Shown here: positions 1 to 64,000 of the stretch, piece by piece
Numbering within the stretch: position 1 is the stretch's first letter
Layout of the letters: the number at the start of each line of letters is the position of its first letter
From: a virus
Length of the DNA: 64,000 nucleotides
IMG/VR virus record: IMGVR_UViG_3300027769_000020
Span: 1 to 64,000 of that record
Strand: one strand, 5' to 3'
Program-made: the position numbers and the translations under genes
The notes under the pieces: model-generated
Seen by the model: the letters and a program-made list of their open reading frames with translations, nothing else
Databases searched by the model: none
What the model was told of the DNA's origin: nothing

Positions 1-343
1 TATAATACCAATGATTTTCAGTCAACTTATGCATATTTTCTATAGATACAAATACTGCTGTTGCTGAATTCATATCAATAGTTGACTTAATCTTATATTC
101 TTTTGTAAGATTTTTAAGTTTAACTCTTGGTATACTAGTATATTTAGCTAGATATACTTTATCATTTAACTGTGGTTCATATCCTTGTTGTATATTAGGA
201 TAAGTTATACTAGATTTACCATAATCATTAAATTGACCTATTTTTGTATCAATTTCAACATCAAAACTTAATAAATTTAAATCATGATTATCATAAAAAT
301 CTGTGTCACCTAATGATACATGAAATATTAATGTATTTTCCAT
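1..343 (-). CDS. Hypothetical protein, 5' part (runs off window start)
   Basis: ATG at 343 read by hand (MENTLIFHVS...DKVYLAKYTSIPRVKLK...), open towards base 1; absent from ORF track because truncated. Confidence 0.7.
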   Translation of the reverse strand, partial: MENTLIFHVSLGDTDFYDNHDLNLLSFDVEIDTKIGQFNDYGKSSITYPNIQQGYEPQLNDKVYLAKYTSIPRVKLKNLTKEYKIKSTIDMNSATAVFVSIENMHKLTENHWYY

Positions 344-355
344 ATTAATTTTATT

Positions 356-379
356 AAAAAAGCGGCTTTTTACACCGCT
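356..379 (-). terminator. Intrinsic terminator after AAA ATPase
   Basis: AGCGGT-GTAAAAA-GCCGCT hairpin followed by T-run on - strand. Confidence 0.65.
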
Positions 380-396
380 TTATTATTAATTATTTA

Positions 397-1149
397 TTAT
401 TTAACTGCCATTTTAACTACAAGTGGATTCTGCATTAATCTAGCAAACTTAGGTTTATTACCAGCTAAAATCTCTTTAACCATATAATATCTAAGATCAT
501 TAGTGAATGCATCACAGTCTGTAGTCAATTTAACCAAACGGTTAATCATTGTATCACTGATGCTGTGCTCAGATGCATACTTCAATGAATAGTTAATAAT
601 CCTTGTAGTAATAATACTACTGATGTCAGCTCTAAAATCATCTCCGTTACCTACAGCACCATTCAATGCTCCAACTACATATGCCTCATTAGTATTAGTC
701 ATAATATCTTGAGGAGAAATGATTTTATCCATTTTATTATTAATGAACATAGTAAACATACTAGAGAACTCAGCTCCAACAGAACCCTCACCAATCATTT
801 GGATTAATGGTAACTGCTCTTCAAACTTCTCAATAGAACTAATAGCATTGAAGAAAGTAGTAATAGCTCTTGGATTAACTCTTTGAGTTACTACTTCTGG
901 GTGCATCAACATAAAGTTAATACATCTACCATCAATACCAACTTGCTCTGCCCACTTAGCCCATACATTAATATCAAACTTAACCTCAACTGAGATAAAT
1001 CTAGTCTTTTGAGCAACATCTAATGCAGTTACATTATAGTCACCATTATCTGGATTAGAAGTCAATACAATGTGCCAGTTCTTAGGTAATGCCCATGAAA
1101 TATATTCTTGCTGATCAATTAATTCCATTGTTGCTTGCATAAAGCGGTG
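397..1149 (-). CDS. MoxR-like AAA+ ATPase, exon 2
   Basis: HRFMQATMEL...IVLTSNP...ALDVAQKTRF (sensor-1/Arg-finger region); joins exon 1 in frame to give DDYTRAD|HRFMQ. Confidence 0.85.
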   Translation of the reverse strand, partial: HRFMQATMELIDQQEYISWALPKNWHIVLTSNPDNGDYNVTALDVAQKTRFISVEVKFDINVWAKWAEQVGIDGRCINFMLMHPEVVTQRVNPRAITTFFNAISSIEKFEEQLPLIQMIGEGSVGAEFSSMFTMFINNKMDKIISPQDIMTNTNEAYVVGALNGAVGNGDDFRADISSIITTRIINYSLKYASEHSISDTMINRLVKLTTDCDAFTNDLRYYMVKEILAGNKPKFARLMQNPLVVKMAVK

Positions 1150-2196
1150 CATTATGTTATCTCATAGGCTCTTTATCCTATGATTCTGTAGTTTCTTTTA
1201 GATTATATCTACAGTTCAGACTATATCATCACATATTTCTATGTGTTCTGCGCTCTTGGTATTTTACTGCCTGTTCTAGGCTCCATATACTAGTCGTTGC
1301 ACCTTCCTTACATCCCTGTAAGGCTTGGCTCAGGATTGTCCATCTCTGGAGTTTCCCTGAATTCACAGAATTTATTGCGGACCAACCACTTTATGCTTTT
1401 TTCCATCTATAACCACCAGCAGTTAAGTCTTTAGATATTGCTCTATTAATATTAGAGATACTAAGTTCTTTACTTGCTTGTTTTATAGACTCCCATTTTT
1501 TGATAAAAGTATTATCATTAGTATATTGTAATACTGGTTCTAACTTGTATTGTTTAGTCTTTAAAAGCACATAAGGGGCTTTATAAAAGGACCAAACAAA
1601 TCCTCCAGCAGAGGTTTGTTTTAAACTACACACTGCTTTTATACTGTTAATACTTTTAGCATTAATAGATTTAGCAGCAGCTGTAAAAGATTCAAAACTT
1701 TCTAAATATTCACCTTTTTCTAGTGAATACTTATGTACTGCTCTAAGATTATGAGGTTTTAAACCATTTGCATAAGCTTTTTTCTTAGCATCACTTATTC
1801 TTTGTTTATAAATATCATCTCTAACTAGAGTTTGTGGATCTAGTATATGATTTATATAAGGAATAATTGTGTTAATATAATAAGCTTCTCTTTCAATTAA
1901 AATATCATCAGTGCATTCCTCTACAATATTAAAGTAAATTTCATCTTTACCATATTTATTATATAAGTTTTGCATTGTTCTATTATGATGTTTTAAATTT
2001 TTAAGAGACCACAAATGGTGTTTTAACCTATGACCAATATTACAAGAGCTACCAATGTACTCTTTATCATTAATTTTAATTTTATAGATTCCTATACACT
2101 TTAATGCTGTCTTAAGTGTTTCTGTGTTTAATTTTTCCATATCATAAAGATAATCAAATTATTCACACTAACACAACTAGACTGCATATTTTGTTA
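1150..2196 (-). mobile_element. Group I intron in AAA ATPase gene
   Basis: Begins TAA after exon U (GAU), ends in G; P AATTCAGGGAAAC, Q AATCCTGAGC, R GCAACGACTA, S GATATAGTCT; IGS GTTGGTCCGC pairs with GCGGAU|UAAC. Confidence 0.92.
1391..2140 (-). CDS. Intron-encoded GIY-YIG homing endonuclease with NUMOD1-type C-terminal repeats
   Basis: GIYKIKINDKEYIGSS motif; two repeats ending SAGGFVW / TAGGYRW. Confidence 0.9.
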   Translation of the reverse strand: MEKLNTETLKTALKCIGIYKIKINDKEYIGSSCNIGHRLKHHLWSLKNLKHHNRTMQNLYNKYGKDEIYFNIVEECTDDILIEREAYYINTIIPYINHILDPQTLVRDDIYKQRISDAKKKAYANGLKPHNLRAVHKYSLEKGEYLESFESFTAAAKSINAKSINSIKAVCSLKQTSAGGFVWSFYKAPYVLLKTKQYKLEPVLQYTNDNTFIKKWESIKQASKELSISNINRAISKDLTAGGYRWKKA

Positions 2197-2619
2197 ATCC
2201 GCACGTGTATAATCATCTAAGATTAAGAAACCACCTTCACCTTTACCTTGAATCCACTCAGGAGCAGCATGAGACATTCTGCTATTGCTAGTTGGTCTAT
2301 ACCTATTCTTGATATAAGTCTCCATTAAAGACTCTTGAACCCACTTAACAACACCATCTTCTCTTACCATCTCAAACTCTTTGAATGGAAACCCAATCAA
2401 ATCACCTAACTCCTCAATTTGTGAAAGATTTAATTTAATAATATCCATACCCATCTCAGTTGCTAATTGCTTAACAGCTGAAGTCTTACCAAGACCTGCA
2501 TCACCTTCTACGTTAATTGCAACAGGTACTTTACCTTCAGCTTGGATATATTGATTATTATTAACAATGTGTTTTAAAAACCCTTTTAACTCTTCTACAT
2601 TTAATTGAACTTGACTCAT
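2197..2619 (-). CDS. MoxR-like AAA+ ATPase, exon 1
   Basis: Walker A GDAGLGKT; Walker B FLILDD at exon end. Confidence 0.88.
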
Positions 2620-2638
2620 CTTTTTTAATTTTTTAAAT

Positions 2639-3841
2639 TTATAATTCTAACTTGATAACCTTACCTGGTAGGTCTGTATTCATATATGATTGTTCAGACA
2701 GCACCCATAAAATAGGAGCTTTAGGTTTAACGCTTGTATAGCATTCACCATCAGTAAAATACACCAAGCTAGTATATTTTCTTATATTTTCATTATAATA
2801 TTCAAGGACGGGATCAAATTCAGTCCCACCTCTACCATATATCTTAATTTCATTTTTACCTTTATACGGCTCTATACTCTTAATAGCCGTATCACACTGA
2901 ACTATTGTAATATCAACACCTTGTTTATAGATGTGATGTATCTCATTCATGAACTCATGTAATTCTTTATCACATACAGAACCTGAAGTATCAATAGCCA
3001 ACAACATATGTTGTTTCATTTTAATCTTTAGACCAGGATTTTCAGAATATCTTCTATTCTCTTTTCTCCTTATCTTTTTAGTATACACTTTAGATGATAC
3101 ACCAGTAAATCTTCTGATATAACCTTTCCAATCAAACTTAGGTGGAGTGATTGCCTCCATTTCAAGTAAGCCCTCAATTTCTCCAGGAACATTACCTCTT
3201 TTCTTTTCAGTCATTTCCTTAGCATCATTGAGAATCTTATTCAATTGCTTCTCAATTAGCTTCTGTTCAGCCTCAGTTAAATCTTCAAAATCAGACCATG
3301 TTGGATGATCACTTGGCATACCGTCACCAGAGTCCATCTGATCACACAATTTGTCAAAGTTTTCATCACCACTAGTTCCATCTTCACCACCTTTGTCTTT
3401 CTGTTCTTTAGCTTGTTGTAGTTTCTCATAATAATATCTACAACCAGCTTTTCTGTCTAAGTTTAAATCAGGATAATCATCTATATTGATACCACCTTCT
3501 GGGAGATAATCTGTATCAATATACTGATTGATCTCCATATCCATTGCAACATTAGCAAGCTTCTTATCACTAAACTTAAAATACATAGTCAAATGACCAA
3601 ATGCAATATGCAAAAGCTCATGTTTAAGTAATCCAAGTTTGTGATCTTCACTTAATCCTGTCCAGAATTCTTCATTAATAGTAAGCTGATAATTAATATT
3701 ATGTTTACTAACACCAGCAGTAGGAACTTTTTTATTATCCCATACTTTATTCAACATAATTAAAAAGAACCCATAATAAGGCTCCTTTAACATTAAGTCT
3801 TTACTGGTTTTTGCTAAACTATCTTCTCTAGTTTTAGTCAT
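2639..3841 (-). CDS. VWA-domain protein with N-terminal HExxH metallopeptidase-like domain (MoxR partner)
   Basis: HELLH; MIDAS DTSGS; GRGGT; YFTDG; adjacent to AAA ATPase. Confidence 0.85.
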   Translation of the reverse strand: MTKTREDSLAKTSKDLMLKEPYYGFFLIMLNKVWDNKKVPTAGVSKHNINYQLTINEEFWTGLSEDHKLGLLKHELLHIAFGHLTMYFKFSDKKLANVAMDMEINQYIDTDYLPEGGINIDDYPDLNLDRKAGCRYYYEKLQQAKEQKDKGGEDGTSGDENFDKLCDQMDSGDGMPSDHPTWSDFEDLTEAEQKLIEKQLNKILNDAKEMTEKKRGNVPGEIEGLLEMEAITPPKFDWKGYIRRFTGVSSKVYTKKIRRKENRRYSENPGLKIKMKQHMLLAIDTSGSVCDKELHEFMNEIHHIYKQGVDITIVQCDTAIKSIEPYKGKNEIKIYGRGGTEFDPVLEYYNENIRKYTSLVYFTDGECYTSVKPKAPILWVLSEQSYMNTDLPGKVIKLEL

Positions 3842-4238
3842 GTTTCAATGTTATTGAATAATTTAATTTATCTGTAGGATAACCCCAATGACCCATAGTT
3901 TTTGTTAATTCTTCTACATGCCATTCTAAAAATGTATCAACTACAGATGGTTCTGCATTTATATTAAGTAATGTACTTAGTATTCTATCCACAGAAGGTT
4001 TATACTCACTATGTATTGGATACTTTTTTACTATCTCATACATTTTAGGTACTTCTTTATTCCAATACTCATTACCATTATTACTTGCTGCATATATTAA
4101 TAACACCCAAGGTAATGATTCTTTTAAATCACAGTTATTAAGTATCTCATTAGCAACAGTATGATTATCTTTATCAGATGACTCATACATTTTAATAATA
4201 TTTATATATTCTTCTTTTGTCAGTACTACTTTTTCCAT
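3834..4238 (-). CDS. Hypothetical protein
   Basis: ORF in operon; N-terminal helical motif shared with 44095 and 44406. Confidence 0.7.
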   Translation of the reverse strand: MEKVVLTKEEYINIIKMYESSDKDNHTVANEILNNCDLKESLPWVLLIYAASNNGNEYWNKEVPKMYEIVKKYPIHSEYKPSVDRILSTLLNINAEPSVVDTFLEWHVEELTKTMGHWGYPTDKLNYSITLKHD

Positions 4239-4244
4239 CAGTCT

Positions 4245-4580
4245 TTATAAATTTTTTGGATCAACACCTCTTACTTTTATCAAATACTGCTTGTATTGTT
4301 CTATAGTTATTGTACGTACACCTTCATACAGTTCACCTTTATCAAATATTTCTCTTACAGTTGCTAAAGAATCAAATGTATTCATATATAATTCACCCAT
4401 AAATGATGGCTCTCTGTTAAAAACAGATGGATCTATCAATAATTGAGTTTCTTTTACACCTTCACTATTCCTTACACAAATAAATTCTACTTGTAAACTT
4501 GGCTCATCAGGGTGGGCCTCATTTGTGAAAACCACTTTGATTTTCTCATTTTCTAGTTTAATTTCTTTTACTTCTTCCAT
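4245..4580 (-). CDS. Hypothetical protein
   Basis: Closely packed ORF in operon. Confidence 0.65.
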   Translation of the reverse strand: MEEVKEIKLENEKIKVVFTNEAHPDEPSLQVEFICVRNSEGVKETQLLIDPSVFNREPSFMGELYMNTFDSLATVREIFDKGELYEGVRTITIEQYKQYLIKVRGVDPKNL

Positions 4581-4591
4581 TACTTTTTACT

Positions 4592-4882
4592 TTAATATTT
4601 TAACAATACATTTTTAATTATACTTACAGCACTTGCTCTATGAAGTAAAGCTTCAAGTCCTCTTAAATCAGTAATAGTTATACAATTTATATTAAGATTT
4701 AGAGTTTCACCAAGGTTATGAGATGCTGCTAATAACTTTACCATATAGTTATTATCAATACCATAATCTTTGCTTAAAAACAATGTCAAATTTGGATAAA
4801 AGGTATGTGTATACTGTTGATTTTCTATATCAGAACATACCCAGTCATTTTTTAATAAACATTCATGTGTTATATTTTCCAT
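4592..4882 (-). CDS. Hypothetical protein
   Basis: Stop/start coupled ORF. Confidence 0.65.
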   Translation of the reverse strand: MENITHECLLKNDWVCSDIENQQYTHTFYPNLTLFLSKDYGIDNNYMVKLLAASHNLGETLNLNINCITITDLRGLEALLHRASAVSIIKNVLLKY

Positions 4883-5229
4883 CAGTCTTCAATTTTTAAA
4901 GTTTTTATTGCCCATTCTTTAGGTTTACCACTGGCAATCATGTCAACCCATTCCTTTGCTGTAGGAATATATCCATTACAATCTTCTTTTACATGTTGTT
5001 CACCAACATATCTTGTGTATACAGTTTTACCATCTGAGTTGACAAAAGACATTCCAAATATCTTTTCACATTCAAATATACCTTCACTATGATGTCTAAA
5101 CATTCTGTGTTTACTATGCCCAATCCATTTTTTAGTTTCATCAAACCAATTATGAATTGCAATATAATCACTCCATTCTCCACCCCATTTTTTTATTGAG
5201 GATTTACAGTGTTCTAAAGGATGTGCCAT
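4882..5229 (-). CDS. DUF6915-like His-rich protein
   Basis: MAHPLEH..SS..KWGG...DY..IH.WFD.TK......HR.FRHH.EGIF...GEQHV.ED pattern recalled. Confidence 0.65.
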   Translation of the reverse strand: MAHPLEHCKSSIKKWGGEWSDYIAIHNWFDETKKWIGHSKHRMFRHHSEGIFECEKIFGMSFVNSDGKTVYTRYVGEQHVKEDCNGYIPTAKEWVDMIASGKPKEWAIKTLKIED

Positions 5230-5621
5230 TATTTTTTATTTTTTTCAAATAGATTACCTTCATGCGTATACTCTTCCTCATGAACAACTCTAACATTATT
5301 CTGAATTGAATAGGTACCTACCTCTACATCTATATGTATAGTACCCCAACCACCATCATCATTCCACCAATCTTCAATATCATTAAGTAGTTGTTCAGAA
5401 CAAAAGTCATCAACTAATGAATATAAACTGCTATTAAGTTTTTGTAAGTCATCACCTACCTGCCAATCTTCTAAATCTTCAAAAGTAATATTAGAATCTG
5501 TTGTACTTTGTATAGAATCAATACATCCGCTATCACCGCTTCCTTCATAATAGACTCTTACTTTTTTTATACCAGCATTTACTAATCCAATTAGTATGCT
5601 CTCAATATTATTTTCAGCCAT
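5229..5621 (-). CDS. DUF6878-like acidic protein
   Basis: V.YEGSGDSG.I and WWNDDGGWG motifs recalled. Confidence 0.6.
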   Translation of the reverse strand: MAENNIESILIGLVNAGIKKVRVYYEGSGDSGCIDSIQSTTDSNITFEDLEDWQVGDDLQKLNSSLYSLVDDFCSEQLLNDIEDWWNDDGGWGTIHIDVEVGTYSIQNNVRVVHEEEYTHEGNLFEKNKK

Positions 5622-5623
5622 AA

Positions 5624-6049
5624 TTATTTTATTTTATAGAATCTACCTAGTATGTTACCATTCAAGTATTCTTCTTTCTCAAGTACTTCATACATAAACT
5701 GGTGTTTAGTTTCTTGATAAGTAAGTTCCATTCCAGTATAACATATTCTAAGTATTTCTCTTTTAATTACTATACCTGCTTTGTGAGCATCTTTAAGTAT
5801 TTTATTACTACTGTAATATCTCATAAAGTCAGGTTTTAATTCCCTTGTGTATTTTTTTAATCTTTTATCAGTAGACATTGCTAATGCTTTCTTACCTAAT
5901 GGTTTTTTAATATTGGCAAAGAAGTTCTTCTTACCAATATAAGCAACAGATTTACCATCTATAATAGCAGTCATAATGTAAATAAAGCCAACACCACCTT
6001 CAGGTATGTTACTCTCAGTAAATTCTTTACCTTTATATATCCAACTCAT
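5624..6049 (-). CDS. Free-standing GIY-YIG family nuclease
   Basis: GFIYIMT...YIGKKNF; Y.SS; YLNGNI. Confidence 0.7.
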   Translation of the reverse strand: MSWIYKGKEFTESNIPEGGVGFIYIMTAIIDGKSVAYIGKKNFFANIKKPLGKKALAMSTDKRLKKYTRELKPDFMRYYSSNKILKDAHKAGIVIKREILRICYTGMELTYQETKHQFMYEVLEKEEYLNGNILGRFYKIK

Positions 6050-6060
6050 ATCAATATGTA

Positions 6061-6309
6061 TTATGCGTTTCCTTTTGGTACAATAGTTATTGGATTCACA
6101 AATGTTTCTTCAACTTTAAAAATCTCACTTAACATTTTAATCACAGCATCTTGTTCATGAATTGGTGTATTATCTCTTAATGCGTCTACTAATGAACCAA
6201 TAGTTGATGCAATATGAACTGCAGTTACACCTTCTATCTTTACATTTTTATTAAACTCATAAGGTTTATCTTTTTCAAATTTAAACTTAATTGTTATTTT
6301 ACCTTTCAT
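6061..6309 (-). CDS. Hypothetical protein
   Basis: ORF overlapping primase end. Confidence 0.6.
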   Translation of the reverse strand: MKGKITIKFKFEKDKPYEFNKNVKIEGVTAVHIASTIGSLVDALRDNTPIHEQDAVIKMLSEIFKVEETFVNPITIVPKGNA

Positions 6310-7285
6310 GTATTGCTTGTTTTAATAGTGGAAATATCTCCTCTTTTACTTTTTGTATACCATGTACTTTAATAGAATCAGATACATCTTTCTCCATGTT
6401 TAATATGATATAGTTAAGACCATATCTTTCTTTATACTTTTTCATAGAATTTATACCGGCTTCATCATTATCAAATAGTATACATATGCTTTGATACTTT
6501 TCTTTTAGCTTATCAATACTTGACTCTTTTATCAATGTATTCTCACTATCTGGTGCAATACACTCAATATTACTGAATCCAAGCTTGTTAAATGCCATAA
6601 TATCCTTTAAAGATGAAGTAATAACAAGATACTTTTTAGTTAGTGTTAACTGTTCAGAACCCTGTATATAATTACCTAGCTTAAGGAATTTTTTATTTTG
6701 ATTTTTTGGCTGATAGATTTTATATAATGTACCATCATTTTTAAAATAACCATATAAGTTAAAACCATTTATAGTTATCTCAGTAATTTTACCATCAGGT
6801 TCAGTACGTGATAGTTTATAATACTCTAATGGAGATACGTTATATGCATCTAGCATCTTTGAACCTATATGATAATCACCCCAATACTTTTGATCAAAAT
6901 TACTCCAATGTCTTATTGTGTAATCAGAAACCTTAAATGTATCATAATGCTTAATCTCAGGCATTTCATATGTCTTATTATCTTTAAGATACTGCTTATA
7001 ATCATCAATAACTCTGAATATAGCAAGTCTTCTATCAAGACTAAACATATTTTCTATCAGTGATACAGAATCACCTTGAAGACCTGATGAAAAATCTTTA
7101 TACTTATAAGTCATAGTATTAACATCTACGTAAATATACATAGATGGAGTTTTCTCAAGTTTAAATACAGATCTTATCTTAATCTGTTGTCCATCTAATT
7201 TTTCAGTAAGATTTAAATAGTGTTCAAATATCCATGTGACTGGTACGTCACCTATTGAAACAGCATTACTTTTTGTAGAAATCAT
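6299..7285 (-). CDS. DNA primase (TOPRIM), crAss-like type
   Basis: YKDFSSG..GD; ITSSLKD; LFDNDEAG; KDVSD. Confidence 0.8.
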   Translation of the reverse strand: MISTKSNAVSIGDVPVTWIFEHYLNLTEKLDGQQIKIRSVFKLEKTPSMYIYVDVNTMTYKYKDFSSGLQGDSVSLIENMFSLDRRLAIFRVIDDYKQYLKDNKTYEMPEIKHYDTFKVSDYTIRHWSNFDQKYWGDYHIGSKMLDAYNVSPLEYYKLSRTEPDGKITEITINGFNLYGYFKNDGTLYKIYQPKNQNKKFLKLGNYIQGSEQLTLTKKYLVITSSLKDIMAFNKLGFSNIECIAPDSENTLIKESSIDKLKEKYQSICILFDNDEAGINSMKKYKERYGLNYIILNMEKDVSDSIKVHGIQKVKEEIFPLLKQAIHER

Positions 7286-7301
7286 AATATATAACTTTAA
7301 T

Positions 7302-7333
7302 AAAAAAGGGAGCCTTTTTTCTGACTCCCTTTT
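7302..7333 (-). terminator. Intrinsic terminator
   Basis: AAAGGGAG...CTCCCTTT hairpin with T-run. Confidence 0.7.
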
Positions 7334-7342
7334 AAACTATTG

Positions 7343-8029
7343 TTAGTCTAAATCAAAGTCAGTAGCTGCCTTGCTTGATACTGCAAAATCATCATCATCA
7401 TTACCAAAAGCTTCTACTTTTTTAGCTTCTAGTTTTTTAAGATGTAAAGCTTCAGAATATAGTAATTGTTTACCTGATCCAAGTTTAGCAAATGCAAACC
7501 CGTCTCTAGAAGATTTAGGCAAATATAAGTCATAATTTGTATAACCTGTTTTACCTTCATATTCTTTACCTGCAATACAGAAATCCATAAACTTATCTTT
7601 ATATGGTGCTGTAGTATTAAATGCAGAGATAAAATCTTCTATAGTATCATGTTTGTTATCTTGTTCATCAAACCAAGCTAACATATCTAATGTAGTACAA
7701 ATAGATTTTAAGAATACTAAAATAGAGTTATCTCTATAGATTTTTACACCAGACTTAGTAGTACCATCAGCAAATGCATATTGACCTGCTTTTACTCTAC
7801 CAATTTGACCAGCATAGTGACCTAAAGACTCATTGTCTTTATCAATCATAAAACCTTCAAACCCTTCAATAGGCTCAGTCTCAACATTCAAGATTATCTG
7901 TAATGCACCAGGAATAAACTTAAAATCTTCAGCTATAAGACTGTTAATTTTTAATTTATGATTACCTGGTGTGATTGTTTTAGGTAACCCATTACCACCT
8001 GCGTTTACATCTTTAGTTCCAATTGCCAT
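7343..8029 (-). CDS. Putative single-stranded DNA-binding protein
   Basis: Lies between Sak4-like ATPase and primase; ITPGNH motif; acidic C-tail DDDDF...DFDLD. Confidence 0.5.
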   Translation of the reverse strand: MAIGTKDVNAGGNGLPKTITPGNHKLKINSLIAEDFKFIPGALQIILNVETEPIEGFEGFMIDKDNESLGHYAGQIGRVKAGQYAFADGTTKSGVKIYRDNSILVFLKSICTTLDMLAWFDEQDNKHDTIEDFISAFNTTAPYKDKFMDFCIAGKEYEGKTGYTNYDLYLPKSSRDGFAFAKLGSGKQLLYSEALHLKKLEAKKVEAFGNDDDDFAVSSKAATDFDLD

Positions 8030-8052
8030 GTTTTCTTATTTTTATTTATTAA

Positions 8053-8781
8053 TTATTTATATACTTCTTCCCAGTGAGTTACTACCTCACCCTTTTCATT
8101 AACTTCACTAATTACTACTTCTGCATTTCTTAAATGATCAGGTCTAGCACCACAAGTTGTTTCATCATTAGTTTTAAAACTTAATACAACCTTGTTACCT
8201 TTTCTAAACATGTAACCAATAGCATCAGCATTTGCACAAATCAAAGATTTAATCTTACCAGTTAAATCAATATTAGCAGCCATTACCATCTCACCTTTAT
8301 CATCAACTTGTTTGTCTTTGATATGACCAGATAAAATAATGTGGTCAGCTAACTTATCAACATAGTTTAATACGTCAAAGAAAGCTTCTCTTATATACAA
8401 ATAACCTGCACCATTTGGTAATGTAATTACACTGTCTCCATCATAATTTTTACCCATAGGTGTTGCTTTGTACTTCTTTACAGCTAATGGCATAACCATT
8501 TCTTCTAATGCAGTTACAGTATCAATAGTGATAAACTTATAAGGTTTACCTGCTTCTTCTACTGCTTTACCAATTGCTAATAGTTCTTTCAAACTACTTG
8601 CTTTTACTTTTACTGCATCAACATAGTCAGTACCATTTTCCAAATCAATGATTAAATTACCATCTAAACCTGCAAAAGCTGTTGTTTTACCAGTCTTGGG
8701 TTTAGAGTAGATAACTAATCTTTTTGGATTCTGTCTTGTTGCACTTACCTTTTTAGTAGGCAATACTAATCCTTCACTCAT
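8053..8781 (-). CDS. AAA_24/Sak4-like ATPase (recombination)
   Basis: YSKPKTGKTT Walker A; IDLENG; IDTVT; ADAIGY. Confidence 0.8.
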   Translation of the reverse strand: MSEGLVLPTKKVSATRQNPKRLVIYSKPKTGKTTAFAGLDGNLIIDLENGTDYVDAVKVKASSLKELLAIGKAVEEAGKPYKFITIDTVTALEEMVMPLAVKKYKATPMGKNYDGDSVITLPNGAGYLYIREAFFDVLNYVDKLADHIILSGHIKDKQVDDKGEMVMAANIDLTGKIKSLICANADAIGYMFRKGNKVVLSFKTNDETTCGARPDHLRNAEVVISEVNEKGEVVTHWEEVYK

Positions 8782-8783
8782 TT

Positions 8784-9347
8784 TTACTTAATTAAATCAT
8801 TTAACCATTTCTTATTACTTACTGGCTTCTGTAATAATATAGCAGCTAGATCTCTCACAGTTAAACTGCTTAAAGGAGCATCTAAATCTGGGTCCATTAT
8901 TCCATCAAAGTCAGGAAATAATCCATCTGCTTCAGCCTTTGTAGTTTCAGTCTTCTTAGTTTCAGCCATTACTTTTGTCAATTCTGATACAGGAATTAAA
9001 TACCTCACATGACCTTTGTCATTAGGTTCAGTAGTTTCATATTCCTCATCATAGAATGGATTATATTTCCATTTATACAATGTTCTTGTTGGGTCTTCAG
9101 ACTCAAGAGTTATACTAGTAAACTCAGTATAAATATCTTTCTCTCTACATAATTCACTTTTGAAGAATCCCATGTATAAATCATCTTTACCATATGGTCT
9201 ATAAGCACACTTTGGTATATATAAAGGATCATTTACACCTAATGCTTTAAATACCGGGCTATGATATTTTACCAAGTCTTCAGTCTTTTCTTTTCTGTTA
9301 AATCCACTAGTAACATTATTACTGTTGTCTTTTGTTGTTAACGCCAT
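8784..9347 (-). CDS. Hypothetical protein of replication module
   Basis: ORF between DnaB and ATPase; C-terminal LTVRDLAAI..PVS.K.WLN. Confidence 0.7.
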   Translation of the reverse strand: MALTTKDNSNNVTSGFNRKEKTEDLVKYHSPVFKALGVNDPLYIPKCAYRPYGKDDLYMGFFKSELCREKDIYTEFTSITLESEDPTRTLYKWKYNPFYDEEYETTEPNDKGHVRYLIPVSELTKVMAETKKTETTKAEADGLFPDFDGIMDPDLDAPLSSLTVRDLAAILLQKPVSNKKWLNDLIK

Positions 9348-9354
9348 ATATTAA

Positions 9355-10362
9355 TTATTTGGTTTTAAGTTTTTTTTCTTGTTGAGCAGGAGTATTCATT
9401 TCTGATATACTCATCTTTTCAAATTCTGCCTTAAAGAAACTCATTCTTGTATCACCATTTCTACATTTAAGAAAGTGTAATACTAATACCCTATCATTAT
9501 CTATGATATATCTATCAGGGCCATAGAATTTAATCTTTTGTTTAGCTGGTCTATTAATACCAACTACTGTATCTGCATGCTGTAATAAAGCATCAGCACC
9601 AAAGATATCTGATTCTAATACATAATTTCCATATTTACCATCCTCTGCTCTTTCAGGATTATCAATATTTCTATTTAACTGACTCAATATGATAAAAGCT
9701 ATTGGGTACATTCTTTTAAGCTCAGTGAATGCCTCACCAAGATTGTTTAACATTTCATTCTTATCTCTTTCAGTCTGTGCTTTTTTAACAAGTACTGAGT
9801 GATCCAGTGACATTAGTGTCTTCTTATACTTTCTAACACCATTCTCATCAACAGTAGAGTGATATGACATATACTGATGAATAATACTCTTTAATTCATC
9901 TACAGTACATGGTTTTTCTACTACATCAATTGGATACTTGACTTTTTCTTTAGCATAATCATAGCATTTCTGTAAATCTTCTGGAGACAATGATCCATCA
10001 GCACTACATAAATATTTATATGACTTACCAATTATACTAGAATATTCTCTAATAGCAGAAGACCTAGCTAACATCTCAAATTGAAACTGTAAAACTCTAA
10101 AGTCTTCAGCAGGGTTTAGTTTAAAAGATTCTCTTACTATTTGTTCTACAATCAATGTCTTACCACTTGCTGGTCTTCCACCAATTACAGTAATAGTATT
10201 CCATTCAATACCATCAGTAGTTGCATCATTAAACTTAGGCCATGGAGTTCTAAGACTTTTAATGTCTCCTACCATTCTACCTTTTAAATAATGCAGTGAC
10301 TCCTGAAAGCCTTCTTTCTGACTATTCCACCTGAGTTTTTCTTCTTTCTGTTTAAGAGACAT
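9355..10362 (-). CDS. dnaB: DnaB-like replicative helicase (C-terminal domain)
   Basis: GGRPASGKT; FEM; LSQLNR; KCRNG. Confidence 0.9.
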   Translation of the reverse strand: MSLKQKEEKLRWNSQKEGFQESLHYLKGRMVGDIKSLRTPWPKFNDATTDGIEWNTITVIGGRPASGKTLIVEQIVRESFKLNPAEDFRVLQFQFEMLARSSAIREYSSIIGKSYKYLCSADGSLSPEDLQKCYDYAKEKVKYPIDVVEKPCTVDELKSIIHQYMSYHSTVDENGVRKYKKTLMSLDHSVLVKKAQTERDKNEMLNNLGEAFTELKRMYPIAFIILSQLNRNIDNPERAEDGKYGNYVLESDIFGADALLQHADTVVGINRPAKQKIKFYGPDRYIIDNDRVLVLHFLKCRNGDTRMSFFKAEFEKMSISEMNTPAQQEKKLKTK

Positions 10363-10363
10363 A

Positions 10364-10537
10364 CTAAATAACTTTTACTTTAACTCTATTAAAACTTGCA
10401 TGCATAATGCTGATTATAACTTCTATGATAATAAAGTTTATCATACTTATATTAGTTATAAAAGCATTAGTAACAGTATAAGCAAATAGAGTTCCCACTA
10501 TTGCAACAAGCAATAAGGATAACTTTGTTTTACGCAT
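10364..10537 (-). CDS. Small two-TM membrane protein (57 aa)
   Basis: Read by hand MRKTKLSLLLVAIVGTLFAY...; fills the gap between neighbours almost exactly. Confidence 0.65.
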   Translation of the reverse strand: MRKTKLSLLLVAIVGTLFAYTVTNAFITNISMINFIIIEVIISIMHASFNRVKVKVI

Positions 10538-11128
10538 TTATACAACTTTTTCTTTAAAATGTGTTTGTGACGGATCATCAGATCCATTTAAGAGCATATC
10601 ACAGTAATTAGCTAACTCTGAGTCATATGTTTTATCTGACCCTTGCTTTCTAATAAAGTACTGTGATGTTCTCATATACTTAAATCCTGATGTTTCATAC
10701 TCATCTACATATAGTCTTGTAGCATCTAACACAGTTTCCCAAGTATAATTATGAGATTCAAAAAACCACCTAAAATTATTCTCTAAATTCTTCTTATCTG
10801 ACCTGGCATACTTACCACTTGGAAGCTTAAATTTAGGAAAAATATCTAAATAAGTCTCAATATTTTCCATAAAATTTTCACCCATTACTTTAGAATTAGT
10901 CTTTTTCTTACTAGTCTTAAAGAATGAATCAATTTCTTGTAGCAATAATACTGACTTACCTGATAAGTTCATATCATATTCAAGCCAACTACTTGTCTGT
11001 AAGCGTTTTACCTCTAATGAGTCATTAACAAAATCATTGGTTTTAATCTTGTTTTTAATACAAAAAAGAATATAGAGCTGATTTGGACTTAAGTTATTTT
11101 TAATTAAAATATTAAATATTTCATCCAT
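10538..11128 (-). CDS. Putative replication initiator/helicase loader-like protein
   Basis: Upstream of DnaB; wHTH-like N-terminus; YMRTSQYFI.K. Confidence 0.5.
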   Translation of the reverse strand: MDEIFNILIKNNLSPNQLYILFCIKNKIKTNDFVNDSLEVKRLQTSSWLEYDMNLSGKSVLLLQEIDSFFKTSKKKTNSKVMGENFMENIETYLDIFPKFKLPSGKYARSDKKNLENNFRWFFESHNYTWETVLDATRLYVDEYETSGFKYMRTSQYFIRKQGSDKTYDSELANYCDMLLNGSDDPSQTHFKEKVV

Positions 11129-11131
11129 GTT

Positions 11132-11620
11132 TTACCATTTTATGTCAAAGTTATAACTCTTTTTTGTAACATCAGATACATTGTTGAAAACATCTTTACA
11201 ATCCCATTCTTTTAATGCTGAATAAGCAGCTGATGCAGGGTGAGAAGCAAAGAATTTATGGTTATTATCATTAAGATAAACCACATTCTCCTCTGCTTTC
11301 TTACCTAAGAACACATAAGATAATCCAGGATTATATACACTCAAGTAGTCTAATAAATAAGCCATTAAAGGTTGCCATAAATCAAAATGAGAACCTGGTT
11401 TACCAATAGTACAAGTAAATGCACTATTAAGCATAAGAATACCCTGATTACTCCATCTTTTTAAATCAACATCAGTTGATATTAACTTACCAGAGTAATA
11501 ATCATCTTTATATACAGTTCTATTAACTGCATCAAGAATATATCTTAAACTAGGTAAAGCTTTATGTACTAAACTACAAGAGAATGATATACCATCAGCT
11601 TGATTAATTCCAGGATATGG
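11132..11620 (-). CDS. ung: Uracil-DNA glycosylase (family 1), exon 2
   Basis: PYPGINQADGISFS...PSL...WSNQGILMLN...GSH..W...HPAS; larger than the ORF-track call. Confidence 0.92.
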   Translation of the reverse strand, partial: PYPGINQADGISFSCSLVHKALPSLRYILDAVNRTVYKDDYYSGKLISTDVDLKRWSNQGILMLNSAFTCTIGKPGSHFDLWQPLMAYLLDYLSVYNPGLSYVFLGKKAEENVVYLNDNNHKFFASHPASAAYSALKEWDCKDVFNNVSDVTKKSYNFDIKW

Positions 11621-12490
11621 CTATCCCATTTTTCTCATGTTTCCATGAGGATCGGACTATATCATCACTTATCTTTATCATAAGTGGAGGATGCTCTGGG
11701 CTCACCTTAGTGTCCCTAGTCTCTGAACCTTCCCTGATCTTCCCCAGGGCTCGGCTGCTGATTGGCATAGGCGGACTGCCCTTAGCTTTCCAGCAATTCT
11801 TCCTCTTTACCCAGGACCCATTTATATGCTAAACAATCTATTTTATAAGGTTCAATAATATCTAAAAACTTTTGACAATCATATGTACTTATTCTAATAA
11901 TATTTGAATAAGTCATTCTTGCACAGTTTACATTCCATTTAGATTTAATTATATCAATAAGAAAATCAACGTCATCACCTAAAAAAGACTGAGTATTTAA
12001 CTCAATATGTGGTGATCTTTTTTTTCTTCTTGAAATATTTCCATCATCCATGTACCAAATTGCTAATGCAAATTCATCCATCATACATATATCATCTTTA
12101 TTTATTTCTTTAATTGTGTTATAATAAAGACTTCTATATTCTGAAAAAATTGGATGCGTTTTACTTTTAAAATGATAACTAGTGCATTCTCCTGTTTTAT
12201 ATCTACTTGACTTAGCAATTCTTTTATTAATTGCACCTGAAAGTAAATAATTTTCAAGAAAAGCATGTTTCCATTCTAAATAAGCTTTTTGTTTATGTCC
12301 ATGACCAAAAGTCATTCTATAGTTTTTACTTTTTTCCTCTTTTTTAGGAATTGACCCATCTCCAAGTAGAGAACCTCTAATAAATTGTTGTAACACATTC
12401 AATTTACTAATTGGAATTTCAATATATTTTGTATTTTTCATATACAAATATATACTTTATTGTCCAATTATGCAAATTAATTGCCGTTTA
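11621..12490 (-). mobile_element. Group I intron in ung
   Basis: Begins TAA after GAU, ends G; P AATTGCTGGAAA, Q AATCAGCAG, R TTCAGAGACTA, S GATATAGTCC; IGS GTCCTG pairs with CAGGAU. Confidence 0.93.
11782..12441 (-). CDS. Intron-encoded LAGLIDADG homing endonuclease (two-motif)
   Basis: IRGSLLGDGSI and LAIWYMDDG; probable ATG 12441; TATATTTG box at 12445-12452 (-). Confidence 0.9.
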   Translation of the reverse strand: MKNTKYIEIPISKLNVLQQFIRGSLLGDGSIPKKEEKSKNYRMTFGHGHKQKAYLEWKHAFLENYLLSGAINKRIAKSSRYKTGECTSYHFKSKTHPIFSEYRSLYYNTIKEINKDDICMMDEFALAIWYMDDGNISRRKKRSPHIELNTQSFLGDDVDFLIDIIKSKWNVNCARMTYSNIIRISTYDCQKFLDIIEPYKIDCLAYKWVLGKEEELLES

Positions 12491-12730
12491 ATCCTGCCCC
12501 ACTATAACAACTTTTAAATCATCATAAGGTGTTTCCTCAAATGCTCTAAACAAGTATTTTAATGATGGTGTAAATCTTTTATCTTCCTGAGTATCTTTAA
12601 TTAATGCCTGTAATATATTATCAAAGTCATTACTAAATATAAATCCCCTTAAAACTCTGGACCAACCAGATTCAACTAGTTTTGCAGATAGCTTTTCTTT
12701 TATTTCATTTATGTTTATATTTGTTGTCAT
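12491..12730 (-). CDS. ung: Uracil-DNA glycosylase, exon 1
   Basis: FRAFEETPYDDLKVVIVGQD; probable start MTTNIN at 12730. Confidence 0.9.
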
Positions 12731-12752
12731 ACTAATTTTATATATACCAATT

Positions 12753-13073
12753 ATGGCAATTAAAGTAAAAGAATTAAAGGATGATGCTTTATTAAGCATT
12801 GATGTAAACAAATCATTTTACCTGATGGCAAAAAATACTTTGTATTACTTATTTACTCAAATTCAAAGTGAGAACCCAGAAGGAGTAGAAAAAGCATTAG
12901 AAACAATCAAAGCTGGTGATTATTCTAAAATGAATGCAGTTGAGCAAGCTTTTTTTACAAATACTTTACTGGTTTCTGAAATTGAAAGAGTATCAATTGA
13001 GAAAAATCTTTTTGATGAAAAAGAAGTGTTAGAACCAACTGATGAAGGTTATGTTGAACCTACGCTAGGTTAA
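12753..13073 (+). CDS. Hypothetical acidic protein; only convincing + strand gene in left arm
   Basis: MAIKVKELKDDA...; fills otherwise empty space. Confidence 0.7.
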   Translation: MAIKVKELKDDALLSIDVNKSFYLMAKNTLYYLFTQIQSENPEGVEKALETIKAGDYSKMNAVEQAFFTNTLLVSEIERVSIEKNLFDEKEVLEPTDEGYVEPTLG

Positions 13074-13446
13074 TATTGTAATTTAATCCAATTTCAATAC
13101 ATGCTTGAACAGCTTGAGATAACTCATCACTTGAACATTCTGCAAATGATTTGCACATCTCAAGTTGTTTACCTTCATCATTAACAACAAAGCATAAACC
13201 TGCCTGCTCTTTAACTAGCTTTTTCATTTCATCAAAAGTATAACCAGATTCTTTAGCCATTTCTCTGATACAAGCATGTATCTTTGATATCTGTGCATAA
13301 GAACCTGCTTTACCTTGAATGCTTATAAACATTTCCAATTCTTCACCTTCTTTGATGCTTTCTACAAAGTTTTTGTATGCTACACCATCTTTATCTGACT
13401 TGTATGTCAGTTTTCCCTCTTTTTTAACAAATTTTGCGCTGAACAT
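13060..13446 (-). CDS. NinB/DUF1367-like protein
   Basis: S.AQ..KIHA.IREMA..SG.TFDEMK...KSFA..S..ELS. Confidence 0.55.
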   Translation of the reverse strand: MFSAKFVKKEGKLTYKSDKDGVAYKNFVESIKEGEELEMFISIQGKAGSYAQISKIHACIREMAKESGYTFDEMKKLVKEQAGLCFVVNDEGKQLEMCKSFAECSSDELSQAVQACIEIGLNYNINLA

Positions 13447-13472
13447 AATATTTAAATTTTATAGGTTTAAAC

Positions 13473-13730
13473 TTATAATGGTATTTTACTCCATTTTTTA
13501 AATAAATTAATTAACAGACTGACATCATCTATATCAGTCATAGCAACACCCCATGAGTGTTCATATACTTTCCACTGTTTATTTACAGTTGCATCACTTT
13601 CACATGAGATAAGAATCACATCATCATTGATTTCATAGCTGTAATAGTAATAATCATCTTTATTACCTGATTCTTCTTTAGTAACAAGTACTTTAACAAA
13701 ATCATTCTCAATTAATTCATCTTCTGTCAT
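13473..13730 (-). CDS. Hypothetical protein
   Basis: Packed ORF. Confidence 0.65.
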   Translation of the reverse strand: MTEDELIENDFVKVLVTKEESGNKDDYYYYSYEINDDVILISCESDATVNKQWKVYEHSWGVAMTDIDDVSLLINLFKKWSKIPL

Positions 13731-13939
13731 TTTTTGTCTTTTTTATTGTTTTCAAATAATTTTTCAAGGTAATCTTCAGCCTCCATTGCTGTACTAAACA
13801 ATATTATAAAGCCATCATTATCTTTTACATATTTCCAAAAACTAAATAAGCTTTTTTTAATCTGTACAAAATACCCACCATATGAGTACTGTGACTTTAC
13901 AATTCTAAATCTTTTTTCCATAATATATCTACTGACCAA
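13727..13939 (-). CDS. Hypothetical protein (shares RIV...Y.VQ....F.FW motif with 14204)
   Basis: ORF track. Confidence 0.6.
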   Translation of the reverse strand: MVSRYIMEKRFRIVKSQYSYGGYFVQIKKSLFSFWKYVKDNDGFIILFSTAMEAEDYLEKLFENNKKDKK

Positions 13940-13944
13940 AGTGA

Positions 13945-14157
13945 TTAATCAAATTCTGGATTCTTATAAAATCCATCTTTTACTTTTTGCTCTACATTCA
14001 TTCTATGTAGCTTTCTGTGATTGTGTTTCTTAATAATCATACTGTTATTTTCAGGTACTTTTCTAATCATTCTTGCTCTTCTCATTTTACTAGCTTTATT
14101 TCTTACTGTTTTATTAGCCCATTTTAACATGAGTGTTGTCTTATAAATATCTTCCAT
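13945..14157 (-). CDS. Hypothetical basic protein
   Basis: ORF track. Confidence 0.6.
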   Translation of the reverse strand: MEDIYKTTLMLKWANKTVRNKASKMRRARMIRKVPENNSMIIKKHNHRKLHRMNVEQKVKDGFYKNPEFD

Positions 14158-14203
14158 AAATAATTTTAAGGCTAAAATAAGAATAATTACTTAATTTTGA
14201 CGG

Positions 14204-14455
14204 TTATATTAAACCCCTTTTGTGTGCTATATATCTAGCATGTGCATCAGCTCTACTGTATTCAAAGTGTAAACCAATTGTAAACCACATAAATAAAAAC
14301 CTTACTTGCACATAGTATTCAAAGTCTACATAATTAGCAACTACTCTTATCTTTTTACTGTACTTATACTCTGTTGGGTAATGCTTCATTTTATTCACAA
14401 ATTGTAATGTATCTTGTTGATCCATCATATACATAATTATAGGTTTTACATTCAC
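14204..14455 (-). CDS. Hypothetical protein (true start probably the internal MKHYP)
   Basis: ORF track. Confidence 0.55.
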   Translation of the reverse strand: MNVKPIIMYMMDQQDTLQFVNKMKHYPTEYKYSKKIRVVANYVDFEYYVQVRFLFMWFTIGLHFEYSRADAHARYIAHKRGLI

Positions 14456-14582
14456 CTTTCCATGTCTCTGTTTTCATTGTATACTCCCATTGATCATTAG
14501 CCCAATGTTGATGCAAGTTATAACAGTCACATTTTTTCTTTTTACAACTAAACAATAAACCTAAAATAAATAAATATCTCAT
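14391..14582 (-). CDS. Putative lipoprotein
   Basis: MRYLFILGLLFSCKKKK: lipobox followed by lysines. Confidence 0.6.
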   Translation of the reverse strand: MRYLFILGLLFSCKKKKCDCYNLHQHWANDQWEYTMKTETWKGECKTYNYVYDGSTRYITICE

Positions 14583-14740
14583 TTCTCATCAACTAGCATC
14601 TGTACCATAACTATATGTAATGTAACATCATCATCACATTTTTCACATCTATAATTAGCTCTAGATCTTATGTACCAACCTGCATTACAACATACAGTTT
14701 TGATATCACTTGTTACTACTTTCTTGTTCTTCTTGCTCAT
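14579..14740 (-). CDS. Small Cys-containing protein (53 aa)
   Basis: Read by hand MSKKNKKVV..VCCNA....YRCEKC. Confidence 0.5.
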   Translation of the reverse strand: MSKKNKKVVTSDIKTVCCNAGWYIRSRANYRCEKCDDDVTLHIVMVQMLVDEK

Positions 14741-14849
14741 CTTGATGTTTTTTAGCTATATAGTCTGCTAAGTTGATATCTAATGGGATATCATCTACAT
14801 GACCATACTGATTTATTAAATCAATATAGACTTCTTTTATTTTTCCCAT
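14706..14849 (-). CDS. Small hypothetical protein (47 aa)
   Basis: Read by hand MGKIKEVYIDL... Confidence 0.5.
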   Translation of the reverse strand: MGKIKEVYIDLINQYGHVDDIPLDINLADYIAKKHQDEQEEQESSNK

Positions 14850-14851
14850 AA

Positions 14852-15289
14852 CTAGTTTAGTTTTTTAAGTACGTAATCAAGTACAGTAGTGAATCCTGTG
14901 GGATTATAATAATCCGGTTCCCTTCTTCTTTTTACATAAGGATAAACATTATCACTTAGCCATTTTCTGTAATTAGATTTAACTACTGCTTCTACTTTAG
15001 GATCACTTGTAATGGTTAGTACATGTAAGATTGACCCATGGTCTTTACAAAGTATTTTAGATATTTCAATTATAGTGTAGTCTTTAGCTAACAAGTTTTC
15101 TGCAACTAGTTTACGCATCTCAACTATATAACTGTTTTTTCTTTTTCTGATTTTATTAAAATACTCATACAATGGTAAGGCATCAACTAATCTTTTTAAC
15201 TCAGAATCTAATGACTCAATTCTTTGATGTAGAGTCATTTGAGAAAAACCTATTCCTTTTTTAATAGGTGCTTTAACCCGCTTTACCAT
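14852..15289 (-). CDS. DnaA C-terminal-like HTH protein
   Basis: RK...VEMR......YTIIEISKILCKDHGSILH resembles DnaA domain IV (IG..F.RDHSTV.H). Confidence 0.5.
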   Translation of the reverse strand: MVKRVKAPIKKGIGFSQMTLHQRIESLDSELKRLVDALPLYEYFNKIRKRKNSYIVEMRKLVAENLLAKDYTIIEISKILCKDHGSILHVLTITSDPKVEAVVKSNYRKWLSDNVYPYVKRRREPDYYNPTGFTTVLDYVLKKLN

Positions 15290-15290
15290 A

Positions 15291-15557
15291 TCATACCAAT
15301 TCTAATTCTTCTTCTATTATTTCTACAGCAACATCTTCTTGCTTAACCATATCTTCAGGTAAGAATCTTTTAGCATCATAGTATTCATATGGAAAACAAC
15401 CACTCAAATTAACTTCTTCTAAATCAAAACCTAATGTATTTGCCTGTATACCCATTTTAACTGCTCTTACAACAGTATATACATTACCTTTCTTAATCCA
15501 TTGATTTGTAGGTATCTTGTCAGGCTTATTGCTGTCATTAACACAAACTACTCGCAT
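15291..15557 (-). CDS. Hypothetical phage protein
   Basis: MRVVCVND....KGNVYTV...Y.AKRF. Confidence 0.65.
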   Translation of the reverse strand: MRVVCVNDSNKPDKIPTNQWIKKGNVYTVVRAVKMGIQANTLGFDLEEVNLSGCFPYEYYDAKRFLPEDMVKQEDVAVEIIEEELELV

Positions 15558-15786
15558 TTAACTCAACTTTTAAGTTTAACTCTTCAAGTGACATAAGTAT
15601 TTCATACATGTCATCAAATGAACCTGACTTGATATCATATGAACCTTTACTGTCAACAATCATTGCACACTGTTCTGCCTGATCAGGAGAATGTTTGCAC
15701 ACTTTTATAAGACAAGCCATAACATATAAGAAGTCATGACTGTTATCATTATAAAGTGTTATTTTATGTGTCTTTTCCAAAACCAT
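15538..15786 (-). CDS. clpS: ClpS-like N-degron adaptor
   Basis: ITLYNDNSHDF.YV...L..VC.HS..QAEQCA.IV..KG...IKSG, Bacteroidota ClpS pattern. Confidence 0.8.
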   Translation of the reverse strand: MVLEKTHKITLYNDNSHDFLYVMACLIKVCKHSPDQAEQCAMIVDSKGSYDIKSGSFDDMYEILMSLEELNLKVELNASSLC

Positions 15787-15803
15787 GATATTTATTATCT
15801 AAA

Positions 15804-16316
15804 TTAGTTATTATTTTGGTCAGTTCCAATTATTATTGTGTTACCTAATACATTCATTGACTGTACAATATCATTGTAACCTTTACCATATGGGTCAACA
15901 TAATTCTTAAAAGGTTTAAAATAACCTTTCTTAATTAAGTTTTTAATTCTAACTATTAACACTTCCATTCTTTCTTTATTCTCAGGTAATAAAGCTTCTA
16001 AATCAAATAATGCAGACTCAATTTTAGCCAGAAACAAATTTATCCTGGTATTAAATGCATCTTTTATATAGATTTTATTACTATAATCATCAAATAAGTC
16101 AAGTAATGTAGCTAATGTTTTAGAATCAGTATTACCAAATACAGCCATAGGACCTTCAATAAATTTATCTGACCATTCCCACCACTCAAGTAAGTCTATT
16201 TTAAGGTTAAACTTAAATCTTTTATCTTCAACTACTTCATCAATATCATATAGAGCACTAGATATTTTTACAGCTGCTCTAATGAACTTGATATTATCTG
16301 GATCATATTCTGCCAT
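15804..16316 (-). CDS. Hypothetical protein
   Basis: ORF track. Confidence 0.65.
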   Translation of the reverse strand: MAEYDPDNIKFIRAAVKISSALYDIDEVVEDKRFKFNLKIDLLEWWEWSDKFIEGPMAVFGNTDSKTLATLLDLFDDYSNKIYIKDAFNTRINLFLAKIESALFDLEALLPENKERMEVLIVRIKNLIKKGYFKPFKNYVDPYGKGYNDIVQSMNVLGNTIIIGTDQNNN

Positions 16317-16318
16317 AT

Positions 16319-16600
16319 CTATTTCTTTTTAAACTGTTCAAACCATTCTTTAAATAAATCTTTACCCCAGTACTTAGTTGCTTTACCCTGATACTTATAA
16401 TAAAATATTGCATAATCTCTCATATCTTCTTCACTATACATTCTTTCAGCTTGCCATTTAGCTCCTTCTTTCATTCCTGATAAAAATGCCGCTTTAGCAG
16501 TATCAATCACTAATTGACCTTTGACATCAGCATCTTTTGAAATAAAAATACCATATTTGTCTTTCTGCAATCTTTTAGCAGCTTCTTCTAATGTTTCCAT
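16319..16600 (-). CDS. Small phage protein (ETLEEAA...GAKWQAERMYSEE...FEQFKKK type)
   Basis: ORF track; starts in 20-bp junction repeat. Confidence 0.7.
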   Translation of the reverse strand: METLEEAAKRLQKDKYGIFISKDADVKGQLVIDTAKAAFLSGMKEGAKWQAERMYSEEDMRDYAIFYYKYQGKATKYWGKDLFKEWFEQFKKK

Positions 16601-16618
16601 CTTATTCTGATTTAAAAG

Positions 16619-16714
16619 TTAATCCATTCTTTTTCTTAAAATAAATGCCATTATACCAATAATTAAAAAAGGTAATGCTATACCCCAATTTTCTGGGTGA
16701 AATCCTATTTCCAT
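16619..16714 (-). CDS. Micro membrane peptide (31 aa)
   Basis: MEIGFHPENWGIALPFLIIGIMAFILRKRMD. Confidence 0.55.
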   Translation of the reverse strand: MEIGFHPENWGIALPFLIIGIMAFILRKRMD

Positions 16715-16715
16715 A

Positions 16716-16988
16716 TTATTCTGGTTTAACAGCTAATTCTAAAAAATACTCACTTATGCCTAAAGAAAGCATGTTATTTTCAATCGGATCACCCATAAAA
16801 TCAGAGACTTCCTGTAACTCTTTTTCAGTAATGTACCATTTAAAAACAAACTCACATGACACATCATATATTCTTAACTGAAATTCTTTAATAGATTTAT
16901 ACTCTCCTTTTTCACCATCTGGATTACTCCAAAAGTTAAAAAACTCTACTATTTTATTTACAATTTCTGGTGCCTTTTCTTCTTCCAT
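16716..16988 (-). CDS. Hypothetical acidic protein
   Basis: ORF bounded by junction repeats. Confidence 0.7.
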   Translation of the reverse strand: MEEEKAPEIVNKIVEFFNFWSNPDGEKGEYKSIKEFQLRIYDVSCEFVFKWYITEKELQEVSDFMGDPIENNMLSLGISEYFLELAVKPE

Positions 16989-16989
16989 C

Positions 16990-17073
16990 TTATTCTGATT
17001 TACATCTTATATACATTGCAATTACAAATAATACCACAACAAATATTGTCAGTATTTCTTCTAATTTTTCCAT
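16990..17073 (-). CDS. Micro membrane peptide (27 aa)
   Basis: MEKLEEILTIFVVVLFVIAMYIRCKSE. Confidence 0.55.
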   Translation of the reverse strand: MEKLEEILTIFVVVLFVIAMYIRCKSE

Positions 17074-17074
17074 C

Positions 17075-17143
17075 TTATTTATTTATTGAATTCCACAATT
17101 TCATAACTATAACTATACCTAATAGTATAAACATCAGTTCCAT
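17075..17143 (-). CDS. Micro membrane peptide (22 aa)
   Basis: MELMFILLGIVIVMKLWNSINK. Confidence 0.5.
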   Translation of the reverse strand: MELMFILLGIVIVMKLWNSINK

Positions 17144-17154
17144 CTTATTCTGAT

Positions 17155-17370
17155 TTAAAGGTTATCAATTTCTTGTTTAACTTCTTGCCAATACTCACTT
17201 GCTTCTTCATTACATCCATAATAAGTATTATTACTTGGAAATGTACAACCACTTTTTAATATCTCATCAACACATAATAAAGCACATTTTTTAGAATCAA
17301 GCATTAAAAAATGTTTATTTTCATAATTAAATTTATTTACTAACTCTTCAGCTTTTTCTTTTGGTGTCAT
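17155..17370 (-). CDS. Small phage protein (MTPKEKA...YWQEVKQEI type)
   Basis: ORF track. Confidence 0.7.
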   Translation of the reverse strand: MTPKEKAEELVNKFNYENKHFLMLDSKKCALLCVDEILKSGCTFPSNNTYYGCNEEASEYWQEVKQEIDNL

Positions 17371-18467
17371 AACTTAATATTAAAATCTTTCCACTCAATT
17401 TTACTCTGATCAAATCCTGATAATGCTTCAGTAACCCACTTCTCATCTATAGTATCCATGTAACATAAGATATGTATTACTGCTGTTTCATCTACAGATA
17501 GTCTTAAACATCTACCAATACGTTGACTTGACTTACGTTCATTACCATATGCATGTAAAATTATACACTGTTTAAGATTAGGTATATTAATACCCTCACT
17601 TAATTGTAATACACAAGATAGTTTAGTAATTTGACCTGACTTGAACATTTCTAGATTCTCATTAGACTCAGGATTATTACTATGGTAACTGTATGTACAT
17701 AATTCATCTGCCTGATCTTGAGTATTAGCAAATATAATACACTTAGAACTTATTGACTGACTTAATAGTTTAGTGTATTTTTCTTTACTTGGGAACTCCA
17801 TCATAGCTTTCATTCTCATTACTCTTGAGATTTGCTGCTCTTTGCCTGGACGGGATGTTTCTATCCTATTGCACCAATACTGATAATTAGCATATTCTGT
17901 AGTAAAGAATTGTTTATGCTTACTACCAGCTTTAACATTCTTATTAACATCATCTAACTTAATCTGATGCACTATGATTCTATAATCATTTAAGATATTA
18001 TCATTGATAGCATCATCAGTTAAATATTCATAGCATATAGGATAAAACTCTTGCATCATCTCACCTTTCTCACTATTTACCATTTTAGGAGGAGTACCGG
18101 TAAGTCCTAAGATCTTACCGTCATACTCATCTAAAAATTCTCTATGTGACGGGAGCAATGAATGTGCTTCATCAAAGTATATCATGTCAAACTCTCTTGG
18201 GTCTAGTTTATTTAAACTTAAGTAAGTAGTAAACTGTACATTGTCAAGTAAATGTGACTTGTTAAACTTAATAGCTTCAGTTCTCCATGAAGTAAAAATA
18301 CTAAGCTTTGGAGCTACTATAAGTACATTCATTAATGGAGTCATATTCTTTTCCATATGCATAAGACCAACTAAAGTCTTACCAGTACCAGTAGCAAGTG
18401 ATAAACCACATTTTTTTCTCTTATTAGTAGCATCAAGTGCTGCCTGTTGTATTTCTTCTCTTGTCAT
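17367..18467 (-). CDS. Superfamily 2 DExH helicase
   Basis: ATGTGKT, DEAH, GLTGT, EGINIP, QRIGR. Confidence 0.92.
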   Translation of the reverse strand: MTREEIQQAALDATNKRKKCGLSLATGTGKTLVGLMHMEKNMTPLMNVLIVAPKLSIFTSWRTEAIKFNKSHLLDNVQFTTYLSLNKLDPREFDMIYFDEAHSLLPSHREFLDEYDGKILGLTGTPPKMVNSEKGEMMQEFYPICYEYLTDDAINDNILNDYRIIVHQIKLDDVNKNVKAGSKHKQFFTTEYANYQYWCNRIETSRPGKEQQISRVMRMKAMMEFPSKEKYTKLLSQSISSKCIIFANTQDQADELCTYSYHSNNPESNENLEMFKSGQITKLSCVLQLSEGINIPNLKQCIILHAYGNERKSSQRIGRCLRLSVDETAVIHILCYMDTIDEKWVTEALSGFDQSKIEWKDFNIKL

Positions 18468-18468
18468 A

Positions 18469-19215
18469 TTAAATTAAGTTGAATACCTTTTTTTGTATAA
18501 ATTCATTAGCAGAAGATGGATCTGACATAACTTTAATTGTTTTGATATGCTTATCAATATTCTTTAAAGTTTCTTTATGATCATATGATTCATATGCTTG
18601 AATAAACACATTTAAAAATTGTTTTTTAACCCATCTGTCAGCAACACCAATTTTAATAAATAAATCACTAAAAGCTTTACACATTTCTTTAGCTTTTGGA
18701 TTGTTAATTTTAAACTCTCCATTTTTAATTTTAGCACTTGAAGTTGCAATAGCATTATATGTGTTTGTATTATTACAAATTGATGCAATCATAAGAGCTT
18801 CTAAATGATATAGACCCATGTATTCTTGCAAAGTAGCATAATCAGGATTACAATATGAAAATGCATGAATATAATCTTTTAACAACCATGCTTTAGATGA
18901 ATTATTATAACAAGCCATTGTTTCAACAAGATCTTCTTTGCTAATTATTTCAATATATTCATATCTTACTGGAATACCTTCTCTTCTACAACAGTCTAAT
19001 AAATGATCACCATCTATTACATATGTTAAATTTGTTCCAGTAAAAAAATCTACTTTACAACATATAACTTGTCTAGTGTTACCTTTTTTACGGACACTTT
19101 CTACTAAATCTTGTGTATGCTTAGATCCTGTTGGTCTTTGCATAGGTAATCTGTTAAACATATTATAATTTGTAGTAACAGATATTTTAATAAAATCATT
19201 TTTGTTTTCTTTCAT
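18469..19215 (-). CDS. ParB/Srx-like N-terminal domain protein
   Basis: QR....H...L..S; YVIDGDHL (cf. IDGQHR); N.SSK.W...DY. Confidence 0.55.
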   Translation of the reverse strand: MKENKNDFIKISVTTNYNMFNRLPMQRPTGSKHTQDLVESVRKKGNTRQVICCKVDFFTGTNLTYVIDGDHLLDCCRREGIPVRYEYIEIISKEDLVETMACYNNSSKAWLLKDYIHAFSYCNPDYATLQEYMGLYHLEALMIASICNNTNTYNAIATSSAKIKNGEFKINNPKAKEMCKAFSDLFIKIGVADRWVKKQFLNVFIQAYESYDHKETLKNIDKHIKTIKVMSDPSSANEFIQKKVFNLI

Positions 19216-19244
19216 CTTTTCAGTCTTTTAATTTCAGTAATTTT

Positions 19245-19637
19245 TTATTTTAACCAGCCCATTGTTCTAGCTTCAGCTGGGTTATTGTGAATATAATCAT
19301 GGCAGTTACGGCATGTAACCAACCAGGTGCTTTGAACTAAATAGAATGCATCTCTATTAGATCCTGCAAATGTATGGTGAATATCTGTACCCATATTAGT
19401 ACAACCACCAACTTTTACTTGACATAATGGAAACTTTTCCATGTGCTTAGCTCTTAGTTGTAGATACTCAGCATCAAGTTTCTTTCTCTTTGCTGATACT
19501 TGAGGTATAACCTTATGATCAGGATCTTTAGATTGTATTTTACCCCAACAGTTCTTGCAATACTTATTGCCTTCAAAATTCTTCCAAATATACTGCTCAG
19601 AATCACACCCTGAGCAGTACTTTTTTTTCTTTTCCAT
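19245..19637 (-). CDS. Zn-binding HNH-type nuclease
   Basis: CSGC/CKNC; C....C...TDIHH; CRNCHDYIH. Confidence 0.7.
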   Translation of the reverse strand: MEKKKKYCSGCDSEQYIWKNFEGNKYCKNCWGKIQSKDPDHKVIPQVSAKRKKLDAEYLQLRAKHMEKFPLCQVKVGGCTNMGTDIHHTFAGSNRDAFYLVQSTWLVTCRNCHDYIHNNPAEARTMGWLK

Positions 19638-19745
19638 TTATTTATCAGTTTTACTTTCTAAACAAAATTGACAACATGGTTTATTATCTAAAACAAGAAT
19701 GCCTAAATATTTTTTGCAATAAAAACATAACTCTACAGTAATCAT
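19638..19745 (-). CDS. Small Cys-rich protein (35 aa)
   Basis: Read by hand MITVELCFYC...CCQFC. Confidence 0.45.
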   Translation of the reverse strand: MITVELCFYCKKYLGILVLDNKPCCQFCLESKTDK

Positions 19746-20257
19746 TATTTAGCATTTTTTAATCTTGGTAAAGTATTCATGTCTCTTTTTAAGTCATGAA
19801 AGTTTTTAGGTAATATACCCTCAGTAATAAATAAACCTATTACCTGATCTTTAGTAATACCTAAATCCTTGAAAGTTAATGTGTTTTTAAATTCCACATC
19901 TGTTTCTTCAGTTTCTATAAAGAATTGTGTTAGTGGACTTTCAGGAAACAATGTCTTGAATATAAAATTACTATAAGCATTAGTTAACTTTTGCTTATAC
20001 AAATTTATAACATTTTGACCTTTCATATATACCTTACTAACTCTTTGTTTCTTTTTACTACACATAGTAGCTAATTCTTGTTGAGTAAATGCACTTAAGC
20101 CATACAAAGCACGTTTATACAAATGATTCTGATAGTTATTATAACTATCTTGCTCATATTGCATATAAGTTTCACCTCTATATAACTGGTAAGACTCTAT
20201 CTTACCTGTGTATTCTAATTTTTTTTCTTGTATCTCCATGACCATTAGGATTTTCAA
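19745..20257 (-). CDS. Hypothetical protein
   Basis: ORF track. Confidence 0.7.
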   Translation of the reverse strand: MKILMVMEIQEKKLEYTGKIESYQLYRGETYMQYEQDSYNNYQNHLYKRALYGLSAFTQQELATMCSKKKQRVSKVYMKGQNVINLYKQKLTNAYSNFIFKTLFPESPLTQFFIETEETDVEFKNTLTFKDLGITKDQVIGLFITEGILPKNFHDLKRDMNTLPRLKNAK

Positions 20258-20262
20258 TTAAT

Positions 20263-20290
20263 AAAAAAGGGATAGCTTTTACACTATCCC
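20263..20290 (-). terminator. Intrinsic terminator
   Basis: GGGATAG-TGTAAAAG-CTATCCC-TTTTTT. Confidence 0.7.
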
Positions 20291-20313
20291 TATATACATA
20301 AACTTAATTAATT

Positions 20314-20790
20314 TTAGATGTTGAATTCATCTGATGCTGTAGGATTAACTGCAGATAATTTGATTTTACTTTGACCATTAGCAGCTTTAATCTCTTCAGA
20401 GTTATCATGCTTTACTAATTCATCAGTAACATTAGTAATAATTGTATAAATAGTTTTTCTATAAATAGATTGACCATTTATTTTACATACTACACCAGTA
20501 TTACCTGCATACTTAAGATTCTTAGTCTCATCTTTTTTATTTGGTGCTTTAGTAGATTCAATGATTACTATTTTACCCGGTAATATTTGACCAGCATAAT
20601 AAGCTTCTTCTTTTAAATCTTCCATTGTACCAACAATTAAAGCACTAACTACTCTTCTTCTTAAGAAGCCATTATCATCAAAGATGCTTCTTACTTGTTC
20701 TACTCTAACATATCCATAGTCAGGATTGTTTACTGACTGAGTGATGACATTACCTAGTTCATCACCAGTTACTTTAACTTTTGTTTCCAT
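20314..20790 (-). CDS. Hypothetical beta-rich protein (possible nucleic-acid binding)
   Basis: ORF; GYVRVEQ, LPGKIV..ES, K.AG.TG..C..NGQ.IYR. Confidence 0.7.
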   Translation of the reverse strand: METKVKVTGDELGNVITQSVNNPDYGYVRVEQVRSIFDDNGFLRRRVVSALIVGTMEDLKEEAYYAGQILPGKIVIIESTKAPNKKDETKNLKYAGNTGVVCKINGQSIYRKTIYTIITNVTDELVKHDNSEEIKAANGQSKIKLSAVNPTASDEFNI

Positions 20791-20875
20791 GATAAATGTT
20801 TTTTACGGTTTAAACACTATTTTATTTTATGATTGATGAGTATAAATTGACACTTGGTATACTCTCCAAGTAAGA

Positions 20876-21154
20876 TTATATGTCAAGACTGTCTATCATA
20901 TCCAGATCATCTGGTGACAAGTCTTCTAGTGAGATTTCTTTAACTTCAGATTCATCATCTACGTGAAAGCTGAAGTCATAAACTTTTTCTTGTTTTTCTG
21001 TGGAGTTTTCATCTAGTGCAGAGCTAGTAAAAGGATTGTGAATTGCTTCACCTGCATTTGAACATAATAAGTACTGAATTTCAGAATCACTCATAGATAA
21101 ATATTGTTCTATTGTGATATTAATTACACGGCCATTGGGTAACTGATAAAGCAT
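20876..21154 (-). CDS. Hypothetical protein with acidic tail
   Basis: MLYQLPNG...YL.MSD. Confidence 0.7.
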   Translation of the reverse strand: MLYQLPNGRVINITIEQYLSMSDSEIQYLLCSNAGEAIHNPFTSSALDENSTEKQEKVYDFSFHVDDESEVKEISLEDLSPDDLDMIDSLDI

Positions 21155-21220
21155 CTTATTATAAATATCTTTAAATTTACATCTAAATTATAATATAGCC
21201 TTATTTTCAGTCACAATTTC

Positions 21221-21237
21221 TGCACTATATAGCTAAA
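21221..21237 (-). promoter_or_regulatory. 17-bp element TTTAGCTATATAGTGCA (copy 1)
   Basis: Identical to 51262-51278 (+); intergenic. Confidence 0.55.
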
Positions 21238-21283
21238 TAATAAAGGGGAACACCTAAATATTCCCCATATTATTATTTTCTGG

Positions 21284-21745
21284 TCATGTAGTATACTCAG
21301 ATACTCTCTTTAAATCCATTATATCATCTTCAAGCCAAATAAAATCTTCAAACTTAGCAGATAATTGTGTTATTATTATTTCTCCTGTTTCATTATAGGT
21401 TGGGGCTTCCAATGATAATTGACCCCAATCTCCATACCCATTTACTGCTATTACTTTACAGTCCAGGTAACCCTTTTTATCTAATTCAGTATTTTGTGTA
21501 TACTGTCTATTAGAGAACCAATTCTTAAAACTATATCTACCCATCTGATCAACTTTAGGTTTGATGGGTAGTTTTTCACCAAGTAATAGTTTAGTGTATA
21601 GTTTTAACAGGGTATCATTTTTTGACAGTATTTCTTTAAATAACTCTTTTACATCAGGGTTATTATGTAGTACACAATCATCAACTGTTTTTAAAACTAT
21701 TGCAGTATCTACTTCAACGTTAATATGATTCTCCATAAAATTCAT
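21284..21745 (-). CDS. Hypothetical protein
   Basis: ORF track. Confidence 0.65.
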   Translation of the reverse strand: MNFMENHINVEVDTAIVLKTVDDCVLHNNPDVKELFKEILSKNDTLLKLYTKLLLGEKLPIKPKVDQMGRYSFKNWFSNRQYTQNTELDKKGYLDCKVIAVNGYGDWGQLSLEAPTYNETGEIIITQLSAKFEDFIWLEDDIMDLKRVSEYTT

Positions 21746-22046
21746 CTAACATTTTCATTAATAACTTGTTTCTCTTCTCATTTCTTTCATGGTACCTACC
21801 TATTAATAAGGTAGTATATGCTATTTCATTTTCATGTTTGCATTGACTATAAACCTGTTCTAATACCATATGTAATCTAGGTTTTTTATCTGCTTCATCA
21901 ACAATAGCAATTAGTTCTTTCTTTCTTTCTTTAGTGATACCTAATGCATCAACTAATTCAATTCCACTGTCATCAATTACTGATAACTTAAACACTTTAT
22001 TAGTGTTATAATTCTTTTTTCTGAATAAATTTCTAAACATGACCAA
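21720..22046 (-). CDS. Hypothetical protein
   Basis: ORF track. Confidence 0.65.
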   Translation of the reverse strand: MVMFRNLFRKKNYNTNKVFKLSVIDDSGIELVDALGITKERKKELIAIVDEADKKPRLHMVLEQVYSQCKHENEIAYTTLLIGRYHERNEKRNKLLMKMLDEFYGESY

Positions 22047-22358
22047 ATGTTTTACTTGTTATTAATTCTTTTATCTATTTCTACTACTATAACTACAATC
22101 CATATGACTGCTAGTATAGCAAACCCACTAATTAGTAATGTTTTCATAAACTCTAAATTCTAAACACATTATTGCATACTGGATCTCATTTCTCATATAG
22201 TCTTTTTCAACCTGAGAAATATTTAGTGAGTCAATATCATTTAGACTCTCTCTTAGACTTTTCAGTTCCTCTTCCATCTTTTTCTTTATTATACTTGTTT
22301 AACCTTTCCATAATCTTCTGATTTACAGACTGATTACGGTCTTTATCTTTTTCTTTAC

Positions 22359-22502
22359 TCATAATGTAGTAATATATAGTATATCATTATTACCTACAAG
22401 TTTGTTGAATTTTCTTACTGCATCAACATAATTACTTGCATCAATGTTAATACCACTACATAATTCTTTTGCTATTAAATAGCAGATGTGAAATCTTTTC
22501 AT
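22359..22502 (-). CDS. Small hypothetical protein (start MKRFHIC)
   Basis: A-rich leader before ATG 22502. Confidence 0.55.
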   Translation of the reverse strand: MKRFHICYLIAKELCSGINIDASNYVDAVRKFNKLVGNNDILYITTL

Positions 22503-22509
22503 AATCTTT

Positions 22510-22731
22510 TCAGTATTTAGTTTTAGAATATAAGTATTCATAATACACTTTTTCCCCTTCTGTGATTGTAGTATCTTTATGCAGATCCATGTGTCCTCTA
22601 TAATGATACACTTTAGTCTGTAATACTCTTTCTTTATTTTCTACTGTAAACAGTAACACAAGAAGAAATATTATTACAGATACTACAACTCCTGTTTCAA
22701 TTTTTTTATTGTTTGTCATCATAATTAACAA
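22510..22731 (-). CDS. Small membrane protein
   Basis: Single hydrophobic segment. Confidence 0.55.
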   Translation of the reverse strand: MLIMMTNNKKIETGVVVSVIIFLLVLLFTVENKERVLQTKVYHYRGHMDLHKDTTITEGEKVYYEYLYSKTKY

Positions 22732-22903
22732 TACAGATTAACAAAATAATTAAAAGACCAATTGGGCCTGATAATAATGCTACAATGTCAAATAAAGTGA
22801 CATCTTTATATATCTTTTCTTTAATAAAAAAGTAAATAAGATATAAATATGATACAATTGTAATTAATAATAACCCAATTGTTGCTAGTTCAAATAAATC
22901 CAT
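22706..22903 (-). CDS. Small two-TM membrane protein
   Basis: Two hydrophobic segments. Confidence 0.6.
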   Translation of the reverse strand: MDLFELATIGLLLITIVSYLYLIYFFIKEKIYKDVTLFDIVALLSGPIGLLIILLICIVNYDDKQ

Positions 22904-23080
22904 ATTACATACTAATTAATTTCATTTTCTGTTGCTGTTCTAATCTTAGTTCAGTACCAGTTTTATGATAAAACTTTTTCTTTAACTTTCTCACCATTTG
23001 ACTTGGTGCTTTACATTCAACTCTGCTTGGTATACAAGCTAATAAGTTTTCAATTTCAATTACTCTTTTCATACTCTTTT

Positions 23081-23272
23081 TTATTTGTCTGTGATATCAA
23101 AATAACCAATTATAATCCCTGTTCCAGTTAATGAACCCAGAGTGTATACTATTTCTGCTTTTCCTATAGGTTCCCAATTACAGGTTACCATTTTGTAAAT
23201 ACATCTTACTTCTCCATATAAAGTAGCTAAGATGAATACTATCCCTAATAAGGGAGCTTTGTCTCTAAACAT
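23081..23272 (-). CDS. Small membrane protein
   Basis: Hydrophobic; C.WEP.GKAEI.Y..G motif. Confidence 0.6.
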   Translation of the reverse strand: MFRDKAPLLGIVFILATLYGEVRCIYKMVTCNWEPIGKAEIVYTLGSLTGTGIIIGYFDITDK

Positions 23273-23408
23273 AATTCCTCAATTTTTACTTGTTCCCGGT
23301 TTAAACCTTTATCATATAGAACTAAATCTAATTGCTCTATATATTCTCCTACAGTATGAGCTATAATTATATCTGTAGTATTATCTACTTTACTTGTTAC
23401 TCTAAACT

Positions 23409-23591
23409 TCATTTATCTAAATATCTTTCATTAAACATAGTCTGAGTGACTGCTTCAGGTGCAATCTCCTCATTAAAAGCTATTTCTTCTACATATTCTC
23501 TATTTTCAGGATTATATATGCTATTCTCATAGTCAAATCCTGGTGAGGTAACATATCTTGCTACCATCACCACTATTACAATCAGATTCAT
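23409..23591 (-). CDS. Small hypothetical protein
   Basis: ORF track. Confidence 0.55.
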   Translation of the reverse strand: MNLIVIVVMVARYVTSPGFDYENSIYNPENREYVEEIAFNEEIAPEAVTQTMFNERYLDK

Positions 23592-23604
23592 AATTTTCAG
23601 TTAT

Positions 23605-23910
23605 TTATAATTTTTCAAAAATCTGGATACTATATACAGACCATTTAATACTTAAATTTTTATATATCCATTTCATATATGAAGGATATAAGTTACAAGC
23701 TTCTTCTACTGTGATATTAATAAGTTGAGGTTTATTGCTAAACCAACATTTATCCCATGGTCTAGTTCTTCTTCTAGTACCATAGTTACCTTTATCATTT
23801 TTCATATCAAACTCTTGAAATTCAGGTCTTGCCATATGCTTTATGTACATAAGCTCTCCTGGCTCTTGTACTGAAGGTTGCTCTCCAAATGTTATAGTTG
23901 AGATTATCAT
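23605..23910 (-). CDS. Hypothetical protein
   Basis: ORF track; C-terminal YPSYMKW. Confidence 0.6.
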   Translation of the reverse strand: MIISTITFGEQPSVQEPGELMYIKHMARPEFQEFDMKNDKGNYGTRRRTRPWDKCWFSNKPQLINITVEEACNLYPSYMKWIYKNLSIKWSVYSIQIFEKL

Positions 23911-23944
23911 ATCTTTTCAGTTTTTAGTTATCAGTTAATAATAA

Positions 23945-24190
23945 AACATATCATCACCACCAGGTGGAATACTACAGTACTTGAATTCATCAAGGTTCCG
24001 TTTGACTGCTGGATGATATGTTATTATTCTTTGTATAAATACCACAAGTCAAACTCTGCTTTACAGGATGAGAGTTTATGCCTGAAACCTTGTGGTAATA
24101 TTTAACTAGTATTCTTTTCACTCTTTGAACTAGTATAAAGTGTTAGCCGTTAAGTACTATAAGTACTAGCAATGAATTGGCTGATACATT
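23945..24190. ncRNA. Candidate structured non-coding RNA(s)
   Basis: ORF-free; 11-bp stem 23945-55/24012-22; 9-bp stem 24040-48/24089-97 with internal stems. Confidence 0.4.
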
Positions 24191-24283
24191 GCTTTTTTCT
24201 TTTATTATGATACATAATATAATCTGTTACCTTCATTAGTTCAGGTATAACTGATTAGTATAGATTTACAAATAGACCGGATA

Positions 24284-24496
24284 CTATGATTCTACAATAT
24301 ATAGAAAGTCATACATATCCATGTCATATTTATATACCTTAAGTGGTACATGTTTATGTGACTTATCTACATAAGCTACGGTATGATGAACATCTATATA
24401 TTCTCCATCAAAGTCTACAGATTCTAATATATCAATACCTCTGTAGTTATTAGCAAGTAACATTGCTATTGATTCCTGTTTAGTTACTGTTTTCAT
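24284..24496 (-). CDS. Hypothetical protein
   Basis: ORF with A-rich leader. Confidence 0.65.
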   Translation of the reverse strand: MKTVTKQESIAMLLANNYRGIDILESVDFDGEYIDVHHTVAYVDKSHKHVPLKVYKYDMDMYDFLYIVES

Positions 24497-25005
24497 ATCT
24501 TATATTTTAAATTTTAAATAAACCGGATTCTATAATACATTTATTCATTATAGTACAAGAACTAATATATATAATAACATATATACTAATAGACTAATGA
24601 CTATACTCATAGTTTTAGCTATATACTCTTAATACATAGTACTTTAGGGTGTATTTTACAGTGTTTTAACACAGTTTAGATATGAGGATAGTATGACACC
24701 CTACCACTAATACACACTTAAACATACAATTTTTACCATAGACCAAAAACTTAACTACCTGATTATCAGTAAGTGAGTCTACTTTGTCCACCGTGTGGAG
24801 ACAACTTTCTATTATCTTACCAGGTATATTGTGTATATATAATATTATGCTAATGAATCCACAGTGTCTTCTGTTACTTGTGTATAATAGTAAACTGTGT
24901 ATACCATATAGGTAATGAATCCTACTGACCATATAATAACTATATAGACCACAGTAAATAAAAACAATATACCTACGCTTATTACGGCATAGGTATATGT
25001 TATTA

Positions 25006-25302
25006 CTATAATTCTACATCAAAAGTTTTAGCCTGTGGTGCAAAGCTCAAAGAACTTACCACTTCTGCACCTACTCCTGCTTTATGTATCATCCAGCTTG
25101 GCTCTCCGTCCTCTGGATTAAACCAACTTACTACTAAATCATCAGACAGGTTTGTTACGTTTTCTGCTATACGGAAAGTGATTCCCGTATTAGTACTACC
25201 AAATAGTTTACCTGTTTTTGGATTCTTAAGTATGTCTATTTTAGTTAGACCATTAGACATTGCAAATCCGTTAATTGACTGTGTTCTTGTAAATGTGCTC
25301 AT
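25006..25302 (-). CDS. Early cassette protein, paralog A
   Basis: Clearly similar to 25425..25715. Confidence 0.8.
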   Translation of the reverse strand: MSTFTRTQSINGFAMSNGLTKIDILKNPKTGKLFGSTNTGITFRIAENVTNLSDDLVVSWFNPEDGEPSWMIHKAGVGAEVVSSLSFAPQAKTFDVEL

Positions 25303-25424
25303 AATTTTTATTTTTTAGAGTTAAACAATATATATCCATATTAGTTGAAAAATGGATAAAGATGCGTAGCAAAAAAATACACTATAAAAAATAAACCTCT
25401 ACCTATTACGGTAGAGGAATATCT

Positions 25425-25715
25425 TTAGAACTCTTGCATTACAGTTACTGGTGTGAAACTTAAAGTTGAAACAACTTCAGCACCAGCACCTTGTCTGTGT
25501 ATCATGTATGATGGTTCTCCGTCTTCAGGAGAAAACCATGATATTGCTAAATCATTACTTAATGCAGTAATGTCTTTAGCAAGACGCAATGTGTTACCCT
25601 TTGAGTCAACGGCAAATAAGTTACCGTTTTTAGGGTTTTTCAAGATATCAAATTTAGTGATACCGTTTGCTGATGCATAAGCACCAATGTTCTGTGTTTT
25701 AGAAAATGTAGACAT
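25425..25715 (-). CDS. Early cassette protein, paralog B
   Basis: Shares DILKNPK.G.LF and SWF.PEDGEPS.MIH..G.GAEVVS.LSF with 25006. Confidence 0.8.
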   Translation of the reverse strand: MSTFSKTQNIGAYASANGITKFDILKNPKNGNLFAVDSKGNTLRLAKDITALSNDLAISWFSPEDGEPSYMIHRQGAGAEVVSTLSFTPVTVMQEF

Positions 25716-25821
25716 GATCTTTAATTTTTATTAGTTAAACAATTTATATCAATATCAGTTAAAAAATGGATAAGGCTGACGCAGTCAAAAAAAAAGAGAG
25801 GACTTTAATCCCCTCTTGTTA

Positions 25822-26133
25822 TTACTCTTTAATAGGTCTACTGCAAGATAGAATATTCTTCTCTATCTTCTCAATAGTGAACCAAGATGTTCCATCATAC
25901 CCATCAAACTGAATCTCTTCTTCAGGGTGCAGATCTACTTCATAAGGTGTATACCCACCCTCTGCACAAGCTTCTTTAAATAAAGAATCTGAATATACAC
26001 GTTCAAGATCTTCATCCTCAAACATGTAATAACAATGATCAATTATGGCTCTTTTTAATTCTTCAAGTGTATCACACACTGTCCAGAACTCTGCACCATA
26101 ACTACTTTTATTTGCTGTAAATACTTTTTTCAT
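25822..26133 (-). CDS. Early acidic protein
   Basis: Own motif and terminator. Confidence 0.75.
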   Translation of the reverse strand: MKKVFTANKSSYGAEFWTVCDTLEELKRAIIDHCYYMFEDEDLERVYSDSLFKEACAEGGYTPYEVDLHPEEEIQFDGYDGTSWFTIEKIEKNILSCSRPIKE

Positions 26134-26210
26134 AATATATAATTTAAATTGTTAATTATTAATAGTTAAAAAATGGAAAAAAAGAATGGGTATAAACCCA
26201 CTCTTGTTAT

Positions 26211-26507
26211 TTACTTAACATCCCATTCTTGAATATGATAATGATATTCTAATGGGTCTTGCATCATATGTATTTCATTTAAATACATCATCTCTGCACT
26301 TTCATAACTATTGAATGTACCTTTATTATCTTGCATCCAATCTTGAAATGATTTGGGTTCAACTAACTTGTTATCACGTACAATCATTCTATTCATCTCT
26401 GAATTAGCAAGGGCTAATGATGTATGTACACTACATATAACTGTTGAACCGTGTTCACCTGTAACTCTTTCATAAGAGTTAGATAATATTATAAATACTT
26501 TTTCCAT
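26211..26507 (-). CDS. Early hypothetical protein
   Basis: Own motif and terminator. Confidence 0.75.
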   Translation of the reverse strand: MEKVFIILSNSYERVTGEHGSTVICSVHTSLALANSEMNRMIVRDNKLVEPKSFQDWMQDNKGTFNSYESAEMMYLNEIHMMQDPLEYHYHIQEWDVK

Positions 26508-26570
26508 AATCTTTAAGTTTATAATTAGTTAAAAAATGGTAAAATAAGAGAGAGCATAAGCTCCCTCTTG

Positions 26571-26831
26571 TTAAGGTATCAACATTACTGATCTGATATT
26601 TTTATCAGTTAATTCATCATACTCAGTGATTAAGTTGAACCAATGGTTGGCATAACCACTACTGTTCATGCAACGGCAAGTGATTCTTTCTTCTCTTAAA
26701 GAACCATAGAAAGAATAGTTATACTCACCTAATATGAATGAACCTGCATAGATCCATTCATTACCCTTTGCATCACGCATTGGGTGTATTGCTCTTACTG
26801 CATTTTCTAATGCTTCTCTAATCTTTTCCAT
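26571..26831 (-). CDS. Early hypothetical protein
   Basis: Own motif and terminator. Confidence 0.75.
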   Translation of the reverse strand: MEKIREALENAVRAIHPMRDAKGNEWIYAGSFILGEYNYSFYGSLREERITCRCMNSSGYANHWFNLITEYDELTDKNIRSVMLIP

Positions 26832-26880
26832 AACATATATTTTATTGACAGTTAAAAAATGGAAAAAATAAAGGGGTATA

Positions 26881-27054
26881 TTAATCCCCTATAGTCTTAA
26901 GAATCTCCAGCATTTCCTTTAGTGCTGTTCTATAACCAATATGCCAATGCCAATCATTATCAGTTGGTAAATCACCTGATTCTATCCAATGAGTAGTATC
27001 ATCTATATTTTCTTGTAGTGATTCTTTTAATCTTTCTAATTCTTTTATATTCAT
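26881..27054 (-). CDS. Early hypothetical protein (57 aa, start MNIKEL)
   Basis: ATG 27054 lies downstream of motif 27079. Confidence 0.7.
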   Translation of the reverse strand: MNIKELERLKESLQENIDDTTHWIESGDLPTDNDWHWHIGYRTALKEMLEILKTIGD

Positions 27055-27124
27055 AATCTTTAAGTTTAAATTATTAACAGTTAAAAAATGGTTTATTAAA
27101 AAGGGGGTATTATTCCCCCCTTTT

Positions 27125-27496
27125 TTACAAGTTTTTAAACATAGCAACTAAGTCAGCATGGTCATCATTACCATTAATGTCATCTAACTTAGGTAACTCA
27201 GGTAAGTTAACATCTTTGCCTGAATATACATTCCAATCTACTGAACCATAACCTGTACGTTTATCAAAGTTCTCCATGACATATGCATGAAGCATTTTCC
27301 ATATATCATCACAATACATGCCTGTAAGTTTATGATATCCATCAATAGTGAGTCCATCAAATCTTGGTACATAACCCATAGTATCCCATGAGTAACCATC
27401 TTCAAACATTCTTACTTTCTTTGCAACAAATGTTATTACAGGAAAAGCAATAGTGTTTTCTACCTCAATTTTCTTTTTATACGTTATTGTTTTCAT
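27125..27496 (-). CDS. Early hypothetical protein
   Basis: Own motif and terminator. Confidence 0.75.
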   Translation of the reverse strand: MKTITYKKKIEVENTIAFPVITFVAKKVRMFEDGYSWDTMGYVPRFDGLTIDGYHKLTGMYCDDIWKMLHAYVMENFDKRTGYGSVDWNVYSGKDVNLPELPKLDDINGNDDHADLVAMFKNL

Positions 27497-27556
27497 AATA
27501 AATAGTTTTAATTATTAATAGTTATAAAATGGTCCCCGCAGGGGAAATAGTGTGCA

Positions 27557-27700
27557 TCATTTAACACACACTATTTTAAACAGACCTTGAGTATATCCAT
27601 TACTCATAAGTTGTTTCTTTTTCCAAAGGGCTAATGCCTTAGAAGGAAACACAAAGCTCTCTATGAGTCTTGTGTTATTATAGTATTCTAATCTATACAT
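27557..27700 (-). CDS. Early hypothetical protein (47 aa, start MYRLEY)
   Basis: ATG 27700 lies downstream of motif 27719. Confidence 0.7.
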   Translation of the reverse strand: MYRLEYYNNTRLIESFVFPSKALALWKKKQLMSNGYTQGLFKIVCVK

Positions 27701-27931
27701 GGTATTATAATTAATAACAGTTATAAAATGGTAAGACAAAAAAAGAGAGAGAGTATTAAACTCTCTCTCAATGTTGCTGGCTAAAGCCTGTTCCGGTACT
27801 TACATCTCCAAAGCTATAAGGAGAACGCCTCTGACTTGAAACATAATGAGTATTGATAGAGATCATTAGTTCACTCTATCCATAATAGTTAAAAAATGGA
27901 TTAAGACAAAGAGAGATAACCTCTCCTTTCA

Positions 27932-28078
27932 TCAGAAAGGGAGGTCATCTTCATCAATATCATATGTATAATTCTCAAGGCTATCCATAGCCTCAAGAGT
28001 TATACGCATCATATCATTGTAATAGTCTTGCTCCTCTTGGAGCATGATATTAATATCATTGAATTCAGTATCACGCAT
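27932..28078 (-). CDS. 48-aa acidic early peptide ending in EDDLPF (SSB C-tail-like)
   Basis: MRDTEFNDINIMLQEEQDYYNDMMRITLEAMDSLENYTYDIDEDDLPF; missed by ORF track. Confidence 0.75.
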   Translation of the reverse strand: MRDTEFNDINIMLQEEQDYYNDMMRITLEAMDSLENYTYDIDEDDLPF

Positions 28079-28278
28079 AATATATAATTTTAAAGTTAAT
28101 AACAGTTATAAGATGGTTAAATAAAAAAGAGAAACACCCGAAGGTATCTCTCTTGCTTTCTCCTGATCTTGCCAAAGCTAAGCTCAAATGATGTGTGTTT
28201 ACATAACATACACATCATTCATTATAATTTATAAACAGTTATAAGATGGTAAAGAAAAAAACATAAGAGCCTAAGCTC

Positions 28279-28455
28279 TTATTTTTTGTACTTTTCTGAA
28301 TCAGGTGCGGCTAATACACCCATTAATAAGAAGAATGTTAAACCTATGAACACAGCAGCCAGTGTTGTCATGTGTTCAAGTATGCTCTCTGTAGCTGCAT
28401 AGCCAAGCATGATTGTACATGCAATCATAATCTTGTAGTGTAAAGAATATTTCAT
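28279..28455 (-). CDS. 58-aa two-TM membrane protein, first cassette of early array
   Basis: MKYSLHYKIMIACTIMLGYAATESILEHMTTLAAVFIGLTFFLLMGVLAAPDSEKYKK; terminator overlaps stop. Confidence 0.75.
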   Translation of the reverse strand: MKYSLHYKIMIACTIMLGYAATESILEHMTTLAAVFIGLTFFLLMGVLAAPDSEKYKK

Positions 28456-28492
28456 AGTGTGTAATTTTTAATTAAATTAAGTTAGAAAATGG

Positions 28493-28633
28493 TTGCCTTG
28501 CGCAGCAAGCATGGGGGGTACCACCTCTGGCTTCAGGGGGTGGGGGTGTTGTAGTAGGGGTCCATCACAAAGCCCTACATATATAAATTCCCCTAGCCGT
28601 AAGTTCATCACACCTGGGGTGAAAATAACCCGC
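28493..28633. other. GC-rich island at the divergence of the two arms
   Basis: G-tracts G6/G5/G5/G4 and hairpins in an AT-rich genome. Confidence 0.6.
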
Positions 28634-28663
28634 AAAAGTTATTGTGTATTGTACCAATGTTAT

Positions 28664-28735
28664 TATATTTGTACTAATTAGTTTTTAAATTTTATTGTTA
28701 TCATTAATCCTCAGATGTATGTCTGGGGATTTTTG
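28664..28735 (+). ncRNA. Promoter-short U-rich RNA-terminator unit 1
   Basis: TATATTTG, ~30 nt, AATCCTCAGA-TGTATG-TCTGGGGATT-TTT. Confidence 0.45.
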
Positions 28736-28744
28736 TTTAAGATA

Positions 28745-28935
28745 TTACTCCTGTGTTCAAGTAGCACAGGTCCAGTACCAGTTAAGCATCCCATAAGATC
28801 TGCTTGTTGGTCTTCTCTGCTCAGGAAAGTGGAATTGATTTATAGGTGTAAACGCGTTACCTCTATAAGCAACCATATAACTGCAGCAACCCCAAGTAAG
28901 TTTCTCTGATCAGGAAATACTGCTTGGGTTTTTTT
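28745..28935 (+). ncRNA. Candidate structured RNA
   Basis: Serial hairpins ending in CCCAAG..CTTGGG-T7 terminator; no credible ORF. Confidence 0.4.
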
Positions 28936-28964
28936 ATTTATATTTACAAGATAAAATTAATATT

Positions 28965-29303
28965 ATGAGACACGTAGAAAAAGCATTATTAAAATACAAT
29001 GAAGAGAATAATGAGAAATGGACACAGTTCATTCAAATTGAAAATGCAGAGGATGTAAAAGATGTAGCACCTGTAGTAAAATTTACAATACAATCTGATC
29101 CAATTAGTGAAGTAGGGGTTAATGGAGTACAAGCATTAGATATGTTAAAGTATGTTAAGTGTTTATTTGAAAGTTTAAATGATGCATTTCCATGTAAAGA
29201 AAATGTTTTGAGTATTACAAAAATTGAAGAAGCTATTCACTGGCAAGATGCTAGAACTAAAGATAGACAACGTAGACAAGTAGAAGGTCATAATAAAAAG
29301 TAA
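28965..29303 (+). CDS. tad1: Tad1-like immune-signal sponge (anti-Thoeris/CBASS)
   Basis: IQSDPISEVGVNG...D.L......L...FPCKEN...ITKIEEAIHW...RT.DR.RR.VEG matches the recalled Tad1 C-terminal signature. Confidence 0.75.
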   Translation: MRHVEKALLKYNEENNEKWTQFIQIENAEDVKDVAPVVKFTIQSDPISEVGVNGVQALDMLKYVKCLFESLNDAFPCKENVLSITKIEEAIHWQDARTKDRQRRQVEGHNKK

Positions 29304-29312
29304 ATAGTTACT

Positions 29313-29579
29313 ATGAAGTTATATATTGAGAAACCTAAAACTGTTGCTGCTATGCAATGGGATGGTACAGAGAAGATGGCTATTGAGATTTCTAGTGATG
29401 AGAAATTTGAAGGTATGTTGGATTACAGGCAGAGAAAATTTTTTGCATTCTGGATGTATGACGGGGATAGAGAATATAGAGTGCATGAGGGGGACTATAT
29501 ATTAAAGGATTGGAATGGGACTTATTCTATGGTACCAAAAAAATTATTTGAAAAATCTTTTGAAGAAGTCAAAGAATAA
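29313..29579 (+). CDS. Phage protein of KKP..(V/I)EA.QWDG...GDYI....G....(F/Y)E family
   Basis: Motif pattern. Confidence 0.65.
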   Translation: MKLYIEKPKTVAAMQWDGTEKMAIEISSDEKFEGMLDYRQRKFFAFWMYDGDREYRVHEGDYILKDWNGTYSMVPKKLFEKSFEEVKE

Positions 29580-29685
29580 TTATTATATTTGTTGAGCTGA
29601 TAAGTGTTTACGGTTCATTTATTTTGTGATTAAAAGTTATATCTAAAAAGTAAGCTCTAGTTAATTCTTAGGGCTTATTTTTTTT
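29559..29685 (+). ncRNA. Promoter-short RNA-terminator unit 2
   Basis: TTTG-N21-TATATTTG (Bacteroidota sigma consensus), ~55 nt, TAAGCTCTA..TAGGGCTTA-T8. Confidence 0.5.
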
Positions 29686-29698
29686 AAAAAGGAAAAGC

Positions 29699-30655
29699 AT
29701 GGCAATTTTTGATTATCATTACAGACAGGTATTGAAAGATATCTACTGGAAAGGGTTTGTATATGAAGACCCTAACAGAAAAGGAGTAGAAAGAAAGCAG
29801 ATAGCAAAAGCTACTCTAAGTTGTAACCCACATGAAGGCTTCCCTGCCTTGACTACAAAGCAAGTTTATTTTAAAGGTGCAGTAGCAGAGTTATTATTTT
29901 TTATGTCAGGTTCTACTGATATAAGAAACTTGTGGAAAATGGATGTAAGATTCTGGGATAAGGATTGGGCACGTTATCATAAGTTTACTGATGAAACTAT
30001 TAAGTACTTATATAATGCATGGGAGTATTCTGAAATAGATGATAGAATGAATAGGTTACCAGATTCATTATATGATATGGGTAAGGTATATCCTTATCAA
30101 TGGAGAAAGGCTAATGGTGTAGATCAGTTATATAATCTTGCATTTAATATGGTCACTAATCCTATGTCAACATCATTGATTGTTAACTCATGGAATGCTG
30201 GTGATTTAGTTGATATGTGTTTGCCTCCGTGTCATTATTCATTTCAAGTAATGTGCCAACCAGTAGGTAAAACATATGTGTTTAGAATTATATGGGACCA
30301 AAGGTCTACAGATTTTTTCTTAGGTACTCCGGTGAACATGATGTTCTATACCTTACTAGGTCATGTACTAGAAGCATTGACAGGATATAAATGTATAGAG
30401 GTATCAGGTGAATTAAAGAATGTACACATATATGATAACCAAATGGATGTAGTAAAGGAACAGTTAGACCGTCCAGTTGATACATATGGTGAGAGTAAAC
30501 TTGTATTAGATAAATCTAAATTTAAAATATTTATTCAAAATCCTACAAGTTTAAACTTTGATTATGTAATAAAATCATTATCTTTATCAGACTTTAAGTT
30601 GGAGGGATATGCAAGTTATCCAAAACTTAAAGTAGAAATGTTAAGTTATAATTAA
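29699..30655 (+). CDS. thyA: Thymidylate synthase (ThyA family, divergent)
   Basis: FPALTTK; ELLFF; LPPCH; QRSTDFFLG.P.N; HIY. Confidence 0.9.
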   Translation: MAIFDYHYRQVLKDIYWKGFVYEDPNRKGVERKQIAKATLSCNPHEGFPALTTKQVYFKGAVAELLFFMSGSTDIRNLWKMDVRFWDKDWARYHKFTDETIKYLYNAWEYSEIDDRMNRLPDSLYDMGKVYPYQWRKANGVDQLYNLAFNMVTNPMSTSLIVNSWNAGDLVDMCLPPCHYSFQVMCQPVGKTYVFRIIWDQRSTDFFLGTPVNMMFYTLLGHVLEALTGYKCIEVSGELKNVHIYDNQMDVVKEQLDRPVDTYGESKLVLDKSKFKIFIQNPTSLNFDYVIKSLSLSDFKLEGYASYPKLKVEMLSYN

Positions 30656-30667
30656 AAATTAAAGAGT

Positions 30668-30958
30668 ATGAGTACAGTGTTTAAGAGTCTAAAAGGACGT
30701 AGAATCTTGGTTAACCAACCAGAGATGAAAGAATCAGCAATTGAATTGACTGAGAAAGATAAAAGTCTTATTGAGCAAGAAGCTATGAAAAAGTGGACAA
30801 GATTAGAAGTGTTTGCAACAGGTGAAGAAGTATCTGGAGTAAAAGCTGGTGATCATGTTTACATTTCAGTTAATGCTATTAAAGGAGCTGAAGTAATTGA
30901 AGTAGAAGAAAGCATCAAACTTATGTTGAGTGAGTATGATGTTGCAATTGTTTGGTAA
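30668..30958 (+). CDS. groES: GroES-like co-chaperonin
   Basis: L.GRRILV; V.ATG.EV..VKAGD.V; L.EYDV. Confidence 0.75.
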   Translation: MSTVFKSLKGRRILVNQPEMKESAIELTEKDKSLIEQEAMKKWTRLEVFATGEEVSGVKAGDHVYISVNAIKGAEVIEVEESIKLMLSEYDVAIVW

Positions 30959-30959
30959 G

Positions 30960-31385
30960 ATGGCTGATTTAGTTTGTGATGCATACAAGAGGATGATTTC
31001 AAAACCTGAGACATCCAATACATATGATAAGAGTCTGAGAATTATGGCTGAGATTGCTGCAAATAAAACTAATGCAATGTACAAAGATTATATCAGGAAA
31101 ACTGAGTCTAGTCTTTATGTAGGCAAAGATTCTTTTGCAGGTCAAAAACCTACAGCAGTTACAGTACCTGGCACCGCAATAAGACCAAACCATTACGGTG
31201 GAGAGAATAGTACTTATGAAGTATTCAATGTACTAGAAGCATGGGGATTAGATAAAGACTTTTACTTAGGTAATGTTATTAAGTATATTGCAAGAGCAGG
31301 TAAGAAAGATCCTGCTAAAGAAATAGAAGATCTTGAAAAAGCTGAGGTGTATTTAAAAAGAAGAATAGCTGAATTAAAAAAATAA
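30960..31385 (+). CDS. DUF3310 (SaV / T7 gp1.7-like) protein
   Basis: PNHY..., FYLGNVIKY..RAGKK....EDL.KA..YL. Confidence 0.8.
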   Translation: MADLVCDAYKRMISKPETSNTYDKSLRIMAEIAANKTNAMYKDYIRKTESSLYVGKDSFAGQKPTAVTVPGTAIRPNHYGGENSTYEVFNVLEAWGLDKDFYLGNVIKYIARAGKKDPAKEIEDLEKAEVYLKRRIAELKK

Positions 31386-31417
31386 TATTTACTGTGTGCT
31401 ATGTAAAATATTATATA

Positions 31418-31495
31418 TACATTAGCACTCCTTTTTATTCTCAGTTTTCGCTGGCTGATTAATCCCAATGAGTTAAATACTTGTTGGGATTTTTT
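31418..31495 (+). ncRNA. Promoter-short U-rich RNA-terminator unit 3
   Basis: TACATTAG box, ~35 nt, AATCCCAA..TTGGGATT-TTTT. Confidence 0.4.
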
Positions 31496-31497
31496 AT

Positions 31498-31577
31498 TAT
31501 ATTTGTCCATCAATTTTTTTAAATTTATACTTTTAGGTAAGGAGATCCCGGATTAATAATCTGGGATTTTGTTTTTT
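31498..31577 (+). ncRNA. Promoter-short U-rich RNA-terminator unit 4
   Basis: TATATTTG, ~38 nt, ATCCCGGAT..ATCTGGGAT-TTTGTTTTTT. Confidence 0.45.
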
Positions 31578-31590
31578 ATATTATTATTAT

Positions 31591-31599
31591 GTATATTAT
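31591..31599 (+). promoter_or_regulatory. Putative late promoter box GTATATTAT
   Basis: Also at 34636, 41181 and 60545, each ~28-40 nt before a structural/lysis gene start. Confidence 0.5.
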
Positions 31600-31628
31600 A
31601 GATATATGTGTAATTAAAAAAAAGAAAC

Positions 31629-32468
31629 ATGGATATTTTAAATATTATAAGCTGGATTAAAAATAAACGCTATGTAACAAGTGTTGACCCAGCAACAACA
31701 CTAATGCCTATTGGATTAAAAGATGACCGTAGAGATGATGGTTATTTAGCAGGAGTTATTACAGTAGAAAATTTAGCTGCACAGTTAGGTGGAAATAAAT
31801 TAGTTGATGATACTAGAGAAGTTGTATTAACTGATAATGCAGGATATGCAGAATTAACATTCAATACTGGTTCTGCAATAATTCAAACTTCAGGAGTTAA
31901 TGCTGATTTAACAATTAGTACTTTAAGTGGAGATGATATTATTCTTGAATCTGGGGATGATATTAGATTACAAGGTGATGTTGGTCTTTTTGATGATGAA
32001 ACTGAAGGTGGAGATATAAATATCTATGCTGGAAATGGTTCTGATGGTAATACAGCTAATGCAGGATCTGGTGGAGATATTAGAATTGAAGCAGGTGATG
32101 CTGGTAACAGTATATCAGGTTCTCAAGGAGAAGGTGGTTTTGTAACTATTCAAGCTGGTTATACTTCAACAACTGGTTTATCAGGAGGAGATATTAGTCT
32201 TTATCCAGGTAACAGTATAGATGGTAAACATGGTGATGTTATTATTCAAGGTAACTTTACATGGACATTTTCTACAAGTAATGCAATACTTTTATTTCCT
32301 GCAGTAACTTTAGCTACATTACCAAGTGCAGCTGGAGTACCTGGAGCAAGAGCTATGATTGCTGATTCTAATGTACCAGCACCAGGAAACTTTGGAGCAA
32401 TTGCTGCAACAGGAGGTTCTGCTGTAGTTCCAGTATTTTCAGATGGTGTAAATTGGTTAATAGGTTAA
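31629..32468 (+). CDS. Virion fibre protein 1 (shared N-terminal anchor; GG.I.I.AG repeats)
   Basis: N-terminus paralogous to next two genes; C-terminal VPVFSDG.NW. Confidence 0.7.
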   Translation: MDILNIISWIKNKRYVTSVDPATTLMPIGLKDDRRDDGYLAGVITVENLAAQLGGNKLVDDTREVVLTDNAGYAELTFNTGSAIIQTSGVNADLTISTLSGDDIILESGDDIRLQGDVGLFDDETEGGDINIYAGNGSDGNTANAGSGGDIRIEAGDAGNSISGSQGEGGFVTIQAGYTSTTGLSGGDISLYPGNSIDGKHGDVIIQGNFTWTFSTSNAILLFPAVTLATLPSAAGVPGARAMIADSNVPAPGNFGAIAATGGSAVVPVFSDGVNWLIG

Positions 32469-32488
32469 TAATAAAAAATAAATAAAGC

Positions 32489-33241
32489 ATGGATGTTTTA
32501 AATATAATTTCCTGGATTAAAGGAAAAAGACAAGTAACAGCTGTTGACCCAGCTTTGACAGTAATTCCATTAGGAGTTAAAGATAATAAAAGAGGTGATG
32601 GATATATTCCAGTAACTATAACTGTAGAAGATTTTGCAGGTTCAGTTGCACCTACTTTATATGATAGTAAAGATAATATATTTATTGGAGAAAATGTATT
32701 TAATGACCTTAGTGATGTTGATAAAACAGAAAATATTGCAATTGGTACAAATGCATTACGAAACACTGTAAATGCACAAAATATTGGTATTGGTTCAGAC
32801 ACATTACGCACTAATACTGAAGGTTTTCAAAATATAGCAATTGGTAATAGCAGTTTATTATTAAACACTACTGGTGAAAATAATATAGGAATCGGTGTAG
32901 TATCAATGTTATTTAGCACTACCAGTAGAAACAATGTTGCTATTGGATCATTTGCATTATTTGATATTACTACTGGTCGCGATAATGTTGCAGTAGGTTT
33001 AAATGCTTTAGGTGGTTTAACTACCGGTTCATATAATACAGGTATAGGTTATGAAACATATGCTGGAAATTACAGTTCTTGTGTATTATTAGGTAGAAGA
33101 GCGCAGGCTACAGGTAATAATCAATTTGTAGTAGGTTCAGTTGGTGATCCAGCAGGTTCAGTAACAAATGAAGTAAACACATCTAGTAAAGTATGGAATG
33201 TGGTTATCAATGGTGTATCTAGAAAAATTTTATTAGCATAA
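32489..33241 (+). CDS. Virion fibre protein 2 (N.AIG..AL beta-roll repeats)
   Basis: 14-residue adhesin-like repeats. Confidence 0.7.
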   Translation: MDVLNIISWIKGKRQVTAVDPALTVIPLGVKDNKRGDGYIPVTITVEDFAGSVAPTLYDSKDNIFIGENVFNDLSDVDKTENIAIGTNALRNTVNAQNIGIGSDTLRTNTEGFQNIAIGNSSLLLNTTGENNIGIGVVSMLFSTTSRNNVAIGSFALFDITTGRDNVAVGLNALGGLTTGSYNTGIGYETYAGNYSSCVLLGRRAQATGNNQFVVGSVGDPAGSVTNEVNTSSKVWNVVINGVSRKILLA

Positions 33242-33265
33242 TAATTAACATAAAAATAAATAGAA

Positions 33266-34168
33266 ATGGATGTTTTAAATTTTATATCTTGGCTTAAATC
33301 TAAAAGACAAGTTACAACAGTAGATGCTTCTCAAACCTTAATCCCATTAGGTTTAAAAGATGCAAGAAGAGGTGATGCATATTTACCAGGTGCTATATCA
33401 GTAGAGGATTTATTAGCTTTATCACCAGGACTTCCTAGTTTTGTTGAATATAATGAAACAAATAAAACATTATGGAATAATGGAATAACTAATAATAGTG
33501 CAAATACTTCATTTGGTGAGGGAGCATTAACAGGTAGTCCAGATTCATATGTTACGGCAATTGGTCATAATGCAGTAAGAATTGGAACAGGTGGTGATAA
33601 TACAGGTATAGGTGCATATGCTTTAGGTAATTTAGTAGCGGCTTCTAGAAATACAGCAGTTGGTTCATTTGCATTAGCTGGTGATCTTACAGGTAGCAAT
33701 AATGTAGCCATTGGAGCAACAGTTTTAGCAACTACTACTTCAGGTTTTTGTAATGTTGGAATTGGATATCAAGCATTAATATTTAATACAACAGGTAGTC
33801 GTAATGTTTCTATAGGAGAAATAAGTAACTATGCTAATACAACAGGTGTTAATAATACATCACTTGGAGCTTACAGTAATCTTTCAAATACAGTAGGTTC
33901 TTTTAATGTTGCTATAGGATATAATTCATTAAGTGGTAATACTTCTGGTAATTATAATGCATGTTTAGGTTCACTAACAAGTTCTAATAATTTTTCAGGT
34001 TCTGTTATATTAGGTTCAAATGCAATTGCTACTGGAAATAATCAATTTGTAGTAGGATCTAATTCATATAATGCTGGAGCAATTGCTACTGAAGCATTAG
34101 TACCAACTAAATCATGGACTGTTAAAATTAATGGTGTTGACTATAAAATTCCATTACAAGTTGCATAA
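33266..34168 (+). CDS. Virion fibre protein 3 (N.AIG..AL beta-roll repeats)
   Basis: 14-residue adhesin-like repeats. Confidence 0.7.
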   Translation: MDVLNFISWLKSKRQVTTVDASQTLIPLGLKDARRGDAYLPGAISVEDLLALSPGLPSFVEYNETNKTLWNNGITNNSANTSFGEGALTGSPDSYVTAIGHNAVRIGTGGDNTGIGAYALGNLVAASRNTAVGSFALAGDLTGSNNVAIGATVLATTTSGFCNVGIGYQALIFNTTGSRNVSIGEISNYANTTGVNNTSLGAYSNLSNTVGSFNVAIGYNSLSGNTSGNYNACLGSLTSSNNFSGSVILGSNAIATGNNQFVVGSNSYNAGAIATEALVPTKSWTVKINGVDYKIPLQVA

Positions 34169-34206
34169 TAAAAAATAAATATATTAACTTTATAAAAAAA
34201 TAAATC

Positions 34207-34425
34207 ATGGCATTAGAATTAACTCCAGAACAAGTAGCAAAATCTGTATCAGCTGCATATGATAGTGTAGCATTAATTACAGAATTAAAAGCAAAAGAAT
34301 CATTAACTGAAGAAGAGGCAGATACATTAAAACGTAATGAAGAGCACATCAGAATTATGTTAGCTAAAGACTTTTTTGTTGCTGCTTTAACTAAAAAGCA
34401 AAACACTGAATTATCTAAAATATGA
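34207..34425 (+). CDS. Small helical protein (possible fibre chaperone)
   Basis: AAYDSV.LI...RN.EHI.IML after fibre genes. Confidence 0.6.
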   Translation: MALELTPEQVAKSVSAAYDSVALITELKAKESLTEEEADTLKRNEEHIRIMLAKDFFVAALTKKQNTELSKI

Positions 34426-34574
34426 GACAAGAGGATGCACAGAAAATTGTAGAACAAGCTTTGAATCAAGCATTTTTAAAAGGAGCATATAGCTTACAAG
34501 ATGCAGCAATGATTACAGAAGCATTAAAAGTTCTATTTACAAGACCTGAATTAGAACTTGTACAAGAAAACTAA
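34422..34574 (+). CDS. Small hypothetical protein (50 aa)
   Basis: Read by hand MRQEDAQKIVEQALNQAF.KGAYSLQDA. Confidence 0.65.
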   Translation: MRQEDAQKIVEQALNQAFLKGAYSLQDAAMITEALKVLFTRPELELVQEN

Positions 34575-34580
34575 AAGCAT

Positions 34581-34609
34581 AAGCCACAGAGATGTGGCTT
34601 TTCTTTTTT
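34581..34609 (+). terminator. Intrinsic terminator
   Basis: AAGCCACA-GAGA-TGTGGCTT then T-run. Confidence 0.75.
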
Positions 34610-34663
34610 ATATTTGTTTATCTAGAAAGTTTTAAGTATATTATTATATATAAATAAATTATT

Positions 34664-35065
34664 ATGTCAGTAGGAGATTTAAAAACATACGGTGGGAAAG
34701 GTACTGATTTTCCTTGGCAATTAAAAATGTTGCTAGGTCAACAAGCAACAGTTGACTTATTAACTGCTATTGCAGCTGGTACAGTTGATGTTGAACCATA
34801 TTTAATTGATCTAGTTAACAATACAGATCCTTCAGAAAGAACACCTAACTTAATTAGAGCTACAGGAGCTGGTACTATTGCACCATTAACATATGATTTT
34901 TCTGTATCTAATGTAGGTGCTGGAAATGGTACAATACTAGGAGGTACAATTAAACCAGGGGAAACATTGAATTTTGCAGCAGGAGCATTGCGTAATTTTT
35001 ATGCAGCTAATTCAATTTCTTATGATGGTACTGGTACTGAATTAGTAATTATCTATAATTCATAA
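34664..35065 (+). CDS. Putative structural protein
   Basis: Late-region ORF. Confidence 0.6.
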   Translation: MSVGDLKTYGGKGTDFPWQLKMLLGQQATVDLLTAIAAGTVDVEPYLIDLVNNTDPSERTPNLIRATGAGTIAPLTYDFSVSNVGAGNGTILGGTIKPGETLNFAAGALRNFYAANSISYDGTGTELVIIYNS

Positions 35066-35069
35066 CATA

Positions 35070-35630
35070 ATGAGTACGCTCATTCAGGTTGATAAATATG
35101 TAAGTAATCCTTATGGATACTTGAGTAGATTGTATACACAAACTAATTCAAGTACTCCTGTTACAAATACTTTAAGTGAATTATCATTACTTGATGGCGG
35201 ACTTGGTACATTAACTGTTCCAGCAAATATGTTTAAAGTAGGAGATAGTTTTCATGCTATTGCTACGGGACATATTTCATCAGTTAATAACCATAAACTT
35301 AGAATTAGAATAAAAACTGATGGTGTAGTTCTAGCAGATACAGGTAATATAACTATGTCAGGATCAACTAATAAACATTGGAAACTTGAAGTTTACTTTA
35401 CAGTAAGAGCAATAGGTGGATCAGGTGTTGCTAAAATTGTTGCAGGAGGAACTTTTATGTATACTAAAGATGCTAGTAATTCATTTGAAGGTACAAATTT
35501 TAGTACTGAAACTACAACTGGTTTTAATACCACAATTAATAATACACTTGTAATTACTGCACAATGGGATACAGCAAACATAGGTGACAGTATTTATTCA
35601 GAAATATTTACTCTAAATAAAACATACTAA
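35070..35630 (+). CDS. Putative fibre/decoration beta-sandwich protein
   Basis: Thr/Gly-rich beta composition. Confidence 0.55.
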   Translation: MSTLIQVDKYVSNPYGYLSRLYTQTNSSTPVTNTLSELSLLDGGLGTLTVPANMFKVGDSFHAIATGHISSVNNHKLRIRIKTDGVVLADTGNITMSGSTNKHWKLEVYFTVRAIGGSGVAKIVAGGTFMYTKDASNSFEGTNFSTETTTGFNTTINNTLVITAQWDTANIGDSIYSEIFTLNKTY

Positions 35631-37747
35631 TGAGTACAGATATTAATATAAAGAAAAAAATAAGCATTGAAGAAGAAGGTGCTTTACTTACAACAGATGT
35701 TAATAACATTAACTTTGTTGGAGCTGGTGTTACCGCAAGTACACTAGGTAATGATGTTACTGTTACTGTAGCTGGTGGAAATGGTTCAGTAATATATTAC
35801 TTAAATCAAACAGTAACACAAGCACCATATAAAGAATTTTCATCAATTGTAACTACGGCTGTTGAACAAGTTGTACCAGCAACAATAGCTGGAGGGGTAA
35901 CTACAATAATTGCAGAATATCAAACACCTGTTGGTATACCAAATACAACAGTTATTCCTGCAGGTTTATGGCAATTCTTTTTACACTTTAATGCAGGTAG
36001 TGCTGGTCAAAATTGGATTATTAGACCAACTGTATACAAAAGAGATTCAGGTGGAACAGAGACATTAATCTTTACACCAGATCCGGAGATTGTAACTAAC
36101 ATGAGTACTACAACTACTATGTATACTTGTGATGGTGTATTTCCTACAACTTCATTATTAACTACTGATAGAATAGTAGTTAAGATTGCATTACAAAATA
36201 CAACAGGTGTATCACAAACTGCAAGTTTTAGAACTGAAGGTTCTCAACATTATTCAGTAGCAGCAACAACATTGAATCAAGCAGTATCTGCAGGTTCAGT
36301 TACTTCAGTATCTGGTACCGCACCAATAGTATCATCTGGTGGTTCAACTCCAGCAATAAGTATACCTCAAGCAACTGCATTAGTTGATGGTTATTTATCA
36401 TCATCTGATTGGTCAGTATTTAATGCTAAAGTTCCTGCTACAAGAAATTTAACTATTAACGGTACAACCTATGATTTATCAGCAGATAGAACATGGACAA
36501 TTGCAACTGGTTCATCAGGTGTATTTGGTATTGCAGATACAAGTGGAGTTTATACATATTATGCAACTTTTGCATTAGCAAGAGCAGCTGCAACATCAGG
36601 ACAAACTATTGAGTTATTTGCTGATGTAATAGAAACAACAAATATTTCTGCTATATTAAAAGATGGAGTAAACATTAATGGTAATGGTCATACTTATACA
36701 TTAAGTCAAGCAGGAATAGCCTCATCATTTTCTGATAATGGTGTTGCTGTAGTATGTGATATATCTAATATTATAATTAGAAGAGCTGCAGGTACAGCAT
36801 CTGTTGTAAATACATTATGTCTTTCACTTACAGCTGCATCTAAAATAACTGGAAATGCATTATGTATAAGTTCTTGTAGTACTGCAATAGGTGTTAATAA
36901 TGCATCTGCTGAATTAAATGGATTAGTTGGAATATGTATTACTAATTTTTATGGTATATATTCTACGGGTATCCTTAAAAATGTATATGGTGAAACATAC
37001 TCAGCAGATTATCATTACTCAATTTATTCTACAGGTACTGCAGTTAATTGTCATGGTGTAGGATTTGGTTTATATCAATATGCATTTTATAATGGTGGTA
37101 TAGCAGTAAATTGTTCAGGAACTATTACTGGTAATTTTGGTGGTGGATTTTATAATGCTGGTACTGCTGAAAATTGTACTGGTAAATCTGTTGGTACATC
37201 AGGATTCTTTTCATCAGGTACATCAATAAGTTGTACCGGAGTTTCTGTTTCAGGTAATGGATTTAATATAAATGCTAGTGGTACAATGCATGAATCATGT
37301 TCAGGATACTCAACATCTGGATCAGGAATATATTGTTATGGTGGTAGATTAATTAACTGTACAGGTATAAGCGGAAGTGGATATGGAATTACAGCTGTAA
37401 ATGGAAATGATACTCAGATGTCTGTTGTTAAATGTACTGGAATATCAACTGGATCATCAGGTATGTATGCAAATTATGCTCCAAATAATGGTGGACTTCA
37501 AAATTGTTCATTGTATTCATATTATAATTCAATAAATGGAAGAGCTTTAGAACTTGGTACATATGCAAATAGTGTTGTAGGTTGTACAATGGGTGTTACA
37601 TCAAGTAGTGCTGCATCAATATATTGTGCATCAGCAATAAATGTTAAATATATTAATAATACATTTACAGGTTCAACAACACCAATAGTAAATATTACTC
37701 AAGCAGTAACTAATACACAAGATAACCAAGGAAATATTTTATTATAA
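35630..37747 (+). CDS. Tail spike with parallel beta-helix
   Basis: SVTSVSGTAPI.SSGG.TP fibre linker; NC.G.S..G.G repeats. Confidence 0.7.
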   Translation: MSTDINIKKKISIEEEGALLTTDVNNINFVGAGVTASTLGNDVTVTVAGGNGSVIYYLNQTVTQAPYKEFSSIVTTAVEQVVPATIAGGVTTIIAEYQTPVGIPNTTVIPAGLWQFFLHFNAGSAGQNWIIRPTVYKRDSGGTETLIFTPDPEIVTNMSTTTTMYTCDGVFPTTSLLTTDRIVVKIALQNTTGVSQTASFRTEGSQHYSVAATTLNQAVSAGSVTSVSGTAPIVSSGGSTPAISIPQATALVDGYLSSSDWSVFNAKVPATRNLTINGTTYDLSADRTWTIATGSSGVFGIADTSGVYTYYATFALARAAATSGQTIELFADVIETTNISAILKDGVNINGNGHTYTLSQAGIASSFSDNGVAVVCDISNIIIRRAAGTASVVNTLCLSLTAASKITGNALCISSCSTAIGVNNASAELNGLVGICITNFYGIYSTGILKNVYGETYSADYHYSIYSTGTAVNCHGVGFGLYQYAFYNGGIAVNCSGTITGNFGGGFYNAGTAENCTGKSVGTSGFFSSGTSISCTGVSVSGNGFNINASGTMHESCSGYSTSGSGIYCYGGRLINCTGISGSGYGITAVNGNDTQMSVVKCTGISTGSSGMYANYAPNNGGLQNCSLYSYYNSINGRALELGTYANSVVGCTMGVTSSSAASIYCASAINVKYINNTFTGSTTPIVNITQAVTNTQDNQGNILL

Positions 37748-38031
37748 TGGAAAAGATAGATATTAAAAATAAAGATATATTAGTATATGATGTATTTAAC
37801 GTACTTATTAAAGTACTTAATCTTGATGATATTAAAAACTATCAAGAATCATATCTTGCAGATTGTACATTATTTACATTAAATTTAACTGTTCCTGAAA
37901 AAAGAATTGTAAAATTTAATGGTGAAGATTACTCAATCACACTGATATTAAAATATGAAGATATGGATGATAAGCAAAAATTTGATTTTGATGACTTTGT
38001 ATCTCAAGTTGAACAACTTTTAATTAATTAG
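37747..38031 (+). CDS. Hypothetical protein (possible spike chaperone)
   Basis: Follows spike gene. Confidence 0.6.
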   Translation: MEKIDIKNKDILVYDVFNVLIKVLNLDDIKNYQESYLADCTLFTLNLTVPEKRIVKFNGEDYSITLILKYEDMDDKQKFDFDDFVSQVEQLLIN

Positions 38032-38033
38032 AA

Positions 38034-39509
38034 ATGGCAGTTATAACATTAACAACACAAATGGCTGGTGCTATTAATTATACAGTAACAACAGCATCAT
38101 CTGCTGATTGGCCATCTGTAGCTAATAGTACATATTTTTATGACTTAACTGATAAGTTAGTATATTATAAAAACAGCTCAGGTACAGTTTTAAGCGTATT
38201 TTCTTCAGCTGGTGGTTTAACTTACTTTACTGAAGCAAGAAGTACAACTGCACCCAATACTACTACTAATGTTGATTCACTATCTGCTGGAAATGGCTTA
38301 AGTACAACAGATATTGATATATCAATTGTACCTAAAGGTAATGGTGCATTCTTATTAGATATTCCAGATTCTTCTATTACTGGTGGTAATAAAAGAGGAA
38401 CTAATTCTATTGATTTACAAATATCCAGATCTGCAAGTACACAAGTTGCAAGTGGAAACTATGCAGTTGCAATTGGATTTTCAAATACAGCTTCAAATAC
38501 TTCTGCTACAGCAATTGGACAATTGAACATTGCAAATGCAATTGGCTCTACAGCTTTAGGATATCAAAATACTTCTAGTGGAAGTTACTCATTTACAGCA
38601 GGACAAACAAATACAGCAAGTGGAAACTATGCATCAAGTATTGGTGGTCCAAATAATAATGCAAGTGGTACAGGTTGTTCAATTTTTGGTGGATATAATA
38701 ATACGGCAAATGGAAACTATGCTACTATAGTTGGTGGATACGGAAATACAAATTCTGGAACTTATGGTTCATTAATTGCAGGAGCAGAAAACAATAATAG
38801 TGGAGCATATGGTGCTTCAACATTTGGTTGGGTTAATACAAATTCATCAACTTCTGGTTTAACAGCTGGTTATGGTAATAATCATAGCGCTGCTTATGGG
38901 TGTTCAATTGGTCAATCTAATATAAATAGTGGAAGTAGGTCAAATACATTTGGTCAATCTAATACAGTAAGTAGTCAAGATTCATTTGTAGCTGGTGTAT
39001 CAAATTCAGTTTTAAATGGTGCTTATAATACCGTTTTTGGTAGAGGAGGAACAAATCTTAATGGTTCATACGGAAGATTTGTTTTTGCTAGTTATAATAC
39101 AGTAGTAGGAGATGCTCAAAATACAAGATTAATTTTATCAAAAAGAACAACAGATGCTACAGTAACCACATTAACAATAGAAGGCGGTGCGGTTTATTTT
39201 GGGGTAAATGAATTTAAATTACAAGATAATTCTTGTGTAAGATTTAAAGGAACAATAGTAGGTAAAAGAACTGCAACAACAACTGTAGGAGTATGGGATA
39301 TTGATGGAGTTATAACTAGAGTAAATAGTGCCGCTACTACAACAATAGTAATTGGAAATGTAAATGTTGTAACAAATGCAGGTTCATGGGGTACTCCGAC
39401 ATTAACAATTAATGCTTCTTTTGGAAACTTAAGTGTAAATGTATCTGGTGCTGCAGCAACAAATATACAATGGGTATGTCATTTAGAATGTACAGAAGTA
39501 GTTTATTAA
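38034..39509 (+). CDS. Tail fibre/spike with N.ASG..S...G repeats
   Basis: GGNKRG..S.DLQ..R.....VASG; YadA-like repeats. Confidence 0.7.
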   Translation: MAVITLTTQMAGAINYTVTTASSADWPSVANSTYFYDLTDKLVYYKNSSGTVLSVFSSAGGLTYFTEARSTTAPNTTTNVDSLSAGNGLSTTDIDISIVPKGNGAFLLDIPDSSITGGNKRGTNSIDLQISRSASTQVASGNYAVAIGFSNTASNTSATAIGQLNIANAIGSTALGYQNTSSGSYSFTAGQTNTASGNYASSIGGPNNNASGTGCSIFGGYNNTANGNYATIVGGYGNTNSGTYGSLIAGAENNNSGAYGASTFGWVNTNSSTSGLTAGYGNNHSAAYGCSIGQSNINSGSRSNTFGQSNTVSSQDSFVAGVSNSVLNGAYNTVFGRGGTNLNGSYGRFVFASYNTVVGDAQNTRLILSKRTTDATVTTLTIEGGAVYFGVNEFKLQDNSCVRFKGTIVGKRTATTTVGVWDIDGVITRVNSAATTTIVIGNVNVVTNAGSWGTPTLTINASFGNLSVNVSGAAATNIQWVCHLECTEVVY

Positions 39510-39521
39510 AAAATATAAAAC

Positions 39522-39890
39522 ATGAAAATACAAACATTAATACCTGTAACTTACAATGATGGTATTGCAAGTCAGGTAACAGGAATAGTAACTGGGACTA
39601 TTAACTTTGTAAACCAGGATTATTATAGAGAACTATATAATTTTACATTTAGTTATGTAGATGAATCAGGAAAATCAATTAGTGATACTCCACCATTTAC
39701 TTTAACAAGAGATGAGATAAATGTATTCTATGATGAAATAAAAGATTCTGTACCAACTAATATAGCATATTTTGAAACTACAGAATATATTTACTATCTT
39801 GGTTTTAAAATAGAGATGGCTAAAACATTTGGTATTACTACAAATGATATAGATATTTTAGTAGAGAGTGATGAAGTATTAAGTATATAA
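39522..39890 (+). CDS. Hypothetical protein (possible fibre chaperone)
   Basis: Follows fibre gene. Confidence 0.6.
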   Translation: MKIQTLIPVTYNDGIASQVTGIVTGTINFVNQDYYRELYNFTFSYVDESGKSISDTPPFTLTRDEINVFYDEIKDSVPTNIAYFETTEYIYYLGFKIEMAKTFGITTNDIDILVESDEVLSI

Positions 39891-39892
39891 TT

Positions 39893-40663
39893 ATGGCAGG
39901 AACATATTGGAGTGAAGATGTTTTAGATATGATGTATCTAAAACCTTCAGAAATTTATAGAGGTATGACATTTAATAATAATAGTACAACTATTCAATTA
40001 GATGGTGGTGTTATATTATCAACTTCTGCTTCTACTTTAGCTCAAACTGTATCAGGAAGCAGCTTTGTAAATAAACAAGTAAGGTTAAGATTCTATGCTT
40101 CAGTTGTATCTGGAGGTAGATATACTGGAACAAGAGGTACTGCTTTACTTTGGTATATACATGGTGGGTTTAGATTTGTATGTGATTTCAATGTATCAGA
40201 TACAGCATTTTCTGCTAACTGTCAACAGTTTTATGGTATGGCTGGTCAAACAACTGATTTAGCTTATGGTGGTGTATCTGGAACTTTAGTAAGTACATTG
40301 ACTAATATAATTGGTGTTGGTAGTGAAGTAGGTGATGCTAACTTGCAAATCTTTCATAATGATGCAACAGGTGCAGCAACAAAAGTAGATTTAGGAGCAG
40401 CCTTCCCAGCTAATAGAACAGCAGGTGCTGAGATGACTACTGTATATAGCATAATATTATTTAATGAACCAGGATCTACAACTGTTAACTATAGAGTAGT
40501 TAATAATGAAACTGGTGCTATTGCAACTGGTGTTATTTCAACTGATTTACCATTGTCAACACAAGCATTAAACTTTTTTGGTAGTAGATGTATGTCAACA
40601 ACTTCTGTAACAGGTTCAGGTCAATTTGATTTAATGAAATTAGGGGTTTATTCACAATTTTAA
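39893..40663 (+). CDS. Putative receptor-binding beta-sandwich protein
   Basis: D.NLQIFHND..G..TK.DLG..FPAN; composition. Confidence 0.55.
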   Translation: MAGTYWSEDVLDMMYLKPSEIYRGMTFNNNSTTIQLDGGVILSTSASTLAQTVSGSSFVNKQVRLRFYASVVSGGRYTGTRGTALLWYIHGGFRFVCDFNVSDTAFSANCQQFYGMAGQTTDLAYGGVSGTLVSTLTNIIGVGSEVGDANLQIFHNDATGAATKVDLGAAFPANRTAGAEMTTVYSIILFNEPGSTTVNYRVVNNETGAIATGVISTDLPLSTQALNFFGSRCMSTTSVTGSGQFDLMKLGVYSQF

Positions 40664-40665
40664 GT

Positions 40666-40908
40666 ATGGAACAATTTATTTTAATATCATCAATGTTTGT
40701 TGAACCAGATGGTGAAGTAAATGTATGTTTAAAGCCTATAAGTCCATTGATAGAAGACTATATAGCAACATATAGAACTTTTTCTGATGAAGCAACAGCA
40801 ATAGCAGAAACACCTGATTTTATTATAGAAATGGTACCATTATTATTTGCACAGTTTGAACAAATGGATAATGTACCACTAGAGATAAGACAGCAATTTG
40901 AATTATAA
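40666..40908 (+). CDS. Hypothetical protein
   Basis: ORF track. Confidence 0.6.
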   Translation: MEQFILISSMFVEPDGEVNVCLKPISPLIEDYIATYRTFSDEATAIAETPDFIIEMVPLLFAQFEQMDNVPLEIRQQFEL

Positions 40909-40919
40909 TATTTAAGATT

Positions 40920-41138
40920 ATGAAAAAAACAGTAAAAGAAATAAAAACAAGATGGGGTTCAGAAACTCCTAAGTTTTGGAAAAAAGTACAAAAAATAGGT
41001 ATGATTGCAGGAACAATAGGAGGAGTTTTAATTGCAGCACCTGTTGCATTACCAGCAGCATTAATATCTGCAGGAGGATACTTATTATTAGCTGGTTCAT
41101 TAACTGCTACTCTATCTCAGTTAACTGTAGAAAAGTAG
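40920..41138 (+). CDS. Putative holin
   Basis: TPKFWKK plus two TM segments, upstream of endolysin. Confidence 0.6.
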   Translation: MKKTVKEIKTRWGSETPKFWKKVQKIGMIAGTIGGVLIAAPVALPAALISAGGYLLLAGSLTATLSQLTVEK

Positions 41139-41216
41139 TATAATAACTAAAAAGTTAGTATATACTTATAATATTTTTTTGTATATTATATGTATATATT
41201 TATTAAATATCAAGAG

Positions 41217-41531
41217 ATGGATGCAACAACACTAACAATTGTATTATTTATAGCAGGTACAATTATTGGACTTATTAGTTTTTTCTTAAGGACTTCTTAC
41301 AATAATATTACTACCGGTCTAGATGAACTTAAGAATGACTTTCATACACATAGAGAAGATCATGGTAAGTTAAAAGGGAAGTTAGAATTACTTGAACAAG
41401 AGCATAGATTAAAGTATCAGCTTATTCAAGAAGTAACTCAACAAGAAATTAAAAATATGGCCAGTAAAATTGGAGAACTATCAGATACAGTTGGTGAACT
41501 TGTTAAGTTTCAACTAAAACAAAATAAATGA
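41217..41531 (+). CDS. TM + coiled-coil lysis-region protein (holin/antiholin-like)
   Basis: N-terminal TM then coiled coil; probable start MDATT. Confidence 0.55.
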   Translation: MDATTLTIVLFIAGTIIGLISFFLRTSYNNITTGLDELKNDFHTHREDHGKLKGKLELLEQEHRLKYQLIQEVTQQEIKNMASKIGELSDTVGELVKFQLKQNK

Positions 41532-42019
41532 ATTCAACACTTTTAAAAACCGGAGATATTTTACATTGTAGTGGAAAAAGATTATTAAGTAGATTAATCA
41601 AGAAAGCAACAAAGTCAAAGTATTCTCATACTGCATTATTTATTGAAATATGGGGACAACCCTATGTAATAGATGCACAAAAAGATGGTGTAAATTTAAG
41701 ACCTTGGAAAGATTGGTTGGATATGTATAATTATGATATAACTGTACATAGATCAAGTGATGTTGTCAATGAGAAAACATTTGCACAAAGAGCATTAACT
41801 AAAGTTGGTCATACAGCATATGACTTTGAAGGATTGCTAGTAAGACAACCAATAGAATTAGTTACAGGAGAATGGGTAGAAAAAGGAGACACAACTAGAC
41901 AAATGTATTGCTCAGAGTATGTTGCATGGGTATATGGAATAGAAAAGGCATTTAGATTTTCTCCTCAAGATTTATATGAGTGGTGTAAAACTCATTACTT
42001 CTATGAAATAGCAATTTAA
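41528..42019 (+). CDS. Permuted papain-like NlpC/P60 (YiiX/YebB) protein
   Basis: LKTGDIL; YSHTAL; G..YD; YCSEYV; SPQDL. Confidence 0.8.
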   Translation: MNSTLLKTGDILHCSGKRLLSRLIKKATKSKYSHTALFIEIWGQPYVIDAQKDGVNLRPWKDWLDMYNYDITVHRSSDVVNEKTFAQRALTKVGHTAYDFEGLLVRQPIELVTGEWVEKGDTTRQMYCSEYVAWVYGIEKAFRFSPQDLYEWCKTHYFYEIAI

Positions 42020-42034
42020 TAAAAACCAAACATT

Positions 42035-42490
42035 ATGAAATTAAGTGAACACGTAACATTAAAAGAATTTTGTGATTCTAATACTGCTACAGCAAAAGGT
42101 ATAAATAATACAATTACTGATCCTGTACATTTAGAGAATGCTAAAAAATTAGCATTAAGTGTATTTGAACCAATTAGAGCTCATGTAGGACATGCAATTA
42201 ATATTAATTCTGGATACAGAAGTAAAGCATTAAATAAAGCAATACCTGGTTCATCATCTACATCTCAACACTGTTTTGGTGAAGCTGTAGATTTAGATTT
42301 ACATGACAGAGACTTATTTGAATGGATTATAGATAACATTACTTTTGACCAAATGATATTTGAAGGTGGTACAGAAGATAAAGCTAACTGGTTCCATATA
42401 TCTTACAGAGAAGGTAGAAACAGAAAACAAGTATTAAGAATGATTAAAAAAGGTGGTAAATCTACGTATGTACCATATATAAGAAAATAA
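42035..42490 (+). CDS. Endolysin, peptidase M15A type
   Basis: INSGYRS..LN...GS.TSQH..GEAVD; W.HISY. Confidence 0.85.
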   Translation: MKLSEHVTLKEFCDSNTATAKGINNTITDPVHLENAKKLALSVFEPIRAHVGHAININSGYRSKALNKAIPGSSSTSQHCFGEAVDLDLHDRDLFEWIIDNITFDQMIFEGGTEDKANWFHISYREGRNRKQVLRMIKKGGKSTYVPYIRK

Positions 42491-42500
42491 TATAATTATT

Positions 42501-42659
42501 ATGAAATACAGAAACTCTTGGAAAACAAAAAATAAACAATGGGATAAAGTGTGTATAAGAACAAGATTAGGTGCTATTGATTTATTGACTATAGAGATAG
42601 ATGTTACAAGATCTTTTTATATGTTTTCTTTATTGAACTTTACCATTAAGAATAGATAA
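42501..42659 (+). CDS. Small hypothetical protein (52 aa)
   Basis: Read by hand MKYRNSWK... Confidence 0.6.
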   Translation: MKYRNSWKTKNKQWDKVCIRTRLGAIDLLTIEIDVTRSFYMFSLLNFTIKNR

Positions 42660-42681
42660 TAACTACTACTACTAAATGTTT

Positions 42682-42713
42682 AAACTCAGGTGATTACTCA
42701 TCTGAGTTTTTTT
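42682..42713 (+). terminator. Intrinsic terminator
   Basis: AAACTCAGGTG..CATCTGAGTTT then T-run. Confidence 0.7.
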
Positions 42714-42775
42714 ATTTAAATAATTAAAGTTTAAACTTATTTAGTATATTTGTGTAAACTTTAAATATATAAGTA

Positions 42776-43069
42776 ATGGAAAGCGTAAACCAACAAGAAC
42801 AAGAAGTAGAGTTAACAGCAGAAGAGTTAGCTGAGAAAAAAGAGCAGATGCTTAAATTCTACACTGAATCATTGCCTTATTTAAAAGCACAAGCTGAGTA
42901 TGAGAAAACATTGTGTGAAATTGATGAGGCTAGATTTAAAAGAACTACAATTCAATATCAGTATGCTATGTTGATGCAACAACAAGAAGAGCAACCAGAA
43001 GGTGCAGATAATGATATTGATAACTCACCAGAGATTCCTGAGCAAGGTAGAAAACTAAAAACAAATTAA
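42776..43069 (+). CDS. Hypothetical coiled-coil protein
   Basis: Preceded by TATATTTG promoter box. Confidence 0.7.
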   Translation: MESVNQQEQEVELTAEELAEKKEQMLKFYTESLPYLKAQAEYEKTLCEIDEARFKRTTIQYQYAMLMQQQEEQPEGADNDIDNSPEIPEQGRKLKTN

Positions 43070-43075
43070 TTTATT

Positions 43076-43438
43076 ATGGCATTAGTAATACAAGTACAGA
43101 AACGTGCTGTAATGCCTAAATGGGAAATTGTTAAGTTTCAGATTTTATCCCACTGCTATATTAACCGTATAGCAGTGAGTGAATCTGATTTAAACTGTTT
43201 GACCTTATTAAGTATGACAGGACCAATTGAGTTAACTCATTTTTGTTATGATGCTTCCTCAGATGAGCAAATGATTTTTAAATCACCACAGACAGTTAGA
43301 AATGCTATTAACAAAGCAATGAAAAATATGTTAGTGATAAAAGATGATACTGATAAAAAAATCATTAAATTAAATCCAAATTTAAAAGTTCAGACTGAAG
43401 GGGATATATTATTAGATTATAAATTTTTAGGCAAATGA
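43076..43438 (+). CDS. Putative wHTH DNA-binding protein
   Basis: SPQTVRNAINK....L.IK. Confidence 0.5.
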   Translation: MALVIQVQKRAVMPKWEIVKFQILSHCYINRIAVSESDLNCLTLLSMTGPIELTHFCYDASSDEQMIFKSPQTVRNAINKAMKNMLVIKDDTDKKIIKLNPNLKVQTEGDILLDYKFLGK

Positions 43439-43824
43439 TTCCAAAAAATCCTAATATATTATATAAACAAATAGCAGAAGAGTTAAACGTATCAGAATCA
43501 CTGGTAGATGCATTTATGACATTTTACTATAAAGAAATAAGAAAGACATTATCTGAGTTAAATCACTCTAAAGTAAATATAGATGGCTTAGGTGTAATGG
43601 CAATTAAACCAAGAACAGTTGATGGGTTAATTAACAAGTACACTAACAGGGTAAATAAAATGGACACTAATACCTTGAATAACTATAGTTATAAAAAGAG
43701 AACAGAAGATAAACTTGAATTATTACATAAGGTAAAAGAAATGCTAGATTCTGAAAAGCAAGTTAAACAAGAATTTATAAAGAAAAAGCAAGATGGGAAA
43801 ACTGGAGAAGATTTGGAAAAATAG
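43435..43824 (+). CDS. HU/IHF-like DNA-binding protein
   Basis: LYKQIAEELNVS...V........IRK.L.....VNIDGLG. Confidence 0.7.
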   Translation: MIPKNPNILYKQIAEELNVSESLVDAFMTFYYKEIRKTLSELNHSKVNIDGLGVMAIKPRTVDGLINKYTNRVNKMDTNTLNNYSYKKRTEDKLELLHKVKEMLDSEKQVKQEFIKKKQDGKTGEDLEK

Positions 43825-44092
43825 GAAGCAGATAATGGAGGGTATTAAAAACTCCATTGTAAGAGATGCATTTGTAGAAAAAATTGCAGAAGAAAGATTA
43901 AGTATTTGCAATAACTGCATAAGAAAAGATAATGAAGGTGGTTCATGTGTAATGCCTGGTACTCAACCATGTTGTAATTTATGTGGATGTTCATTAGCAT
44001 TTAAGATAAGAGCACTATCTGCTGAATGTCCTGATTTAAGATGGCATGCAGTACTTACAGAAGAAGAAGAAGATAAACTTAACGCATTATAA
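43793..44092 (+). CDS. Cys-rich Zn-binding protein
   Basis: RLSICNNC...C...CCNLCGC....K......CP..W. Confidence 0.7.
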   Translation: MGKLEKIWKNRKQIMEGIKNSIVRDAFVEKIAEERLSICNNCIRKDNEGGSCVMPGTQPCCNLCGCSLAFKIRALSAECPDLRWHAVLTEEEEDKLNAL

Positions 44093-44094
44093 TT

Positions 44095-44409
44095 ATGGCA
44101 ACTCTAGGAAATTTAACAACACAAGGTACTTACTGGTCATCTGACCGTAATACATCAATTAACCTTAATACAGTTTCAAATACCAGTACTGATTTTGCAA
44201 CTATGAATAGTAAGTTTGCAGATGGTGGTCTAAATGTTTATATTCAGAAACTTGGGTTAAAAATATATAAACAAAGTATACGTATTATAGAGCTTGAAAA
44301 TAAAATGACTAAAGAAGAATGTGCTAATTTAAAAGCTATGTTGGAATCAAATGATGAAGCATCTGTAATATTAGCTAAAGAAATAATTGATAATCTTGAG
44401 ACAGCATGA
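44095..44409 (+). CDS. Hypothetical protein
   Basis: C-terminal ML.S.D helical motif. Confidence 0.65.
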   Translation: MATLGNLTTQGTYWSSDRNTSINLNTVSNTSTDFATMNSKFADGGLNVYIQKLGLKIYKQSIRIIELENKMTKEECANLKAMLESNDEASVILAKEIIDNLETA

Positions 44410-44642
44410 CTAATATAACAGGTGTACCAGAAAGAGAAATACATATTTATACTGGTATTAAAGGTATGGATATGATTAGTCATGCATTTGCTGTAAACAA
44501 TAGTGTTGATTATGCAAAGTTTTTAAAAGATAAAGGTAAGATAACAGAAGAAGAATTAAGTAACATAACTAATATGTTAAACTCAAAAGATAGAGATAAC
44601 TTTGAAGTAGCATTATTAGCACTAGAGCAATTAGGAAAATGA
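44406..44642 (+). CDS. Hypothetical protein
   Basis: C-terminal ML.S.D helical motif. Confidence 0.65.
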   Translation: MTNITGVPEREIHIYTGIKGMDMISHAFAVNNSVDYAKFLKDKGKITEEELSNITNMLNSKDRDNFEVALLALEQLGK

Positions 44643-45445
44643 GTATAGTATTTAAAGCAGATGATCATAGTTACACTAGCATTGAAGGTGAAGAGCAAAT
44701 CAAGTGGACTAGTGTAACAAGTCTGATATCAAAACTTAAGAAACATTTTGATAAAGAAGGTGTAGCTAAAAAAGTTTCTAAAAATAAAAAATCTAAATGG
44801 TATGGTATTAAACCAGAAGATATCATTAAGATATGGGATGATGAAGCACTAAGAGCTACTACATTAGGTACATATTATCATAATCAAAGAGAGGCTGATC
44901 TATGCAGTCTATCTTCATTGGAAGTAGATGGTGTTATTATTCCTATTGTACCTCCTGTACCTGAAATAGATAACTTAAAATATGCACCATCACAAAAATT
45001 AGAACCAGGTGTATATCCAGAACATATGGTATATTTAAAATCTGCGGGCATTTGTGGTCAGTCAGATTTAGTTGAAGTAGTTAATGATAAAATAAACATC
45101 ATAGATTACAAGACTAATAAGAAGATTGATGTTGAATCATATAAGGATTGGGATGGTATAAGTGATAAATTACAGGATCCTGTATCACATTTGGATGATT
45201 GTAATTTTAACCACTATGCACTTCAATTAAGTATCTATATGTACATTATGCTTAAACATAATCCTAGATTAAAGCCAGGAAAAATGTTTATACATCATGT
45301 TACATTTGAATTAGAAGGTGAAGATGAATATGGGTACCCAATTACTAAATATGATGATCAAGGTGATCCTGTAATCAAACAGGTAATACCTATGGAGATT
45401 CCATATTTAAAAGAAGAAGTAATAGCAATTTTAAAAAGCTTATAA
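44639..45445 (+). CDS. PD-(D/E)xK exonuclease
   Basis: SVT; GT..H; GICGQSD; IIDYKTNK; HY.LQLSIY. Confidence 0.85.
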   Translation: MSIVFKADDHSYTSIEGEEQIKWTSVTSLISKLKKHFDKEGVAKKVSKNKKSKWYGIKPEDIIKIWDDEALRATTLGTYYHNQREADLCSLSSLEVDGVIIPIVPPVPEIDNLKYAPSQKLEPGVYPEHMVYLKSAGICGQSDLVEVVNDKINIIDYKTNKKIDVESYKDWDGISDKLQDPVSHLDDCNFNHYALQLSIYMYIMLKHNPRLKPGKMFIHHVTFELEGEDEYGYPITKYDDQGDPVIKQVIPMEIPYLKEEVIAILKSL

Positions 45446-45446
45446 T

Positions 45447-45962
45447 ATGTATACTAAACTATTTGACATACAGAATGGAGTAGTAGTACCAACAGAACAC
45501 TGTTATACTCTACGTACTCTTAAAAACATAATGGAAAAGTATCCTGATAACTATCTTAAGATATATCAGTACTTATTCTATATGACATGTCCTAATCCAG
45601 ATTCTAATCCATTCTTTCATACTCCTGAGATAGATAAAGAAGAAATTATTATAGAGGAGATAGAAGCAGATTTTTCTACAGAAGATGAAGCAATTAGGAA
45701 TGCATTAAGATTCTGTGAAGATATGTATAGTACTGCAACATCTAGAGCATATAAAGGTATGGCCTCAATGTTAGATAGATTAGCTAGATACATGGAAACT
45801 ACAAGTATTACTGCAGGTAGAGATGGAAATATAAATTCATTGATTGCTGCAGCTAAAAACTTTGATCAGATTAGAGCTTCATTTAAGGGTGTATACAAAG
45901 ATCTACAGGATGAGCAATCAAGTAAAGTACGTGGTGGAATTGGTATGGCTTATGATCAATAA
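45447..45962 (+). CDS. Protein upstream of terminase (possible small terminase)
   Basis: Position; C-terminal KVRGG. Confidence 0.5.
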   Translation: MYTKLFDIQNGVVVPTEHCYTLRTLKNIMEKYPDNYLKIYQYLFYMTCPNPDSNPFFHTPEIDKEEIIIEEIEADFSTEDEAIRNALRFCEDMYSTATSRAYKGMASMLDRLARYMETTSITAGRDGNINSLIAAAKNFDQIRASFKGVYKDLQDEQSSKVRGGIGMAYDQ

Positions 45963-45963
45963 T

Positions 45964-46296
45964 ATGGAAAAAGAAATTAAAATACCTATCTATGGAGGAA
46001 AGATTATATTTATATATGGTGAGTTATCACATGTAAAAGATAAATATAATTTAAACTTTAATCCAAATGACTATGATGCAGTTGTGTTTGATGTTGAAGA
46101 AAAGGATCAGTTTATATTAGCATTTTCAGTAATTAAAGAATCTACATTAATGCATGAAATAATACATCTAGTAAATAATATTTTTAAAAGTAGAAATATA
46201 AAACTTGATATTGATAATGATGAACCTCAAGCATATTTAGGAGGGTGGATTGCAGATGAATTATATACTTTTATTAAAGAGTCAATAAACAAGTAA
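45964..46296 (+). CDS. HExxH metallopeptidase-like protein
   Basis: LMHEIIH; DEPQAY; start MEKEIK. Confidence 0.65.
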   Translation: MEKEIKIPIYGGKIIFIYGELSHVKDKYNLNFNPNDYDAVVFDVEEKDQFILAFSVIKESTLMHEIIHLVNNIFKSRNIKLDIDNDEPQAYLGGWIADELYTFIKESINK

Positions 46297-46297
46297 C

Positions 46298-48502
46298 ATG
46301 GAAAATATATATACAGATATACCTACTTGGGATAATGGTACTTGGACTACTACATCTTTTGAATCCAGAAAAGATTTTGGTGACTTTGTATTATCTATAT
46401 TTAAAGAACCAGGTCAATATGAGTTTGATGAAGTAAGTAATAAGGTATTTAATTCTGAGTCAACTAAATTCAATAAAGACAAAGTATATTGTGTAGCCCC
46501 ATTTAAATCTAAAGATTTTATTAACTACTGGGATGATCAAAAAGCTAAGTGTAGATTAGGTTTAATTGTTAAGAATGATAATAAGACTTGGTACCTTACT
46601 AGAGATTATTACATGTGGTTAAACTTCTTACCTATCTTTGATAAGGAGGAGCAAAACTTTGGGTTTGCTAAAATCAGGGATGCACAATATCATATGGCCC
46701 TGTATGAAATACTAGCAGAGATAAACTACATGCATGTAGCTATTCTTAAAAAACGTCAGATAGCATCATCATACTTTCATGCAGGTAAACTTATTAATCA
46801 GTTATGGTTTGAGGCCGGTGTAACTTTAAAGATGGGAGCATCACTTAAAGATTACATTAATGAGAAAGGTACATGGAAATTCTTATCAGAGTATGCAGCA
46901 TTCTTGAATGAACATACAGCATGGTATAGACCAATGTCACCAGATAAAGTAATGATGTGGCAACAAAAGATTGAGGTCAGAAAAGGAGACAGAAAAACTG
47001 AAGCAGGTTTAAAAGGTACTATGCAAGGTATGTCTTTTGAGAAAGATCCAACAAATGGTGTAGGGGGTCCGGTTAAATACTTCTTCCATGAGGAGGCAGG
47101 AATTGCTCCAAAGATGGATACAACATTTGGTTATATCAAACCAGCACTTAAATCAGGTATGATTACTACAGGATTATTTATTGCTGCAGGATCAGTAGGG
47201 GATTTGGATCAGTGTGAACCACTAAAGAAAATGATTCTGGATCCATTAAGTAATGATATATACGCAGTAGAAACTAATCTTATTGATAAAGAAGGTACAA
47301 TAGGTAAGTCAGGTTTATTTATACCTGAACAATGGTCAATGCCACCATACATAGATGACTATGGTAATAGTCTAGTAGAAGAAGCATTAATTGCTCTTGA
47401 TGAATTCTTTGCTGAAATTAAAAGAAACAAAGAAGCTAAAGATTATCAACTTGAGGTATCACAGCATCCAAGAAATATAGAAGAAGCATTTGCATTTAGA
47501 AAAGCATCTAAGTTTCCACCACATCTTGTTAATGCTCAGATAAAGAGAATTGAAGAGAAAGAATACTCATCAGAGTATTTAGATATATCTAGAGATGATA
47601 CAGGTAAAGTAAAAGTAGCATCTACTAATAAGTTACCTATTGCTGAATTCCCTATATCTAAGAAGACAGAAGATAAAACTGGTACATTAGTAGTATGGGA
47701 AAGACCCGTTGCAGATCCGTCATTTGGTATGTATTATGCTAGTATTGACCCCGTGGCAGAAGGTAAAACTACTACATCTGAATCATTATGTTCTATATAT
47801 GTAGTAAAAGCACCTATAGAAGTTACTAAGATAACTAACGGTGAAGCAGAAACATATTTAGAAAGAGATAAAATAGTAGCTGCATGGTGTGGTAGGTTTG
47901 ATGATATCAATAAAACACATGAGAGACTGGAGTTAATTATAGAATGGTACAACGCCTGGACAATAGTTGAGAATAATATTTCTCAATTTATTAACCATAT
48001 GATTAACAGAAAGAAACAAAGATATCTTGTACCTAGAAACCAGATTGTATTCTTAAAAGATGTAGGTGCTAATGCTAATGTATTTCAAGAATATGGTTGG
48101 AGAAATACGGGCACATTATTTAAGAATCACATGATCAGTTATACTATTGAATATCTTACTGAAGAAATAGATCATATACAGAAAGATGATGGTACTACTG
48201 TAAAGATACATTATGGTGTAGAAAGAATACCAGATATTATGTTGTTAAAAGAAATGCAAGCTTACCAGGATGGTGTCAACGTGGATAGGTTGGTGTCCTT
48301 TGCTGCACTTGTTTCTTTTATTAAAATACAACAAGCTAACATAGGTTATACCAAAAGAGTAGTAATGGATGAAGCAAGTAAAAACTTGCAAAAGTCTGAA
48401 AATTTGTATAAATTAAATAGTAGTCCTTTTAGACATATGGGTAGAAGTGGTCTTGGTCCAAATCAAAAGTTAAACAGATCACCTTTTAAAAATTTAAAAT
48501 AA
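46298..48502 (+). CDS. terL: Terminase large subunit
   Basis: LKKRQIASSY Walker A-like; FFHEEAG Walker B; ASIDPV; VENN; NVDR. Confidence 0.9.
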   Translation: MENIYTDIPTWDNGTWTTTSFESRKDFGDFVLSIFKEPGQYEFDEVSNKVFNSESTKFNKDKVYCVAPFKSKDFINYWDDQKAKCRLGLIVKNDNKTWYLTRDYYMWLNFLPIFDKEEQNFGFAKIRDAQYHMALYEILAEINYMHVAILKKRQIASSYFHAGKLINQLWFEAGVTLKMGASLKDYINEKGTWKFLSEYAAFLNEHTAWYRPMSPDKVMMWQQKIEVRKGDRKTEAGLKGTMQGMSFEKDPTNGVGGPVKYFFHEEAGIAPKMDTTFGYIKPALKSGMITTGLFIAAGSVGDLDQCEPLKKMILDPLSNDIYAVETNLIDKEGTIGKSGLFIPEQWSMPPYIDDYGNSLVEEALIALDEFFAEIKRNKEAKDYQLEVSQHPRNIEEAFAFRKASKFPPHLVNAQIKRIEEKEYSSEYLDISRDDTGKVKVASTNKLPIAEFPISKKTEDKTGTLVVWERPVADPSFGMYYASIDPVAEGKTTTSESLCSIYVVKAPIEVTKITNGEAETYLERDKIVAAWCGRFDDINKTHERLELIIEWYNAWTIVENNISQFINHMINRKKQRYLVPRNQIVFLKDVGANANVFQEYGWRNTGTLFKNHMISYTIEYLTEEIDHIQKDDGTTVKIHYGVERIPDIMLLKEMQAYQDGVNVDRLVSFAALVSFIKIQQANIGYTKRVVMDEASKNLQKSENLYKLNSSPFRHMGRSGLGPNQKLNRSPFKNLK

Positions 48503-48508
48503 AAAAGT

Positions 48509-51259
48509 ATGCAAGTATATAATGCTCTTCAGCTCAAAAAAGGAGCTAAAACTGAACATAATAGATTAGGTAGTATCACACAACCTTTACAGTTTATCCC
48601 TAAAAAGGAAAAGGATGACAAGTGGGCTGCATGGAATCTTGACTGGTTAGAGTGGAATGGACTTAAACAGATTAAAAGAAATGCACGTAGGTTAATGAAG
48701 AATTATAAATTAGCTAAAGGTGTTATTGATAAATCTGATTACATCATTGAAGAAGACAATGACTACAGAGATATTATTGAGACACTTACTAAAGAAGATG
48801 CTTCCGCGCTTGAGTTAAAGTTTTATCCTATTATCCCTAATGTTATAAATGTATTAGTAGCTGAGTTTGCTAAAAGATCTAGTAAGTTATCATACCGTGC
48901 AGTTGATGAAGGTTCCTACAATGAAATGATGGAGCAAAAAAGACAAATGGTGGAGGACGTATTAATGCAAGATGCACAGATGAAGATTATATCTGCATTA
49001 ATTGAACAAGGTCTGGATCCACAATCTGAAGAAGCACAACAACAATTATCACCAGATAAAATTAAATCATTACCTGAGATTGAGTCATTCTTTAAAAAAG
49101 ACTACAGATCTATGGTAGAACAATGGGCTACTCACCAACATGAAGTAGATGTTGAAAGATTTAGAATGGATGAGTTAGAAGAAAGAGGTTTCAGAGATAT
49201 GCTTATTACAGATAGAGAGTTCTGGCATATGCGTATGATGGAAGATGATTATGATGTTGAGTTATGGAATCCTGTACTTACATTTTATCATAAGTCTCCT
49301 GATGCAAGATATATATCTCAATCAAACTGGGTAGGTAAAACAGATATGTTAACTGTAGCTGATGTTATTGATAAGTATGGATACTTGATGAATGAAGATC
49401 AGATGGCATCACTTGAAGCTATTTATCCAATTAGGTCTGCGGGATATAATATTGGTGGTACTCAGAATGACGGATCTTTCTATGACGCTACTAAGTCTCA
49501 TGAATGGAATACTAATATGCCATCATTAGGATTTAGACAATACTCAACTGCAGCAGCAAACAGTATCTTTAATGGAGGTGATATAGTTAACTACATACTT
49601 AGAGAAGGTGAAGATTACTATGATCAAGGTACAGCATACTTATTAAGAGTAACTACAGCATATTGGAAGTCTCAAAGAAAGGTAGGGCACTTAACTAAAG
49701 TTACAGACTCTGGTGAAGTTATCACTGAAATTGTTACAGAAGATTATAAAGTAACTGATAATCCTATATATGATACTAAGTTATTTAAAAATAAAACTAA
49801 AGATAATCTAGTATATGGAGAACACATTGACTGGATCTGGATTAATGAAGTATGGGGTGGTGTAAAAATAGGACCTAATATTCCATCATTCTGGGGTATG
49901 AATAACCCAGGTGGTTTTACTCCTTTATATATTGGAGTTGATAAACAAAACATTGCTCCATTAAGATTCCAATTTAAAGGTGATAATTCTATATATGGAT
50001 GTAAGTTACCTGTGGAAGGTGCAGTGTTCTCAGATAGAAATACTAAGTCTACTGCTTTAATAGATTTAATGAAACCATTCCAAATTGGTTACAACATTGT
50101 AAATAATCAGATAGCAGATATCTTAGTAGATGAATTAGGTACAGTAATCTTACTTGACCAGAATGCATTACCAAGACACTCAATGGGTGAAGACTGGGGT
50201 AAAAACAACTTAGCTAAAGCTTATGTTGCAATGAAAAACTTCCAGATGTTACCATTAGATACATCTATTACTAATACAGAGAATGCATTAAACTTTCAGC
50301 ATTTTCAAAAATTAGACCTTGAACAAACTAGTAGGTTAATGTCAAGAATCCAATTAGCAGGATACTTTAAACAACAAGCATATGAAGTAATAGGTATTAA
50401 TCCACAAAGAATGGGACAACAACTTTCTCAACAAACTGCAACAGGAGTTGAGCAAGCAGTAGGTGCTTCTTATGCACAAACTGAAATGTACTTTATTCAA
50501 CACTCAGATTACTTAATGCCAAGAGTACACCAGATGAGAACTGACTTAGCTCAATTCTATCATTCTACTAAACCTTCTGCAAGATTAACATATGTTACTG
50601 CAGCAGAGGAGAAAGTAAACTTCCAGATTAATGGTACAGATTTGTTAATGAGAGATTTAAATATCTTTGCTACAACTAAAGCTAATTACAGAGCTGTATT
50701 AGAACAGTTGAAAAACATGGCAATTAATAATAATACTACTGGAGCATCTATCTATGACTTAGGTAAGTTAATGCAATCTGAAAGTATTTCTGAATTAAAC
50801 TCTGTACTTAAAAACTCAGAAGCTAAGATTAAAGCTCAGAAAGATGCAGAAATGCAACATCAACAACAAATGCAAGAGCAAGCATTACAAGCTAAAGCAC
50901 AAGAAGAAAAACTTAAAGCTGATAGTTTAGAGTTAAGAGAAGAGAAAAACAGACAAAGAGATATACTTGTTGCTGAAATTAGAGCTGCTGGATTTGGTGC
51001 TACTCAAGATATTAATCAAAATCAAATGTCAGACTTTACTGATACTATGAGAGATATACAAAAGACTGAACAGTTTACAAGTCAGATGAGTCTTGAAAGA
51101 CAGAAAGAGTCTAACCGTATGTCAGTAGATAATCAGAAGAATCAACTTGAAAGAGAAAAGCTTATGACACAGAAAGAAATAGCTGATAAACAACTACAAG
51201 TAGCTAGAGAAAATAAGAATAAGTATGATTCAAAGAATAAGTCAGAAAATAAGAAATAA
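48509..51259 (+). CDS. Portal protein
   Basis: 916 aa after TerL; FYPII...NVL..E; L.D.MKPFQ..YN; TATGVEQA. Confidence 0.88.
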   Translation: MQVYNALQLKKGAKTEHNRLGSITQPLQFIPKKEKDDKWAAWNLDWLEWNGLKQIKRNARRLMKNYKLAKGVIDKSDYIIEEDNDYRDIIETLTKEDASALELKFYPIIPNVINVLVAEFAKRSSKLSYRAVDEGSYNEMMEQKRQMVEDVLMQDAQMKIISALIEQGLDPQSEEAQQQLSPDKIKSLPEIESFFKKDYRSMVEQWATHQHEVDVERFRMDELEERGFRDMLITDREFWHMRMMEDDYDVELWNPVLTFYHKSPDARYISQSNWVGKTDMLTVADVIDKYGYLMNEDQMASLEAIYPIRSAGYNIGGTQNDGSFYDATKSHEWNTNMPSLGFRQYSTAAANSIFNGGDIVNYILREGEDYYDQGTAYLLRVTTAYWKSQRKVGHLTKVTDSGEVITEIVTEDYKVTDNPIYDTKLFKNKTKDNLVYGEHIDWIWINEVWGGVKIGPNIPSFWGMNNPGGFTPLYIGVDKQNIAPLRFQFKGDNSIYGCKLPVEGAVFSDRNTKSTALIDLMKPFQIGYNIVNNQIADILVDELGTVILLDQNALPRHSMGEDWGKNNLAKAYVAMKNFQMLPLDTSITNTENALNFQHFQKLDLEQTSRLMSRIQLAGYFKQQAYEVIGINPQRMGQQLSQQTATGVEQAVGASYAQTEMYFIQHSDYLMPRVHQMRTDLAQFYHSTKPSARLTYVTAAEEKVNFQINGTDLLMRDLNIFATTKANYRAVLEQLKNMAINNNTTGASIYDLGKLMQSESISELNSVLKNSEAKIKAQKDAEMQHQQQMQEQALQAKAQEEKLKADSLELREEKNRQRDILVAEIRAAGFGATQDINQNQMSDFTDTMRDIQKTEQFTSQMSLERQKESNRMSVDNQKNQLEREKLMTQKEIADKQLQVARENKNKYDSKNKSENKK

Positions 51260-51261
51260 GG

Positions 51262-51278
51262 TTTAGCTATATAGTGCA
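51262..51278 (+). promoter_or_regulatory. 17-bp element TTTAGCTATATAGTGCA (copy 2)
   Basis: Identical to reverse complement of 21221-21237. Confidence 0.55.
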
Positions 51279-51372
51279 AAAAATCAAATTGTAAAAATAG
51301 TGTATTTTAAATTTTAGAAGTTTATTTGTAAAAAAATAATTATATTATTAATAGTAACATAAAGACCAACAT

Positions 51373-52623
51373 ATGAATACTGATGAGCAAACAACACAAG
51401 ATAACACTACAGTATCACAAGTAGATGTGAACTTAGATGAGTTATTTGGAATGCCTGGTGCGGATAACGTGATGCTACCAGAAGAGGAAGAGGAGAAAAA
51501 AACCCTTTTTACTAAAGAAGAAAAAACTGATTTTGACTTTTTAGATAGCAAAACAGGAGTAACTAGTAAACAAGTAACACCTGAAGAAACTATTACTAAA
51601 GAAGAAGTTGAAGAGACAATTGCTGAATTGGATAACTTAATTAGTCAAGAAGAGGATGCTGGTAATAAAGGTAGACCAAAAGTTGACAAGTCTGGGTTAT
51701 ATGACTTAGCTTCTAAAATGATTGAGGAAGGTACACTATTTGGATTTGATGATGATAAACCATTAGAGGAGTACACTACTAAAGACTTTAGAGAATTGTT
51801 TGAAGCTAACTTTCAGGAGAAAGAAAGAAAGATTAAAGAGGATGTGCCAAAAGAATTCTTTAATGCTTTACCTGATGAGTTAAAAGCTGCAGCTAAATAT
51901 GTTGCTGATGGTGGACAAGACTTAAAAGGTTTATTCAGAACTCTTGCTCAAGTAGAAGAAGTATTTGAATTAGATCCAGAGGATGAGAATCATCAAGCTG
52001 AGATTGCAAGACAATACTTATATGCTACTAACTTTGGTTCACCAGAGGAGATTGAGGCAGAGATTGAGGACTGGGCTGATGTAGATAAACTTGAGCAAAA
52101 AGCAAAACAGTTTAAACCAAAATTAGACAGAATGCAGGAAGAGATTTTATCTAGAAAACTTGCAGAACAGGAAAGTAAAAAAGAGCAACAAATACAAGCT
52201 GCTAAACAATACACGGATAATGTGTATAATGTATTATCAGTAGGGGAACTTGATGGTGTCAAGCTTGACAAAAAAGTTCAGAATATGTTATATAGTGGAT
52301 TAGTGCAACCATCTTATCCATCTATATCAGGTAAACCTACAAACTTATTAGGACACCTATTAGAGAAGTATCAGTTTGTAGAACCAAGACATGACCTTAT
52401 TGCTGAAGCATTATGGTTACTTGCAGATCCAGATGGTTATAAAAATAAGATTAAAGACCAAGGTACTAAAGCTGCAACTGAGAAAACAGTAAGAATGTTG
52501 AAAACTGAAGAGGCTAAAAAATTATCTTCATCATCATCAACAGAAGAAAAACAAGCTCCTAGAAAAACAACAGGTAATACTATTTCTAGAAGCACACCAA
52601 ATAATATGTTTAAAAGATTTTAA
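51373..52623 (+). CDS. Acidic scaffold-like protein
   Basis: Between portal and MCP; acidic N-terminus, coiled coil. Confidence 0.65.
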   Translation: MNTDEQTTQDNTTVSQVDVNLDELFGMPGADNVMLPEEEEEKKTLFTKEEKTDFDFLDSKTGVTSKQVTPEETITKEEVEETIAELDNLISQEEDAGNKGRPKVDKSGLYDLASKMIEEGTLFGFDDDKPLEEYTTKDFRELFEANFQEKERKIKEDVPKEFFNALPDELKAAAKYVADGGQDLKGLFRTLAQVEEVFELDPEDENHQAEIARQYLYATNFGSPEEIEAEIEDWADVDKLEQKAKQFKPKLDRMQEEILSRKLAEQESKKEQQIQAAKQYTDNVYNVLSVGELDGVKLDKKVQNMLYSGLVQPSYPSISGKPTNLLGHLLEKYQFVEPRHDLIAEALWLLADPDGYKNKIKDQGTKAATEKTVRMLKTEEAKKLSSSSSTEEKQAPRKTTGNTISRSTPNNMFKRF

Positions 52624-52653
52624 TAAACAATATAAACAAATAAACAAATACAA

Positions 52654-54270
52654 ATGGCAACTCCAGTATTAAATAATGGTATATTCCTGCGTGATACGGC
52701 ATACAATGCTAGTTCACATGTGGATTCATACCATTTACAAAACATGCTAAAAGATGCAGAACCAATGGATTTAGGTCCAGTAGACTTATGGGCTATGGCT
52801 CAAAAAGTTGAAATGCCTTTATACCAGTTGTCTTCTTTTGGTGGAAAAAATGTTATCAATGTGGATAACGCAAGAGGTGAGTACAAATGGCAAACTCCAG
52901 TATCTATTGATCTACCTTACATTGTAGAAGATATTGAACCAGGTAATACTGCTAAAGGTATTGAAGGAACTACTTTCAAAATCAAGTTGAATAAACGTGA
53001 GTTTGGACATGGTGATATCATTACTTATGACAAGTATAATGGTGTTGAGATGTACATTACTGCTGATGATATCTTACCTATTGGTGATGGTTTCATCTAT
53101 ACAGTACAGTTAGTTAACAATGATAACTATAAGTACATTGATAATGCTTACTTGGCTAATGGTACTAAAGTATTCCGTAAAGGTTCTGCTAGAGGTGAGT
53201 ATGGTGAGAGATTCTCTGACATCCAAACTAACACAGGATTCCGTGAGTACTACAACTACGTTGGTGGTGCTGAAGCACACGTTCATTACTCTATCTCTTC
53301 TAGAGCAGATTTAATGATTAAAGGTGGTATGAATGCAGATGGTACAGTTCCTGTAACTGAAATCTGGAGATCACACTTAAAAGGATTAGATCCATCTATT
53401 TCATCTTTAGATGATATGGTTAAAGTAATGGGTAAAGACTCAGTTAAAAAAGCATTTGATAATGGTGATTTATCAAGAACTTTCTTAACTAATATGGAGG
53501 CTGCACACTTAACTAAGATTGCATCTGATATTGAGACTTACTTAATGTGGGGTCATGGTGGTAGAGTACGTCAAGACGGACCAGATGATGTAAGATTATC
53601 TGTAGGTTTATGGAAACAGTTAGATAACTCTTTCAAACGTATCTATAACAAAAACAACTTTAACTTAGACTTATTCAGAGGAGAGTTATACAACTTCTTC
53701 AATGGTAAGGTTGAGTTCCAAGGACCAGATCCTAAACGTCAACTTGTTGTACAAACAGGTATGGGTGGTATGAGAATGGTTAATGAAGCTATTAAACAAG
53801 AAGCTATTTCTTCAGGTTTATTAATTCAAGCTGCTGATATCGGTGCTATCACTGGTAAAGGTATGGACTTAAACTTTGGATTTGCTTATACATCTTACGT
53901 TATTCCATTCTTGGCTAATGTTAAGTTTGTATTGAACCCAGCATTTGACAATGTTCATACTAATGATATTGAGAACCCAATCATTGATGGTTTCCCATTA
54001 TCTTCTTACTCATTCATTATTTTTGATATCACAGATAATACTAATGACAACATTTACATGTTGAAATTATCTTGGGATAATCAATTGAAATGGTGGTACC
54101 AAAATGGAACAATGGACTACATGGGTAGATCTCAAGGATTCCAGTCTTCAGGACAATTCAACGGTTACCGTGTAATGATGTCTCAAACAATGCCTGCTAT
54201 TTGGGTTAAAGATCCAACTAAAGTATTGAAAATTGTTATGAGAAACCCAATTACAGGTGGATCATTCTAA
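52654..54270 (+). CDS. Major capsid protein (crAss-like)
   Basis: Synteny; strong codon bias; GL..QL, TG.GG; followed by terminator. Confidence 0.85.
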   Translation: MATPVLNNGIFLRDTAYNASSHVDSYHLQNMLKDAEPMDLGPVDLWAMAQKVEMPLYQLSSFGGKNVINVDNARGEYKWQTPVSIDLPYIVEDIEPGNTAKGIEGTTFKIKLNKREFGHGDIITYDKYNGVEMYITADDILPIGDGFIYTVQLVNNDNYKYIDNAYLANGTKVFRKGSARGEYGERFSDIQTNTGFREYYNYVGGAEAHVHYSISSRADLMIKGGMNADGTVPVTEIWRSHLKGLDPSISSLDDMVKVMGKDSVKKAFDNGDLSRTFLTNMEAAHLTKIASDIETYLMWGHGGRVRQDGPDDVRLSVGLWKQLDNSFKRIYNKNNFNLDLFRGELYNFFNGKVEFQGPDPKRQLVVQTGMGGMRMVNEAIKQEAISSGLLIQAADIGAITGKGMDLNFGFAYTSYVIPFLANVKFVLNPAFDNVHTNDIENPIIDGFPLSSYSFIIFDITDNTNDNIYMLKLSWDNQLKWWYQNGTMDYMGRSQGFQSSGQFNGYRVMMSQTMPAIWVKDPTKVLKIVMRNPITGGSF

Positions 54271-54285
54271 TATGTCAAAGCAAAA

Positions 54286-54313
54286 AAAGGAGGGGCCAGT
54301 CTCCTCCTTTTTT
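54286..54313 (+). terminator. Intrinsic terminator after MCP
   Basis: AAAGGAGG..CCTCCTTT-TTT. Confidence 0.75.
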
Positions 54314-54353
54314 ATTATATTTACAATTATAAACATTTTAAAACCAACATAAA

Positions 54354-55364
54354 ATGGAATTTACACACGTAGAAGTATTTAATACTAACAAGAGCAACAA
54401 GATCTCTATCAAGCCTTACTTTGACAACTCAATGTCAAATATGGGATTAGAAAATTATGGTCAATCATTATTTGATGGAGTTAAACATTTTGAACAACTA
54501 GCATGTCTAGAGCAAAATGGAGTAATAAGATATGTAACAGGGTTAAATGAATTTGCACCTGAGATTAAATTATTACCAACAGAACAAAGAGAAGCAAAAG
54601 TAAAACAGATTAGAATTGCTGTTGCTGAATTAGAAAGAGAGTTAGCAGCTAACATATTAGATGTTGAGAGCCCAACTTTCTGGAATGATGTTAAACTATT
54701 AAGACCAGACAATAAAGAATTCTGGAATAAGATTAACATGTCATGTGGTAATGAACCAGTGTATTTAGACCCTACTAATCCATATGATAGAATTAAATTA
54801 TATGCTGTTGAAGCAGGTGGATTTTCACTTGTATCAAGAAGCTATGATGATGCTAGATCAAAAGCAGTACCACCAAAATTTTACTTAGATAAAGTAACTG
54901 AAACAAGTGGTATCAAAACTGAATACAAAAAACTTAAAAATAAAGCTCTTGCTGAGTTACAAAAATTGTTTGATAAAAACAGTACTAAATTATTTTACAT
55001 TGCTAAGTCAGTAGATACAGCAAGTGTACAGTATAAAAAACATACACCAAATGATGTTATTTATGATAACATGGATAGACATATCAATGGTGAAGGTACA
55101 GAAGGTAATAAAGAAAGAGCAGCAAAAGGATTCTTAGATGCAGCAGCTTTAGATATGGAAACATTAAAAATTAAAGCAATTGTAAAAGATTCCATATTTT
55201 TTAAGTATATTATTAATAAGTCAGATGGTTATATCTATCATGCTAAATCAAATAGCTTGTTAGGTAGAAATGTTTCTGATGTAATTGAGTTCTTGAAAAA
55301 CCCTTTAAATGAGGATATTTTAAAAGACTTAAACACACAAGTTGAAAAAGTGTGGAATATGTAA
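54354..55364 (+). CDS. Protein immediately downstream of MCP (conserved position in crAss-like phages)
   Basis: Synteny; YVTGL, FW, LD..NP.D, LG......FL..P.N. Confidence 0.6.
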   Translation: MEFTHVEVFNTNKSNKISIKPYFDNSMSNMGLENYGQSLFDGVKHFEQLACLEQNGVIRYVTGLNEFAPEIKLLPTEQREAKVKQIRIAVAELERELAANILDVESPTFWNDVKLLRPDNKEFWNKINMSCGNEPVYLDPTNPYDRIKLYAVEAGGFSLVSRSYDDARSKAVPPKFYLDKVTETSGIKTEYKKLKNKALAELQKLFDKNSTKLFYIAKSVDTASVQYKKHTPNDVIYDNMDRHINGEGTEGNKERAAKGFLDAAALDMETLKIKAIVKDSIFFKYIINKSDGYIYHAKSNSLLGRNVSDVIEFLKNPLNEDILKDLNTQVEKVWNM

Positions 55365-55373
55365 ACAACTTCA

Positions 55374-55407
55374 GGGTATACTAGTAACCGCTAGTATACT
55401 CTTTTTT
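55374..55407 (+). terminator. Intrinsic terminator
   Basis: GGGTATACTAG-TAACCG-CTAGTATACTC-T6. Confidence 0.7.
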
Positions 55408-55419
55408 AAATTATAAGTT

Positions 55420-55590
55420 ATGGCAAATGCAAAAGTAAATGTTCAAAAAAATGCAACAGGTAGAGTAGGTGGTACTAATGCTCCTGTATATGCATTAAAA
55501 TCTGCATCAGGTAAATCATGCGGTAAAGTTAATAAACCTCAAGCTGCACCTAAAATGAAAATGGGTGGAAGCAAAGGTAAGAAATGTTAA
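55420..55590 (+). CDS. Small basic protein (56 aa, MKMGG motif)
   Basis: Read by hand MANAKVNVQK...PKMKMGGSKGKKC. Confidence 0.65.
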   Translation: MANAKVNVQKNATGRVGGTNAPVYALKSASGKSCGKVNKPQAAPKMKMGGSKGKKC

Positions 55591-55616
55591 TTTAATAAAC
55601 TTTTAAATTAATAATC

Positions 55617-57017
55617 ATGGCAAGTAAAATAAATCCAAAAGGGATATTCAAGTCTAACTCAAGATCTAAAGGCCCAAATCCAAAAGGTATAAATCCAAAA
55701 GGAGTATATAAAGCACCAGCTAAACCTAGAGTTAATCCAAAAGGAATTAATCCTACAGGTATTGGACCTAATAAAGATGGAATTAATCCTGGAGGAATTA
55801 AGAAACCAGTTACTCAATCTAGTACACCAAGAACTAGAGCTGGAGTATCTAAAGGAAATACACCAGGTACAGCTGCAAAATATGCTCAAAAAAAACCTAT
55901 TACACAAACTCAATCTACAAGAACTAGAGCAGGTGTAACAAAAGGAAATGCTCCTGGTAAAGCTGCAGGTATGAGATCTCAAAAGTTATCTAATCAAAAA
56001 ATGACTTTATCTCAATTAGAAAATGCTGCATCTAAAAGATATAAACCATTAGGTGCAGATGAGTTATCTAAAACTAGTAAAACTGTTACTGAAGGTGCTA
56101 ATAAACTTTTAAAAAAGACAACTGAAAAAGCTAAAGCTAGCGGTATGGATTTACCTAAAAGTGGAAGAAAAAATGTAACAGCACCTAAAGCTTTTTTTAA
56201 AACTGATTTGACAAGATTTAAAAAAGTAGGTAAAAGAGCAATAATTGGTACTGCTATTGCATTAGCAGGAAAAGCTTTATATGATAAAGTATCAGAAAAA
56301 AATAAAGCTACTGCACTTGCTAAAACTAAAGATGACGCTGCTAAAAAAGCTAAAGATGATGCAGCAAAAAAAGCTAAAGCAGACGCTGCTAAAAATCAAG
56401 CTGCTAAAAGTCAGGCTTTAAAAAATGAACTTGCTAAAAAAGAAGCTGCTAAAAAAGACACAGTTAAAAAATATGCAGGAGTAAAGGACAAATGGGGAAG
56501 ATCAGCTTCAGATAAATGGTTTGGATTTGATCCTAAAACTAAAGCGTTTACAACAGTGGATTTACCTAAAAAAACAGAAGTTAAAAAGTCTACTAATACA
56601 GTAAAACCAAAACCTGTTACTCCTAAACCTGCTCAAGTATCAGAAACTCCTAAAGTTGATAATACAACAGCAAGTACTACAAAAGAAGAAGTAGGAACAA
56701 TTCCATTAAAAACTGTACCAACAGTTGAAGCACCAAAAGCTATTTTGTCTCCGGCACCTTCAAAAACTACATCAACTTCTCCAGCTTCCTCAACGCCAAG
56801 TTCTAGTACTATTAAAAAACCAGAACCTAAAGGTGGTTTAATTAATAAGATTAGAGGTGCTGTTAATGAAAGTAGAGAAAGAAGAGTTGGTAGAGCTTTT
56901 GGTAGAGGTGATACTGAAAGAGCTGCTGAACTTGAAGCAAAAATAAAAAGAACAGAAAGTAAAATGTATATGAAAAAAGGTGGTGTTGTTAAAAAGACAA
57001 AACCTAAAAAGAAATAG
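55617..57017 (+). CDS. Lys-rich low-complexity protein with internal repeats
   Basis: INPKG-like repeats, RTRAGV.KGN.PG x2, KDDAAKK-like x3, C-terminal MKKGG. Confidence 0.75.
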   Translation: MASKINPKGIFKSNSRSKGPNPKGINPKGVYKAPAKPRVNPKGINPTGIGPNKDGINPGGIKKPVTQSSTPRTRAGVSKGNTPGTAAKYAQKKPITQTQSTRTRAGVTKGNAPGKAAGMRSQKLSNQKMTLSQLENAASKRYKPLGADELSKTSKTVTEGANKLLKKTTEKAKASGMDLPKSGRKNVTAPKAFFKTDLTRFKKVGKRAIIGTAIALAGKALYDKVSEKNKATALAKTKDDAAKKAKDDAAKKAKADAAKNQAAKSQALKNELAKKEAAKKDTVKKYAGVKDKWGRSASDKWFGFDPKTKAFTTVDLPKKTEVKKSTNTVKPKPVTPKPAQVSETPKVDNTTASTTKEEVGTIPLKTVPTVEAPKAILSPAPSKTTSTSPASSTPSSSTIKKPEPKGGLINKIRGAVNESRERRVGRAFGRGDTERAAELEAKIKRTESKMYMKKGGVVKKTKPKKK

Positions 57018-57019
57018 TT

Positions 57020-57358
57020 ATGCCAAAAGATGCATGTTATAGTAAAGTAAAATCTTCTTATGCTGTGTTTCCATCAGCTAGAGCTTCACAGGCAATTGCA
57101 AAATGCCGTAAAGCTTCTGGTACTGTAAGAAAAACTGAAGAAGGTACTAAGCTAAAAAGATGGCAAGCAGAAAAATGGCAAGATACAAAATCTGGAAAAG
57201 CTTGTGGAGCCGGTGGTAAAAATGAATACTGCCGGCCTACTAAGAAAGTATCTAAGGATACACCAAAGACTAAGTATGAACTTACCCCTTCTAAACTAGC
57301 TGCTAAGAAAGCTGAGAAGTCTAAAGTAGGTATGGGTAACAGAGTTAAAAAAGCATAA
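57020..57358 (+). CDS. Basic Cys-containing phage protein (DUF5872-like)
   Basis: KDACY.KVK....FPSA.AS.AI.KCRK; LKRW..EKW; CRP. Confidence 0.6.
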   Translation: MPKDACYSKVKSSYAVFPSARASQAIAKCRKASGTVRKTEEGTKLKRWQAEKWQDTKSGKACGAGGKNEYCRPTKKVSKDTPKTKYELTPSKLAAKKAEKSKVGMGNRVKKA

Positions 57359-57360
57359 CT

Positions 57361-58014
57361 ATGGCAACTCTAAAAACAAAAAAAGTTAAAGTTACTGCAG
57401 GTAATGAAAAGCATGTAGTTTATAAAAAGACTACAAAAACTGGTGAAGGAAAAGTTGGTCATATAATGGTTAACCATCCTACTAAGGATAAAGGTCAGTG
57501 GGATACAATAGATCTTACTGCAAAAGGAAGAGCTAAAACAATTAAACAGGGAGTTGCTGCTACTAAAAAGTGGCATAAAGATAATCCTGATTATAAATAT
57601 AAAGGTAATACAATGGCAAAGACAAGAGCACAACAAGCAGCAACTGCAATAGCAATGAAGAAAGCTGGTAAGAAACCTAAGAGTTTACCTAAAGCTCAAA
57701 CTGGAGGTGGAGTTATTATAACACCTAAAGGGAAAATAGTACGTGGTACACCTGAGAAAAAAACTATGCCAGGTGGTCCAAGATATACTGTTCAAACTTT
57801 AGATACAGCAGGTTACTCAAAAGGTAAAAAAACTTTTGATCTTACCACTAAACCAAATATATCTATGGATCATGCAGGTCCTATTATTTTAAAGAAAGGT
57901 AAACCTGTAGTAAAAGTAACTAAAGTACCAAGAGCTAATGTTAATCAAACAATTAGTGACTTGAAAAAAGGTTCTACTAAAACAACTGATCTTAGACCTA
58001 AAAAGAAAAAATAA
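57361..58014 (+). CDS. Basic protein
   Basis: QQAA.AI.MKK.GK.PK; PKAQTGG. Confidence 0.7.
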   Translation: MATLKTKKVKVTAGNEKHVVYKKTTKTGEGKVGHIMVNHPTKDKGQWDTIDLTAKGRAKTIKQGVAATKKWHKDNPDYKYKGNTMAKTRAQQAATAIAMKKAGKKPKSLPKAQTGGGVIITPKGKIVRGTPEKKTMPGGPRYTVQTLDTAGYSKGKKTFDLTTKPNISMDHAGPIILKKGKPVVKVTKVPRANVNQTISDLKKGSTKTTDLRPKKKK

Positions 58015-58286
58015 TGGCAAAGACACCAGCTTGGACAAGATCTGAAGGTAAAAATAAAACTGGAGGATTAAATGCTAAAGGAGTAGCTTCTTATAGAAAA
58101 GCTAATCCTGGTTCTAAATTAAAGATGGCAGTTACAACTAAACCATCTAAACTTGATCCTGATAGCAAAGATGCTAAAAGGAGAAAGTCATTCTGTGCTA
58201 GAATGTCTGGAGTAAAAGGACCAATGAAAGATGAAAAAGGAAGACCTACTAGAAAGGCTCTTTCTTTAAAAAAGTGGAATTGTTAA
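58014..58286 (+). CDS. Basic phage protein (DUF6321-like)
   Basis: AWTRSEGKN..GGLNAKG...RRKSFCARM.G...SL.KWNC. Confidence 0.65.
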   Translation: MAKTPAWTRSEGKNKTGGLNAKGVASYRKANPGSKLKMAVTTKPSKLDPDSKDAKRRKSFCARMSGVKGPMKDEKGRPTRKALSLKKWNC

Positions 58287-58297
58287 ATTTATATATT

Positions 58298-58549
58298 ATG
58301 AAAAAGTTAGGATGTGCTAAATGTGGTGGCACAATGAAGAAAATGAAACTTGGTGGGTCTGCAGTTAAAAAAGCACCTGTTGAAATGTATGGTATTCCTC
58401 AAGAAAATATGGGTACTTCTGGTCAAATGGGATTTGGTAGAAAAGGTGGTACATTAAAAAAAGAACACCCTATTACTACATTCAGAAAAGCTGATGAAGC
58501 TAGAAAAGCAGTAGTAATGAAGTCATTGTCTAATTTTAAAAAGAAATAG
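58298..58549 (+). CDS. Basic protein
   Basis: MKKLGCAKCGG; MKLGG; RKGG. Confidence 0.65.
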   Translation: MKKLGCAKCGGTMKKMKLGGSAVKKAPVEMYGIPQENMGTSGQMGFGRKGGTLKKEHPITTFRKADEARKAVVMKSLSNFKKK

Positions 58550-58551
58550 TC

Positions 58552-58971
58552 ATGGCAAAAGTTACCAAAAATAAAACAGTTAAAAAGGTTTTACCTAAAG
58601 CACAACTAGGGACACTTGTAAAAACAATTGGTAAATTTGCTAAACCAATTATTAATGCAACAAAGTCAGCTATGGGGTACAGCAAACCTGCTGTTAAGAC
58701 TATTACTAAAAGTCCTAAAGTAGTTGTTAGATCTGTTAATAGAACAGTAAAACCAGTTGCTAAAAAAATTAATTCTGAAGTTGGTAAAAAAGTACTTATA
58801 GATAGGCATCATGCTAAATTAGTAAATGCTAGCAATAAAACTGATAAAAAAGCTTTTAAGATTGCTGCAGGAACAGCAGCTGCAGTTCCAATTGCAGGTA
58901 TTGTAAATGCTTCAATAAATAAAGCAAAAAAACAAAAAGTAGTAACTACTATTAAACCTAAAAAGAAATAG
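58552..58971 (+). CDS. Basic protein
   Basis: LPKAQLG; ends KPKKK. Confidence 0.7.
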   Translation: MAKVTKNKTVKKVLPKAQLGTLVKTIGKFAKPIINATKSAMGYSKPAVKTITKSPKVVVRSVNRTVKPVAKKINSEVGKKVLIDRHHAKLVNASNKTDKKAFKIAAGTAAAVPIAGIVNASINKAKKQKVVTTIKPKKK

Positions 58972-58973
58972 TC

Positions 58974-59354
58974 ATGGCATCAAGATCAGTTAAAACATCT
59001 TGCAAAAATACTAAAGTAAGATCAGCTTCAGGTACATGTGTACCTGAAAGACCTACCATGAAAGAAGGTGGTAGTAGTCCATTTGGTATTCTATCTATTA
59101 TAGCTGGTATAGATAATAATCCTGGTAAATCACAAGCAGATAGAATTGCTGGTGCAAAAATGAATAAAGCCCGTGCTAATAAAATGGCTAAAGGTGGTTC
59201 AGTACATCCAGGTTTTAAAGCTGTACAATCTAAGATTGCTGCTAAACAAGGAATTAGTAAAAAAGCTGCTGGAGCTATATTAGCATCATCAACTAGAAAA
59301 GCTAGTGCTAAAGCTAAAGCTGCTAACCCAAGACTTAAACGTGTAAAAGGATAA
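58974..59354 (+). CDS. Basic protein
   Basis: MKEGG, MAKGG; HPGFKAVQ..IA...AGAILA. Confidence 0.7.
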   Translation: MASRSVKTSCKNTKVRSASGTCVPERPTMKEGGSSPFGILSIIAGIDNNPGKSQADRIAGAKMNKARANKMAKGGSVHPGFKAVQSKIAAKQGISKKAAGAILASSTRKASAKAKAANPRLKRVKG

Positions 59355-59357
59355 CAC

Positions 59358-60056
59358 ATGCAAAATAGTGTATTAATAATAAAAGTAAAGCAAAGGCTAA
59401 ACAAATTAGATAGCCAAGACTATGACAACCTTGAATGTTGGCAAGTAGTTGAGGCATTTAATAAATCTCAAGTAGAGTGGGTCAGAAGACAGCTTCATGG
59501 TATTAATATTGTGAAAGAAGGTGATGAGCAATCAACTAGAAGAATAGATGATTTACAATTATTACTGGGCACTATTAATATACCATTTGTTAAATCTGAA
59601 ATATCATCTTATGCTGACTTACCAGATAATTACCTACAGTGGAAACGTGTAGATATTACTGCTAAGAAAGGATGTTGTGATGACAGAAGAATGTCTGTGT
59701 ATCTTGCTGAGGAGGGTAACTTAAATCAGTTATTATTTGACAATGCTAAGAAACCTAGTTTTGAATGGGCAGAAACATTTGCTACATTAAAAAGCAATAA
59801 GGTTAATGTGTATACAAATAATGATTTTGATATTACCTCTGGTGCATTAACATATTATAGACAACCGGTACGTATTGAAGTACAAGGGTGTGTTGACCCA
59901 TATACAGGAGTACAAACAACAACTAATGTAGAATGTGAATTTAAAGATGATATAGTTGAATTACTTATTGATGAAGCTGCAAGTGTGTTAGCTGGAGATA
60001 TAGAATCAGGTAATCAATTCTCTAGAGGAACAGAGACTGCAGAAAGAAACAATTAA
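59358..60056 (+). CDS. Head-tail adaptor/ring-like virion protein
   Basis: L.KLDS...N.....FN..Q; E.S.RRIDDL..L; LP.NY; YYR.P. Confidence 0.6.
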   Translation: MQNSVLIIKVKQRLNKLDSQDYDNLECWQVVEAFNKSQVEWVRRQLHGINIVKEGDEQSTRRIDDLQLLLGTINIPFVKSEISSYADLPDNYLQWKRVDITAKKGCCDDRRMSVYLAEEGNLNQLLFDNAKKPSFEWAETFATLKSNKVNVYTNNDFDITSGALTYYRQPVRIEVQGCVDPYTGVQTTTNVECEFKDDIVELLIDEAASVLAGDIESGNQFSRGTETAERNN

Positions 60057-60068
60057 TATTTATAAAAA

Positions 60069-60521
60069 ATGGAAAGACCAAAATTATTAAAAAGAGAAGC
60101 ATCAACATCTGCAGCATCTTACTCAGTTCCATCTGGGGGATCAGTAGATTCTATGGTAGCTGCATGTGTAAGTGAATTAATGAATGCTGCAACTAGCTTT
60201 CATAAATTGCACTTGAAAGTATCAGGTGCAGGATCATATGCTGCCCACAAAGCATTAAATGAATTATATGATGCCTTACCAGGACATGCAGATGACTTAG
60301 CAGAAGGATATCAAGGTGCAGCTGAAATATTATTACAATGTGCTGATGTATCTCCAAGAACATTAGCAACACCAGCAGATGCTTTAGCATACATCAGAGA
60401 CATTACTGCTATGGTATCTGGATTACAAGCTAAGATGCCTTACTCAGAGATAGTAAATTCTTTAGATACTGTTAAAGACACACTTAACTCAGCTAAATAC
60501 AAACTATTATTTTTAAAATAA
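60069..60521 (+). CDS. Dps/ferritin-like protein (DUF5856-like)
   Basis: H.LHL....SYAAHKAL.ELYD.L...D.LAE.YQG; KYKL.FL. Confidence 0.75.
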   Translation: MERPKLLKREASTSAASYSVPSGGSVDSMVAACVSELMNAATSFHKLHLKVSGAGSYAAHKALNELYDALPGHADDLAEGYQGAAEILLQCADVSPRTLATPADALAYIRDITAMVSGLQAKMPYSEIVNSLDTVKDTLNSAKYKLLFLK

Positions 60522-60584
60522 TTTTGCTAAAACAAATAGTTTTAGTATATTATATATATGTTTATAAATTAAAAAACAAAAATT

Positions 60585-61904
60585 ATGGCTTATTTTAATC
60601 ATGCCTTTCAAAAGGCTTTTGTTGGAACAGATGGTTTCACAGACCTTGGTCAAGGTCAATTAGGTACTCCAGGAAACATTTTAGCAACTGGTCAGTTTGC
60701 TTTTGTTGATCCAAAAACATGGGAAGTACAAAATACTAATTCAGCTCCTACAGGATGTTGCCCATTAATCTTGGCTTCAGGTTCTTTGTATGAGAAAGAT
60801 AAAGTTGGTTCACATGGTGGTTACTTAGAATCTAATAAATCTAAGATCATTAACCCTAAGTACATCAACAGATTTTACAGAGTTGATCCTAATATTGCTC
60901 AACAAAATGTTATCCACATTGGTGACACTCCATTTACAAATGGAACTGGTGCATGTGAGAGAGAATTCTTATGTGATGAGACTTACTCTTTACGTATTGA
61001 TGTTAAAGGTTCTCCAGCTTTGAGATTCTTAAATCACAATGCTTACTTAACTGTTGATGCTTACACAGGATGTTGTCCTGCAGGTTCAATTGCTCCAGTA
61101 GCAGTTGATGCAACTTTAGTTATGATCCAATGGGCTAATGCAATTGTTGGTTATACTGAACCAGGTTCAATTAGTTCACCTCCAGTTATTGTTGATGCAG
61201 CTAGAACAGTTATCTCTCCATTTGTATTTCCAGTAGTTACTGCTGAAGATAAATCTTTATGGTATAAACCAGGAACAGTTACTGCAGGTTTAGTTCCACC
61301 AGCTGGTTACACTATTGGTGGTACTTGGGATAACTATGTATCTCCAGGACATGTTGCTGGTGATTTTGCAGGTATTACTTTATTTGGTGCTTATGTTGGA
61401 ACAGACTTTAATGACTGTACATTCCAAACTTCAGATTTCTTTGAAAAAGAGCCAGTTAAATTGTATGCTTCTTTAGTTGATTACAATGGTGCTCCATGTG
61501 AATTTGAAGGATTATGTGTAGAGACTGAGTGTGAAGGTTTACAAGCAATGGGTCTTGGTGAGTCAGTTTTAAGAGATGTTATCTTATCTGAAAGATACAG
61601 ACAAAACTTCTTTGCTACTGATTTCCGTATCAGAGAGGTAACTCAAGGTAACCAACTTTTGAATGTTATTAACAGACAATCTTTATATACAAGATATTAC
61701 TTGCAACATTCAGTTCCACGTTTTAACAACCCAACAGGTACATTTGATAATGACCAATACTTGTTAGAAGTTATTACTGATGGTGCAGATACTGACTTTG
61801 AAGATTTTGTTAATGACTGGACTTCAAACTGTGGTCAATGTGTAGAATTAGAAGTAGTTGATGCAATCACTGCATGTTCTCCAGTAGTTCCAATTCCTGC
61901 ATAA
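60585..61904 (+). CDS. Abundant virion structural protein (auxiliary capsid-like)
   Basis: MCP-like codon bias; own promoter box and terminator. Confidence 0.6.
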   Translation: MAYFNHAFQKAFVGTDGFTDLGQGQLGTPGNILATGQFAFVDPKTWEVQNTNSAPTGCCPLILASGSLYEKDKVGSHGGYLESNKSKIINPKYINRFYRVDPNIAQQNVIHIGDTPFTNGTGACEREFLCDETYSLRIDVKGSPALRFLNHNAYLTVDAYTGCCPAGSIAPVAVDATLVMIQWANAIVGYTEPGSISSPPVIVDAARTVISPFVFPVVTAEDKSLWYKPGTVTAGLVPPAGYTIGGTWDNYVSPGHVAGDFAGITLFGAYVGTDFNDCTFQTSDFFEKEPVKLYASLVDYNGAPCEFEGLCVETECEGLQAMGLGESVLRDVILSERYRQNFFATDFRIREVTQGNQLLNVINRQSLYTRYYLQHSVPRFNNPTGTFDNDQYLLEVITDGADTDFEDFVNDWTSNCGQCVELEVVDAITACSPVVPIPA

Positions 61905-61925
61905 GCAGTAAAATTATATTACTAA

Positions 61926-61962
61926 CAAGGGAGGTGAATTAATTTTCCCTCCCTTTTTTTTT
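61926..61962 (+). terminator. Intrinsic terminator
   Basis: AAGGGAGG..CCTCCCTT then T-run. Confidence 0.75.
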
Positions 61963-61970
61963 AAATTATT

Positions 61971-62516
61971 ATGGCACATCATATATTAAGTTTAGAAGTA
62001 CCAACTGTATTAAATACTTGTATCATGTCAGTATTAGATACAAGTGTGTATTCAGAATTAATGCCTGTTTCCTGTCCTACATTAAATGTAACAGTTCCAG
62101 GATTTACTTACTCAACTCAAATCAATACTGTTCAAGGAGCAAATACAATATTGACTGCGTGTGATTTACAATTACAAACTCAAGGATGTGATGGTACTGT
62201 ACTAAGTGATTTACCTGATGGTATATATGCTATTAAATACAGTGTGTCTCCTAATGATATTGTATTTGTAGAGTATAATCATTTAAGAATCTCTAAAGCA
62301 TTAAATATTTACAATAGTATTTTATGTAAATTAGATCTTGCTGCATGTGAGCCTTCAGCTACTATCAAGAAGAAACTTGAAGTATTAAAGATGGCTAAGA
62401 TGTATTTAGATGCAGCTAAAGCAAAAGTTGAATTTTGTCATGAACCAAATCATGGTATGTCACTTTACAACTATGCATTAAAGATTATGAAAAAATTAGA
62501 TTGTAAAAATTGTTAA
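61971..62516 (+). CDS. Virion structural protein
   Basis: D.S.Y, L.VT.PG, LPDGIY.IKYSV.P. Confidence 0.6.
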   Translation: MAHHILSLEVPTVLNTCIMSVLDTSVYSELMPVSCPTLNVTVPGFTYSTQINTVQGANTILTACDLQLQTQGCDGTVLSDLPDGIYAIKYSVSPNDIVFVEYNHLRISKALNIYNSILCKLDLAACEPSATIKKKLEVLKMAKMYLDAAKAKVEFCHEPNHGMSLYNYALKIMKKLDCKNC

Positions 62517-62535
62517 ACCATTAAAAACCAACAAA

Positions 62536-62682
62536 ATGGCTAATTGTCCAAACTGCAAAACAAGATTGACATGTGGATGTCAAAAAAGAACTGCTTCTAA
62601 TAAAGCACAAGTATGCTCAAATTGTATTAGTAAATATGAAATGGGTCTTAAAAAAACACAAGTAAATAAAACTACTAAATAG
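62536..62682 (+). CDS. Small Cys-rich protein (48 aa)
   Basis: MANCPNC...LTCGCQ........CSNC. Confidence 0.65.
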   Translation: MANCPNCKTRLTCGCQKRTASNKAQVCSNCISKYEMGLKKTQVNKTTK

Positions 62683-62720
62683 AGTTTAATACTGGTAATA
62701 TAATTTTAAATTAAATCATT

Positions 62721-64000
62721 ATGGATTGTCTTTGTTTTACGGTTACTAATACAAACAGTACTGATCAAGAAATAGAAATTAGTAACTGTTGTACATTTAC
62801 TATAGAAACAATAGTAGTTCCTGCAGGTGAATCAATAACATTTTTTGGTGAACCTGGTTCACGTCCATCAGGAATAATAGTTACTGAAAATCCTCAATGG
62901 ACAACATGTGAAGATTGTTATACACATAATTATAAATTATATAACTGTATAAATAATCAAATAAAATATACTAATGATATAGAATGTCCAGATTGTTATA
63001 ATTATGTTGGTAATATAGCTTATACAAGTATTACACCAAATCATTGTTGGTTAATAACTGAAACAATTCATACATCTGGAACAATAATACCTGTTGAAAT
63101 ACTTCCTGAACTTAATTGTACAGTATGTTTACTTAAATGTTATACAATAACAGGTACTGGTAACATTACATATTTTAATGATTTTGAAGACGGATTAAAT
63201 ACAACTACAGCACCAGCAAGAATATGTTCAAGTATTTATCCTGAAGTTACGGGTAATGACTTTCAGATATTTGATAATGGACCATGTGAAATATTTGAAA
63301 AATATACAACGTGTGTTGAAATATGTTACATGCTTACTAATTGTGATACTGAAGAAGTTATATACTCAGTTGATCAAGATTTAGCATTTCCATATAACTT
63401 AGGACAAACAGTTAAGTTAGCTGAGTTTGATGGATGTTGGACAATTACTACAAGTGAGTTTTGTCAATCTCCAGTTAATACTACTGTGATTCAAGCATTT
63501 ACAAATTGTCAAACTTGTAGTCCACCTGTATACTATAAACTACAATCATGTAGTCTATCTGAACCATTAACTTTATTTACATCTCAAGATATTTCTGCTT
63601 ATGTTGGTAGAACAGTTACACTTGAAGAATATCCAGGATGTTTTATTGTTACAGTATTTGAAACTAGTTTTCCTTCACCTGTAATAATTACTATTACAAA
63701 TAGTTATGCTGATTGTCCTGAATGTGCTGCACAAAGATATAAGTTGATAGACTGTGATGGTATTAGAAATTCAATTTATACTACAACAGATTTGTCTGCA
63801 TATTTAACATCAGTTATAAAACTTACATTTTATCCTGATACATGTTGGACGGTAGAAGAAACACAAGTAAATACATCTGATGATTTGGTTATTATAGATA
63901 GCCAATATGCATCATGTGAAGTATGTACAACTAATACTGTTTGTTTCTGTAGTGCTATAACAAACAATAGTGAGACTACTCAAACATTCCAATTTAGAGA
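62721..64000 (+). CDS. Cys-rich repeat virion protein, 5' part (runs off window)
   Basis: Open from ATG 62721; repeats YKL..C...Y...D...Y.G..V.L.....CW...C..C. Confidence 0.75.
   Translation, partial: MDCLCFTVTNTNSTDQEIEISNCCTFTIETIVVPAGESITFFGEPGSRPSGIIVTENPQWTTCEDCYTHNYKLYNCINNQIKYTNDIECPDCYNYVGNIAYTSITPNHCWLITETIHTSGTIIPVEILPELNCTVCLLKCYTITGTGNITYFNDFEDGLNTTTAPARICSSIYPEVTGNDFQIFDNGPCEIFEKYTTCVEICYMLTNCDTEEVIYSVDQDLAFPYNLGQTVKLAEFDGCWTITTSEFCQSPVNTTVIQAFTNCQTCSPPVYYKLQSCSLSEPLTLFTSQDISAYVGRTVTLEEYPGCFIVTVFETSFPSPVIITITNSYADCPECAAQRYKLIDCDGIRNSIYTTTDLSAYLTSVIKLTFYPDTCWTVEETQVNTSDDLVIIDSQYASCEVCTTNTVCFCSAITNNSETTQTFQFR

Follow-up and report, generated by a model that had tools for sequence, protein, structure and literature searches.

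The closest described relatives of the locus reported here are small RNAs of Bacteroides thetaiotaomicron and a few regulatory RNAs of phages. GibS carries a 30-50-nt single-stranded 5′ seed that acts on translation initiation regions in Bacteroides, which lack Shine-Dalgarno sequences (PMC7366714), and FopS is a multi-copy family, built of a 5′ single strand and a terminator hairpin, with one copy reported in a Bacteroides phage (PMC11697453). Among phages, the c4 RNA of P1 and P7 is a 77-nt RNA that acts in trans near the ribosome binding site of a phage mRNA and blocks its translation (Citron and Schuster 1990, reviewed in PMC12197685), and lambda OOP and P22 sar are small RNAs that pair with phage mRNA and lower its expression (PMC12197685).

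We analyzed a window of 64,000 nucleotides (positions 1 to 64,000 of the IMG/VR virus record IMGVR_UViG_3300027769_000020), in which four units, numbered 1 to 4, share features with each of these systems. Like GibS and FopS (PMC7366714, PMC11697453), they have their own promoter, an intrinsic terminator and no ORF, and unit 2 resembles GibS, a repressor, also in its long single-stranded 5′ seed across the start codon of an mRNA without a Shine-Dalgarno sequence. They differ from GibS and FopS in being phage-encoded, the target of unit 2 being the phage's own gene, and from FopS, whose 5′ seed is conserved, in that units 1 and 4 keep the 3′ scaffold and vary the 5′ end. As with c4, the RNA and its target change jointly from one related phage to another, although the action of unit 2 is a prediction. 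The c4 RNA is processed from the transcript of its target's own operon, pairs through short complementary stretches in loops, and serves immunity in temperate phage-plasmids. Unit 2, in contrast, has a promoter box and terminator of its own, lies on the other arm than its target and pairs through one long 5′ single strand, and so it neither shares a transcript with the target nor pairs by loops. OOP and sar are transcribed from the opposite strand of their targets and are perfectly complementary to them, whereas unit 2 (29597-29642) lies 8.8 kb from its target site (20789-20844) and is about 75% complementary to it. Upstream of the lambda late genes, the promoter PR′ is closely followed by the terminator tR′, giving the 6S RNA, and Q provides antitermination. 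Unit 4 is similar by position; it differs in that neither a Q-like gene nor a pause element was recognized, in that a conserved motif precedes the late gene, and in that units of the same build also stand where another promoter follows.

To our knowledge, small-RNA control has barely been explored in Bacteroidota and is undescribed for their environmental phages. The phylum is absent from a 2025 review on the small RNAs of phages. Our reading, to which we assign a probability of about 0.6, is that the locus holds four stand-alone small-RNA genes, of which unit 2 is antisense to the leader of the gene starting at 20790, units 1 and 4 form a second family, and unit 3 is a third type.

Anatomy and conservation of the four units

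A sequence scan and the ORF list placed four ORF-less units, each with a strong terminator, at 28664-31577, as an earlier note on this DNA had described, and the strings that it quoted were found where it had put them. Their main elements are the following:

28660..28671, + strand: unit 1 promoter, exact 12-mer with the −7 box TATATTTG (12-mer search, PMC7366714 consensus)
28677..28738, + strand: unit 1 RNA (predicted ends), with about 30 nt single-stranded, the terminator hairpin at 28706-28731 and a U run
29580..29591, + strand: unit 2 promoter, exact 12-mer (12-mer search)
29652..29685, + strand: unit 2 terminator hairpin and U run (fold; the stem covaries in relatives)
31418..31497, + strand: unit 3, with the box TACATTAG, a conserved 5′ stretch with UUCUCAGU, and the terminator at 31461-31491 (relatives, fold)
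31494..31505, + strand: unit 4 promoter, exact 12-mer (12-mer search)
31511..31577, + strand: unit 4 RNA (predicted ends), a variable 5′ part of 23 nt and then a constant scaffold (relatives, fold)

The 12-mer TTATTATATTTG occurs exactly at 28660, 29580 and 31494, always on the + strand and in intergenic sequence; 0.08 copies were expected and none of 100 shuffles reached three. This 12-mer, common to units 1, 2 and 4, contains the −7 box of Bacteroidota sigma-A, the consensus of which, TAnnTTTG, was taken from PMC7366714. The box of unit 3, TACATTAG, is a one-off variant of TAnnTTTG, and 23 distinct relatives have a box at that place. Terminator-like sites are in excess between 27500 and 35000 (13 vs. 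2.8 expected) and include those at 28706-28731, 31461-31491 and 31542-31570, while the unit 2 hairpin at 29652-29685 was recovered in the predicted fold. All four RNAs fold with a single-stranded 5′ part and a 3′ hairpin (z −3.1 to −5.3), the terminator stems of units 2 and 4 covary in relatives, and the U runs of the terminators run into the next promoter box. Comparison with relatives showed that all four units are kept in more than 20 related uncultured phages. The four units are genuine cassettes, and judged from the sequence small RNAs are probably made from them.

Rfam 15 searched over the whole window at the gathering score matched no family, the FopS and GibS models included, and at E up to 10 it returned nothing relevant for 28400-31700. 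ARAGORN found nothing, and a DNA search of cultured phages (INPHARED) gave one weak match only, to a Chryseobacterium phage.

Complementarity between unit 2 and the leader of the gene at 20790

The earlier note had seen a short match of unit 2 beside the start codon at 20790. This match is real and reaches much further than first noted: the 5′ 46 nt of unit 2 form 40 pairs (−29.4 kcal/mol) with positions −54..+2 of the mRNA of gene 20314-20790 on the opposite arm, and unit 2 imperfectly mirrors the entire 5′ UTR and the AUG of this gene. The partners are:

29597..29642, + strand: unit 2 antisense segment, 46 nt (duplex with −54..+2 of the 20790 mRNA)
20789..20844, − strand: unit 2 target site, 5′ UTR and first AUG bases of the 158-aa gene (duplex prediction)
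20314..20790, − strand: target gene, encoding a conserved 158-aa putative OB-fold-like protein (structure model and conservation)

When all ORF starts of a genome were ranked as partners of unit 2, the 20790 leader came first among 233 in the window's own genome (G000), with a small margin over the second-best start (−29.4 vs. −28.2). The target leader was also first among 270 starts in G001 (−40.4 vs. −27.2 for the next) and among 272 in G009 (−39.0 vs. −28.3), and second among 213 in G005. Each of the seven cognate pairs scored better than 500 dinucleotide shuffles of the unit 2 sequence (z −4.1 to −7.7). In G001, a complete genome of 121 kb, the target leader is the top non-self blastn match of unit 2 genome-wide (60 nt, 75% identity, E 3e-5; next match 0.03), and likewise in L141 and L143/144 (E 5e-5 to 2e-4); in the window's own genome blastn did not single out the pair. 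The homology to the leader begins directly after the unit 2 box and stops before the terminator. Unit 2 was detected only in the subclade in which the target protein is at least 56% identical. A copy resembling unit 2 in a distant relative (G006) sits inside a coding gene and was rejected.

Compensatory changes between RNA and target, proposed earlier as a check, were seen for unit 2. Three positions of the core helix are altered on both partners in different lineages: four genomes have the helix AACCGUAAA/UUUACGGUU, G005 and L141 have AAUCGCAAA/UUUGCGAUU, and a third state is found when L140 is paired with L041. Cognate pairs of unit 2 and leader reach −28 to −40 kcal/mol, whereas non-cognate pairs across the two clearly separated lineages are weak (−13 to −23 kcal/mol). 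Two to three lineages show the co-variation, one of which consists of two contigs joined that may belong to different phages and has a unit 2 that also pairs fairly well with the leaders of G000, G001 and L139 (−26 to −30).

The 158-aa product of the target gene is conserved and has an acidic C-terminal end. Its structure model suggests an OB-fold-like protein with a weak resemblance to SSB and PriB. As sequence searches of Pfam, PHROG and PDB and a protein search of INPHARED gave no match, and as the model has a pLDDT of 63 and its structural matches, with Z about 5, are to generic OB folds, the designation "SSB-like" is tentative.

Units 1, 3 and 4

Units 1 and 4 are members of a single family, in which a constant 3′ scaffold (UAGGUAAG, purines, hairpin and U run) is more conserved than the 5′ ends. 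The family comprises 74 instances with 14 leader types (at least 14 different 5′ ends) on the one scaffold; the unit 1 copy in this window is without the UAGGUAAG box. The anti-start triplet CAU is present near the 5′ end in seven of the 14 leader types (2.4 expected). Unit 4 lies upstream of tail-spike-like late genes, and the element TGTATATTATA, some 30 nt upstream of the ATG at 31629, stands between its terminator and the late gene. If TGTATATTATA is a late promoter or leader element, for which it is a candidate, unit 4 would be a separate transcription unit.

31534-31577, + strand: unit 4 constant scaffold (UAGGUAAGGAG, hairpin, U run; relatives)
31590..31600, + strand: TGTATATTATA, candidate late promoter or leader element (invariant in 23 relatives)

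Unit 3 is a conserved third type of unit, and its terminator comes after the thyA-DUF3310 operon. A pairing of its box with the unit 1/4 scaffold box, only 4-6 pairs by eye, was inconsistent across relatives and was rejected.

The proposal that all four units act as trans-acting antisense RNAs at translation starts of the left arm held for unit 2 and failed for the other three. Scored by RNAduplex against 64 left-arm starts, units 1, 3 and 4 did no better than dinucleotide shuffles (fractions 0.54, 0.81 and 0.45, respectively), and the targets named for them rank 5th, 16th, 40th and 48th among these starts. A genome-wide blastn-short search in G000 and G001 revealed no outlier target for the three units, and ranking of all ORF starts in G000, G001, G005 and G009 revealed neither an outlier nor a shared orthologous target. 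Two very strong matches of these units were rejected, as the ORFs in question are spurious and run antisense to the RNA genes themselves; the conserved box and terminator account for ORF 31262-31513 on the opposite strand and for its look-alike in G005, both of them artefacts. The match of unit 4 to the AAA ATPase start scores no better than shuffles, and the stretch claimed to pair shows the lowest conservation within the unit. Unit 3 had been read as complementary to ACTGAAAA leaders, which is a misreading: the complement, TTTTCAGT, is absent from unit 3, whose reverse complement matches those leaders over about 5+2 pairs only, and the complement of its seed is not enriched (34 vs. 26 expected). 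For three of the four units, the proposed pair of RNA and target is a chance match in AT-rich sequence, and complementarity to a translation initiation region that is both above chance and conserved was found for unit 2 only. The complement of the scaffold box UAGGUAAGGA, searched in four genomes, gave chance-level matches only, one of which falls within a coding region that is conserved. Units 1 and 4 may have host mRNAs, and not phage start regions, as their targets.

Proposed mode of action and alternative explanations

For stand-alone small-RNA genes we infer RNA production, transcript ends, repression and its timing as follows. Each unit would be transcribed from a host sigma-A type promoter into a 60-95-nt ORF-less RNA that ends at the intrinsic terminator, and the first ~46 nt of the unit 2 RNA would anneal to the entire 5′ UTR and start codon of 20314-20790 in a duplex of about 40 pairs with interruptions. 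Bacteroidota initiate translation on unstructured A-rich leaders without a Shine-Dalgarno sequence, and therefore covering −54..+2 should block 30S loading. The long duplex may also be a substrate of RNase III. Unit 2 thus probably throttles gene 20314-20790, the expected outcome being that the 158-aa protein is made less or later.

We consider it unlikely that the units are transcription punctuation only, where hairpins close operons, boxes open the next ones, and a promoter with a terminator right behind it is a regulated leader, an attenuator or an antitermination checkpoint as in lambda PR′-tR′ with Q, leaving a short RNA as a by-product. Such a role would suit the unit 3 terminator behind the thyA-DUF3310 operon, the U runs that merge into the next box, and the place of unit 4 before the late genes, and the stronger conservation of the unit 1/4 scaffold relative to the 5′ ends is what is expected of a signal recognized by a protein or by the polymerase. 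In G000 and G001 no promoter separates the unit 2 terminator from the thyA start region, 8 nt away, and hence unit 2 must there also be the leader of thyA and could be its attenuator. However, in G005 and L141 another promoter and a different gene come after unit 2, which is therefore self-contained, and in G001 and G009 a further promoter box follows the terminator of unit 1, so that in all these cases the downstream gene is independent of read-through. Moreover, the terminator of unit 4 and the late gene are separated by an invariant motif, no gene for an antiterminator was recognized, and punctuation leaves unexplained both why unit 2 is complementary over 46-60 nt to a gene 6-9 kb away and why it co-varies with it.

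Quite improbable, in our judgement, is a DNA-level repeat as the source of the similarity between unit 2 and the 20790 leader, be it a shared protein-bound control region or copies kept alike by recombination, with no RNA pairing involved. The two copies are indeed direct repeats on one DNA strand, and a common protein site would co-vary likewise, as could copies subject to gene conversion. Yet the similarity extends over ~55 nt with indels, which does not resemble an operator; its limits are set exactly by a promoter box and a terminator, both oriented opposite to the target gene, and it covers the transcribed leader and the AUG but not the target's promoter. Several of the differences between the copies also yield G-U pairs, 3-5 per duplex, as in the start-codon helix of G001.

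The full model of the earlier note, with all four units antisense to left-arm starts and unit 4 on the ATPase at 2619, is largely refuted in silico and hardly credible to us: the quoted strings exist and ACTGAAAAGAT precedes three left-arm ATGs (3 copies vs. 0.62 expected), but the best duplexes of units 1, 3 and 4 are at shuffle level, the targets named for them have low ranks, the stretch of unit 4 differs even among close relatives and the unit 3 complement was misread.

Returning to stand-alone small-RNA genes, unit 2 (~90 nt) and the 55-nt leader, with their natural compensatory variants, make a directly testable pair. It could show RNA silencing of a leader without a Shine-Dalgarno sequence, and also metering of an SSB-like protein without protein autoregulation, the mode known for T4 gp32. 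A broader picture, which we put forward tentatively and regard as rather doubtful, is that these ~120-kb freshwater Bacteroidota phages carry an RNA toolkit of tandem cassettes, with unit 2 metering an SSB-like replication protein, units 1 and 4 as host-silencing guides, and RNA X, a structured RNA described below. At least 14 exchangeable 5′ guide types would then move between cassette positions and lineages and silence the start codons of host mRNAs.

A structured RNA next to unit 1

One further RNA, not among the units of the earlier note, was found between unit 1 and the first gene:

28770..28935, + strand: RNA X, conserved structured RNA with an intrinsic terminator at its end (no Rfam match)

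RNA X is unclassified; it has three helices, its structure is backed by covariation, and it lies where the two arms diverge. Together with the family of constant scaffold and variable ends, it offers a lead to further phage RNA biology.

Four cassettes and their genomic setting

The contig, an uncultured virus of 91.5 kb in total (76% complete) whose first 64 kb make up the window, has a G+C content of 30% and two divergent arms, with − strand genes up to 28455 (left arm) and + strand genes from 28965 (right arm). The right arm opens with two small genes, thymidylate synthase (thyA, 29699-30655) and a DUF3310 protein, and tail-spike-like genes are encoded from 32489. Related phage contigs, all from environmental metagenomes, measure 115-122 kb; among these, G001 (121,494 bp) is complete and has terminal repeats. 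The features that concern us are:

28664 (+), unit 1, promoter box, ORF-less stretch and terminator
28770-28935 (+), RNA X, conserved structured RNA of ~130-175 nt, past unit 1 and ahead of the first right-arm gene
29584 (+), unit 2, same anatomy, with the predicted antisense segment at 29597-29642
31418 (+), unit 3, same anatomy
31498 (+), unit 4, same anatomy
20314-20790 (−), gene of a 158-aa protein, with its leader at 20789-20844 (−)

The anatomy that an earlier note had ascribed to the four units was borne out, and all strings quoted there were found in the sequence. The 12-mer TTATTATATTTG has exactly three copies (28660, 29580 and 31494), all intergenic and on the + strand, where 0.08 are expected by chance; with one mismatch it also precedes other right-arm genes (34605, 42741, 54312), with no terminator following. 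The box of unit 3, TACATTAG, is one base off the consensus and is kept at that position in 23 distinct relatives. Terminator-like sites between 27.5 and 35 kb numbered 13 versus 2.8 expected, and no plausible ORF fits any of the units. By folding, all four putative RNAs have a single-stranded 5′ part and a strong 3′ hairpin (z −3.1 to −5.3). The best reading of these sequence features is that all four units are putative small-RNA genes. As the boxes match TAnnTTTG, the −7 consensus of the Bacteroidota primary sigma factor (PMC7366714), the host is very probably a member of that phylum.

The two arms part at a G+C-rich block of ~160 nt (28490-28650), G-rich on the + strand and 70-97% identical in relatives, that may act as an origin, encode an RNA or belong to the first early promoter as an upstream element. 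Most relatives (L004-L041) have, between the DUF3310 gene and unit 3, an extra gene of ~70 codons that the window lacks, and its product looks lipoprotein-like, with a hydrophobic N-terminus followed by a Cys.

Unit 2 is predicted to pair with the leader of a core phage gene

To evaluate the left-arm targets named in the earlier note, the single-stranded part of each unit was paired with positions −30 to +20 of 64 left-arm starts and the best energy was set against those of 200 dinucleotide shuffles. For units 1, 3 and 4 the shuffles did equally well (fractions of 0.54, 0.81 and 0.45, respectively, matched or beat the unit), while unit 2 was marginal (0.04). The proposed target of unit 4, the start at 2619, ranked 5th of the 64, and an alignment of 23 relatives revealed that the supposed antisense stretch varies more than any other part of the unit, its 3′ part being nearly invariant. 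The targets proposed for unit 3 ranked 16th, 40th and 48th, and their complementarity had been misread: the complement of ACTGAAAA is TTTTCAGT, and only ~5+2 bases pair with those leaders. Neither proposal was supported by these comparisons.

Unit 2 behaved differently. A blastn search of G001 unit 2 against its whole genome gave one outstanding non-self match, 60 nt long at 75% identity (E 3e-5, against 0.03 for the next), which covers the start codon of the 20314-20790 orthologue and the DNA immediately before it. Both copies lie on the same DNA strand, which, given the divergent arms, makes the two transcripts antisense to each other. The same match was found in the related contigs L141 and L143/L144 (E 5e-5 to 2e-4). 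Taking all ORFs on either strand that begin with ATG and have 40 codons or more, we ranked their leaders (−70 to +10) as partners of unit 2 (see table). The antisense match that the earlier note had placed beside the start at 20790 stands, with a small margin in the window's own genome.

Rank of the 158-aa gene leader among predicted unit 2 partners
Genome; rank; energy (kcal/mol); next best (kcal/mol)
G000 (the window's genome); 1/233; −29.4; −28.2
G001; 1/270; −40.4; −27.2
G009; 1/272; −39.0; −28.3
G005; 2/213

All seven cognate pairs were better than every one of 500 unit 2 shuffles (z −4.1 to −7.7). The predicted duplexes comprise 40-48 pairs, begin near −55 and end at +2 to +6, taking in the whole 5′ UTR and the start codon, with the 5′ end of unit 2 over the AUG.

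Compensatory changes between the RNA and its predicted target were also seen. The G+C-containing core helix is formed by mRNA AACCGUAAA and unit 2 UUUACGGUU in G000, G001, G009 and L139, and by AAUCGCAAA and UUUGCGAUU in G005 and L141, two positions being altered on both partners. A third state, CCUUAA/AAGG, combines the L140 leader with the L041 unit 2, two contigs from the same sample that possibly belong to different phages. Cognate pairs reach −28 to −40 kcal/mol versus −13 to −23 kcal/mol when one partner is taken from each of the two clearly separated lineages. Specificity is lower for the L041 unit 2, with −26 to −30 kcal/mol on the G000, G001, G009 and L139 leaders versus −30.8 on L140. 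Hence one RNA-target pair, unit 2 and the 158-aa gene leader, has good comparative support.

In the best reading, unit 2 RNA would occlude the leader and AUG of the 158-aa gene, so that translation is repressed or metered, the direction and timing being our inference; cleavage of the long duplex by RNase III is a possible addition. GibS of Bacteroides, with a single-stranded 5′ seed of 30-50 nt, represses translation by covering the leader and AUG (PMC7366714). The units resemble GibS and FopS (PMC7366714, PMC11697453) in architecture and presumed mechanism, but as they give no match to the models of those families they are not members. In its logic, unit 2 is reminiscent of the c4 RNA of P1/P7 (PMC12197685), a phage-encoded RNA whose trans target is the ribosome binding site of a phage mRNA and which changes together with that site. 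Unlike c4, unit 2 does not share a transcript with its target, nor does its predicted pairing involve loops. Nor is it a cis-antisense RNA, as OOP and sar are.

The main rival, plain transcription punctuation or attenuation, is a reasonable explanation of units 1, 3 and 4. In G000 and G001 the thyA start follows immediately on the unit 2 terminator and no promoter intervenes, so upon read-through the unit 2 sequence must also be the thyA leader, and punctuation or attenuation there may coexist with an antisense role; it leaves the complementarity unexplained. In G005 and L141, which lack thyA at this place, a further box and a different gene follow unit 2, indicating a self-contained cassette. 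Less likely is a DNA operator shared by unit 2 and the leader, as their similarity is long and gapped, falls on the transcribed leader and is bounded by the RNA gene's own signals: it starts directly after the box and ends before the terminator, whose stem covaries.

The predicted target is a core gene of the phage group (204 relatives in IMG/VR; present in 9/9 longer genomes covering the region), located among helicase, primase and ParB-like genes. Sequence searches of the protein gave no match in Pfam, PHROG or PDB. Its structural model, of moderate confidence (pLDDT 63; 70-86 for residues 1-80), has a beta barrel and one helix, with SSB and PriB OB folds as best structural neighbours at only Z ~5, and the C-terminus is acidic with a conserved aromatic residue at its end; we tentatively call it SSB-like. 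About 45-50 nt before its ATG, the window (20791-20875, −) and relatives have a conserved TATAC(T/A)CA...AATCAATT block, in distant relatives TAGTA..CTACTCA, possibly a promoter or start site belonging to a third, middle class of promoters.

Further RNA families

Besides unit 2, two further RNA families in this phage provide leads. Units 1 and 4 are paralogues, judging by their 3′ module, which in relatives consists of UAGGUAAG, 2-4 purines, the hairpin AUCCYNRGA...UCUGGGRAU and a U run; the unit 1 of the window has lost the UAGGUAAG box. All fetched DNA contained 74 instances of this scaffold with 14 unrelated 5′ leader types, and the unit 4 leader of the window reappears at the unit 1 position in G005. 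CAU occurs within the first 13 nt in 7 of the 14 types versus 2.4 expected, an excess that would fit start-codon targeting but is only suggestive since some types are related. No partner of units 1/4 stood out among the phage start regions of four genomes. The 5′ stretch of unit 3, UUCUCAGU, is conserved and in the G005/G003 lineage is joined to the unit 4 scaffold; no consistent partner was found for unit 3 across the phage genomes. ACTGAAAAGAT, a leader common to three left-arm genes, lies directly ahead of their start codons (19214-19224, 22504-22514 and 23911-23921, −; three copies versus 0.62 expected), and unit 3 has no match to it.

RNA X, which was not among the four units, occurs in over 30 related phage contigs and is kept even in distant relatives, in most of which its own TATATTTG box lies ahead of it; it is missing at that place in G001. 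It comprises a 5′ hairpin with the invariant loop CCGUAAGAUC, a covarying long-range helix that has four different sequences in four lineages, the bases GGAAAG and UAUAAC at the junction, and a terminator hairpin. With a covariance model trained on 15 sequences, 20 further loci were detected (50-156 bits), all of them on the strand of the right arm and close to where the arms part, and none of the Rfam 15 families matches. Pairing was retained in 91.5% of cells, compared with 75% in shuffles and 33-49% with slid partners, and 19 of 26 pairs had double changes; the alignment was fitted to the model, which somewhat favours the structure.

The order and number of RNA cassettes vary among relatives (G001 (L090-L096), G005, G008): unit 1 precedes RNA X in the window, RNA X precedes a unit 1-type cassette in G005 and G008, and G001 lacks RNA X. 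By their arrangement the cassettes look like independent modules that have been shuffled.

Other promoter-like motifs

On the − strand at 25300-28490, CCATTTTTTAACT and its variants are found ~30 nt before the ATG in each short early left-arm cassette, directly past the previous terminator, and form a second promoter-like class, unlike TAnnTTTG. GTATATTAT has six copies, all on the + strand, four of which sit 10-40 nt ahead of right-arm gene starts (31591, 34636, 41181, 60545). TGTATATTATA, ahead of the gene at 31629, is invariant in 23 relatives, which makes GTATATTAT/TGTATATTATA a candidate for a late promoter or a leader element.
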